DNA from: Paramecium tetraurelia | Lineage: Eukaryota | Direction of reading: 5' to 3' | NCBI GenBank assembly: GCA_000165425.1 | Contig: CT868024.1 | Span: forward strand, 124,001 to 188,000 | Length of the DNA stretch: 64,000 nt | In this document: positions 1-64,000 of the stretch, piece after piece | Layout of the letters: each line of letters starts with the position of its first letter | Position numbering within the stretch: the first letter of the stretch is position 1 | Program-made: the position numbers and the translations under genes | Notes under the pieces: model-generated | What the model was told of the DNA's origin: nothing | The model's database searches: none | Seen by the model: the letters and a program-made list of their open reading frames with translations, nothing else

Positions 1-1315
1 AATCTAATCTCTTAACCCTGTGCATTCCAATTAAACCTTGAGGAACATATTCTTCTCTACATTCACAGTTTATTACAACTCAAAAATCTATTTCTTTAAT
101 TCTTTTAATTCCTACTTCAAAATCTCATTTTAACTAAATAGCGTTTGAAATTCAGCATCCTAATTTTGATTTTTAAGTTGCAACTTTTCTTTCAAAACAA
201 TCTCTCTTTCAAGTTCTTGCCTTATCTCTACTATTTTCTCTTGAAGTCTCTTAACCTGAGTATTCAATTATTTAATTTCACTCTCATTGTCACTTTTAAC
301 CTACTTATTACTGTTTCTCGCATCTTTCAACAAATTTTACTACTCAATCAATTTTTACTTCAGATGTTTAAGTTATTAATCTTTTTCCTCCAACTGAGCT
401 TCCTATGCTTTGACTATCACAGTTAACTTATCGTATTTATTTTCTAAGTCTATCAAAACTTAATTCTTATGCTCAATTCTCTTAGTCAATGAATGAAACT
501 ATGTGCAAATAATAAAATAGGCATACTTCAGATTGATTGCCTTATTGTTGCAATCTAAAGTTGTTGTACTCCTATTCCAATGATTCATACATTTTTGATA
601 CTTTCTTCATCTAAACGGATTACTCATTAAACTTTCTATCTATTTTCTCAATATCATTAATAAGGTCATTATTCTTCTTCATCAATGAATCAATCAGCTT
701 ATCCTTCTTAGCATTCTCCAAATTGAAACCTTCACTTTGCTAAGATAAATTCTTGATGACTGTCTCCTGCTTTAATAAAGTGCTCTTAAACATATCTTCA
801 CATTCCTTTAGAGTTTACATTACATTATTCAATTCATCATTCGATTCCAATAATTATTTTTATAATTTTGATTTATCTTACTTCAGAATTTGCTCATCTT
901 GTTTTAATTGCTTATTAATGTCCGTCAAGACTTGCATCTTCTGATTTGTTTCGTTCATCAATTACTTAAGCAAAGCATTGTTTTTATTTAATTCCTCTAT
1001 TCTCTTTTATTATTCAATCATTATTTCATTCAATTCCTCCAATTAATTTATCAACTTCTTCAATTTAGGATCACTATGCACTACATCCTTATTTTATGCA
1101 TTTAATAAGGTCTGATGCTACTTCTCCAATGCCACATAGGCCAAAGACAGACGTTCCACCTCAGTTGAAACAAGCACGAAATTCTTCATCACTGTCCACT
1201 TTTCAATCAATGAATCCTGTCTCACCAATTCTTGTAGATTGGTCTCCAATTCAATGAGATTCTTTCGCAATTTAGCATTTTCTTCTAAGAGATATGCCTC
1301 GTTATTATTTTACAT
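1..1315 (-). CDS. Coiled-coil hypothetical protein (3' end beyond window start)
   Basis: ATG at 1315. Code-6 frame MQNNNEAYLLEENAKLRKNLIELETNLQELVRQDSLIEKW... is E/K/Q/L-rich. Probable short intron near 505-530. Confidence 0.75.
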
Positions 1316-1451
1316 TTTTTGAAATATAAATTAATTTTTATGTTTAATCTTCGATAAGGATTATTACATTATTCATATTTAGATCTTCAGAATTATTTTT
1401 TACAGTGAAGTTCTAAATTAATAATTTCTTTACCAATTTTATATAATAATA

Positions 1452-3902
1452 ATGCAATTAAAAACAAAGCTATTGTTAACTTAATTGATGTTATAAAATT
1501 TAATTACTCTGATTTAGGCAGGGAATTAAGAGCATAAAGATGTAATGGCCATAACTCAAAATTCAATTGGATTGTTATTAAACCTGATTATTTTTTGTTC
1601 AGAATATGCAAAACAAAGACAAGACTTCATCAACATTTTGATTCAAATAAACATTATTGTTGAATTAGAGACTGTCTTTTACAACGTGGACAACATCACT
1701 AATTACTTCTCTCTCATCTACTTATTGATTGTAGAAGATGTGTTGAAAAAATAGCACAAATGTTATTAATTTTTAACTCACACAATTTGCATCTATGTTT
1801 CTATTAGACTTGGAGCTTAATTCTATGAAAAATTTACAACCCAGAACTTTGCTCTATTTGTTCTCTGGCAACCACTCAACCATCTAATATTTTACAAAGA
1901 CAATCAACCAAATGAAATTAGAAAGCCAAGTCCTACTTCTCTATCACAAAGACAACCCAATCACAATGCTCACTTCAGTTACGCAGAATAAATCTAATAG
2001 AACCTTATAGACGAGAAGTCTCCATAAGTAGAAAGAAACATCAATGTGGCTCTCGATGAAGACCTACTCAATTGTCTCCCCTACGGATTGGCTTTGATCG
2101 ACACTAATTTCCAAGTTATCAAGCACAATGAGAAATTAATGAGTTATCTGATGATAAGTGAATCCGACCAAATCATGAATCACTTAGATCAATTGCTATC
2201 CAAGTAACCCTATTTTTATATTATCTCAGCGCTGAAATAAACTCCGTAAAAACCAATCCGCATACAAAACATAAACCTCACATAGTTCCTTTGAGAAAAC
2301 TGAAACAGAACTCAGCCAATCACCATTAGAATAGTACTGGCATCAAATCTAACAAGACTAACTGGTTGTCTGATCGATTGAAAGTTAATATTCAAAATAA
2401 GGGCTCATTTTAATCCAGCATTCATGATACCACAACTTACTCTTATGTTCAATTTGTGATGAACGAATTTTAAACTAAAAGTCACAGACAGCTTAATCCT
2501 TCTGACAATTAATCGATTGCCTCAGATTAGACTCACATGTTTAAGTTCCATGTAGTCAAAGATTTCATTATGAAGAAGAAACATTTTCAAATAAAAGTGT
2601 ATGAGGTAAAATTGTAAACGAAAACCAAAGATCCAGTGTTCTTATTCATAATTGAAAACATCACTGATAAGGAAGAATTGAAGGAGTTGACTCATAGATT
2701 TAAATTTCAATAGGCTTTATTAAATTCTTTCAGTCATGAATTGCGAACGCCCTTAAATAGCTCATTACCTCTATTACAAATTTTAAGTTAAAAAATTGAT
2801 GAAACTCTTAATGACAACTATTTATAACTTGCAATAATCTCTTGTCGTAGATTACTTTTTTAAATAAATGACATTTTAGATTATGCTTAAATAGAATGTG
2901 AGGATTTTAAACTAAATTAAAACAATTTTTATGCAAGCGAGATTTTTGAAGATCTGAAAGGATTATTTTAATAAGAATGCACTTAAAAATAAATTGAATT
3001 AATCTTAAATTTTAATGATCAAATAGTTATACATAGTGACAAATTAAGAATAACTTAGATATTGGTGAATCTGATGAACAACTCAATCAAATTTACAAAA
3101 TAAGGAGGCAGGATTATTTTGTCTTTGAAAAAGAGAGAAACTTAATGCATCTTCTCTGTTTGGGATAATGGCGAAGGGATCTCTAGCGAATAGATGTTGG
3201 CCCTATAAAATCAATTTGTCCAATAATCCAAAGGATCAATTAAAATGGGATTGGGCTTGAGAGTTTCGAAGGGAATAGTAAAATTCTTGAGTGGTGATGG
3301 GGAATTGCAGATTAAAAGCGAAAAGGGATTCTACACAGTTGTGAGCTTCTCAATTGAGGAGTCGGCCAGTACAATAGTGAAAGAGGAGGAATCCTCAATA
3401 CGGGATGTTGAGGATTTAGGATCAGATTCTAAGAATTCAGCATAAAGAGTGTACATTTCATCAAGGAAGTTTCTGAATCATTGCGAATGCATTTAAATAT
3501 TGATAGTCGATGATGTACCTTTCAATCACATCACTTTAATGGCATTACTGTAAACTTATGGGTATAAGGCAGATAGTGCTTATGATGGGGATTCTGCAAT
3601 CAAGAAAGTGAAGTAGAGATAGTAAAATGGGTGTTGTAAGGTGTACAAAATCATTTTTATGGATATAGAAATGCCAGGGAAGAATGGATTCATTGCTAGT
3701 AGTGAAGTATTAAATCATAAATTAATTAGAGATCTCTAAGCTATTGAAAAATGAAAGATAAAAGTCGGTTATTGTTATGTGTTCAGCTTATAATGGTTAA
3801 GAAAATGCAGAGTTAGCTCAGCAGAGTGGAATGAATGAAATTATTTCGAAACCTATTTCTTTGGATTCTTTATAAACACTTTTAGTGAAATACTTTTGTT
3901 GA
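1452..3902 (+). CDS. Membrane-associated hybrid histidine kinase (HisKA + HATPase + receiver domain)
   Basis: H-box SFSHELRTPLN; N-box QILVNLMNNSIKFT; G1 VWDNGEGI; G2 MGLGL; receiver ILIVDD...IFMDIEMP...SKPI. Hydrophobic N-terminus. Introns near 2204 and 3706. TGA at 3900-3902. Confidence 0.92.
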
Positions 3903-3933
3903 ATTTTTTGAACTTTTTTAATTTATTATGTAA

Positions 3934-4344
3934 TCATATTCCATTGAATTCTACAACCATTGGTTTTATGAGTTTATTAAGATTCGTCTGATGAAATGGG
4001 TTGAAATTAGAAGCTCGATATAATCCATAAATCTTTTCGAAAATAGCCAATAAGTTTAATTTTTCTGTTCCTTGCTTGATAAATATGATCATTTTCAATT
4101 GTGTTATCGTTATATATGCATGCACATCATAATCATTATTTGGTAAATAGATTGTATACAATACTCCTAAATATGGTTCCGTTGATGTTCCCCCATTCAA
4201 TTTCTTTTATAATGCAGGACTGATTAATTGCAGAGCGGTGTAAGTTTGAAATTTGAAATGCACCTGATCCTCATTATTGATGTAATAATCAATGAAGCTG
4301 AGTTTGTCCTATGAATCGATTATAGCAATACAAGCAATAGACAT
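3934..4344 (-). CDS. Sedlin/TRAPPC2-like small longin-fold protein
   Basis: MSIACIAIIDSQDKL...EPYLGVLY...YDVHAYITITQLKMIIF...IYGLY...FNPF matches the TRAPPC2/TRAPPC2L pattern. Confidence 0.75.
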
Positions 4345-4360
4345 TTTAATTTAATTTTAT

Positions 4361-5436
4361 ATGTTAATTGAGACATTATACATATGGATAATCTGGTTGA
4401 TATTAAAATTACCTCAATTGGAAATCAAAGACACCATCGATGTTGAAGTTTAAGATGAATTTATGATAAGGAATGCTAAATCTAAATACTCTCTATTCCA
4501 TTCCTTTTAGGATATTTAAGAAAACAAATCATAACCACAATTTAAAGTGAGGCTAACACAGAATTATTTGATTGTAGATAATTAAACCATTATTGAATAT
4601 GATAAAGAATGTATAGATTCATAGAGTATGAGATTTTAGAGTACAATAACTGAACAATGAAGATCAAAGTGTTTGCCAACTGAAGAGGAATCACACATAC
4701 ATGAAAGAATTACTATTGAATTTTTCAGTCATTAATTATTCTAATTGTTCAATCGCATACATGGACGAATAAACAAGAATTACAAATAATGATATAAAAT
4801 TGTCATTTACTAATTGTAAAGATATTAAGGTGATTGATTAATTCAATTATTTTCAAAAAGGATAACTCGTTATTATTGTATGCAGAGTATTGACAGAAGC
4901 AAAAATAAAGATTCTGTTTTACAACAATTATGAAGAAGATTTCTTATAACTTTACTCATATAAAATATCATTCAAAGAATTGCCAAATTTATTTATTAGA
5001 TATTAAGCCCATGAATCCAAACAATTTATTCTGATTATAAATGCTTATTTGTTACATTTTACACTTGATTAAATTTTTTTTTATAAGATTGATCAAGTTG
5101 ATGAAATCTAATTTTCAGAGGATGGGACTTAACTTTATGCTGTAAATTAACTCTTATTATAAATAGATGAGAAAAAGTGTTATTTATTAATTATTCTTGT
5201 AAAATCCTAAAGTACAATTACTTGAATTGGTTGAATAATAAAGCAAAATCAAAAATAGTAGAATTCTAGCATTTAAGTGCTGGAATCAAGGAATTTTAGT
5301 ATTAACAGATAAAGGATATTTCAAGTATCTTGAAGTTCAAAATAGTTAATAAATCCATAAAATTACAATATACGATGGAATTGGAGTTATTATGATTATG
5401 ATAACATTGTTTTCAATAAAAGTAAATTATTTTTGA
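4361..5436 (+). CDS. Hypothetical protein with hydrophobic N- and C-termini
   Basis: Long code-6 frame from MLIETLYIWIIWLILKL... ending ...GIGVIMIMITLFSIKVNYF-TGA. Internal structure not fully traced. Confidence 0.55.
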
Positions 5437-5503
5437 TAAATTGATATGAATTTATGGATTCTTTTATTTATAAAATAATTTTAAGAATAAAGAGTGGTAT
5501 ATT

Positions 5504-7705
<2,202 letters not shown>

Positions 7706-7811
7706 TCTATTATATGTGATATATTCTAAAAAAGTTGCACTAAATAATAACTGAACCATTATTCGTTCTTTTTTGTGAAAGAGAAATTAATAAACATTTA
7801 AATCTTTTTAC

Positions 7812-8423
7812 GTCATATAATTTTTAATTATTAATTCGACAAATGCTAACAAGTTTTATCCTTCACTTTCAAATAAATATTTAGCCCATTATTTTTGGTA
7901 TATTTTCCTGAAGACGTCAAAAATGTGTTTTAATATTTCTATTAACACTAAAAGTATGTAATTGAAAATATATATGAATAATATGAAAAATAAAATTGTA
8001 GAAATTTAAAATGAAAAAAGAATAAGAAAAGTAATAGACTTAAATAAAAATAACACGATCATTAAATAACTGATTTGTATCTATACTAATCCCATTGGTT
8101 AGTTAGATATTCTTAACTCTAAAATTTATTTGTATAGTACAAGCTCTTAATCTTCATGATTGAATGTGGCTTATGAGATAGAATGGACAGTATAGTTATT
8201 TATAATCATGCTGTTAGTATATTGTTGACACCTTGAATCACTAAAATAAAAATAAAATCTACTTGAAAATTCGTTTGATTTCAAATTAGAAACCGAATTC
8301 TGATTCCTCTGTAATTAGGGGATCTTCATTGTTGATTGGATTTTCATGCGATTTCCAAACTTTATTGTCTAGTGGAAACTGCTTTGATGGTTTATTCTCA
8401 AATCTAAATTAAGATTTTTACAT
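7812..8423 (-). CDS. Hypothetical membrane protein, 3' end unresolved
   Basis: ATG at 8423, MQKSQFRFENKPSKQFPLDNKVW...; 22-nt intron at about 8241-8262; hydrophobic stretch at 7940-8070. The stop position depends on splicing. Confidence 0.4.
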
Positions 8424-8465
8424 TAATTAAAAATAATATATATATATAAATTATATATAATAAAA

Positions 8466-10379
8466 TCAAGTAGCCAACTCATCTACCAAAGATTTTGAAC
8501 GTCTCTCATCTTTCTGTTCAGTTTCAGCATCCTCTTCTTGCTTTTTCGTAGGGGCTGTAACAACCAATACACAACCAATAAAACAAGAAATAGATGGTAC
8601 AAGAACAGTCAACCAACGAACCAAATTTTCATCATCAAGTACACTTCCATATGAACAAAAGAATAAGGCTATTCCAGAAGAAATCTTATCCAGAAAACTA
8701 TATGCTCCAAAAACAAAGGCACCGCTTGATCCCTTTAATCCAATCACATCACTAATAAGTGTAATTCCTGTATTCAAAGTGATAGCTTGAGCAATTCCAA
8801 TGAATGGTGATACTACATACATAAAGTAAGAGTTATTTTCATTTAGGAATATCAAAGCAGAGGATGAAAGCAAACATAAAACTGTCCCAATTCTTTAATA
8901 AAAATAAATGATTACGTTAATGTGACTTTCTTGCCTAATACTTGATAGAACTTCGATAATGAAGCACTGGTCAAAACACTCATAATATATAGAGAGAGAG
9001 GAATCAATGCAACTTAAATAGGGACTTTGACTTCTTCTGAATCTGGATCAGTAAACTTCAAAACACTTGCAATGTAAAAGGAAATCATAGTTGATGAAAC
9101 ATTACAATACATTCTAAAAAACATGTAAACCATTCCGAATCTATAAAATGCCATTTAGCCAAACCATTCTCTGTAAATTTTTAAACAAAAATATTACTTC
9201 CAATCATGCACATCCTCAGACATAGAGCCTCGGTTAGCCTTTTATTTATGTAAACTTCCTTCTCCTTCATCATCTGTAAATTCGACATCTGTCAATTTGA
9301 CATTTCCTTATCCATCTATTTGTGATTCAGAAGTAGATTTCTATAAATCATCGCTAGAAATTGTATTCTTTTATTCATCTTGAACTTATGTTCTTGTAAT
9401 CTTTTAGTCCTACGCAGCTTTGGCTGGATTGCTAATTCCATTTTATCTCTATTTTAATTAATTATTTTTATACATCTTTAAGAATTCTTAACAAAGTTCT
9501 TGCAAATTTTGAACAGTCTGATGTTAGTTTAGGTTCATTTATTTATAATATGAAAAACACTGATGTTGCTGTTCCTATGGCCACACATATCAATGACAGA
9601 TATTGAAAAGCTTATGCTGAATCAGTGCCATCGGTACTGTTTGCCAATTAAAAAAATATTAACTAAAATTATTGTATTTCTTTACTGCCGTCACATACAC
9701 TATTAATACGGCTATGAATTAAAATGTATTTCTTATGGAGTTTAATTTGTCTCTTCTTGATCTACTGCATGTTAAACTTGGAACCAAAGACATATGGCTT
9801 ATTTGTAATGAGGCCCAACCAAAATTAAAGATTGCTGGAAATACGGTATAATAGATGGCCTTGGTTTAATTTGTATTTGTTACTTATACTACTGTGTTAT
9901 CCTTCATATTCATCCAATCCAATATTAAATTCCCATTCCAAACAGGCAAAAATGAAAAGATTATCACAAAATATCCCCTTGCGAAATATACATTAAAAAT
10001 ACCCTATGTACCATGGAATTCTCTTTCCAATTGATGTCTTTGTTCTATCACTATAATATCCCACCATTGGTGTTGCTAATGCATCAGCCACTTGTCCTGA
10101 CAACATTGCATAGGAGCCGAAGTCGACCTGTATTATTCTTTTCAAATAAAATAACAGATAGCTATGATGATTATAAACTCGATACTTGAACCAACACGCA
10201 GCTGATAAATCATTAAGCATATGACCCATGCAATATGCCCAAAATTATGATGTAGTCAAGCTGTCAAATTTGTACTTCTTATACCCAATTTCTTTCTCAT
10301 TGAGTTGACTAGCCTTATTCCAATCCATTAAAGAACTGGTCGAGCTATTATCTGATTAGATAAGTCTATCGGATGACAT
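8466..10379 (-). CDS. MFSD12: MFS transporter, MFSD12/GPH-like
   Basis: YCMGHMLNDLSAACWF...GQVADALATPMVGYYSD...NFGWASLQISHMSLVPSL...GAFVFGAYSFLDKISSG. Several tiny introns. Confidence 0.88.
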
Positions 10380-10876
10380 TTACAAATATTTATTAATATT
10401 TCCAATTGTTGTTTTATATAGGATTCTCTCAAATATTACATCATAAAATATGTAACAGTATTCAAAATATTTAATTTATGTGTTAATCTCATACGTAATA
10501 CTATTTTAATAATATTCAAATTTTTATGGAAAATCTATTTTTACTTTTACATTAATTTAAAATACTTATAGATTGCCAATACTTTGATTCAAATACGCGC
10601 ATAGATTAAATATTTTGAAAAGTCAATACCATCACAAATCAATAGAACTTTGCTTAAGTTTATTAATTAAATTAAGGGAGATGGAATAATCATTATAATA
10701 ACATAATTCTATATATTCTTATTGTTATTAAATGAACAGTATTAGAATTTTGAACTTTTTTTTATATTTGTATTTGAGATAAAAGTATTTACATGAGAGA
10801 TTGACATTTATACTTAAAGTACTAATTTTTTAATTTAATATATATTTAACTTAAAACATAATAGATAAATGAAATT

Positions 10877-12239
10877 TCATGCTCCTTTAAAGAATCTTAG
10901 ACCATCTCTACCTCCCCACCAGCCTCTTACCATGATCTACCAATAAGCAAATGGAAAGAAATCCTTTTTTAAGTGGAACATCAATCGACTTTCGTTTGAT
11001 TAAAATATAGGAAAAGTTTCATCAAGTTCTGAATTATATTTAAACTCTGCCAGTAATAATTTGGATTAACTTGTAAATATGGGACATGAAGTATATCCTA
11101 AGATAATCGTTGTAATAATAACCTAAATATCCTGGAAGCGGATCTTGTTTAAGTTTCCAACTTCTTATTAAGTTTTTAACTAAAACAGGTGTTTAGGCCA
11201 TAACAGCAGCAGCTGTCTTAGAAGTTGGAAGAGAAGAACAATCTCCAAGTGACCATATATTTTTGTAGGTCACATGTTACAAAGTATTAGGATTGACTTG
11301 TGTGAATCCAGCTTAATCTCCTAAACCACTTTTTGCTATGAATTAACCAGGGGTCTAATTTATTAACATTGAATACTTAAGGTGGAACTAGATGTAATAA
11401 ATCAAATGAGACAGATTTCAATTCCTTAGTATCTTAATTTTCAAATATGGCGACATGATCTTAAACTTCTACCAATTTCTATTTAAAATGGCAATTTATT
11501 TATTTAGTTTTGCAAAATTCTGTTAGGATTTCAGCATATTTGGGAACTCCAAAAATAACTCCAGCTGTCTTATAAAAATGATGATGTGTTTTTATTCCTC
11601 TTTTATTCAATCGATCATGAGATAGATATATAATTTTTTAAGGAGCTCCTGCGCATTTGATTGGCAGAGGAGGTTCAGTATACACTATGTTTCCTCCTTC
11701 AAATTCCTGCACAAGTCTATTCATTTTTTCAGCATATTTATAATTATAGATTGAAGCAACAGGAGCATTTGAATCCTCAAGGTATTTTCGTGCGCCTATT
11801 AATGATAAGAATGGATTTACCTTTGATGGAATCAAAATCGGTTGAAATTCCAGTTGCAATTACTAATTGATCATAGGTGTATATCCCTCCATCTAATGTT
11901 TCTATTTGGTTTTCTTAAGGAATTATTTTAGTAACAGCACTATCAGAAACTGAAATATTCTTAGGAAACACTTAATCCATTGGCTTGAGTGTCTATTTTA
12001 CATCACACAATCCGCCACCTAAATTTGATAATTAAATTACCAATCATGGTCCATCCTGGTTAATAAGCATGAATCTTAGATGGCTCGAAAATTCTAATTT
12101 GCTATGGAATAGCATGACCATCAGCTATCAATTGAGCTGCTACATTTAATCCGGCAGTTCCACCTCCTATTATAGCTATTGGTGAATGGACTTTTATTGC
12201 AGAAAATGCACATCCCCTCAAACAATCAATCTTTTTCAT
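10877..12239 (-). CDS. SQOR: Mitochondrial sulfide:quinone oxidoreductase
   Basis: FAD motif IIGGGTAG, YQPGWTMIGGG, PIKCAGAPQK, GDCSSLPTSKTAAA, YTSCP, LAEFKY. Confidence 0.93.
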
Positions 12240-13268
12240 CTATAGAATAAATTAATATCTTTATACATTTATATGGATATACACTATTAATTGTATCTTA
12301 TAATTAAATATGATTTAAATTTTATTTTATGTTAATATTTTTTAATGCATCATCAATTAAAACTAACAATTGGTTTGCTCAATTATATAATTATTTGCAA
12401 GTTTGCATTATTAATTATTTCTTATTCAAAATTAAATTATTTATATTGCTCATTCAAACTTTTACAAAATGTTCAATCAATTTCCACTTCTCTAATTCTA
12501 GTTAATTTGTTCATTATGAGAATGACTTAGATGATAAAATATGAACAAAAATAAATAATTGCATAAAATTTTTATCTTAAATTTGTATTAACCTCATTTT
12601 CCCTAATTTCCAAAAATAATATAAATATTTGATCTACTACTCATATTTACAATATAAATACATCTCATATCCAAAGCTTACTGCTAACACCTTTTTCTCA
12701 AAGATGAATCATCTTATTATAAAAACTTATATTTCTATAGTATTAAATAAAAGGTATAATATTTAATATTAAATTAATAGCAAAATCACGAAATGACCTG
12801 TATTGATTTAATCTCTTAATTCCTTAAATATGCTATTGCTTTTAATTACACATCTTAATGTCTTCTCTCTATAAATTATTATTAATTATTCAATGAGTTC
12901 CCTATATGTGAACTTATCTAATTTTAAATTAATAAGACAATCCTTACTTTATTAAGAAATTTATGTTTTGGAATGCATCTCCAAGGTGTTATTTAACCAT
13001 AGAAAATATGAAAATAAATGATATTCATTTTTAGACTATAATAAATAGAAACTTAATTTGGAAATTTAAATGTAAGTACCTGCTCAAATATGAAAAATTA
13101 TACTATCTCATGATATAATTCCAAAAGGAACACATAGTTTAAATAAAAATTAATTAAAAACCTATTTACCACTTTTAGATTACACAACCGTTTTTATAAA
13201 ATGTAAAAAATTTAGATTAAATGATTATAATAAAAAATATTACTATGAATCTCATACATGTTATAATG

Positions 13269-14576
13269 TCATAGTTATAAACCTTTAATTTTTCTATAGC
13301 AGTTTCTGATAAAAAGAGGGATGAACAAAATTGCATAGAGTATAAAGATTGAACAAATGATGGAAAAGGCTATGATTGGTCCACAACAACAAAAGAAATA
13401 AGGGGCTTTACTTTTATCGATTTTATTAATCTTGTTATCAACAAAATCTCCAACTATTTTACTTACTTACATAAATTAATATCCAGGTAACCATATAATA
13501 ATGAAAAGGAGTTTGCATAATCCTCTTAAAATTTTAGGTATGTAGAAACATTTCCTCACAAATTTCTTAGTAAATTTCTTGCATTTATTCTTTTTAGAAT
13601 ATATCCTTGATGTGCATGCTTAACAATTACTTCGATATTGATATTGTTAATCGTAAAGATATTGATTCATTTATGGAAACAACACAACTTGAGCAGATTT
13701 ACAAAGAATACAAAATTTAGTATTGCATAGTTGACATTACTAAATATTTATTTCTTGAATTGGATTTGACAAATTTAAACAAGTTCTTGGTTGAGATAAT
13801 ATTCTACATTTTGGGCATTTTTAAACTAGATTATCTTGGCAATATATTTTGAATTAGTTTAGTGCTAACTAATTACAATATTATTGATGTTTTTATTATG
13901 ATCCATTAATTTAATTGCGACATGTATTACAAATTTTTGTTTTACATTATTAACATTATACCATGTTCTAATTAATTTTCTACAGGCTTGAAGATTCTAT
14001 CTGTTAATAAGGATGAATTGTAAGTTACGAATAGCAATGTTGTTTTATGCAAAATAAATCCCTTTTTATTATTTTCCATTATTTAACCTATTAAAGTGAT
14101 ATAAATTAGGCTATAAGATAATGATTTAATTCTAAATTACAAAGTTACTCAGGACAAGGAATCCGATATGATTATGAAAACTATTGTTAAACATACGTAT
14201 CAGTGCAGTCAATACAGAAATAATGATCATTCATGCAAATTTTGCAGCAAATTTTCTAAACGCAACAGATCTGGCATTCTTGAAACTTTAAATTATAAAA
14301 TTTAGCTTATGAATCTAAATTGATGAGTACTTTGGAACAATAAGGAATATCAGTTATCAACATATGCCAACAGATTCCAAGTAGCTGTTTGTCATTATCA
14401 TTATTGTTGATAACATTATGACAATTCAAACAAACTTTAATTACTGTTTCTATGCATTTAATTGTGAATAGTTCATCTGTGATTCCATTACATAAATGGC
14501 ACTAAAATTAATCTTATTTAAATCCTACTTATTTTTAAAGTCTTTGTGTCTCGAATAAAATGAAGTTTTAATCCAT
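13269..14576 (-). CDS. RBR (RING-IBR-RING) E3 ligase-like protein with C-terminal transmembrane segments
   Basis: CQICC...HYFCIDC...IPCPEQLC; CQQCKTKICNTC; KCPKC...CQLCNTKFCILC; then hydrophobic ...PIIAFSIICSIFILYAILFIPLF. 26-nt intron near the 5' end. Confidence 0.78.
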
Positions 14577-14663
14577 GTTAGAATATTAATGAGAAAATGT
14601 TGTAATTCTTAATCTATTTTATATAATATAATTTCTTATCATTTTAAAAAATACATAATTTAT

Positions 14664-16084
14664 TCAATTATTTTAATTTTAGATGATGAGTTTTTCAAGT
14701 AATAATTTAATCTCTAATAGTTGAGGTCTTTCTTTTGGATTGAAATGGATCATTTTTTTAATTATTTGATGAAGTTCTTCATCAATTTAGACATAAGTTT
14801 TTATTTTGAGAGCAGCATCGACAAATTTATCATAATTTTTTCTCCTATCTTCCAAATTGACAGTGTCTTAAAAAATTTTCTTCAACTTAAATATTCTTGC
14901 AATATCATCTATTTATTATATTTCTGTTGTTTTGAAAACTTCTTCATGTAATTAAAGTAACCAAATAAATCCCAATTGCCATATATCATAAGAAGAATCG
15001 TATTTCATCTGAGTACCTTCAGGAGGGCGATATAATTCATTGCACACATAATTAGTTTAATTACCTTCAGAATCTACCTTCTTTGATCTATCATAATCAA
15101 TAATAACACAGGTGATATCTTCTTTAAGAAGGTCATCTAGGCTATTCAATTATTTCTAGCAATCAAACATATTGTTTTAAGGCTTTAAATCTCTATGAAC
15201 AATTCCTTAATTATGCAAGACTTCTAAGGCGACAATCATTGAGTGAAATATCTTGAGATAGCCTTAATATACTTTTTCTTTTGGATAAACAAACTTTTTT
15301 CGAGGACCAATGCAATGAGACATTAAATCATAAAAACTGATTTTATGCTACTTTAAAAATAATATCAATAAATTGCTGTATCGAATATAAGAATACAGAT
15401 AGGGTTAGTGAGAGTTATTAAATTATTCTATTATTTCCACTTCTCTTGATTCATACATATCATGTTGTATGTAGACTTTCATAGCTATTTACTCTTCCAT
15501 TACATTGTAAATAAAGGGAGGAGTTCTTACAACATCAACTTTACATACATAACCTTAACTATGAACATTCTTTATGACGGTGACTCCCAAATTTTTCTGA
15601 AAAGTATCAGCATGTGAACTTCCCTCCGCTTACCTATATCCAAAATCTTATAACAATTAATCTTATATTTTTTGCAAGTCTGTATTTTGTAATTAAGCAA
15701 TATCACTATAGCAATTTAACTATTTTACTAAAAATATTATTTCAAATACATATTGCTATCATCTATTTAAGAGCATGTTCTTTTCTTTAACCTTATGGTA
15801 TTTACTCATCCACATAAGATTTTATGAATGGAATACCAATTGTAGCTCTTTCACTTACATAAATTTAATCTAAAGCGATTGGAGGAAACATGACATCCTT
15901 TCTTACTACCAATTCAATTAATACTTTATTTATATTAAAAAATACTAGAAGTTAAATTGATCAACAGAAATTTTAGCTGAGTTATATCTATTGGTAATTT
16001 TTCTTTTAATTGAACTAGCTTTAAATGTTCTTCCTATTCTTTACTATATATTAGCCCTTAAATTTTAGAACGCCTTTGCTCCAT
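14664..16084 (-). CDS. Divergent Ser/Thr protein kinase
   Basis: VHRDLKPQN, IIDYD in place of DFG, YRPPE, SYDIWQLG, NPKERP. Confidence 0.8.
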
Positions 16085-16429
16085 ACTTATAATTAATAAT
16101 AGAAATTCATTATATTCAAAAAATATATTTGAATTATAAAATTAAGCAAATTCCTGTTTATATTGGAACTCAAATAAACATTATTATAATTTGAGATACT
16201 CATTATTCAACTACAATCAATAAAAAGAGCATAGAATGATATAATATCAATTATTTAAGATATATTTAATTTAGTTGAAAAAAATGCATTACTTATTTTT
16301 AAGAAACAAAAAGAAATTAAAATGATTAATTAATAATTTTATTAATTTGTTTTGTTACTTAATAAATGTAATAGAATTATGTCTGTTCTAAAACTCTACA
16401 GGCTTATATCCAATATATTTAATTTAAAA

Positions 16430-16620
16430 ATGGGTTAATCTCCTTCTATAAGTAAAGGAATTTTAATAAACGATTAGTAACTTTAATTGTAACCTCAATA
16501 AGAATTAGAAAAATGTATAAAACACTGTGGAGTGAGCAAACTTGAAGATTAAACATATAAAATTATTCTTCATCTTGAAAATGAGGAATATTATTAATTT
16601 ACATAGAGTAGAACTAAAGT
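16430..16620 (+). other. Possible small or truncated ORF with N-myristoylation-like start
   Basis: MGQSPSISKGILINDQQLQLQPQQELEKCIKHCG...; no stop before it runs into the neighbouring gene's 3' end. Confidence 0.2.
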
Positions 16621-16704
16621 ATTTTTATTTTTTCACTATTATTTATCAATTAATATAAAAAATATGAGACGAAATTTTAGAATATAATTTAAAATAAATA
16701 ATCA

Positions 16705-17552
16705 TCATCCTTATTTAGAAAAACAAGGTAGTACGATTGGTTTGGCCAACTTCATTGCTTTTCGCTTGTTCAGATATCTTAATGGTATAAATCCAAGTCT
16801 CATGTAAAATCTAAAAAATTAAAATAATGTACCTTGTCACATGAATGCAATCTTTACCACAGCGTTTGTGTAAATTTGAGAATTTGTTTATAAAATTTTA
16901 AAATTCAGCATAATCGATGTTTTATTCATCAGATCTTTAATAAAATTTGTTAATAGTTTGTGTTATTTATGTTTATTTTTCCTTGAGGTTTTTATACATA
17001 TGTTTGATAACATTGTCATTTAGTTCTTCAGTAATTATATTACCTGAGTTATTATTCATGGCATTTCTTATAATAAGTTCTTCTTATTACTCTGGTAAAT
17101 CGAATAATACTTGGTCAAACATTAGTCTTTCTTCTTTTTACTTTTTTTCATATTGATCCTTTTATTTATTAATATATTCTCTTGTTTATCCTTCTTATTT
17201 TTTAATTTCGTCATTATCTATAGTTGTTTATGGTCTAAGGTTAAGAGTTTCAGTTTAAATGTTTGGATCAATGTGAGTTATGAATTTTGCAGATTCAAAT
17301 CCAGGCCATTTCTATTTATTATCAGTTAGTTTATTACTATTATTTTAAGTGCTTAACTTTCTTGGTGATTTATTATATTTATCTACTGAATCTATCTCTA
17401 AATTTGGAAGTCTAGCTCTTTAATTTTATTGTTATACTTACTTCTTAACCTCCGATATAATATTGATTGAAGTAATTTCTTTATCAGGCTTTATTTAATT
17501 TTCTTAGACATATTGAAATTATTACTAAATATTTTCTGTTGGACTTGCATGC

Positions 17553-17592
<40 letters not shown>

Positions 17593-20102
17593 GCTATTAT
17601 TATTATTATTATTACTATTTTTTAGCTGTTTTTTCACGATCTTCTGATATTAAAAATTTTTATTAATTTAATTATTATTAGAATTTCGTTTATTGTTAGG
17701 GTGAAATAATTATTTATGATTCTTAATGTTTATATTGAGTGGGATTATTATTGATTTCTAAAATTTATTTATGATTACTTATTTATTTAGGTATTGTATT
17801 GATATCTAACCTTTCTTAATTTTGATTCTTAACTTTGATTAATCGAGATGAATTATTTGGAGTATGGAATTGAACATTATGATTTGATTATAAGATATTA
17901 ATAATAGGTTTATCATGTAGACTAGTATTATGAATTGCTATCTTGTTTGAGATCAATTCATTTTCGATAATCCTTTCATATTTATATTATTCTTATTATT
18001 ATTGGGATATCGATCTGGCAGGCTATCTATCAGTTAAGATACCAGAATTCTATTAGGGATTACTAGTCGTTTAATAAATATTCGAGACAGCCTCATTTGA
18101 ATTATTTTAGTGTGAAACTTTTCGTTTTGATTTCAACTTGATTGAATTGGTTCTTTTTTATTTATTATTATTTTTGGTTTCCACAATTTATTGGACATTT
18201 GAAGAAGTTCTTCTTAATCGTTATTGCTTTGTATTTTCAGGAGAAACCTCCTCCATTCCTTGATTGCTGTCATTAAAACTAGATTAACTTGTATTTTTTT
18301 TGGAATATTTTCCTTGGATAGCAGCTTATTCAATAGGAACAAGTAGAATATGCTTATTTTCATCAATCTCTTTAATTTATTCTAAGTATAAGACTTTAGG
18401 GGAGTTTAAGTCTTTAGTTGATAAGAACTTTTACTTTTGAACTTGCTCAATTTAGTCTATCATTTATTGAGAGTAGAATGGCTTTGAAGCATTCATTGGT
18501 GATCTTAAATCCTCAATATCAGATTGTAAATTTCCGAATGATCTTCGCTCTTTAATCAACAAATCATTCTCTTCGATGTCTTTAATTAAATCAAACATAT
18601 CTGAAAGTTATCGCTCTCCCTTTTACTCCACTACATATTATAACTGTGATAATCTTCTGTCTTTGTTAGATTTATCTAAAGCATTTGTTAAAACAATTAA
18701 TCGTTCTAACATTTTGTCCTTTTTGACCAAATCATTCATTTATTCATTATTTAGATTTTCCTATTATCCTTAATTTTATAGGACAAATGGTTATAGCAAA
18801 GGAGTTTTCAATATTCTCGAATAAGATTGTCTTTCTTCCTTTTGCACTTTTCCATTGGGACTAGACATCTACATATCTTAAGGTTCATCATTTTATGAAA
18901 TATTAACCATAAAACTTGATTACCTTTAAAATACAGTACTTCTTCTAGATTAGTTATATTGTTAATCAATTTTCTACTTTAATTCTTATTTATCTTATAA
19001 ATGCTATTTGATTTAACTTTCAAAAAGTTTTATCTACAATTCGAGACTATGTATGATTCTATCCTTATCCTTTAGATCCGAGGTTTATTTAGTTAGTTAT
19101 TACACTTATTATTCTGTTTTGTTCTACAGCGATACAATCTCTCCCACGTAAATCTAACAACGACAATCGTCTCTGTTCCCTAGTGTTGTCTATCTATTGA
19201 AATGATCTGCTGTCTGAAATTTCCCCTTTTTAAATTTCTCTTTAAATAGTGCTTTACAATACAGGAATACTCTTTCAGCTGTTTACTTCTGAACTTAAAG
19301 TATGTGTTACTTTACTTGTTCTTCCACTTAGTCATAATTCTCTATTGTATCTTTCAATAGGCTCAGATCCACACTCCTGAAAATCGAATCAATGTCCTCC
19401 TTTTTGAACTTTATGGCATGTAAAAGCTTATTCAATTCCTCTGGCTTCCCTTTTTCCTTGTATTATTGTAACACTCTACTGGAGAGAGCTTCCCCCATCA
19501 TAGCTATCGATTCATTTGCATATTAAATCATGCTCTCAAATTCAATTTATCGATCATAAGATCCAGATAAGACATTGGTACAATTTTAATAGTAATCTTC
19601 AGTAGTGCATGTGGATTTTTCAATAAACCTTTTTTATTATGTCTGGCTCTACTATTAGGCTTCATACCAAGGCACCTGAGTAACATTTTTTATTTTGATA
19701 TTTGGATTACCTTACTAAGAGATTGACACTCCGCCAAAACAATTCAACTAAGAATTTGCGCATTATATACAATGATCTATTAATTGAATAGTTGAATTCT
19801 GATTATTCTTTTTTGGCTAATTTTTTTACTCCCTGCTTTTCAAAGCTTACATTAAAAGGTTGTGGATACAAACAAATGTTTTTTCTATCAATTAACTTAC
19901 ATCGATATTTATGGCTTATTGAATCAGCAATGATGTCTCCGCATTTACTTAATTCAGCTCTAATGATAACTATTAAATTTAAAAATCCTTTCATTACATC
20001 TGAAAATAGTTTGTAATCAAAATTTTAGTTACTTTAAAATTACTCCAATTTAGTAGATATCTAATTTACGACAGTAGTTAACTTTTTTATTTAGAAGTCC
20101 AT
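16705..20102 (-). CDS. Large low-complexity/coiled-coil hypothetical protein
   Basis: ATG at 20102, MDFQIKKLTTVV...; poly-Q at 17555-17617; C-terminal HKRCGKDCIHVTRFYMRLGF motif; TGA TGA at 16702-16707. Confidence 0.75.
17555..17617 (-). repeat. (TAA)n-rich poly-Gln tract
   Basis: TTA repeats on the + strand interrupted by CTA/TTG, which are also Gln codons on the - strand. Confidence 0.8.
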
Positions 20103-20272
20103 TAAATTGAAATATTTTATAATGAATTTCACATCAGTATATTATAAATGGAGTCTAGCATTTTAGATAATCAATTGCTTCTACATCACGCAAATTTGGA
20201 TTTAACAATGTATATAGACACATGAATTATATTTTTGATATGATATATTAATCAAATAGTACACTTAGGGAC

Positions 20273-22689
20273 TCAATACATCCTAGAAAGCATTGATTTG
20301 TTTAGCTATTATAATTTAAATATAGTACACTATCTTTAATATCACGAAGTAATTATTTTTGATTGTTTGTTTGTTATTTCAAATAACTTTAATCAAAACT
20401 ATCACTCTAATGAAAACTTTGACTCACTTATTTGTATATTGGAAATGAAGTATCTAATTGCATTTGGCTAATGCTCCCAATTAAGGACTTTTATGTTTAC
20501 AACTCCTCCTATAACTTGTCGTTCTCCTTTAGATATTAAATCAGTTTTGTTTGTTTATATTACTAACAATTAAACTACATTTATCTAAATTATTTAAAAA
20601 CACAATAATACGTTATGATATATTCGCAATTTTTCAAGATCTACTAATTGTTTCGTACCACATTCACACACTTATTATAAGTTTCGACTTAATCATTAGT
20701 AGATGCTAATAAACTCAATTTTTCATAACTCTTTTAGAGTTTCTTTTTATCATATTTCAGCCTTTCCTTTTATAATACCAACCACTAGATTTCTTGTTCA
20801 ACACTATTAACCAATTGATCTTGCTCTTAGAGTTTAGGTGTTTGCTAACTACCTTTATTAGTCATTACTGGCTAAGACACATATAGTTTTGTTAACTCAT
20901 TTAAGATATTATCTTACTCTTAGAGAGACTGTTAAAGGAAATTGATTTTATCATTTTAATTTAAGACCCTTATTATTTGCTCAATATTTACTTTATTAGA
21001 AATTCTTCATCTCTTTTTGTTTGATCCATGTTTGAGAGTCTAGATTTTAAATTCTCAATTCTCGTCCTGTATTCCTAGATCTGTAGTTCAAGTTCTTTTT
21101 TTTAAATCCTATTATCTGGGTTGATTTGAACTTTTAATTGAGAATTGTCCAATTAAGAAAAGCTTTGATTAGCCATAACAATTTAACTTAATTCTAATTT
21201 CTAAATTTAAAGTTCTGTACTCTTAAAATTTTCAACTTTAAAGACTTAGAGTTACTCCTTATAATAATTGTTGAGATAAGCTCTTTCATTATCAATTTAT
21301 TATTGTTTTAATTTAACAAAATTGGTTCTCAACAAATTCTTATAATTGATAATATTTTCTGTCATTTATTCAAATTAAGAAATCTCTTCCTATTTTACAT
21401 CATTTTCCATATCATGAAGATTAGAAACTTTAGCCAATTCTAATTTTTCTCTATATATTTCTCTCAACCTCTTCTTTATATTAAATTCATTATTTTCCTT
21501 ATATAAGTTATGTAATTCCTAAGATTTTTAGAGTTTGACTTATTTAAGTTAAATAACTATATCGTTTTTTTTCTATTTTAAAATTTCATCCATATTCAGA
21601 AGGATTTGCTAATACTCCTTTTAAATTTACTTTTCATATTGACCTTAAATCTTGAGCCATTTGGCCTATATATTTGATTGCTATTAAGACACCATAGATT
21701 GTTATTACAATTTTTTATCATCTAATTCTTTTTAGGTAGATTTAATTTTTTATTTCAAACTCTATAATTTTGACTCCCATTCACTTTGTAGTTGTTGAAT
21801 TCTTTGTTCATTTTTAATTGATTTTGCTGCTTTATAATCAAGTAATTTAGATGCAGATTATTCTGTTAATTTGGACTATTCAGTTATTAGTTTCTAATCG
21901 GTTTCTTCTTGTATTTTGATTTTCAATTCCTCTTTTTAATTTAAAAATTTCTGTCGAATTTACAAGGCTTTTTCTGGAACGTTTAGATTGAAATCTTCAA
22001 AGGAGGAATCAGAAATATCTTATTTATCCTGTTCAAATTGTTTGGCTCTATTCATTTTATATAGCATCACAAAGGACTCTTGTTCTTTTTCATATTATGT
22101 AAGTTCAAATTTAAATTAATTATCGATTAATTCGAATTGCTCCTGTAATTATACACTCTCATTCAATAAGGGTACATCAGATAAATTATTCTGACTGATA
22201 TCCGTTGCCTACTATAATTTCTTCTCTGTTTTCTGCGTGGTCTCTTGAGTGGTTGGTTCTCTCAACTATTCGCAGAGTCCTTTCAATTTTTTAGATGTTT
22301 TGGAGGGTTGACTATTTTGTACGTCTTTCTTTTTCTCCTCGATATATTTGCGCCTCTAGTTTTGAATAAGTTTTACTTGAAATACTCATCCAAAGGGTGT
22401 TCCTATTGGAGAACCTTGGTAACAGGATTGTAATAGACGATGTCTCCATTTCTAAGCTAGGCGGGTCTCCAAGGAGGAGGGAGTGGTGTTTTTAATCCTT
22501 CTCTGGCTATATGAAAATACTTGGTGTCACTTCTTGGAGACATGCCTTCATAATAATGATGTTATTAAACCTAAACATTCAGCATATTCAAGAATTTCTA
22601 AATAATGGTTGTGTTTATTTACCCTCTCTACTAGGTTCATAGTCCTCGTCTATTTCTTCTTCCAAAATCTGAAATTCTGCTCGCATCAT
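20273..22689 (-). CDS. CEP164: CEP164-like basal-body/distal-appendage protein (N-terminal WW + coiled coil)
   Basis: ILEEEIDEDYEPSREEILEYAECLG...IAREGLKTPLPPPWRP...GDIVYYNP...EHPLDEYF parallels the CEP164 N-terminus. A long coiled coil follows. Confidence 0.8.
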
Positions 22690-22717
22690 TATAAAATATA
22701 AAATAATATATATATAG

Positions 22718-23243
22718 TCATTTGATCGAGTTAAGATAATTTGCAAAATTCTTGTAGAATCTAAATGAATGATTAGCATAATTGTCATCAGACTACAAAT
22801 AGAGCTTAATTTTATTTTAGCGATTAGCACATGATTAGAAATTGTAAATTTGCGAGATTTGTGATAGCAGTTTCTACTATCTGGAACTAAATGGACGAAT
22901 AATAATCTTTTTTTTAGGTTTTTCAAGAGATACATGTTGTATCTAAATATAAACATGCAATTTTTACTGATTATTCCATGTCTAAGATATAAGGTTTAGC
23001 TTTTTCTAAGACTGAGGCATTCATTGGTCTTTCAATGATTTGCCATTTCTGTTTTAATTCTCTTACGTCTTTCAAGTGATTACGATATTTAATTATGTGT
23101 TCGTCATTCCAATTCTCTTATTCATGAAGGCTTAGTTACTTTTTTGTTTTGATCAATGTGTTCTCGAAGTTGGACTTGTTTTAAGGACTCGTCAAGGGCA
23201 TGACCTGTATCTTCTATTTAGGCCAAAAGTATTAAGCTTTCAT
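22718..23243 (-). CDS. Hypothetical protein
   Basis: MKAQYFWPKQ... is open with one 25-nt intron (about 22942-22966) to TGA at 22718. Confidence 0.65.
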
Positions 23244-23274
23244 TTTATATAAATTATATTTTCTTAAGCATAAA

Positions 23275-24917
<1,643 letters not shown>

Positions 24918-24985
24918 TTTTAAAATTATAATGAATAAAAATATATATAATGTGATTAAATCCTATATAATATGAAATAACAATT

Positions 24986-26161
24986 TCACTTTAATTTGAT
25001 GGCCTCCAACTCTTGTTAGACTTGGTCGAATGCCTTGATGGGCTTGTACTTATCAGGCAATCCCTGCTTAGCAAACTTGTCCAGAGGTTGGAGAGTGACT
25101 TCAGAGTTAATGTGAGAGAACAAAGTTGAGGACACTCTCCAAGTACTCTTTCCTGCCTTCTTATTCTCCTCGAATCTCTTTTTAGCATCCTCCGTATAAA
25201 TGACCTATCACAATGGAAATAGAGAGCGTACTTCATGATAACCACAAGTGACATAGCCTCCAGTCAGTAAATCAAATTGAGCTCCCGCTTATAACAAGAG
25301 ATGTCCCTCAGGAACAGCAACGGAAATTCTCTCCCCGTTCCTCAACCACACATACAATCCTGGATAACGACTCTTGCCATGAATAGTCAAGAAATTGAGA
25401 TCATAATGAAAGCCTGCGAAGACAGTCCCCAGTTTGTGTCTCTCCATATCTGATCCAGTCGGAGCCAGAAGATGAGGACCTCCCTGCATCCTGGTGGTAA
25501 ATGTATCAGCCGGTATACTCATGCCGATGGCAGCCATTTCAGCAACAGTTAAACATCCATTAATCATCATCTTCCCCCACTATTCCATTCTCTCTCCAAA
25601 CTGAGGAACATCCTTCGGTCTGAATCTTGGAGGTTTAAAACTAATATACTAAGGAGTTATAGTTACTCTTCGTCCTTGGTTCGTTTGCCAGCATCATCAA
25701 TGGGCCAAAAGAACCTCCATTTGGCATCCTAAAATAAAAATAGTTGTTTCAAATACATAAGGAGCTGGCTGAGGAGTGTATGCTTCATTCTCTTTGGTGT
25801 ATTGTCTAATCACATTCGAGTGTGTGCGGGCTTTCTCCACAAACTCCGGTGTTGCTCCCACTTGATATGAATAATTTGGAAAGATATCTTCAACCTAGAG
25901 TTTAGATTGGGAAAGTACCTTCTCGTCATTATAGAATTTGGCAGCTCTGCTCGCAAAATACTTCTCCATCATGTCTAGGAAGTCAACATTATGGCGATCG
26001 TTTACTCTGGGATCCTTGATGCAAACAGCACCGTAGTTGTGCAGAGCCTCAGCTACTTAGGCACACTGAGCCGATGAGTCACCCTTCTTGGCAAGGAATG
26101 AAGTAACATCGACGACGGGAACTGATTTGGCAAATCTATAGGCCAATCTTGTTGTAAACAT
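24986..26161 (-). CDS. 2-oxoglutarate/Fe(II) dioxygenase (IPNS/clavaminate synthase-like), probably mitochondrial
   Basis: Transit-like MFTTRLAYRF, VPVVDV, HxD in GFHYDLNFLTIHGKSRYPGL, distal H in GYHEV, RxS in WRVSST. Confidence 0.85.
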
Positions 26162-26231
26162 ATAAATAAAAATAGTATGTCATTCAATTACGTATGAATC
26201 ATATATTAATATAGTTTTTTGTTCAGTAAAA

Positions 26232-27580
26232 TCAGGGGGCTTCGTTGTCTCCACTTAAATACTTGTTGTTATCTACATTGACCAGGACGTCATCTTCGCC
26301 ACAATCCTAAATTTAATAATTTTGGATCTCCTTACTTAAGGCTGTTGTTGTGTTTCCTTTTCGACTACTTTGTAGAAACTAGGCAATTCATAGTGTTTCT
26401 GGTTCTTTTTCAAGTAGTCAAAAATAAACACTGAATTTGCAACTTAAATTATTGATTTAGTATCCAATCTCAATTCATCTATTTGTAAGAGAGTACCAAA
26501 TTTGCTGCCAAGATCTTCTAAAAAGATTGATTCATCGTCTCTATTAAACGTTATCAGTGCATGGTTTCTAGACACACTGATATCCTGCAATTTAATGTCG
26601 TTCTCCTGCACTCTCCCAATCTTAATATTGCTTCTCCCATTCAAATTAATCACATATAATCCTTTCTCTTTGTTCTTATCAATGTGACTGATCCAAAATA
26701 TAAAATATGCCTCCTTCGGTCTCGGAATGTCAATCAAATGATACTTCCTATTCTTAAACTTGTACTCCACTAGTATTTGTATGTGATGTCATATTTACAT
26801 TTGTATTGCTCCTTGCAAATTTCACAGATTAGATTGGACCAAAAATACAGGACAATATTGTTGAGTTCTCTGATCTTGAATTTGTTGTGGATCCACTATT
26901 GGAGACATTTGATGTGTATGTATTTGACAGACCCAGAACCTGCAATATGTTTAGGTGATACTCGTTACATTGACATGGGTTTATCAGTGGGTTTTAAATT
27001 GTTCCTACTTTACTCATGCAGATCCTACATGAGTTTTCAGCATTGCAGTTGTCACTGTCATCCAACCCATTGGCATCTTCGTCCTTCTCCTTCTCGCTCT
27101 CCTCCGTAGCCATCGCCTAATTGAAGCAGGCTTCCCACAGTATGATCTTCACCCGACCCAGTCGTATGGTTTATCCAGGAAATAGTTAGACTCTCTTTCA
27201 TATTATGGTAGACGTACATTCGTAACTGGAACTCCATTTACTTGATCATTCCTAATTATTGACCAGATTTCCGTAATGGGTCTCAAAACCTTCTCCTTAA
27301 TCACAAATAACTCTTAGGCTCCCTCTATTGTTTACTACCAATAAATGAGTGTTACATACATTTGGTTGAACAGCCAGAATGTTTTCTCCATACTTGCACA
27401 ATTTCGTATCTTAAATCAGCTACAATTACTAATAATGTGAATCATGACTAGAGTAATCATAAAGATGGTATTTCTTTTCCTTTTCCTTCCATATGTATAC
27501 ATCAACATGCAATCTAACTTTCTTTATCATTCTTACAATAACTGTTCATTCCTCTTACTCCCTGAACAAGCAACGCCCAT
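26232..27580 (-). CDS. FHA-RINGv-FHA protein
   Basis: IRLGRV; CRICMS...GSVKYIHIKCLQQW...CEICK; IKIGRVQENDIKLQDISVSRNHA...DLGSKFGT. Starts MGVACS. Confidence 0.87.
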
Positions 27581-28009
27581 TTATATAATAATTTTAATAA
27601 TTAAAGAGAAATATCTACATTATCCAAATAGATTTATAACCAACTTAAAGGAGCACAATTTAAGAACTAATTCTAAATTTTATTACATTTTCTTGAATTT
27701 CAAATCTATTTTTAGCTTCCCCTCTTATCAAGTGAAAAATAGAATAAACTTTTCATAAGTATAATGTTTAAGATTGGAATTGCATTTAAATAATATATAT
27801 AAGTTTATTACTCATTATAATGAGGATAATGTAAAAATGTATTTAATTATCCACATTAATTATTTTTATAGTTTGAGCAATTATAATGATGATAAATTAT
27901 ATATTATAGATGGGAATGTTTGGAGAGAAGCATGTTCTCATAATTGATGGTGCTGACTTATTGAGATTTTGTTGTTATTTAATTTAAATAAGATTTAAAT
28001 TATTTTATT

Positions 28010-28422
28010 ATGGCAGAGGTCGAACAATTATCAGAGGAACTTACCACCTTAAAAAGAGTCGTATAAACATCATTACACAGAGGACAATTGGCTAAGGGAG
28101 TCCATGAAGTCTGCAAGGCAATCGAAAGCAAACAAGTATTGATATAGAAAGAGTGTAGGCCAAATTCATAGTGCTAGCTGATGATTGCTCAGAAGACACA
28201 TACAAGAAATTGGTTATTGCTTTGGCAAAATAATTCCAAATTCCAGTTTGGAAGGTGGACAAAGGTGCTTTACTTGGCGAATGGATTGGCATTTCAAAGT
28301 TCCTTACTAAGACAAAGAAGATCAAATCAAGAAAATGTTCGTCTGTAGCAGTAAAGGACTTTGCAATTGAGGTCAGCGAGAATGAAAAATAATTTGTCGA
28401 AGACAAAATTAAGGCATTGTGA
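28010..28422 (+). CDS. RPS12: 40S ribosomal protein S12 (eS12)
   Basis: QLAKGVHEVCKAIE...LADDC...YKKLVIAL...LGEWIG...KCSSVAVKD. One intron at about 28136-28158. Confidence 0.93.
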
Positions 28423-28461
28423 AGTTATCTAGTACATATATATATACATTAAAATTATTAA

Positions 28462-30366
28462 ATGGATAAATTCAGCATGGATGAGAAAACCCTTGATCTC
28501 CATATCTTCACTCCTGAAGAACCTAAATTGGGTCCATACACCTACCTAAATATCAATTACCTTCCTCATCTTGCTTCTCACATCATGCACAAGATATCTC
28601 ATAAAGAATTTTGCTCACTTATTGAGTTCGAACTGCAAACCTACTTACTAGAGCTAGCAATCTTGCCCCAGAGAAGCAAGACACTAAGGGAATTAACAAG
28701 TTTTGTAATCATGGAGATGAGACTCAGTTCTAAGTTTTGGATCCATGGAAGTGAAGCTTGGAATGAAGTGCAACTGCGTTTAAAGTTGCTGCACACTCTG
28801 GAACCAAATTGTACTCAGGAATAAGTGAAAAAGAGTGGAGGCAAGAAATCGTTATCAGAAATACTTTAAGATGCTCAAGCCCTCAGAAAATACTTGGCCT
28901 CTTTGGACTTTTCCAAGGTGGATTACAAGAGTGAATTCCTGAAGATTCCTGAAGTGATAGCCTTGGTCTCAGAATATGATCAAGCTAAGTATCAAATATC
29001 ATTTTAAAATTTAGTTCTCAAAACAAACAGTTATAGGCCATAGACTCCTACAATGAAATCATTCAATCCCTTGTGGAGTGCAAACAAAGAAAATATCAAT
29101 TGAAATTGCAATAACAAATTGATCATGTGAAGAATTAGCCTGTTGATCCAATGAGCAGAGTCACTTATGTTCAAAATAAAGAGACCAGATCTGCTAAGAC
29201 TGATCAGGTTTCATATAGAGATAAGAGGGCTCTGCTTAAGGAATAGTAAAAGCAGGATGTTGATGAAAGAAGAACTATATTTGTGCCAAATCAGGTGTAC
29301 TCCTATTCAAAGATTGATTTGGTGATTCTGCCCTACATATACAGGTTCATCTTTGGAGATAGTATTGAATTCACACCATAACATTTGAGAATTCAGAATT
29401 TAGTATTGTATTTGTGTTTGAGTGATCAGGAGAATTATAAGTAGAATAAATAGAAAAAGAACATCATCTTAGATGATTCTGCTGAATCCAAGACATCCAT
29501 TAAGTTGTTTTAGAAATATCTGGATCAATCAAAGGATAAATTGATGACTGATTTTGATTAGTACTGCAAAAATCAGAATATCAGTTTAAAGAATTACTTT
29601 TCCAGCACTCCTGCTAGTTATAGGAAGGAATTACTCCTAATCAGAAACATCCTTATCTTGTCACTCAGATTTGCCTAATAAATCTTAGGAATTGATTACA
29701 AATTTGAGGATCAGAAAATCGATTAGTTGGAATATGAGGAGGAGGAGAAGAACGATAAATCTAATAGTGCTTATTAAAGATGGAACAAGGCTGATATGTA
29801 GAATGAATACTACTATTTTAATGTGCTTGCACAATTAGAATTGTATTATGATATTCCTTTTGATTAATATGACGACATACTCAGAGTCTACAAGAACTAC
29901 ATCGAAATTGTATATACTTCCAAAAAGGAACATTTCAAGGAGTACTTTGGAATCCTCAAAACCAATAAGGATGGCCTCTTAGGATTGAAATCTTCTATGG
30001 AGTAAGTCAATTCTGCTATCGATGAGTATGTAAATTATATTAATGCTCCTAAAACTCAGTAGAAGAGGTAAGGCTAATTTTATGATTCTTAGATCCTACA
30101 TATATCATAGTGATAATAGGGAGGAATGGAAGGAAGAATAATATAAATAGTTCTTGGAGGGACTGCACAAATATTTTGAAATTGTAGTTAATAATAAGAA
30201 GATTGCCAAGTTTATGGGTGATGTCAACCCCAATCATGTCAGATTCATTAAAGGATAGTATTTGAGGGGGTTGAAGAAGAGAGCAAAGGAAAAGAATATT
30301 AACAGAAAGGAGTTGTTAAAATAGGATATAGAAAACTTTGATATTTCAATTTTTGAGAAGAAATGA
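28462..30366 (+). CDS. Hypothetical protein
   Basis: Long code-6 frame with highly expressed-like codon use and short introns; TGA at 30364-30366. No family recognised. Confidence 0.75.
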
Positions 30367-30387
30367 TTCTTAGAATATGTTTATTTA

Positions 30388-30721
30388 TCAACAAAGTTCC
30401 CCATCTGTGTGACCAACTATCTTGTCACAAACAGGACAATAATGCGTTTTCGAAGAACATTTCTACATGCAAAATGGCAATAGACCCAAGATGATTGTGC
30501 AAAAGCATAATATACAACACCATATAAATGTTGCTTTGCTATATGTATACTCTATTCTTGATATTCTTGGTTAGTTGCAGGTAAAACAATAGAATTCATA
30601 TGGTTCTGATCTTATAATACATGTTCATAATTTTATACATTCCATTCAATTTCGTTTTGTATTTGAAATTTATTTATGATTACACTACATTCTCATCCAT
30701 CAAGTGTGAATGCTCTGACAT
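30388..30721 (-). CDS. LITAF-domain protein
   Basis: YCFTC...hydrophobic CGCILCFCTIILGLLPFC...THYCPVCDKIVG. Confidence 0.82.
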
Positions 30722-30770
30722 TTTTGTATGAATAAATGAATTTATAAAATTTATAAAATATTATTTACAT

Positions 30771-31499
30771 ATGATCTCAGATGATACACAAAGAGTGAGT
30801 GAATGTATTAATCATAAACGATTACTTGAAGCATTCTGTACAGACTGTCACGTGTATCACTATTGAAATATGATAGATTGATCTGTCCAACATGTCTCAT
30901 GTTTGGAGATCACAAAGGACATTTGGTTGATTAGATGGACAAGGCAACAAAAGACTTAAGAGCATCAATGGATTAATCTGCAAGAAAAGGACTTTTGAAG
31001 TTGGAAAAAACAGAAACCGTACTTGTCGACATTAGACATACAAAACTCACATTTGAAGAATCAAAATAGAAAGTACTCAAGGAAATAGATTAAACTTTCA
31101 ATACAATATTCTAATTAATTAAATAGCGAAAAGATGAAGTAGTTAATTTGATCAATCAGCATTATGAAATACAAGTCAATAATATTGACACCTAAGAAAA
31201 AATTTGGATGGATAAACAATCTAGGGCTTATGATATTATTAAACTAGCTAGGTCATCTAATGATTATTAATTATTGGAGAAAGCAACATATATATTGGAA
31301 AGTATCTCTTGATTCTATAATAATAAAAGGCTTGGAGATATTGAGATAAACACCCACTTATAAAAATGTATACATTGTTAATTCTATTGACACCACTTTC
31401 AATACGAATAATATTTCATTAAATTTGTCATAGTTTTAGAAAGGATTGCAAAACTGGATCAAATTAGGTGAATCTGTCTTAATATAATTTAAATGTTGA
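30771..31499 (+). CDS. B-box zinc finger + coiled-coil protein
   Basis: CINHKRLLEAFCTDC, intron, then LICPTCLMFGDHKGH followed by coiled coil. Confidence 0.85.
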
Positions 31500-31526
31500 A
31501 AATTTGAATTATAATTATATTATATA

Positions 31527-32256
31527 ATGTTAAAGAAAAGATTTCTCTTCATTTTTGATTTTGATCACACTATCGTCGAGGATAACACAGATACATACAT
31601 TTGGAAATTGCTGCCAAATGGTCGCAAAAGTTTGCCTCCTTATTTTGAAAAAGAAAAAAATTGGAATAAATTTATGAGAAAGGTCTTGCAATTTTATTAT
31701 CACAATGACATAAGTGTTTAATAGGTCTAACATTGTTTGCAAGAAATACAATTAACACAAGGATTTGGAGAGTTGTTTGATTTCATTAGGTACATATCTA
31801 TTAATACATTTTCATAGAACAAATAAGGACCAAATTGAATGTATAATAGCCAGTGATTCAAATACATTTTTCATTGATTCCATCTTAGAAAAACGAAATC
31901 TTAAAGATGTCTTTGATAAAATTTATACTAATCCAGTCTAGATTATTGACGATTTCGAAATATCCATCTTCCCATATCATAAAAATGAGTGCAAATCAAC
32001 ATGTCCTAGAAATATGTGCAAAAGAACCATCATTTCAGATAATTATTAATTAAATAACTATGAAAAAGTGTGTTATTTTGGAGATGGCAAAAATGACTAT
32101 TGTCCAGGAACAATATTGAGGAAGGAGGACATTATTTTTGTTAGGAAAGGATATGCTTTAGAAAAGTTGATTCGTAAAAACGACTTAGAATGCGAGAAAT
32201 TCTATTTTGAGTCTGGAATATATTGTATTAATAGATTGAAAAATCTATTTTTTTGA
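31527..32256 (+). CDS. HAD phosphatase, PHOSPHO1/PHOSPHO2-like
   Basis: FDFDHTI, IASDSNTFFI, CPRNMCK, YFGDGKNDYCP, RKGYAL. Confidence 0.9.
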
Positions 32257-32400
32257 ATTTATTAATTATCTATATAACCTGATATACACAATCTTCTTAG
32301 AGGGAAATTGCTTTTTTTAAAGAAATTTGATCTGATGATTTATGGGCACTTCCATGATTTATTGATAGGTTAATAACAATATTATTATACATTTTAAATC

Positions 32401-33731
32401 ATGGATTAATAAAAACTTATAGATGAATCAATAACTTTAGATGTCTTATAACCAAAATTAAACAAGCTATATCTGGTGTGTTCAATTAATAGCAGAGAGC
32501 CATTTACAGATCCTGAAACTATTTAAACCGATTTCATTAGTAATTATGCTTCTTTTAATAACCTAAAGCACAAAAGAGTGAGACACTAATGGCCTTGAAG
32601 ATTCCAAAAATGTTTGCATATATAGGTCTAACAGGCACCAAAGCTGTCTAGAATAAATAGCATGAAGAATAACCAAATCAATTATTATGTTGTTTCAGAT
32701 TGTTGGATGTTGATACAATTATTGCTGGGTATATGGATGGAAGAATAGTTTAAAAACAGATAATGACGCAACGAATAATAAAAGAATTTAATCGTTAGAA
32801 TTAAGAGGCTATTATCAAGAAAAGACCCATAAAAATCCATATTTTTCAAAAATATTTTGCTACATTATTTTTAGAGGGAGTTGTCTGTATTTATCATTAA
32901 GAACATCAAATGTTCAAATTCCAAAATGAATATGAAAAATTCATTCGATTATCATTCTAATATCATAAAAAGCTAGGTAGCATTTTAATATTATATAAGT
33001 AAGTTAGAAGACCTTGAAAAATTTCGAAAGTGACCCCTCATTTCATTATCACTATTTAAATTATGGTGAATTTTCTAACTTTTAGTACTGTTAACTTAAG
33101 ATGAATCCATTATTTATATTTAGGTTTGAATCAATGTCTATAAATGATATTGAGATATTACCCTTTAGTCCTTTAGAACATCTAAACAAGCCAGAACAAA
33201 GAATGGAGAAGGGATTGTGTATAGCTTTGAGTGGACTAGATGGATATTTTAGATTATTGGATGTGATGAATAATAAACCATTGTTTTCATTTAAAACCGA
33301 GTGTTGTGGGATTTGTTCATTTTCATTTAATCCGAATTTTAGCAGTGTAAGTTGAGCTAGTTAAATAGGTTTGTTTAGGGGCCCAGGATGATTCTGCTTA
33401 TGTGATAAATTTTAATTCTAAAATTTCCTGGATACGTTTGGTGGGACATAACTCATTTATATCTAGAGGAGTATTCAGTTCGATAAGTGCAACAGAGTTC
33501 AGGATAATATGTGGATGTTATGATGGTACGATTTCAATAACAGATGTCGACTTAAATTAATTAAATCCAGAAAATAGTTTATTTGTGAAGGCATAAGAGA
33601 AAGAGAAAGCGTTATAAGTTAAGAACATTCAAAGTGTATCATAGGATGGAGTTGCAAACGTAGCAGAGTTTTAGAATTATATTGTTTGCATGAATTTTGA
33701 TGGAGTAATTAAAATTTTTCTATTGTAATGA
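32401..33731 (+). CDS. WD40 protein, WDR20/DMWD-like
   Basis: SGLDGYFRLLD...FKTECCGICSFSF...GAQDDSAYV...VGHNSFISRGVF...GCYDGTI resembles the WDR20 repeats. Confidence 0.65.
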
Positions 33732-33745
33732 TATTGGATAAATGG

Positions 33746-34521
33746 TTATTTCAAAATAAGAACTCCCTTCTCTTGATAGTAGATTGCCTTTACTGAATTT
33801 GGGTTGGTGTATCTTCGAATGAAATCCTGTAAGATAAGTTCTGAGTCTTTAATATCTGTGGCTGCATGATCATTTGCTTGTCTGCGAAATTCTGCATAAG
33901 GTTTCTTTGTAATCTTCATACCACCATACAAATCTTTTGATGTCTACATTAAATTCTATAGTTTTAACCTTCATGTTCCTATAAAATTTCATTTTCTTTA
34001 ACCAATTCCTATGCTCTCAATTGAACAAACTTATCAAACAAGTTCACCTCAGTGAGTTCTGATTTGTATTCTAAGTATATTTTGCCAAAGATCACGCACT
34101 ATACAATTGGGAAGAGGTATCGAAATGTTGTGAATTTAATTGTTTTGAGTTATCACATTGTAATTGTAAGCATAGAGAAACTAATCATCATTCAATTTAC
34201 ATACCAAATTCATTCCAAATGACTCTGCTTAGTATCTAAACTTATTATATTCGATTACAGGATAAGTCATATCATCTTCCCATTCAGCTAATAAATCATA
34301 TAAAATTGCGTATGGTCTTATGAACTGAGACAGAAGGCATTGAATGGTACCTTTGGTTGAGTTCATCCTGCTGTTTCAATCAATTCCACCTATTCTTTAT
34401 TAATTTTATAACGTTTCAAAAGAGCTTCTCTAAATGATTATTTATCATCATTTACCTGAATGGTTGTAAATTCTGATTTCTAAAGCTAAGCAAACTGATT
34501 ATAGTAAAATAAATTATCCAT
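33746..34521 (-). pseudogene. Disabled copy of ciliate-specific mitochondrial ATP synthase subunit ATPTT7
   Basis: Blocks EWEDDMTYP, NLFLYAYNYN, RYLFP, VNLFD, RAQELVK, KRFVWWYED and RQANDH..DSELILQDFIRRYTNP match Tetrahymena ATPTT7 as recalled. Lesions: in-frame TGA at 34363-34365, AT instead of GT donor at 34313, and +1 frameshifts near 34140 and 33888. Confidence 0.8.
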
Positions 34522-34532
34522 TTATTTTATTT

Positions 34533-35958
34533 ATGAATAAACACCCATAACCAAAAAATCCTATCAATTGGTTAGATGAAATCAAACAAGCTTAAGATCC
34601 TGTATCACTTTCTAATCTATACATCAAAAATTTAAAAGAAGGTATTCATCTACATTATTCTTATTGAACTAAGAATACTCGAATCACAAAACAAATCATT
34701 AAAAACAACTTTAGGAGTTTACGATTTCGAAGCAGCAAAAAGACCATAATCAGCTATTGAAAAAATGGCTAACTCAAAAACCCACTAAATTGAATTAGGA
34801 TAAAAACCATCAGATTTTGCAAAATATCCGTAAATGCTGTATTCTCTAACATTCTTAGTACAAACTAAAAACTAAGCAATTTGTTTGTTGATGAGAGTGC
34901 CTTTGGTAGTTCGGCTGTTAGAATTGAATATATCAGAGAATTGGAATATTTGGTGGATGCATTAAAAAAATAGAATGCTCAGCTCCAAATTCAAATCTCA
35001 CTCAAAAAGCCTAATCTATAACGCAGTTTCATTGTTATACCCAAAAAGTATGAAGGTCATGATTGTTTGAATGATAAAACAATTATATCAAAATCAACTC
35101 TAGTGAAAGGAAGTAAATTTACAAAATCCAATGAAACGATGACAAAAAGTAAACTTAAACCTGATAATTCTCTTAAGGATAGGTAATCAGCACTTATTAC
35201 TTTAGATAAATCCAAAATTTAATTGAAGAAAAGAAACTCTTATAAAAAGAGGTGGCTCTGTACAAAGAAACTTTCAAAACCAGATAAAATAAACTAGAGG
35301 GATTCGATACTGACAAAATAATCAAGAAGTTCAATTAAAATTCAACTCTATATGGAGACAAATAGAAATAGCTTACACAGAGCAAGCATTCTGAAGAAAT
35401 AAAGGAGCAGTATTTATAGGGTTTAATGCAAGAGGCATTTTTACTACAATAATAATTATAGAGAATATAGGAGGAAAGTTAATACTTCGATCCCCATAAA
35501 AAATCTGAATATTGACAATATCATTTTCAAAAAGTGAATTTTTAATTTAATTCCTCCAATTTTCTTTCTATGCCCTAAGAATACTTCTTGTATAGGATTT
35601 CTATTGATTATTACAATTTTTCTGCTCCACTTGAAAACAAGTATATAAAGACTGCGATTCTCAAAATGTAATAGAGAGTGTATGCTTGAATGTAATAAAG
35701 AATAATTTTGTGACTCAATACCACTAGCGAGTACATTATCCAATAAGTTATCCATTTCAACTGAGAGTCATCTAAAAATCATTAATAGTATATATTACAT
35801 ATTGAATTCAAGGCTTATAAGGTTTTAAAGGTTGGAAAACAAAATCCAATAAAGTCACTGATAAATTGCGGTTGAATATTTAAATAAATCAGCAACAGGG
35901 AAAAGGACAAATATAGCAAAGCTAGATAGCTTGGCCTTCTGAATCCCAGATAATGTGA
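34533..35958 (+). CDS. Hypothetical protein (3' end approximate)
   Basis: MNKHPQPKNPINWLDEIKQ... is K/S/Q-rich with an intron near 34642. Confidence 0.55.
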
Positions 35959-36284
35959 GATCCCAATCAGGGTTTTTTCGTAATCACACGCCTCTAATCC
36001 AACAAAATTTATGAATTAATCAATTTATTACATTACTTTAAATATTAATTATTGTTCAATTGAAATGTATACTATAAACTATAGAGTTTCACCTCCTTAT
36101 AATTATTGAGAGAGAGGGGAAGAAGTATAGAATTACTTGTTTGAAATGAATAGTATTGAAATTGCAGATTAATTTATGGTATCAAATATTATTAAATGAA
36201 AAGTTTATATTGGATATAGGGTGAAAAAGTAATTTATTACAGTAAATGCATTTTAATAAGGGGAAATGCAAATTAAAAAAAATG

Positions 36285-36652
36285 TCATCTGAACTTCAAA
36301 ACTGAATTCTTGTTTGGGGTTACAGTTGTTAATATTTTCTAAACATTCTGTAATTTGAATTACCTAATTGGAACTTGATTTTTAGAGCTCTTAAAAGGGA
36401 CTCCTTCCTGAAGATGATGAATTGCCTCCATTTCGCTTAATGTTCTTCATTGGAGTTGTGTAGGCAGTAAGCATTCCTTAAAATAATATGGGAAATTGCT
36501 GTACTTGTTTGGCTTTCCGTTAGATTTTCGCTAAAAATATGTGTTGGTTTCTCATCTTCAGCATCCTCTTCACGCACAACTTCCAAGTACTTGTAACTTT
36601 GTACAGGCAATTAAGAACTTTACGGACTCTAGTACTAGTTGTTAGGCATCAT
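36285..36652 (-). CDS. Small hypothetical protein
   Basis: MMPNNQYQSPQ... with two tiny introns, ending ...RIQFLKFR-TGA. Confidence 0.6.
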
Positions 36653-36677
36653 TTTAATTAAAATTTGAATTATATTA

Positions 36678-37504
36678 ATGGATTATATGGAACTAAAGGA
36701 CTTAGATTTTTTGAAGTTTGTAAGAAACTTCTACAGATTACGCATGGCCACCAATGAAGAATACGATCCCCCATTTCATGAAGCCATCAATTATTATGCC
36801 AACTATTTGGAGCAGTTGACTTTGGATTATTGGGAAGACCTACTAATCAACTACAACATTTACAATTATCACTTTTAGTAATCATACTAGAAAATAAACA
36901 ATTCCAAACAAGATATAGAACTAAAGAAGTTCACAAATGTCTAGCTATTCAATCTCTATGATAAATTGATAGAATTTTATAAACTAAATATTAAGTCTGA
37001 CTTCATAATTGCATTATCTATTTGGTATCCTTCAATTTTTAGCATTTTGTCCTCTCAAGCACGTAAAGATCTTTCAGACAGAAGAGAGAATCTAACCTTA
37101 AAATATCTATCAAAAGAATTGACCAATATGCAGCAAAAACTAAAATTTGAGTTCTCCATCCATAAAATAGTTGACATCTCACACATGTTATTTTATGATG
37201 TTTTTTTCATTCAAACATTAAAGTAAACCCAACATAGCTAATTAATAGATAACCAATGCAAGCACATCATTAATTGTTGGATGTAATTGATGATGCATTC
37301 ATTCAATTCTTTTAAGAACAATACAATCTGGCAGAAATACAACAAAACACACAAGCAAAATGCCTATAGATTACAAAAAAGCAATAAGTGGACAAAGAAC
37401 CACTTAAAAAATTTAAATAAGATTGCCTACTTACAATCATGTAAATGAGAATGAAGAATCATGAACAATACACAAAATTTATTAAACATTATTTAAAACT
37501 GTGA
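36678..37504 (+). CDS. Hypothetical protein
   Basis: MDYMELKDLDFLKFVRNFYRL...; the standard-code ORFs at 36678 and 36966 join under code 6. Confidence 0.7.
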
Positions 37505-38297
37505 ATTATACATATCATTCGAATTTTAAATAACATATGTATAAGATTTCATCAAAGATTTACGTTATTCATAAAATTGGTCTATCCCATATTGATATTA
37601 AATTTATTTAATCCTTTAAAATTATCTTAAATATTGAAAGTTTTGTATTTTTAAATTATTCTTTTAAGCTGAATCTTACTTTACAATTATTCCATTGACA
37701 TTTACAAATTTTGACTTATTTTTTATTTTTAATTAAAAATTTTCATAATTTGTTAATATTATAAGCTACTTGCTTTTAAGGAACCATTCTAAATTCTACA
37801 ATCATTTATGCCTTTATTTAAATTTAATTATTTTTAAATAATTTTTTTATTATGAATTCTTATATCTAGTTTTTCTATTATGTTTCCATCATTAATTCTC
37901 CTCAATATTGATGCTTTTCGAAAACTTAAATAATAACGACTTCTATGTATTTTTTCCACAGAAACAAGTTCCTCAAATTGTAATTAAGTTCTTAAATTTG
38001 GATAACAAGTAGGCAATTTGAATAATTTTAATTTCTAATTTAATATATTAATTTTAAGTATTAAAATAATTAAGAAGATTATAGTTATAATTAAGTAAGT
38101 TTTAATTTTGATAATTTTTATATTGCTCAATTTTCATTAAAACATTAAGGAATTCATGGAAAATTAGCAATATCATAGTTATACACGATTGTATAATCTC
38201 TTAAAATAACAACATTAATTTGTATATGATTTATATAACTATGCACTATTAACATTACATTAATATATATCAATCTTAAATTATCGGAAATCATAAT

Positions 38298-38546
38298 ATG
38301 AATTGTAAAAATACATTTGAAGAACAATCGACTAAGATATCCATTTTTGATTGGGATATTTTAGAGACTGACTTAGAAACTAATTGCTCGTCACCTAAAT
38401 AAGAAGGATTTATCAATTAGATTCAGAAACACAAATTCGTTATTGGAATTTCGAAACCAGAAGAATAAAGAATTGGACTATCTTCAATTAAAAAAAGCAA
38501 AATTACAATCAAAGGAATCTTAGGGATCTCTAATCTTTCTATTTGA
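38298..38546 (+). CDS. Small hypothetical ORF (82 aa)
   Basis: MNCKNTFEEQSTKISIFDWDILE...ILGISNLSI-TGA, open in code 6. Confidence 0.4.
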
Positions 38547-39299
38547 TTGACTACATATTTATTAGTATTTACAACAATTGTATTTTCTATCTTGAGTCAA
38601 TAATATTGTGTTGATTTCAGCCATTCTACAGAGCAATCTTCTGCATGATAGCAATTCTTATTTAAATCTCATGATTTCCACATTGGTGTGATCCAAAGTT
38701 ATATACTAATCAAAATCTAAATCGGACTCACTCTTATGTAAACCGAATAAATGAGATTGTTAATTAAATGAGGAATCTCCTAAATATAAGTCCACAAGTA
38801 TGTTCTTTTATTAATAACTTTGTTCAACTTGAAGAGGAAATATCAATTTATGAAATAAATATAAACTGTGTAATAATAAAGTGATTGTAATGTTTAGGCA
38901 AAAGTAAAATATTTTCCTTAAGCAAGTTTATACAATTTCACTGAAAGTAGTTGATATACCATCAAATACTTTTACAGCCTTTCATTATAGTTTTTAATAA
39001 TCCAGCTAAATTAATTAAATTCGTTTCTTATATTCAGAGCCTCATATAAAACAACCCCAGATTCTTAATCTATAAATGACAATCACTATTCCTCAAATGA
39101 ACTTAAATCTAAATAGGAATAATAAGTTAAGAACTTTCTGGAATCTCATTAAATCAATTTGGAATTTGAGTTTGATATTAACTCTCTTACTATACATTAA
39201 AACAACTATCCATTTCACAATTTTACTCTTTGTTTCAAAGAATAAATGTAATTTAAAGGTTTTTTTCAATAGAAATTAGTTTAACTTTTAATCCTCATG

Positions 39300-40430
39300 A
39301 CTCTAAATTGAAATGGATGTCCAAAATGTAGTTTTATTAACAAAAATATAGTTTAATATAAGTTAAAGTGGTGTAACCTGAAATTGACTTAGACTTTATA
39401 ATTTAATTAATATATTGTGATATTATAAATATAAAATAATAAACATAATTGAGCGAGGATAAATTCAAAGAAATCTAGCCTAATTATTACATATTGTATT
39501 AGATGTTCAATAACAGAATTCTAAAGCCAAATAGTGGGTTTTGATTTTTCTAAATTTTAAATCCAAAAACTATTTTTGGTCTATATAAATCCATAAACAA
39601 AAGCAGATGGTATTTACTTTAACATCTACGCTATTGTTATATTTCCATAATTAAAATTAGTGTCATATTTTGGCAATTAATTTAAGACAATTTATATATA
39701 TATAAATAATAATATCATCATTCATAACATATTAAAGTAAATTGAACAGTGTAATTAATTTTTAATGTTTATTTTATAATTTAGCTTGATTTTTATTTCA
39801 TCAGCAGTAATAAACGTATATTATACAACTAAAGTTCAAATATTCCATAAATATAAATATATTTAGACTAGAATAATACAAGTAACAAATTAATAAATGG
39901 TGAATATCCTATCCTGGTGAACGTTATAATATTTATACTGCCTTTATAGATCTTAATTATATGTAAAGTTTACAAATAAATTCAAATTGAATTAAATTAA
40001 TTAATAAATGGAAAAGATAATCTTAATTTGGAGTGATCCTATTATAATAATAATGATAAAGTGTTAACAAAGAATATATACAAAAGATTGCAGAGATTAA
40101 AAAAAAATAAAATCTATTTCATGAAAAATATCAAAGGAAAAAATATAAGGAGGCTAAATCTTATGTATTTTTTAATAACATTCTTTTATTAAAATGAGAA
40201 AGTTGAGCAATAGATCTTATTTTATGAATAAAATCAGTGATCACCTTAAAGAAATATCAGAAATCCCTTAGACATGAGATATTTAAATATCTTAATTATT
40301 CTATTTTGGTCATTGTGTTTAATGAATTTGAATTTATAAAACCAAGGATACAGATTTTCAAGTAAATTAGTTTAAAATATTCTAAGTTAAAAAGATTTAG
40401 ATAAAAATAGAATAGTGAATTTGTTCTTAA
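39300..40430 (+). pseudogene. Decayed coding remnant, possibly a cyclic-nucleotide-gated K+ channel
   Basis: Fragmented frames such as NEKVEQQIL / MNKISDHLKE / EFEFIKPRIQIF recall the channel C-linker. No intact ORF. Confidence 0.22.
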
Positions 40431-40439
40431 CATTTAAGA

Positions 40440-42217
40440 TCATAAATAAATAATTATTACTAATAAAGGATAGACTACAGACATTATTGTTGCTGAATAT
40501 ATCTCCAATATTGAAATTGATGATTCATACATCAAGGTAAACTCTCTAAATCCCCAAGATTCTAACATATCCAGTATATCTTACCATCATAAGCTTCTTG
40601 ATTCAGAGTGGAACTAAATTTAATTTAGGCTTCTTTATTAGTATGTTCAAAGATCAAATCGACATAGATTTTGGAATCAGGCCAAGATTAGCCACAATAA
40701 TTAAAATCAGTTTCTACAAACCAGTTATGAGTCCAAATTTAAGCATCATCTACTTCTATTATAAACTTTTCATTATCCCAAGAATCAACTTTGTAAATAA
40801 GAACCTATAATCTTAATCTACTATGAGGTGGGATTTAAAAGGTTCTTGTTATGTATCCACCACTGCCCATCACTCCAAAACCTCCAAGAAGACTTGCCCC
40901 CATGCAAGTGGTTATCTAAGTTTGATCTTGCCTGTCATGCAATTCCCAACCCTTTAAATCATCAAATTGAAGTTCAGTAAAGTCTTATTCTAAAATCTCA
41001 AAATTTGATATGTTTTGACATTACCCAAAATCATAAAATAAGTTATCAGAGCATTCTATATATGATATCAGTTTTAGTTATTACTTATACAATCTGAAAT
41101 AGAGGGACCTTGACACTCCTGACATCCATCAGCACAAGGCAGATAAAATATATTTAGGTCCCTGACTCCAAAAGACTCATCATCTGATGCTTAATCAAGT
41201 GTCGATGTAAAACTAACAACCATATTATTCCCAGTATGATCAACTATGACATCGATTCTCTGAAAAACAGTTTTATAATTTTCATTTGTATTCCCACAAA
41301 TTTTACTTTTATATCCATCTGGATTTGTATAATTTTGCTACCATATGACTTTCCCATCGACCATCAACTATCCTTATTCATTATCCCAAGAATCAATCTT
41401 AGCCCACAAAGCTTATACTCTTATTCTGTAGTGTGGTTTCATTGTTATAGTTTTATTCAACACTGATTAAGCACCAAAATTATTGTAACCTCCAATTAGA
41501 GCAACATCTATAATCATATTGTCTCAATTACTTCCGCAAACTGAGGTTTAATCCTTCCCATTAAATATTGACCAACCTTCCGATGAGATACTTGAAAGTT
41601 TATTCCAATTGCTCAACCCAAATTCCCATATTGAACATTATTCAGATATATCTTCAGCTTCACATATTACACAACCATTTGGACATCCCTATACTGATAG
41701 TTTGAGATCACTAAATCCCCACTTATATGAATATTCTATAATATTACAATTTCTAGTGTATTTCCTATAAAAATCACTATGCCTGAGCTTCCAGTATGCA
41801 CAAAATCTACCTTTAACTAAATCATTTTGAAATCACTCAATGTGCATTTAGTCGATATCATAGGGGAGGTTTGTTGAGTCCAGACCAAATTCCAATCTAC
41901 ATATACGCCAATCTGATTATCATCACCCATTCTAATTTCTATTCGTAACTTTATCATACCCATATATAATAGCCTCCAATCTCAACATTGTATGTTAAGG
42001 CATTTGAAACTATTGTGTAGCAAAGGAGTGGTTCCCAATGTAGCCATTAATGTTAGTAGCACCATTACACAATAATTCCTTTCTTTGGCCATTATAAAAT
42101 ATATCTTCTCTATTTATGATATTTACCACTTAAGGCATTTGAAATATTTAAGGCCTCGAATGATGGTAGATATTCTGCTGATGCACTAGCCAAAATCTAC
42201 ACAAAAATAAGGATCAT
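40440..42217 (-). CDS. Secreted/GPI-anchored surface protein with three repeated ...IDSWDNE... modules linked by CxxxCxxC
   Basis: Signal peptide MILIFVQILASASA; PHYRIRV..KIDSWDNE; PHSRLRL..KVDSWDNE; (W/F)G(F/V).(D/E) module ends; CPNGCVIC and CADGCQEC; hydrophobic C-terminus. Confidence 0.75.
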
Positions 42218-42430
42218 ATAATTTGATAATAAAATGTATGTTATAATTAATTTATAAATATTTTAAGTCTCATCCTATTGTAATTTAAATTTGTGTTCAA
42301 TTTAAGAAAATCATTACTATATTTCAATAATCCTTATAAATTTTAAATTATTTAATCCCTTTTTATGCTTTATTTGCAATTATTAAATAAAAACCATTTG
42401 AAATTATAAAATTATAAAAGGGTAATATAA

Positions 42431-42453
42431 ACACACACACACACAAACACACA
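42431..42453 (+). repeat. (CA)n microsatellite
   Basis: acacacacacacac aaacacaca in intergenic DNA. Confidence 0.7.
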
Positions 42454-42936
42454 AGCATTTCTATTTTAGGCAATTGAATGAGGGGCAAAAATTCATAGGG
42501 AAGGTAAAATCAGTATAAATTCTTAAAAGACTATATGGTAAAATTAGTAACTATAATTAAGAATACATACCAAGTAAATCAACTTTCCATCAATTTTGTA
42601 ATTGATTTGATGTTAATTTAGATTATAAGATATACAATTATATGGGCAGAAACAAGAAATAAGTTGACATAACAGTTTGAGTTGATTTACAACATGAGAG
42701 CTAATTATAACTTCATAAATATTATACTCATTTAAATACCAAGTCGATTTATCGTAAAAAAGCAAAGATACTTTTCTAAACTATTATGAATTAATTGTGA
42801 ATAACTTTGGATTAATAATTTCTATTTTAGATAATTAGAAAGACTATTATCATAATATATAATTAAACTCTTTTGATTAGAAGGTTACCAAATAACTGCA
42901 TTTACTGATAAATTTTATTTATTTCATAAATTTATT

Positions 42937-44733
42937 TCAAAATTATTCAAAACTCTCAATCTAAAATAATAAGTTGTCGCTAGCATCATGAGCAACAGAC
43001 AACATCCTCAAATAGTTCTCTGCATACATTTTAATTACACTAATCGGATTGAACTATAATAATGTAAAGCATATCTTCGACAACTGAGTCAAGATATTTA
43101 TTTTTTATCTTGATTAGTATCAAACAATTTACCTTCTGATTCTCTCTTCTAAAGTAGTGACCTCCTTTATTTCTTCAACCAAAGCATCATAAACCGCTTA
43201 AACAACAGAGGCTTCCAGAAAGTCTGCACTTTACAAAACTTTGTTCTCCTTGATGTTATACATCAAAAAATGTTTCTTATTCTGAACTGCAACATTGATT
43301 ATTGAACTGACAGTTATTAACTTTCTCAAAGGCGATGCATCCCAGAATTCTAAGCACTCTAAATAGAAAATTCAAAGTACTAAGCTAATGATCTTTTAAC
43401 TCCACTTAACGATTTGATCATATGCATCATTAGAGGGAACCTTGTAATTATTTTTATTCGCCTATATTTCTAAGGCCTAACACCAAAGCAATCTATTCAA
43501 AGAACTCTATCTGAGCAACCCAACGATAGTCTAATTATTTGGTATTTCATTTGCATTCCAAACACAATTAATATGAATTTACATAATCTTGTAAATGGCC
43601 TAAACATTGTTACGACTCATCAAATGAGCTAATTCTTGCTCTTCTATTGTTTATAAGTTCTAACAATTATTGCAAAACTACATACATGCTTCTTAACACA
43701 GTCTTCATAGATATTGTAAAATGTATCATTATGAGCCTTGATGATATCCTTGAGTTTTTGATACTCTTGGCTCCTCATGCTCTCTATTGTCTTAGTTAAG
43801 AAGGAGGAATATGGTTTGAATTCAAGTTGTCTAGGGGCTTCTTAGGGTTTTTGAAATTTCAGAATAAAATTTTCAATGAAATCTTAAATATTCGATTTTC
43901 TGATTTGATCATTCAATTTTTCGGAGTCTTATAAGGATTACTTTGAAATGGAAGACTCAAATAAAAAGAGTTTCATCAGGGTGTCTTTTTGTACAAGTAG
44001 CCTTTACTATTCATATTATTCCATCTAAGACAAATAGCTTTCCATTTTGGTTTTATAAACATCGATGAATTCATTATAGGAAAGCACAATAATTTCGAAT
44101 TCTCTTTCCAATTTGGTGCATTCCTATTCGATTTGCTAAGTTCTGTGGGTAAGTATGTATGTATAATTACTTTTACACTTGCTTCAATGCCTTGTCCTCT
44201 GAAATATCATGACTATATTGAAAAATCATATCTGAAATTCCTGATTATTCTAAATCCTTTGCCTGCAATTTATAGTCCAATTTTCCTCCCATTACCTCGT
44301 CCTATTTATCTTATAAGTCCCATTCCAGGCCTTTCATTTCGTCAATAATCCTTTTCGAAACTTGATTTTGATTCTACACAATTTCTTTCACTTATTCAAT
44401 TATTTCCGATCTAATCAAATCTACGAAATTCTCTAATCTTTCTATTTTTTATCTTAATTAATTCACCAACTATTCTCTCAAATAGGTTATGCTAACGAAT
44501 TCTTAACAAATTTAAATACCTTGACTTCTCAATTTATTAGGAGAGTTTGTATAATGATTTGGCATATTGATCCTCAATGTTTGCTCTTTCTTGTAAAATA
44601 CCCAAGTACTCCTCCAAACCCCTTTTACTTTCTATGTTTTATTAGATTACCCTCTCCGATTGACCCTATTCATTAAGATAAAATGTATTACAAGTAAATT
44701 TGGATAATATGCCAATTTCTATGTTTGATTCAT
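42937..44733 (-). CDS. F-BAR (FCH) domain protein, possibly with an SBF2-like C-terminal region
   Basis: LEEYLGILQERANIEDQYAKSLYKL is the FCH signature; coiled coil follows. 3' end approximate. Confidence 0.72.
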
Positions 44734-44794
44734 ATTTATATAAATGAAGTTTGTAGAGATCAAATATTAATAATTAACAAAAATGTTAGAGAAT

Positions 44795-46200
44795 TCAGGA
44801 TTCCTTCTTTGGCTCATAATATTCCTTCTACGGTCTTTATTGGTACTTCTTATATCCAGTGAACTCTCTCAAATCATCTTCCAATCTATCTGTAACTATT
44901 TAGAATTATAATATTACTGTAATGCTATTGTGTTTTTCTATTATTGGAATTATCATAGTATTTGTTTGAATGGTAATGCGAGTCATTATTCGGTCTTCTC
45001 TTTTGCTACGTGTTAATATTATTAATTAATACTTGATATCTATTCTGATAATAAGGTTTTTGATGATACTCAGTTCGTCCTTCATCATATTTCCTAACAT
45101 GATTTTTCTCAACAGAATTTTCTTTGTTTGATTCTGTCTCTCTCGTTTATTTCTAGTCTGGTTACTGGGCAGACTATTCAACGATTGGTTGTTCTAGAGG
45201 GTGTTCAACTTAGATTGGCTCTGCTTGTGTCTCTTTTTTTTAATCCATAGGCAATTCTGGGGGAGGTTGTAGTTCTTGTTGGGGATAAAGAATGGGAACA
45301 AATGAAAATTAGAATTGTTGCTCTTACAATGGAGCAAAGTTCAATTCGACTTTATCCTTAGTTCTTATTTAATTTAGTCTTTAACTAACTATATCTGAAG
45401 ATGATAAATCGTAGAACTATTATTCTTATTACGATTGTTGTGGTTGCTATTACTATTACTATTGCTATTAAATTTATTAAGATTATTATTGAGGTTATTA
45501 ATACTATTATTATTGTTAATATTATTATTAAGAGTGAATTTAATATTAATTTTGAGTTTCATCATAGTTTCTCATATTATTCATTCTTTGTTCTTAAAAT
45601 TATTGTTACTTGAATACAACAATGCTCAAAAACTTAGTAAAATAGTCCACTTCTTCCATCTTAGCATTTTGAATGCCATACTATAAAGAGATAATGAGAG
45701 AATTCTTACAATGGATTTGGATTGTTAAATTTTACTAAATCCTATTTGCGCATCTTCCTGAGTTTCAAAGACGATAAATAATTTGACCATATCCTTATTT
45801 GGGACATATTCAGCCTCTTTTGGATCCCATTCTTGTTTGACTTCTAATTCTTATAAAAATCTGCGAAATTCTTCTACTTTATTTTTCTTGATCAAAATTT
45901 AGACTTATTTCCTCTCCTTTGAAAAGATTGGCATCACTGCACCGAAGGTTTGATCGTATACCCAATTGGTGTAGTTGAATTGAATTAATATCTAGATGAA
46001 TGATGTTTCACTTAAATACATTCACTAAATTCTGCATCCCATTTGGATATTCTAGTAATTGCCGAAAACTATTCTCTTTTGCCAAACAAGACAATCGAAT
46101 ATACCCAGTAGTGGAATCGAATCTTTTCAATAGAAAATGGTTTCTACTTAAGACTGGAAAACTGAAAATGCGTCTCAACTACATTTAAAGCTGCATCCAT
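44795..46200 (-). CDS. Q/Y-rich low-complexity protein, possibly RNA-binding
   Basis: RRM-like LFIVFETQEDAQ; poly-Q/Y tract at 45420-45560; RG/Y-rich tail ending KEYYEPKKES-TGA. Confidence 0.6.
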
Positions 46201-46326
46201 ACCTGTTAAAGAAGACAATCATCAACACTTTGCGGTTACATGCTGCTATATTTTGAATTCAAATAATTAATTTAATGAATGTTTGTAATACTCCAAAGTC
46301 CCATCAATAATAATAAATTGACGAAA

Positions 46327-47354
46327 TCAAGTATCTTCACATACATATATATATACATAAAACCTTAATCAAAAAGAACTTTTATATTGATTTGCCTTGT
46401 AATCTCCGTCCTTGTACCCATTGCAAAATTTTCGAATATCATCTTTCTTGATACCTATATCATTCTAACTGTCAATTTTGAATTCTTATTAATATATTTA
46501 CTCTTCCTATTAAAACAGCTTCTCCATTGTGGTTTCCCCCTGATAAGTTAAAATTTAATTCATGTAGGTTTTATAAATTTTGAACGAGGGAGCCTCACAG
46601 GATGAAATTCGTATTTCAACCAAACTAGTCTTGCTGCAATATTCTCTCAAGAAACTCTTGATTGCAAACAACATGACCGAAGCCAGTTTACTTCTTGCAA
46701 TTTGATTGATTTGCTAATCCATCACAGAAAAGGCGATTGATTTCACTCCCAATTCCGTTGCTTTCTCCAAACAATTAACTACTGCCTCATACACAATTTG
46801 AATTTCCCTTGACTGCGTAGAATCGAATTTCCACTTGTCAGCATATGCAGTAATAGAATTTACCCTGAAGTTCTCCTCAATTGAATATGCCATCTCCTAT
46901 TCGTAGGACTCATTCAACACTATTATTGAAGCATCAGTAGCACTAGGCAATACTGCAAAGAACAAGTAATCGTATGGCATCTAAAATCTTTATACAATAA
47001 ATCACTTCTCCAGCATGAGTATGTACAACAGATCCCAATTATACTTTTCCTCCCTAGCTCAAAAGAGTTTGGTGCAATTCATTCAATATCTAATCGCCTG
47101 CAAACTTCCTGTCTAATTAATCACACAAACTACTTAATGTGTTCTGATTGCTAACAGTTCAACTTCAATTTCTGAGTTGTAGTCAACACTATTATGTCTA
47201 CTTACTCATTAAATAATTTCCCGAGACTTAAAACTACACGACAGCCATTAATGTCTGTTTATTGAATAACTTATGCTTGTGGTCTTCCATCCTGTCTGCA
47301 AATCTAAGATTGGAATTCCGCCTAAGTGGAACAACAAATAGACCTATTGCCCAT
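46327..47354 (-). CDS. Macro-domain-containing protein with acylation-type N-terminus (3' end approximate)
   Basis: MGNRSICC...; VVLSLGKLFNEQVDIIV; AVVNCLEKATELGVKSIAFS. Confidence 0.68.
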
Positions 47355-47394
47355 TAATATATATTATATATAATATATTTAATTATGTCTCATA

Positions 47395-48654
47395 TCATTT
47401 CAATGCATCCATCAATTTGTTTTTGATTGCCTAAGCCATCTGACTAACATCCTTCACGCCTCCATTATCCTTCAAATCGATATTTTTAACCACCGTCTTC
47501 CATCCCTCTTCCTTCTACACCTTTTCTCTTATGATAGCCCTATTCTATGACTTTCTTTAGTTTGCCTATTCTGCAAAATCACTATAATCGCATAAATTTA
47601 CTTATGTTACCTCATGAACTTCCTTACATACTCTTGGCCTTATTTTCTTCTCTGTTCTTTTAGTTTCCTCTCCGCTTCCTATATTAAATTTACACAATTC
47701 TTTTACATCCTTTTCCCTTTGCTGACTTAAGTATACATTTTGTTTATTGGATTGATTATTGGCAACTACATCATCAAATGCACTAAAGGCAGTCTGAGTT
47801 TCAATTTTGACCTAAGGCTCTGAACTTTTTACACTTTCTTCATCAAATACGAACTCCTCATAATTCCCTTAAATTAGATTTGGCTATGCTTAGGATTGAT
47901 TCTAATTAGTAGGTTTGAGTTGTGTCTCCAAATAAACTTGATTTTCATCGGATAATTATTATTGATTCTTAACATTCTCCTTTCCCATCAGAAAATCGAA
48001 TTCCAACCCATGGGCCCTCTAATCAGCACTCCCCAAGACGATTTTCTTTGTGCTTGTTCCGCCATATGTGGTAGGAATAGGAACAGGACATTATTCAGGT
48101 GCTTCAAGGCCTTCAAATGATTTACTTACTAGATGAAATTAGGAAGGATGCAGGAGAGTCCAATTGTTAACTTCAGTATTTGGGGTGAAATCAAATACTT
48201 CACTCCATTTGTTATTTTCAGGATCCAACTTGGCTTTACCAAAGTCATCTGTGATACCAGGATAAGCAAAATTGTATGGAGCAAATGTAATGCCTGTTGA
48301 TTTTTCAAGTGCTGGATCACTTGAAGTGTAGACAAAACATTATATACTAGCGAATAGACATTTGATTAATTACTTATTTGAATTTGAGACCCTAAATTAA
48401 CTAGATGCTGCACTTATCTCAATATTTTCACATTTTCTAACAAAGATAGAGCCTCCCACTGGGCCAATAAAGATTTTACAATTCTTGCTCAGATCCACGA
48501 AAATTTATGCAGCATGATCACAAATGTAAATGGTACACTCCTCACAATTGGAGATTACAAAGTCCAATCCATTTAATTATCCAGGGCTTTTAATCAATTC
48601 TTCTCCTGTTTTCTTTCGAAATTAATAATCCTCCCTATTTAATTTAGCTTTCAT
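47395..48654 (-). CDS. XRP2/TBCC-domain protein with clathrin-light-chain-like C-terminus
   Basis: DYQFRKKTGEELIKKPGQLNGLDFVISNCEECTIYICDH..IFIGPVGGSIFVRKC..QFR..FAPYNFAYP..NNKWSEVFDFTP (RP2-like). Tail ...QNRA...GWKTVVKNIDLK...KDVSQM. Confidence 0.85.
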
Positions 48655-49170
48655 TTCAACAACAAACTCTTAAAAATATATATAAATTAAATCATATTTT
48701 CTTCCAAAGGATTAATCTTCATCGAGTAACACATCATTATCAACTCTAAGTGAATGGAGATTTAAGGATCAAATATTGGGTTTAGACATTTGAAATTGTA
48801 TCGAGACATTATAATATAACTTGAATCGACTGAATATGTATTGTTTAATCATATTAAGCCCATTCTATTAAGATTATTATAAGATAGTTTTGTATAAATA
48901 ATGCAAATATTATAATCTATTTATAGCTTTGCCAATATCTTAAAATATTGTAACATTAAATTGCACTAATTCTCAATTCTTTTGTATCTTATAAGTTCAG
49001 ATTGAAGGATAATCATTTTATATTTTCTATCATGTTTCAAATGCTCTCTATTAATTATATATTTTTTATGCTTTGGGTTCTTCTTGATTTCTATTTTTGA
49101 TTCTAAAATATAAGTGGTACTATGCATGTGTTATATTATTCATCAACGAATTAATTTAAATAAATTCAAA

Positions 49171-50827
<1,657 letters not shown>

Positions 50828-50864
50828 ATTCATTAATCAAGCTTTCCTATTTCAAATTGAAATC

Positions 50865-51879
50865 TCAAAAATTTTCCTCCATCTCCTCCAAAAACTCTTA
50901 TTCCTCCTCATCTGATTCCGAAGTTATACATTCGAATCCCTCCTGCCCTTTCTCTTCAAAAAAGTTCTCCTTCACCAAATATCTGATTGCCTACAAAATA
51001 TATTGTCTCTCTCTGTAGATTTCCCCAATCAACATATTTGTATACAGAGTGTTACTCTTGTACCTAAAGTTTGCAGGGTTTACTCTGTAATTCAAAGATT
51101 CATCCAATAAATTCTCCCTATTGTTATAATCACAAAAATTACATTTTCTCTTTCTACTCTTCCAAATTGCCGATCATCTCCTTTGTATGATCTTCTAAAG
51201 TTTATGTATTTTCTGGTCTTTTGACTTACTACTATTATTACTACTCTTAAACTTGTTCAGCCTCTGGATTTAATTGCTTTAACTACAATTTGAGATCCTT
51301 AATTTTCTTTTTGATTATTTACTTTTCCATTTTTGATAGTTATTATTACTCCCCTCCTTCCTTGGCTTTTTTATAGTATTCTTTTGGTCTATTATCACTA
51401 AGTTTCTTTTGTAATTTAGTTATTTCTTTTGAGATCGCTTCTTTATCATCTAATTTTTTATCTTCTTCCTATTGATTACTCGCTTCTGATTCAGAACTTT
51501 CTTATGGTTCATTGTTGAATTTCTTCTTGATTCTTTTTGATTCAGTGAGCACTTTGCAAAGTTCCTTCATTTACTTGGCTTTAATTTAGGTTCTTCTGCA
51601 GCTGCCACTTAAAATAGATATTTTTTTTCTCAATTTTTATTCCAAGATAGAAAGTTCTTATGCGTTTTCATCCAATGCAGGCCTATCTTTATTGGGGTAT
51701 CTCTTTCTTCTCTATTCTAACCATTTCTTGATTTCATCAGGTGCATCTAAAACAGGATCCTTTTTAATAGGAGGAGGTCTGTGTTTAGGCATTAATTTTT
51801 CAGGGGAAGACAAATCGATATGGAGATTAGGGATGAAGTCAGGCAACTTGTAAATAATCTGAGTATTAATAGCAAACAT
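50865..51879 (-). CDS. NUFIP1: NUFIP1/Rsa1-like box C/D snoRNP assembly factor
   Basis: DAPDEIKKWLEQRRKRYP and C-terminal LYTNMLIGEIYRERQYILQAIRYLVKENFF. Confidence 0.82.
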
Positions 51880-52002
51880 GTTTTTATTTGTTCACAAATT
51901 AATTTTAATAACCAATAAAATATTGAATTATAAGAGGTTGATAAAAGTGGAGATAAAATGATGAGAAATATTAATTTATTTCTGCCTTCATAGTATAATC
52001 AA

Positions 52003-53165
52003 TCAAACAAAGAATCTTGTATTGTAGTTGAACCCGCCTTCATTATAATCGTAGTAGAGTACTTCCCCTGTCCTAATATCTCGACAAGCGTACAAGATCA
52101 CTCTCGATTCGCCCTCCACATTGAACCTTTAGGATTTCACATTTTATTATTATTTTTTACTATTTTTTTTGGTGTTATTAATTCCTGATAAATATTTAGC
52201 AAGATTTCCATATTTTTAGGGTATGATCACCAAAGAAGTGGCAGCAAAATTGGTTTCAAGCAAACTCATCATGGAATCGGATGTACTATACACTTGATCA
52301 GCAAATCGAAACACTTCCCCTGCATATTCACATATCAATGTATTATTGGCTATTGGCTGAACTGCCTTCACATAAAATCCCTAATCCATATTGTATTCCA
52401 CTATCACAGGAGCATAATAGCCGTGTTTGGTCACCTACTTATACCTTTTGAAAGCCTCGAGATCCTTTCCTGTTAATGGTGCCAATTTTTCAAGAGCCAC
52501 ATCATTGTCTTGTTTCGAAACTGATTCGTACACTAGATCATCATTGAAACTAATATTCTGACAATAGAGTGCATATTGGATGGAATTGAAACACTTTTCA
52601 CGTAGAGTGTCATCGTAAATGCAACAGGGTAAAATGAAAGAGTTCTGGTTTTTCAATGAGATTTTTAGCGGTAGGAATTAAACCAAATTTTTATTTTATT
52701 TTATTTTTGGCGGTTTTTATTGCTCACAGAATATACATATAGGCGCTACTTTTTTTGGGCCATAACACTTGCTATGAAACACTTTAGAACATTTAGAACA
52801 AAATTCCTCATCATCACACTATACATGCTTTTAACATCGCCCACATAAAGTATCTATTTCCAATTCATTTGTATCTGGAAATGTATTCTTAAGCTCAAGA
52901 CAACGAGTGCATGTCCATTTTTTTGGTTTGCGTGTCAATTTGGGTCTCTGAAGTATAACTTGAAATATTACCATGCAAGACAGATGATATACATCTTCGC
53001 ATATTCCACATCCAACTGATTTCTGTCTTATTATCCAAGATTTGCATTCATGCACATACTTTATTTTTTTTTGAACTTTTACAGTTCTAACCTCTTTTCT
53101 TCTTATGGATCAAAAATTGAAATTGGTTGCGTGTTGCTTTACTCCTTGATGCTCTGAGTACTCAT
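52003..53165 (-). CDS. PHD-SET histone H3K27 monomethyltransferase, ATXR5/6 (Tetrahymena TXR1) type
   Basis: CGICEDVYHLSC..WTCTRC; second Cys/His cluster; QGFYVKA..TLICEYAGEV..DSMMSLL..GNLAKYLSGINN..LYYDYN..YNTRFFV. Confidence 0.9.
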
Positions 53166-53798
53166 TATAAATATTATTAATTATTATGCACATAAATTTT
53201 GCGCTATTTAATGATACAACTATAATGGACGCAAAGAGAAAACCATTAAGTTTATAAAATTTATTATTTTGCCTACAATTATTTGGCAATCATATATAAA
53301 ATATAATTCATTATTTAATATTAGTTTTTTTTCTAATCAACTCAGTAATTACTAATTCATTCTTAACACTTAACCCAAAATTCAATTACACAAAAATTTC
53401 AACCAAATTACGAAATTACATCAACCCACATCCAAATTCCATCACCACCAATATTTAATCAAGTCGTATTACCAAAATAAACATTTCCTATAATTTCTCA
53501 AAAATACTAAATTAAACAAAAAACTTTCTTTGATTTTAAAATTAAATATCAAGAATTTTTAACGTTTAAATATAAATATATATTCATTTTTACATAAAAC
53601 TTACATTAACATATATACACACTTGATCAATTAATTAAAAAAGCCTATGACTATAAAAAATCTTATAATTACTCATTACTATACGACTAAAAATTTATTA
53701 CGTTTTTGGAATGGTTAAATCCTAAGATTTCCTCAATCACCATTAATCAATTTAGAGTTGTACTTGAAATACTCAAAAATGCCATAAGTATTAACCAA

Positions 53799-53869
53799 GG
53801 CTTTCTAGTATATCGGTAGTATGCATGCTTAGGGTGCATGTGAGCCGGGTTCAATTCCCGGGAGAGCCC
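53799..53869 (+). tRNA. tRNA-Pro (anticodon AGG)
   Basis: Acceptor GGCTTTC/GAGAGCC; anticodon arm CATGC-TTAGGGT-GCATG; T arm CCGGG-TTCAATT-CCCGG; discriminator C. Confidence 0.93.
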
Positions 53870-53871
53870 TC

Positions 53872-53878
53872 TTTTTTA
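53872..53878 (+). terminator. RNA polymerase III oligo-T terminator
   Basis: T-run immediately after the tRNA 3' end. Confidence 0.7.
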
Positions 53879-54168
53879 TATTATTTTTATAATTAATAAA
53901 ATAATTTTAATTTCAAATTATATTCATCTATTATTATACTTCCTTTCAAAATTGAAAATTATTTGAAACTGAGGCTTACCCTAAAAATACTAAGAATTAA
54001 CATAACATTAACAATTCACTTGAAGTTCAGCTTGCATATCTAATTCATATATTATAGAATATCCAAATGATAAAAATAACTCATGAATAGAATTATTTAT
54101 AGATTGAAATGGAAGAGAATAATCTTATAGTTTTTGTTGGATTGATATAAATATTTGATAAATTAAAA

Positions 54169-55571
54169 TCACAACTCCATTTCTTACATTTCTATTTAGT
54201 TGATTTTTCTTAAAAAGTCTCCATCTATATCAACTTTACATAATTTATACAGCAAAGGCAATAGTGTGATCAAAAACAAGGAGAAATATAATTCTAAAAA
54301 TAGTTATCCAATTATTAGATATATAATATTAATGTCCAAATCATTGCTCATTACTACTTATCTAATCAGAATATGAATAGCCAATTGTGATATCAGTAAG
54401 CCAATAAGTATCAAAACCCTAACGAAACCTTTTAGTGTAAAAGTTTAGTGATCGTATTATTCTGGTTTATATTAGCCTGGAGTGAAATAGCAGCATAAGT
54501 AAAGATAGAAGGGTAAAAAGAGTGCACAAGTCCCAACCATTTCCTGTTTTTCAAAAGACATATTGAAACGATAGAATTGATTTACACATTTAGAGTTGCC
54601 CTTAAAGAATTGACCCCATTCTTATTATAACTAAATCAACTCATCATCATTGGTCCTAAGAATATAAAGTAGAAGTGAAATTAATAATGGAAATGTTAAG
54701 CAAAGAGCCAATTTTCCTATATGACGAAGTTTGTTATTAAGTTAATCCTATTAATTATAGATTGCTTATTAAAATAATCTCTCTATTTGTTTTTCGAATT
54801 CGCAATAATAATAAACATAAAGTATATATCCACCTACAACCCATCCCATTATTACCTAACTCAGATAATTCAAGCCAAAATATGAGTTGGATATACCTGT
54901 AATAAATAAAAAGAAAGCCAACATGAATTTGTATTGATTATAACTAAACATTGAATTTGGATAGAGTTATGTGTAAAGATCGCGACTTATTATAATAAGA
55001 ATACTTATACTTTGACAATTGTTTGTATTGATATTGAAGTTTTCTATCTTAATTAATTGAACTAAGAACACCTAAATCGTTGGCCTAGACTTTATATTTT
55101 TTAAATAATAAAGTTTCTGATACAATTACATAAAACACGATAGACCTTAAAGCATTATCGCTAGGGTCTCCATAACCCTTTTAACAGAAATCCAATCGAA
55201 CATCAGATTCTTCATAAAAGGGTCTAGGTTAAATTAAGATCAGTTTGATGAAATGTCCAAGAAAAGCAGTAATCGAATAAATTGTAATTAATTTTAAAAC
55301 TTGCTCTTTCAATCCTGATTTCAACCAAAGAATTACAAATAACAACCCCATAAATTATCGACCTCCAAATACATAAAAAATAAGCAGGAAACTCTCTAAT
55401 TATAATTGATCTATTCTATTTACCTACTAATCCATTTTCATCCCCATAATCAAATTACTATTACATATATTCAGTGATTGAATCACTTAAATCAAAGGTT
55501 GCCTTTCCGTATGTGTAATCTAGCAATACTAAAATACACAACAATAAAGTTGAAAGTATTAATTTTTACAT
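54169..55571 (-). CDS. PAP2-superfamily multi-pass membrane protein with degenerate catalytic motifs
   Basis: C1 KLILIQPRP; C2 GDPSDNA; C3 GISNSYFGLNYLSQVIMGW. Many TM segments; ends ...EMQEMEL-TGA. Confidence 0.78.
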
Positions 55572-55611
55572 TATGTATTTTTATTTATTAATATAAAATA
55601 TAAAGACAATA

Positions 55612-56843
55612 TCAATCTAATTTGAGTTTTGAGTATGATTTCAAAGCAATAGGAATGTTTACTACTGCCTAAGTAGCAAACACTTTGTTTTACACAACAA
55701 ATTCCAAAATCAATGAACCAAAAAACCAAAATATTAGGAATATCGACAAATACTGCATCCATGAAAATTTCAAGGCTTCAATAATCTCCGTCTAATACAT
55801 TACCATCTCCTTATTTGGAATTTGCAAAGTCATATTTATTGTTAATTATGAAGAATGACTCAAATAAACAGGTAAATAAACACCCTTTTGGATGTCCACT
55901 GTTTAAGTTGTGTTTGTATTATTTGTTGTGGTGTCATTAGTGGTTGTCTGAAATGCTATTGGAAATTAATCCTTATCAGATTCTGTTTCTCTTGCAGGTG
56001 TGTTTGTAACTTCCAAGGCTGTGGTTGGAGGAACTATATATGACACATAATCATAAAAGATTGACTCTAACATTAAAGACCTAATTATACCATTTCGATT
56101 GTAGATCGTATTCTCAATTATTTCTATTGGGTCTAAGAGTACTTAGCCTAATCCGTTGTAGTATGATGAATAGTTATATTTCGTTCTTGGTGTTTTCCTA
56201 AAATGTCTATTCATTCACAGTACCCTGAAAAAATTGGATGTCTCTAACTCAATCTCAACTGTCCAATCGTAGATGCAGAAGATATCCCATGTGGAGATTT
56301 CAAAGATGCAAAGGCATATCCCTGCATATTCATACTGATAGTCTCATCTAAATCGTATTCATAAAATATCAGGATTTGAATTTCCCTTATTGATTTTATC
56401 ACTTATTCCGTGAGCAAATCAATGAAGAAATTAGAAGTGAAGTTACTAGTTTTGGCTTGAATTTCATCTTGTTCATTCTGACTTAATGATTTTTGCTGCA
56501 AATCATTCAAAAACTATTACACTAAAATAAAATGCACCAGGTTAAGTTGCCCCCAATACTAATTATATTTCAGGAATATTCGTATAGGTTTTCTGAGTCC
56601 CGTCGCTCAAGAGGATTTTCAAATAATATTCATCAAAACTACTCACTTTCGGAGTTTGAAATGTTGTCCTTTTCAAAATCCAAAAATCTAGTAATAAACA
56701 CAACTCAAACCTGAAGTTGTAAATCCTATAAAAAAAGGAAGCATAATCATCACCATGTAGAGAAATACACAAAATAAAAAGGCTCCTGAACATTTATTTG
56801 CAAAATAAAGCGTAGCATATTATTCTCTAATTAAATTTACCAT
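55612..56843 (-). CDS. TMEM231: Ciliary transition-zone protein TMEM231
   Basis: N-terminal YFANKCSGAFLF..LPFF..FWILKRTTFQTPKV; C-terminal LKFSWMQYLSIFLIFWFF..FVVQNKV. Confidence 0.8.
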
Positions 56844-57595
56844 TTAAAATTTTATAATTTCTATAACTATATCACGCATTCTCAATACACACCTAAATCG
56901 TTATTAATTCAATTGAATCTAAGCATTTATCTCTTTGTAATTGGTTATTATGCTATACACTCTTATTGTCTCGAGTATTCTTGAAAACAAAGAAGACAAT
57001 GCAAAGCAAGTTCTCTTTCCTATTCAAATATTAGGAATATTAAATCAGTTATGGTATTTTGTGTTATGCTAAAGTATTAGTATTTTACACTTAATTAATT
57101 ATATTATAAAATCCAATGAAACATAAATTTTTTAAATATTTACAATTTTATGGCTTCCTTATGATTCTTCTTTAATGAATTAAAAATTTAGTTATATTAG
57201 AGTAAACAAATATATTTTTAGGTAAATCAATAATATTTAAATTCTCGATAAATTTATTGAAACTAAATTAACCGTCAAAATATAAGCTAAAATTTTAAGT
57301 TATTATTAATGATTATATCGTATCTTCGATAATCATTTAAATTTGTGTATTATCTAAATTTATATATAAAGTTTTATTATATTTAATTTTTTTGTTGCTA
57401 TGAAATAATAAGAAATTAAATCAAAGCAAATTTTTAAACGTATTTTTGTTGTAGGTATGGATAATTTATGATGAATAAAATATAAAGCAATTATAATGGA
57501 GATATATCTTATATATAAGTAATCTTAATTATCACTTATTTACCTCATAACTGATCTTTAAATTAGGCTGAAAATACTTAAGAATATTAGAAATT

Positions 57596-58698
57596 TCAAG
57601 AAAATCTTTTGTTTATGTGTTAAAAATATAATTATATATTGAATAATAGTTCAAATCCATGCTAATTCTTTATATCCACAAGGGTTCTTGTTTTTATATA
57701 AAAGGGTTTGCTTACAATTCATGGATTGTTAGAAAATCTCATACTCTTGTTGAGTATTTTTCTTATTAAAGTAATCAATTTGGTTCTAGTATATCCTTTA
57801 AGGATTCATAAGAAAGGATTTAAGGGGTTCATCGACTTTAAAGAGCCAAAATTCTATGAACACGATTTGATTTGGGTTTACTTGTGTTCTTTTAAACATT
57901 TGTCTCTATTCTACAGTGCATTTGTATTGAGCACCTTCATATGAGTTAATATAAGTTTCAAATGATCGAAATGATTAGATCGAATTGGCAGAAAGATCAC
58001 ACCATACATTTAGAGAAGGCCCAAGATCGAAAATAGATGGAAGTGTTTTTGTCTCATGCAAGTGGTTTAGCATCATTTCCTTACTCACTCCCATAAGAGT
58101 ATAGAATTAATCATTAACAATTCTCTAAGACAAAGAACTGGAATCCTTATTAACCTTTTGGATCGTACATTGATAAGGATACTCTTGAGCTATTTTTTCG
58201 ACATCAAGTAGATCTTCGTTTGAAATATATGGTTATGAAGTATATTCTTGAAGAATCTTGTGTCGTTCCTGGACTAATTAAGCTGCCTTAATAGCATGAG
58301 GGTCAGTTTAATGAGAAAGTAGTTAGATGATTTGATCAATGGAGTGGTTGGCTTGGTCTAGTAATTCAAGAGTGTAAAAGTAGACGTCATCAATTTAGTC
58401 AGTGCGTGAGACTCTATAATTATAGGTGCAGGGTGTTTCTTTTAAAGCACCTAGACAATGATCTGGTATAAAAGAAAGAGCTAATTTGAGTTCAACGTTC
58501 GATTTGATATAGACATGTTCTTTAAATGGTTTTGGCACTGAAACTAAACAGATGAGTTGTTTTTATGAGTGACGTTTTCTTGTTTAGGGTTCTATTTTTA
58601 TAAAAAACCTTACTTTTTTTTTATATATTCTTAGATTGTAATGATTAAGTAAGGGACTCATCATGCATCCCTACTCTTTGGCGAACTATTAAGCTCAT
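57596..58698 (-). CDS. Hypothetical protein (Paramecium-type family, C-terminal CGYK motif)
   Basis: MSLIVRQRVG..., one 22-nt intron, then an open code-6 frame including VNDQFYTLMG, INSYEG and KNPCGYKRI. Confidence 0.72.
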
Positions 58699-58849
58699 TA
58701 TTGAATTTTAATTTAATATTATAAGAAATATGCAAATCCTTTTGGATATATTTGAAATTAATGAATAGTATTGCTGAATTGCAATTCGGAATGTAATATC
58801 AAATTTATATATTTTTATATTATTACTGCATGATCTCAATAATAATTAA

Positions 58850-59193
58850 ATGAGTATAAATTAATAATTCTGATCCTTTAGCCATTAAGTTATTAGGAAA
58901 TTGCATTGAGTCGGCGACATTTCTGAGGATGAACATACTTTTAAGATTGACAAAGGGAGAGAGGAAAAATAAAGTATTAAAAAATGTAAGTTATTTTGGA
59001 ATAAAATAAATATAGGGTTGTATGAAAATCTAATTGACAAGCATAAACTATTGTAAGCTAAGCTGCCACCCGTTTTCTGATTTGGTTTTTGAGTGAACTT
59101 GACAAACAGATTTATGAGTCAAAATCTGATGCTTCGAATGTCACTCTGAAATAGGTCTCTTCTTTAATTATCTAAATGAGATTTTATATATGA
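58850..59193 (+). pseudogene. Probable gene remnant
   Basis: Coding-like frame with a canonical intron (gtaagt...atag, about 58986-59015) but several in-frame TGAs. Confidence 0.3.
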
Positions 59194-59380
59194 TTTAATA
59201 TTATGGGAAGTATAAAATAAAGGAAGTAGTCAAATTTTATGAAGGAATTTTGAGGGTTCATATTTGCAAGTGATCGATTAGGTAATAAATTGAATATTAT
59301 TAATCACATGATCAAAAATGTTCATGTTTTTTATATTGGAATTGAACGTATATATAATTATTTGAAATTTTGAAATATCG

Positions 59381-61529
59381 ATGATAGAAGAAGAGGGACA
59401 ACAAGTAAAGAGCTAATTGGAACAGCAATTGATAGAAGCAATTCTAGACTCGCTATAGAATCATATGGACCAGAATGCCATCTTTTTGGGTAAGGAGTGT
59501 TGAGTTCAAATTTCAATAGCTGAGAGATTGGTGTACGAACGAGACACAGAGGAGCACAGATCAATCCTAGCAGAATGCTATTTACATGAGAATCAGGCTT
59601 ATAAGGCATGTCATATATTGAAGGAATGCAAGTCAGAGTTTAATCGGTACATCAAAATGTCTAATAGTAACTCAGTTATCAACTGGCTGTTGCATGGTTC
59701 AGGAGTAAAAAATACAAGGAAGCTGAGATGGCATTAATAGGACCTTCCTTTAGCAATCAATTCGCGATATAGTCAACAAATGTGCCAAATGGAGGTTTTG
59801 GCCACTTCTTATTGGGATAGATTTATGAACAGATGCATAGACTAGAAGATGCCAAAATCTAATATTACAAGGCTTTGGATTAGAATCCAACTCTTTGGAT
59901 GGCCTTTGAAAGGTTGTCCAAGATTGGAGAACCAGTCGCAATCAATAAAGTGTTTATTGAACAAAAACAAAGACAATATGAGACAAGCAGATAATAGAGT
60001 TGTAACATTTACAAAATAATTGCTAACTTACTTAAAAGCAAATCAAATATTGGCAAATCAGGTTCAAAAGAAGTCGAAGATGTTAAAGAAGAATCTCTAA
60101 TAACTGATAATGTAATTTAAAATTAAATAATAAGCAATTGGCAAATAAGAGATAAACTCAAGGAGTGAAACCATTCTCAACTACTGGAGTGTAGGCTTAA
60201 ATAATGCATATGGATGACTCATCGAATAGTTAAATGAAGTTTTCCTGTAAGTTTAATATGATAATATTTTAAGAGCCTTAGTAGAAGAAGGTGGGGGCCA
60301 AGATGATCCCAACTCCTGGTATTGGACTCCAGAATTATCAGTCTCTACTGAGTCAACCATTCCAGTTATCATAAAATTCAAACAAGAATTACAATGCAAA
60401 AAAGAGTGAAATCCAGAAAGTAGCTCTTTCATCATCATCATCTAGTTTAATGAAGTATTGAAATTATTCTAATGGAAGCTTACCTCAACTCTTAAAATTA
60501 TTTGCTCATCCATATCAATTGTGGACTAACTATTCTGTGGAGGCAATAGCCAATTTTTAGAAACTGCCTCCTCAGCATTACAGATCAGGATGGGTTTTAG
60601 AGAAGGTTGCCAGAAGCTTTATGGATTAAGTCAAATATACAGATGCTGAAAGAGTTTGGAAGGAGTTGAGACAAATTGAACCCACTCGATTGGAGGGTAT
60701 GGATTACTACTCATCTTGTTTATGGCATTTGAAGAAATAATCAGAATTAACATATTTAGCACACTCTTGTTTATAAATCTCTACTCAAGCACCTGAAACA
60801 TGGATTGCAATTGGAAATTGTTTTAGTTTGACCAAAGAAATAGATAATTCAATCAAATTCTTTGGGAGAGCCATTCAATTGAGGAAAGATTACTCTTATG
60901 CTTACACTTTGTCTGGACATGAATTTTCACAAAATGAAAACTTTCAATAAGCCAAAAAATCATATGAGGCTGCCACCTCATTAGATTAGAGACAATACAA
61001 TGCTTGGTGGGGTTAGGGTAATATGTATTACAAGACGGATAAATATGAGGATGCCATCAAATGCTTCATCTAAGCCATCAGAATAAATCCCAATAATCCT
61101 GTTCTACCTACATTTTTAGCTATGAGTTATGCTGCCAAGGGTGAACATAATGATGCTTTGAAGTACTTCGAATAGAGTGAGAGGTTAGATCCCATGAATG
61201 GACTTAACAAATACTAGAAAGTACATAATTATTATGATCAAATTAGGCAAATTCATTGATTAAAATGGATAAATACGAATAAGCTTTAAGTGAATTGCAG
61301 ACTTTGAGTTAATTTATTCCCAAAGAGGCTGCCATCTATATTCTTATGGGTCGTATATTAAAAAAGTTGAATAAGATCCAAGAAGCATAAAAGTAACATT
61401 AAATTTTATGTTTTTAGTTGTTTCAATATGGCAATGTCACTTGATATGAAAGATTAGGCTAAGATTAAAGGGCTGATGGAAAGTCTGAGCAATCCCAACA
61501 GCGAATTCAACGATGATTTTGATTTATGA
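59381..61529 (+). CDS. CDC27: Anaphase-promoting complex subunit 3 (TPR)
   Basis: NAIFLAERL; RLEGMDYYSSCLWHL; PETWIAIGNCFSL; YAYTLSGHE; RQYNAWWG. Confidence 0.95.
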
Positions 61530-61537
61530 CATGATAA

Positions 61538-61871
61538 TCAATATATGTGCTCGTCTACGGCTATTTAGACAAATTCCTTCTTGTAATCTCCCACTGATTC
61601 AGCTCCAGTTGCTAGCTAGTTGATTCGAGCTGTGCGAACCAAATACTCAGACAATTCCTCTCTCTCACATAATGTTTCCAATGAAAGACGACGAATCCAA
61701 TCAAATCCAGAGAATGCAATTCCTGTATACAACATGTACTTTGGGTACTAATGGCATTCTATACTAATTAATAGACTCCTTACTATATAAAAAAGGTTGA
61801 CGTATCACTCTGCTAACTGTCATTCTGATACCCATTCCAAACAGACATCCAAAAATAAAAGCACTTTCCAT
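61538..61871 (-). CDS. Mitochondrial complex I accessory subunit NDUFC2/B14.5b-like
   Basis: MESAFIFGCLFG..R...YPKYMLY..FDWIRRLSLETLC resembles Tetrahymena NDUC2 as recalled. One intron. Confidence 0.72.
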
Positions 61872-62413
61872 TATATTAATAATTATTATTTAGACTAGAA
61901 AAAGATTATTTTATATATAATTCAATAACTTATTTGAACTGGATATAAACTAACACCTTTACTTTTTAAATGACAATTGCCTTTATCAAAATCTAAAGTG
62001 AATTAAAAAAATATACTCAAATAATTTTTGATGAAAATCCAATAAGGAATCTAATGAAGATAAAATACAAAAGTGCATTTAATTTATTTTTAATAGCCAT
62101 TTACAATCATTAGGTTTTTATTAAACAATAATTAAAAAGGAAAATAAACACAAAATTATCTATTAGAAATAGAATAGTTAAAGCAAAATAAAGAATTAAC
62201 AATCAGATATGTATTTTCATTCATTAAAATCAAAAAATTGAGTACTTCTTTAATTCAATAAATACTATCATAAAAAATCTATCTCAAAGCCACAATTGAT
62301 TTTAGAATTCTATCTAATATAGACCTCCAAGATTAGGAGTGTGATAAATTCATACAGAAAATAATAATTAATATGAATTAATTTTGTTGATTTAATTAAT
62401 TTTTATTTTTATA

Positions 62414-63116
62414 ATGTCTTAACATATTTAAGCATCTGTTTAATTCAGTTTTCCAAAGGCTTCTAGATTTCAAAGAATCCGCACACCTTGTCAAACAGAC
62501 TATTATGAACCAAATTATTTTCGCAGCACCAGGGCATCAGGATTTGGCTATGGCAAAAAGTTTGATTTCACCAAAATTCATTTCTACACAGAGACCTATT
62601 ATGATCCTACCAGCTCTTTTACTAATCACAAGGGGACAAGTTTTGGATTAGGACGAGATCTTGTTAAATATCGAACATACTATCAAGGGAATCGCGTACC
62701 AGGCCCTGGGGCTTACAATAAAAGTTCTAATAAGACAGTCGGTTTTAAAATTGGTGAAAAGTTAAGCAAAACCTAACATGCATCAGAAATGCCTGGTCCT
62801 GGGACTTATGATCCAAATTTATACAAACAGAGAAGTATATCCATCAACAAAAAGCCTGAAAGATTTTCAACTGATTCAACTTTCAACCCTGGCCCAGGAG
62901 AATACTTCGCCTAATCAAAATCCTGCTAATCTAAGGGGAAGTTCGGAAATGCTCAAAGAAAATGTTTTATTGATGAAGCAGTTAGAGCTGCAGAGAAAAG
63001 TGGAGGTATTAATCAATCACCATTAATTAGTACCAGGCCCAGGGAATTATGACAATTTCACTCAGTTTGTGTAGCTAGAAAAATCACATAAGCGTCCTTC
63101 TACTGCCAAAAACTGA
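62414..63116 (+). CDS. SHIPPO/ODF3-type PGP-repeat axonemal protein
   Basis: Four repeats: PGPGAY, PGPGTY, PGPGEY, PGPGNY. Also FSFPKASRF and FGYG. Confidence 0.85.
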
Positions 63117-64000
63117 ATATATAAATCTATTTATAATAACTTTAATCAATAATAAGCTCTAGTTACAATAACTAATTTTGAATCTAAAAATCAAATTACA
63201 AGATAAATGATTATGTTCTCAATCTGCTATTAGTTTTAGATTGTTTTTCTTTTCAAGTCACTATTAAATTATTATAATAATTCAGATATGATTTTACAAG
63301 TTATTATAATTAATAAATAATAAAGTAGATTAAAAAATGACTTTATTAACTATGAAGTTAGTCTTACAATATCAACAATTTTGATGAACAAATTAATATT
63401 TTTAAACAATTCAAGATTAATTGAATTTAAAACTCTAAAATATTTAATGATTGATAGGATATCCGAGAATGAGAATATATTAGTTTGTATATTTAGTAGC
63501 ATGTCTCTTAAGGCAATTTTATATTATATTTCATTTTCCTTCAAAATAGCATAAGCATATGATTTGCATTTCCATTCAAAAACCTAAAGCTTGATATAAT
63601 TTATATTTATTCTTAATATTATTTACAAAATTTTCAGCAATATATAGTTTGCTTATTCTTTCATTAGCAAACATTAATCAAATCCTTATTTTGAAACCAA
63701 ATTTGATCTCCCTTCATATGTGTGCTCTTGTTTTTATAATGTTATCGAAATTGATACTGCTAAAGTTCTTATATATTTTTCTATACTAAAAAATATATTT
63801 GTGAATTCTTTATAATCCCAAAAGTTTCTCAGGTTTGAGAAAATCAAGATGTGTATTGATGATAATATTTAAAAGTTAGAAAGAAAGGAAGGATGCTTCA
63901 AAAAGAAACGTTTTGAATATTTTATCATCAATTATAAATTTAATATAGATGATTATTATTAATATTAACCAAATACAAAATATTTATAATTAATCAATTT

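What the first reader, a model, noticed from the sequence alone, without database searches (positions are those of the whole stretch)
47395..48654. Fusion of an RP2/TBCC (Arl3-GAP-type) domain to a clathrin light chain-like domain
One continuous frame runs from a clear XRP2-like beta-helix, with the catalytic-type QFR arginine, through an acidic Phe-containing linker (EEFVFDEE, AFSAFDD). It ends in QQREKDEAERKLKEQRRKQGQEYVRKFMSDFAEQANQRKSQNRA...GWKTVVKNIDLK...KDVSQMAQAI after removal of two canonical introns. This tail follows the clathrin light chain pattern (helical heavy-chain-binding region, NRA, W..V...D, KDVSRM) and replaces the NDK-like domain of animal RP2. Inference: it could tether Arl3/Arl2 GAP activity to clathrin coats at parasomal sacs next to basal bodies, directly linking endocytosis to ciliary lipidated-cargo traffic. 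I do not know this architecture as described, but cannot search to confirm that.
Basis: partly seen in the sequence, partly recalled or inferred. Interest (0 to 1): 0.75.

Follow-up and report, generated by a model that had tools for sequence, protein, structure and literature searches.

The report
RP2-type GAP fused to clathrin light chain
A Paramecium gene really does join a retinitis-pigmentosa-2-like GTPase-activating domain to a complete but divergent clathrin light chain, and the same unstudied fusion occurs in many ciliates, a rhizarian and green algae, hinting at a physical link between clathrin coats and traffic into cilia.

Summary
Confirmed. On the minus strand (48654 to 47395, ciliate code) lies one gene of four exons; it has three tiny introns (27, 28, 29 nt), not two. 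The spliced 391-aa protein is 93.6% identical, without gaps, to a P. octaurelia protein. Stranded RNA-seq covers it continuously, and loose read ends match all three splice joins.

Residues 1-200 form an RP2-type TBCC beta-helix. The best PDB match is human RP2, and Q116/R118/E138 are kept as Q86/R88/E108.

The tail misses Pfam Clathrin_lg_ch directly, but it is homologous to clathrin light chains:
- hhalign of Paramecium tails against stand-alone light chains gives probability 98.7%, E 1.8e-16.
- BLAST against Paramecium's own light chain gives E 8e-10.
- Orthologues pass Pfam's threshold.

Paramecium also has separate canonical light chains, so this is an extra light-chain-like module. The architecture is not ciliate-specific. 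I found it in Furgasonia, Protocruzia, Ichthyophthirius, Pseudocohnilembus, Lapot (Rhizaria), Mesostigma and Micractinium, and databases label it automatically. Six literature searches found no paper on it.

Heavy-chain binding, Arl3-GAP activity and localisation at parasomal sacs remain inferred. In Paramecium the tail is shortened and fast-evolving, yet conserved among aurelia species.

The parts
47395..48654 (-). Whole coding region of the RP2-like/clathrin-light-chain fusion gene: four exons, 391 codons plus TGA, ciliate code.
   Evidence: RNA-seq depth.
48374..48654 (-). Exon 1 (codons 1-93 and two bases of codon 94).
   Evidence: The database model P0002 removes the same intron.
48347..48373 (-). 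Intron 1, 27 nt, GTA...TAG, inside the beta-helix. Its length is a multiple of three and it has no in-frame TGA.
   Evidence: Loose read ends at 48346 continue with the exon 1 sequence. Depth is 0.6-1.5 over 48340-48401.
47707..48346 (-). Exon 2: the rest of the RP2 domain, the disordered linker and the start of the light-chain part, up to ...QQREKD.
47679..47706 (-). Intron 2, 28 nt, GTA...TAG.
   Evidence: Loose ends at 47706 continue with the exon 3 sequence. This intron is retained in the public P. tetraurelia model P0002.
47611..47678 (-). Exon 3 (EAERKLKEQRRKQGQEYVRKFMS), part of the long helix.
   Evidence: Orthologues P0003-P0007 carry this segment.
47582..47610 (-). Intron 3, 29 nt, GTA...TAG.
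   Evidence: Loose ends at 47583 continue with the exon 3 sequence. Retained in P0002.
47395..47581 (-). Exon 4: the C-terminal part of the light-chain module, plus the TGA stop.
48145..48648 (-). RP2-type TBCC/C-CAP beta-helix. Residues 3-161 align without gaps to human RP2 residues 33-191; Pfam TBCC covers residues 31-147.
   Evidence: Pfam TBCC E 1.6e-42 on P0003. PDB 2bx6/3bh6 E 1.2e-33 against TBCC 2yuh 2.3e-19. Foldseek: 2bx6 rmsd 1.2 A, 3bh6_B rmsd 0.7 A. pLDDT above 90.
48391..48399 (-). Codons for Q86-F87-R88, aligned with human RP2 Q116-F117-R118 (the arginine finger).
   Evidence: Alignment. Q and R are kept in 179 of 180 fused proteins.
48304..48306 (-). Codon for E108, aligned with human RP2 E138.
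47758..48015 (-). Predicted disordered linker, residues 205-290. Its second half already belongs to the light-chain N-terminal region.
   Evidence: pLDDT below 50. Lowest conservation among aurelia species, 0.66-0.69.
47419..47967 (-). Region aligned to an HMM built only from stand-alone clathrin light chains: residues 221-384 against HMM positions 16-181 of 191.
   Evidence: 45.4 bits. hhalign probability 98.7%, E 1.8e-16. BLAST against Paramecium CLC P0016 E 8e-10. ESM Atlas: 30 of 30 hits are light-chain clusters.
47836..47862 (-). Acidic Phe motif YEEFVFDEE (residues 256-264).
   Evidence: Sequence. Invariant Y-E-E-F-x-F-D among the aurelia proteins. By eye, similar acidic-aromatic motifs open Paramecium's own light chains.
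47770..47790 (-). Second acidic Phe motif AFSAFDD (residues 280-286).
   Evidence: By eye, compare AAFDAFS in the Paramecium light chain P0016.
47512..47757 (-). Long predicted helix, residues 291-353, spanning introns 2 and 3. It is the counterpart of the heavy-chain-binding helix of light chains, and its N-terminal portion is missing.
   Evidence: AlphaFold2 helix with pLDDT 79-86. Alignments.
47401..47505 (-). C-terminal light-chain segment, residues 356-390, with the conserved W357 and KDVSQM (373-378).
   Evidence: W357 is conserved in 90% or more of 42 fused proteins and invariant in 20 stand-alone light chains. Identity among aurelia species is 0.86.

Best explanation
This is the Paramecium tetraurelia orthologue of RP2, built as a two-module protein.

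The N-terminal module (residues 1-200) is an RP2-type TBCC beta-helix. By homology it should stimulate GTP hydrolysis on the small GTPase Arl3 through the arginine finger R88, helped by Q86 and E108.

About 90 disordered residues lead into a complete but divergent clathrin light chain. This part has N-terminal acidic Phe-rich motifs, one long helix (291-353), and a C-terminal W...KDVS.M segment.

The most likely mechanism is that the light-chain module lies along the clathrin heavy-chain leg in place of, or beside, an ordinary light chain. The GAP would then be carried on clathrin lattices. In ciliates, clathrin pits (parasomal sacs) sit beside every basal body, so this would hold Arl3-GAP activity at the ciliary base and keep Arl3-GTP confined to the cilium. 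The tail would do the targeting job that N-terminal acylation does for human RP2 and that TOF-LisH motifs do for trypanosome RP2.

Shown here: the gene model, the single transcript, the identity of both modules, retention of the catalytic residues, conservation, and the wide distribution of the fusion.

Inferred: GAP activity, heavy-chain binding and localisation.
For: Gene and transcript.

RP2 module:
- Pfam TBCC E about 1e-42.
- Human RP2 is the best PDB match, with a gapless alignment of residues 3-161 to 33-191 that places Q86/R88/E108 on Q116/R118/E138.
- Foldseek finds 2bx6 and 3bh6_B at rmsd 0.7-1.2 A.
- Q/R/E are kept in 179 of 180 fused proteins.

Light-chain module:
- hhalign of five Paramecium tails against 20 stand-alone light chains gives probability 98.7%, E 1.8e-16 over 89 columns.
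- An HMM built from stand-alone light chains hits the spliced window protein at 45.4 bits over residues 221-384.
- BLAST against the Paramecium light chain P0016 gives E 8e-10 and runs to both C-termini.
- A tail profile found 133 proteins at E<=1e-3. I scanned 89 of them, and 76 pass Pfam Clathrin_lg_ch at its threshold.
- ESM Atlas: 30 of 30 hits are light-chain clusters.
- In Furgasonia the fusion aligns with nearly the whole of its own light chain, 48% identity over 209 residues, E 6e-52.

Constraint on the tail: among six aurelia-group proteins the helix is 81% identical and the C-part 86%, against 66% for the linker.

Link to the clathrin system: ciliate fused tails group with ciliate light chains and non-ciliate fused tails with non-ciliate light chains (support 92/99). 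A single clade of all fused tails is rejected (p-AU 6.5e-4; 2.8e-5 on 113 rows). The RP2 halves, in contrast, need only two changes of the fused/unfused label.

No Gly2 for myristoylation: the protein starts MKAK.

Background from papers:
- Clathrin, AP-2 and coated pits lie next to basal bodies at parasomal sacs in Tetrahymena (PMC1277907, abstract and passages).
- RP2 targeting modules differ between lineages (PMC3879569, passages).
Against: - Pfam Clathrin_lg_ch does not hit any of the six Paramecium proteins or the exon pieces at E<=10.
- PDB sequence searches with the tail profile found no light-chain chain.
- Compared with other ciliate fusions and light chains, the Paramecium tail lacks about 20 residues at the start of the helix, the DPEEEER..RLR..E segment.
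- It sits on a very long branch, 1.9 changes per column.
- It reads KDVSQMAQ where the family consensus is KDVSRMR.
- Its last helices are modelled with low confidence.
- Paramecium has ordinary light chains, so the fusion is not needed as a light chain.
- No binding, GAP or localisation test could be run.
Confidence: 0.55

Rival explanations
1. In Paramecium the tail is a decayed relic of a light chain. The fusion is ancestral, but the aurelia-group tail no longer binds clathrin heavy chain. It would now serve as a helical spacer or oligomerisation element, or bind some other partner. The protein would then be an ordinary cytosolic or basal-body RP2.
For: - Pfam misses the tail.
- The first ~20 residues of the heavy-chain-binding helix are missing.
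- The branch is long, 1.9; the window tail's best identity to any light chain is only 38%.
- The arginines of the KDVSRMR consensus are replaced.
- pLDDT is low after residue 353.
Against: - The helix and C-part are more conserved among aurelia species (0.81 and 0.86) than the linker (0.66), and W357 is kept.
- Two copies are present in each of P. tetraurelia and P. pentaurelia.
- The tail still resembles Paramecium's own light chain more than any other row.
Confidence: 0.3
2. The N-terminal domain works as a tubulin cofactor C-like or Arl2 GAP rather than an Arl3 GAP. The fusion would then couple tubulin or Arl2 regulation, not ciliary lipidated-cargo release, to clathrin.
For: - The domain belongs to Pfam TBCC.
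- It also matches human TBCC structures: 2yuh at E 2.3e-19 and 9m1m at E 2.1e-18.
- From recall: RP2 and TBCC share the arginine-finger mechanism, and RP2 has reported tubulin-GAP activity.
Against: - It is clearly closer to RP2 than to TBCC: E 1.2e-33 against 2.3e-19, profile E 2.7e-45 against 1.1e-26, and Foldseek identity of 38-39% against 26-27%.
- The one fused protein that lost Q/R/E is from Micractinium. From recall, this alga is non-flagellate, which fits a ciliary role for the GAP.
Confidence: 0.1
3. The fusion is an artefact: two neighbouring genes, an RP2-like gene and a light-chain gene, that merely share an open frame under the ciliate code.
For: Under a code with one stop codon, long open frames arise easily. 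The public P. tetraurelia model is itself wrong in this region.
Against: - RNA-seq depth is continuous, with no gap between the two halves, and the strand is the same throughout.
- The junction lies inside exon 2.
- The same architecture appears in gene models or transcripts of five other Paramecium proteins, Furgasonia, Protocruzia, Ichthyophthirius, Pseudocohnilembus, Lapot, Mesostigma and Micractinium.
- RP2 is N-terminal to the light chain in 189 of 189 proteins that have both domains.
Confidence: 0.02

Closest known systems
Human RP2 (XRP2), the Arl3 GTPase-activating protein; PDB 2bx6, 3bh6, 3bh7
   Same: The beta-helix domain aligns without gaps over 159 residues at 38-39% identity. Q116/R118/E138 are conserved, and the model superposes at rmsd 0.7-1.2 A.
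   Different: The Paramecium protein has no Gly2 acylation site (it starts MKAK). It has no C-terminal NDK-like domain (no such Pfam hit). It carries a clathrin light chain instead.
Trypanosoma brucei RP2 (TOF-LisH motifs plus a TBCC domain, tethered to the basal body)
   Same: An RP2-type TBCC domain is joined to a lineage-specific targeting module in place of acylation and the NDK domain (PMC3879569, passages).
   Different: In the trypanosome the targeting module is N-terminal TOF-LisH. Here it is a C-terminal light chain. That paper reports finding no TOF-LisH with TBCC in ciliates and does not mention clathrin.
Canonical clathrin light chains, including Paramecium's own (P0015, P0016; UniRef names 'Clathrin light chain') and that of Tetrahymena thermophila (P0148)
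   Same: The layout is the same: acidic N-terminal region, long helix, conserved Trp and a KDVS.M motif near the C-terminus. BLAST gives E 8e-10 and hhalign 98.7%.
   Different: Canonical light chains are stand-alone proteins of 165-229 aa. The Paramecium fusion tail is shortened at the start of the helix and is too divergent for the Pfam model.
Fused relatives already in databases: Micractinium conductrix PSC71693.1 / A0A2P6VC77, Ichthyophthirius XP_004034564.1 ('retinitis pigmentosa 2, putative'), and the ESM Atlas cluster 'Clathrin light chain/Tubulin binding cofactor C domain-containing protein'
   Same: The order of domains is the same, TBCC then light chain.
   Different: These are automatic labels only; six literature searches found no study. 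The Micractinium protein has lost the Q/R/E residues, reading L/K/S. The Ichthyophthirius tail is truncated.

Membership tests
RP2 (XRP2) subfamily of TBCC / C-CAP domain proteins | TBCC/CARP right-handed beta-helix domain (Pfam PF07986 at or above the gathering score) | tested here: met
   127.4 bits on the read-through translation and 144.6 bits on P0003, against a cut-off of 24.8. pLDDT is above 90 over residues ~11-200.
RP2 (XRP2) subfamily of TBCC / C-CAP domain proteins | Closer to RP2 than to tubulin cofactor C | tested here: met
   PDB phmmer: RP2 1.2e-33 against TBCC 2.3e-19. Foldseek: RP2 E 8e-15 at 38% identity against TBCC 3e-10 at 26%.
RP2 (XRP2) subfamily of TBCC / C-CAP domain proteins | Arginine finger R118, with Q116 and E138 | tested here: met
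   R88, Q86 and E108 fall in the gapless alignment to 2bx6. They are kept in 179 of 180 fused proteins. The catalytic role of these residues in human RP2 is recalled from the 3bh6/3bh7 work.
RP2 (XRP2) subfamily of TBCC / C-CAP domain proteins | N-terminal myristoylation/palmitoylation site (Gly2) | tested here: not met
   The protein starts MKAK. Of 184 fused proteins whose RP2 domain starts within 40 residues of an initial Met, only 4 have Gly2. These are the Mesostigma form, an unnamed MMETSP form, and two short records (259 and 212 aa) with little or no Pfam TBCC match. That this feature is specific to animal RP2 comes from PMC3879569 (passages).
RP2 (XRP2) subfamily of TBCC / C-CAP domain proteins | C-terminal NDK-like domain | tested here: not met
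   No NDK family appears among the Pfam hits at E<=10. The C-terminal half is a light chain instead.
RP2 (XRP2) subfamily of TBCC / C-CAP domain proteins | GAP activity on Arl3-GTP | not testable with these tools
   This needs a biochemical assay.
Clathrin light chain (Pfam PF01086) | Match to the Pfam Clathrin_lg_ch model at or above the gathering score (22 bits) | tested here: not met
   There is no hit at E<=10 for P0003-P0007, the read-through translation, the exon pieces or the isolated tail. Fused relatives do pass: P0008 30.7, P0020 37.8, P0123 47.3, P0263 46.5 and P0267 41.8 bits.
Clathrin light chain (Pfam PF01086) | Significant profile-level homology to bona fide light chains | tested here: met
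   hhalign probability 98.7%, E 1.8e-16. An HMM from stand-alone light chains gives 45.4 bits. BLAST against the Paramecium light chain gives E 8e-10. 76 of the 89 scanned hits of the tail profile are Pfam light chains.
Clathrin light chain (Pfam PF01086) | Long central helix followed by a C-terminal segment with the conserved Trp and KDVSRMR-type motif | tested here: met
   Helix 291-353 with pLDDT 79-86. W357 is conserved in 90% or more of 42 fused proteins and invariant in 20 light chains. The motif reads KDVSQMAQ, so both arginines are replaced.
Clathrin light chain (Pfam PF01086) | Complete heavy-chain-binding helix, including its N-terminal part (the EKIRKW-type segment) | tested here: not met
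   The ~20-residue segment present in other ciliate fusions and light chains (DPEEEER..RLR..E) has no counterpart in the aurelia tails. The Trp of this segment is also absent from the ciliate stand-alone light chains aligned, but is kept in the Mesostigma and Lapot fusions. That this Trp matters for heavy-chain binding in mammals is recalled.
Clathrin light chain (Pfam PF01086) | Binds the clathrin heavy-chain proximal leg and hub | not testable with these tools
Clathrin light chain (Pfam PF01086) | Stand-alone protein of about 150-260 residues | tested here: not met
   The light-chain part is the C-terminal 137-170 residues of a 391-aa protein. Separate stand-alone light chains exist in Paramecium.

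The most novel reading that the evidence does not exclude
RP2-CLC is an old, widely inherited 'GAP-bearing clathrin light chain'. It is found in ciliates, Rhizaria and green algae, with the RP2 half always N-terminal.

The light-chain half stays matched to each lineage's own clathrin, through co-evolution with the heavy chain or through gene conversion with the canonical light chain. That would explain why fused tails group by lineage rather than with each other.

On this reading the protein is incorporated into triskelia at periciliary coated pits. It would be the ancestral way of anchoring Arl3-GAP activity at the ciliary base, later replaced by acylation plus an NDK-like domain in animals and by TOF-LisH in kinetoplastids. 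It would directly couple endocytosis at the ciliary pocket or parasomal sac to the release cycle of lipidated ciliary cargo.
Probability: 0.3. Interest if true: 0.8.

Novelty: new variant of a known kind. Interest (0 to 1): 0.6.

Why it matters
How RP2 is held at the base of the cilium differs between lineages. The trypanosome RP2 paper raises RP2 targeting as an open question (PMC3879569, passages). Why coated pits sit beside every ciliate basal body is also only guessed at (PMC1277907, discussion passage).

A conserved protein that joins an Arl3-type GAP to a clathrin light chain would give both questions a concrete, testable molecule. Paramecium and Tetrahymena are genetically tractable, and the same fusion exists in green algae.

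The finding also shows that the light chain, usually seen as a small regulatory subunit, can act as a carrier that brings an enzyme onto the clathrin lattice.

The practical by-product is a corrected gene model for P. tetraurelia. The public 410-aa model retains two introns and so hides the light-chain helix.

Tried and rejected
- Pfam on single exons and on the isolated tail gave no light-chain hit; the only matches were weak and spurious (RRP7, SRI).
- PDB sequence searches with the whole-protein profile A1 and the tail profile A2 found RP2 and TBCC chains only. No light-chain chain appeared; the best tail hits were hnRNP H/F at E 0.1-2.
- The genome search on the window's own genome: no genome is held for this window. 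I therefore could not look in this assembly for a heavy chain, Arl3 or the stand-alone light chain. The stand-alone light chains I cite are from P. pentaurelia and P. primaurelia.
- The look-up of sequencing runs: no RNA holder listed among the indexed runs. The raw-read runs X19 and X20 were laid instead. The contig runs X3 and X11 each gave one piece, at the edges only, and add nothing. The joints table was empty (58-nt reads), so the splice evidence rests on loose ends of 3-4 reads each and on dips in depth.
- Complex prediction was not used. The informative partners, clathrin heavy chain and Arl3, were not available as session sequences.
- I did not run a fold search on the tail alone, because a single long helix is not discriminating. 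The whole-model search returned only beta-helix proteins.
- The search of earlier findings returned nothing three times.
- Literature: the term pairs and triples were 'clathrin light chain' with TBCC, with ciliates+Paramecium, with Tetrahymena, with 'retinitis pigmentosa 2', and with 'cofactor C'; and 'TBCC domain'/RP2/ciliates. None returned a paper on the fusion. The library lacks most subscription journals, and I opened no supplements.
- The 113-row light-chain tree is poorly resolved (49 of 110 forks open). Many 'unfused' rows in it are unnamed metagenome ORFs that could be fragments of fused genes, so I repeated the test with named sequences only.
- Whether Tetrahymena has the fusion was not settled. 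It did not appear among the 120 of 224 hits listed.
Full report
**1. What is in the sequence**

The feature lies on the minus strand. Read with the ciliate nuclear code, one frame is open from the ATG at 48654 to the TGA at 47397-47395, with 22 in-frame TAA/TAG read as Gln.

A scan for GTA...TAG introns, followed by assembly of the exons in a script, gives four exons: 48654-48374, 48346-47707, 47678-47611 and 47581-47395. There are three introns of 27, 28 and 29 nt.

The spliced product is 391 aa. It aligns without a single gap to the P. octaurelia protein P0003 at 93.6% identity, and at 79-84% to four further Paramecium proteins, including a second P. tetraurelia copy, P0006. The organism is therefore Paramecium tetraurelia. 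The public 410-aa model for this very gene (P0002) removes intron 1 but retains introns 2 and 3. That replaces the EAERKLKEQ...FMS segment with out-of-frame residues.

**2. One transcript**

I laid two raw-read oligo-dT stranded RNA-seq runs of the same species label on 47100-48950.

- Depth is about 4-25 over 47410-48650 apart from the intron dips listed next, in both runs.
- It falls to about 2 between this gene and the next one downstream (47348-47409).
- It is 0.3-0.7 at 48650-48711 and zero beyond 48712.
- Every first mate lies on the + strand, which in most stranded libraries means RNA from the minus strand.
- Depth dips over each intron, for example to 0.6-1.5 over 48340-48401.
- Loose ends of reads at 47583, 47706 and 48346 continue with exactly the sequence of the next exon.

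The support per junction is small (3-4 reads), and the tool's joints table is empty because the reads are only 58 nt. Even so, the three junctions agree with the orthologous gene models. The boundary between the two protein modules lies inside exon 2, where depth is even. I see no sign of two transcripts.

**3. The N-terminal module**

- Pfam TBCC matches residues 31-147 at E about 1e-42.
- Against all PDB sequences the best match is human RP2 (2bx6, 3bh6/3bh7) at E 1.2e-33. Tubulin cofactor C follows at 2.3e-19. With a family profile the gap widens to 2.7e-45 against 1.1e-26.
- The alignment to RP2 is gapless (3-161 to 33-191). Q86, R88 and E108 therefore fall on Q116, R118 and E138. From recall, R118 is the arginine finger of the RP2-Arl3 complex.
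- An AlphaFold2 model built on 42 fused relatives has pLDDT above 90 for residues ~11-200. It superposes on 2bx6 and 3bh6_B at rmsd 0.7-1.2 A.
- Across 180 fused proteins that cover this region, Q/R/E are present in 179.
- Two things differ from animal RP2. There is no Gly2, since the protein starts MKAK, and no NDK-like domain is detected.

**4. The tail**

Pfam Clathrin_lg_ch gives no hit at E<=10 on any Paramecium protein, on the exon pieces or on the isolated tail. PDB sequence searches find no light-chain chain either.

Every more sensitive test agrees that the tail is a light chain:

- **(a) hhalign.** A profile of the five Paramecium tails alone, compared with an alignment of 20 stand-alone light chains, gives probability 98.7%, E 1.8e-16 over 89 columns.
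- **(b) Independent HMM.** An HMM that I built only from those stand-alone light chains hits the spliced window protein at 45.4 bits. It aligns HMM positions 16-181 of 191 to residues 221-384.
- **(c) BLAST.** Plain BLAST of P0003 against a Paramecium stand-alone light chain (P0016) gives E 8e-10, 38% identity over 99 residues, running to the C-termini of both.
- **(d) Profile search.** A tail profile (five Paramecium tails plus the tail of the relative P0008) searched against 1.84 billion representatives found 133 proteins at E<=1e-3.
  - I scanned 89 of them in Pfam. The 44 left out were P0003 itself and proteins or fragments of at most 140 aa.
  - 76 pass Clathrin_lg_ch at its threshold, one is just below, eight have no family, and four show TBCC only.
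- **(e) ESM Atlas.** It returns light-chain clusters for 30 of 30 hits to residues 255-391, with a score of 0.90 and 206 of 256 shared features.
- **(f) Structure.** The model has a disordered stretch (205-290), a 63-residue helix (291-353, pLDDT 79-86) and two short C-terminal helices of low confidence.

The whole light chain is present, not just its end. In Furgasonia the fusion aligns to residues 14-214 of that species' own 217-aa light chain, at 48% identity and E 6e-52.

**5. How the Paramecium tail departs from the family**

- Relative to other ciliate fusions and light chains, it lacks about 20 residues at the start of the helix.
- It reads KDVSQMAQ where the consensus is KDVSRMR.
- It sits on a branch of 1.9 changes per column.
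- It is nevertheless under constraint. Among six aurelia-group proteins the helix is 81% and the C-part 86% identical, against 66% for the linker and 93% for the beta-helix.

**6. Paramecium has ordinary light chains as well**

The tail profile also recovered proteins of 165-170 aa from P. pentaurelia and P. primaurelia that UniRef names 'Clathrin light chain'. It recovered the 229-aa Tetrahymena thermophila light chain too. The fusion is therefore an additional light-chain-like protein, not the cell's only one.

**7. Distribution**

Fused proteins carrying a source name come from:

- Furgasonia blochmanni and Protocruzia adherens;
- Ichthyophthirius multifiliis, annotated 'retinitis pigmentosa 2, putative';
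- Pseudocohnilembus persalinus;
- outside ciliates, Lapot gusevi (Rhizaria), Mesostigma viride and Micractinium conductrix, the last on a 1.21-Mb contig.

A profile search listed 120 of 224 hits at E<=1e-10. Of the 111 new proteins among them, 108 have both modules by my HMMs. Most are unnamed and redundant metagenome sequences, so these numbers show abundance, not breadth.

Klebsormidium and Aphanomyces RP2-like proteins have no light-chain tail. The ESM Atlas holds a 61-member cluster that is automatically named for both domains.

**8. History**

On a tree of the RP2 halves, the window protein sits in a well-supported clade (SH-aLRT 98) with the Furgasonia, Ichthyophthirius and Pseudocohnilembus fusions and three unnamed fused proteins. 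The label 'has a light chain' needs only two changes on that tree.

The light-chain halves behave differently. On 113 rows, fused and unfused sequences interleave, and holding the fused ones together costs 328 log-likelihood units (p-AU 2.8e-5).

Many unfused rows there could be fragments of fused genes, so I repeated the test with 26 named sequences. Ciliate fused tails group with ciliate light chains, and the Mesostigma, Micractinium and Lapot tails group with non-ciliate light chains (92/99). One clade of all fused tails is rejected (p-AU 6.5e-4). One clade of the ciliate fused tails is weakly rejected (p 0.028). Long branches are involved, and the trees are short alignments.

There are three possible readings:
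- an old fusion whose tail keeps being matched to the lineage's clathrin, by co-evolution or gene conversion;
- independent fusions;
- repeated fission.

I cannot choose between them. The first fits the RP2 tree best, and it implies that the tail still works with the clathrin machinery.

**9. Mechanism**

The statements about function are inference. By homology, the beta-helix should be an Arl3 GAP. By homology, the tail should lie along the heavy-chain leg.

In Tetrahymena, clathrin, AP-2 and coated pits lie just beside basal bodies at parasomal sacs (PMC1277907, abstract and passages). RP2 proteins of other lineages use different add-on modules for targeting: acylation in humans and TOF-LisH in trypanosomes (PMC3879569, passages).

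The simplest reading is that the light-chain module is the targeting device of this RP2. It would place the GAP on clathrin lattices at the ciliary base. I put this at about 0.55.

- The main rival is that the aurelia tail has lost heavy-chain binding (0.3).
- An Arl2/tubulin role for the GAP is less likely (0.1).
- An annotation artefact is excluded for practical purposes (0.02).

**10. Novelty and verdict**

Six full-text searches found no paper that mentions the fusion. The library does not cover most subscription journals.

I rate it a new variant of known kinds, with interest 0.6. It is real, conserved, unstudied and directly testable, but its function is still only inferred.

Noticed in passing
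window 47582-47706 (introns 2 and 3) and protein P0002: The public P. tetraurelia gene model for this locus (410 aa) retains introns 2 and 3 (28 + 29 = 57 nt, no TGA). It replaces the EAERKLKEQ...FMS helix segment with out-of-frame residues, which hides the light-chain helix. The orthologue models in four sister species are spliced correctly.
   Followed up: yes
window 48347-48373: Intron 1 is 27 nt, a multiple of three, and has no in-frame TGA. Retaining it would insert nine residues into the beta-helix without ending the frame. RNA-seq depth there is 0.6-1.5 against about 15 on either side, so it is efficiently removed.
   Followed up: partly
protein P0267 (Micractinium conductrix): This is the only one of 180 fused proteins that lost the catalytic Q/R/E residues; it reads L/K/S while keeping the light-chain tail. 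From recall, this alga is non-flagellate and an endosymbiont of Paramecium bursaria. The loss would fit a ciliary role for the GAP.
   Followed up: partly
proteins P0266, P0268, P0271 (unnamed metagenome proteins): RP2-like TBCC domains are also fused to other modules: FKBP plus TPR repeats, a dual-specificity phosphatase domain, and a MINDY-3/4 deubiquitinase domain. The RP2 beta-helix therefore seems to be a promiscuous module.
   Followed up: no
light-chain trees: The light-chain halves of fused proteins group with the stand-alone light chains of their own lineage rather than with each other, while the RP2 halves are compatible with one origin. Possible causes are gene conversion, co-evolution with the heavy chain, or repeated fusion.
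   Followed up: partly
window 47100-47347, minus strand: The next gene downstream on the same strand is expressed at higher depth (12-59). It has its own splice junction near 47126, shown by loose ends in 6 and 16 reads and one contig. Its ORFs (46369-47001 and 47121-47399) have no Pfam family.
   Followed up: no
window 49173-50315 (+), 51130-51891 (-), 52003-53109 (-), 2162-3754 (+): The neighbouring genes are functionally unrelated: a Ser/Thr protein kinase transcribed divergently from the fusion gene, a NUFIP1-like protein, a PHD-SET protein, and a hybrid histidine kinase with a receiver domain.
   Followed up: no
alignment: The Trp of the EKIRKW-type segment at the start of the light-chain helix is absent from all ciliate light chains aligned, both stand-alone and fused. 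It is kept in the Mesostigma and Lapot fusions. Ciliate clathrin may therefore use a modified light-chain/heavy-chain interface.
   Followed up: no
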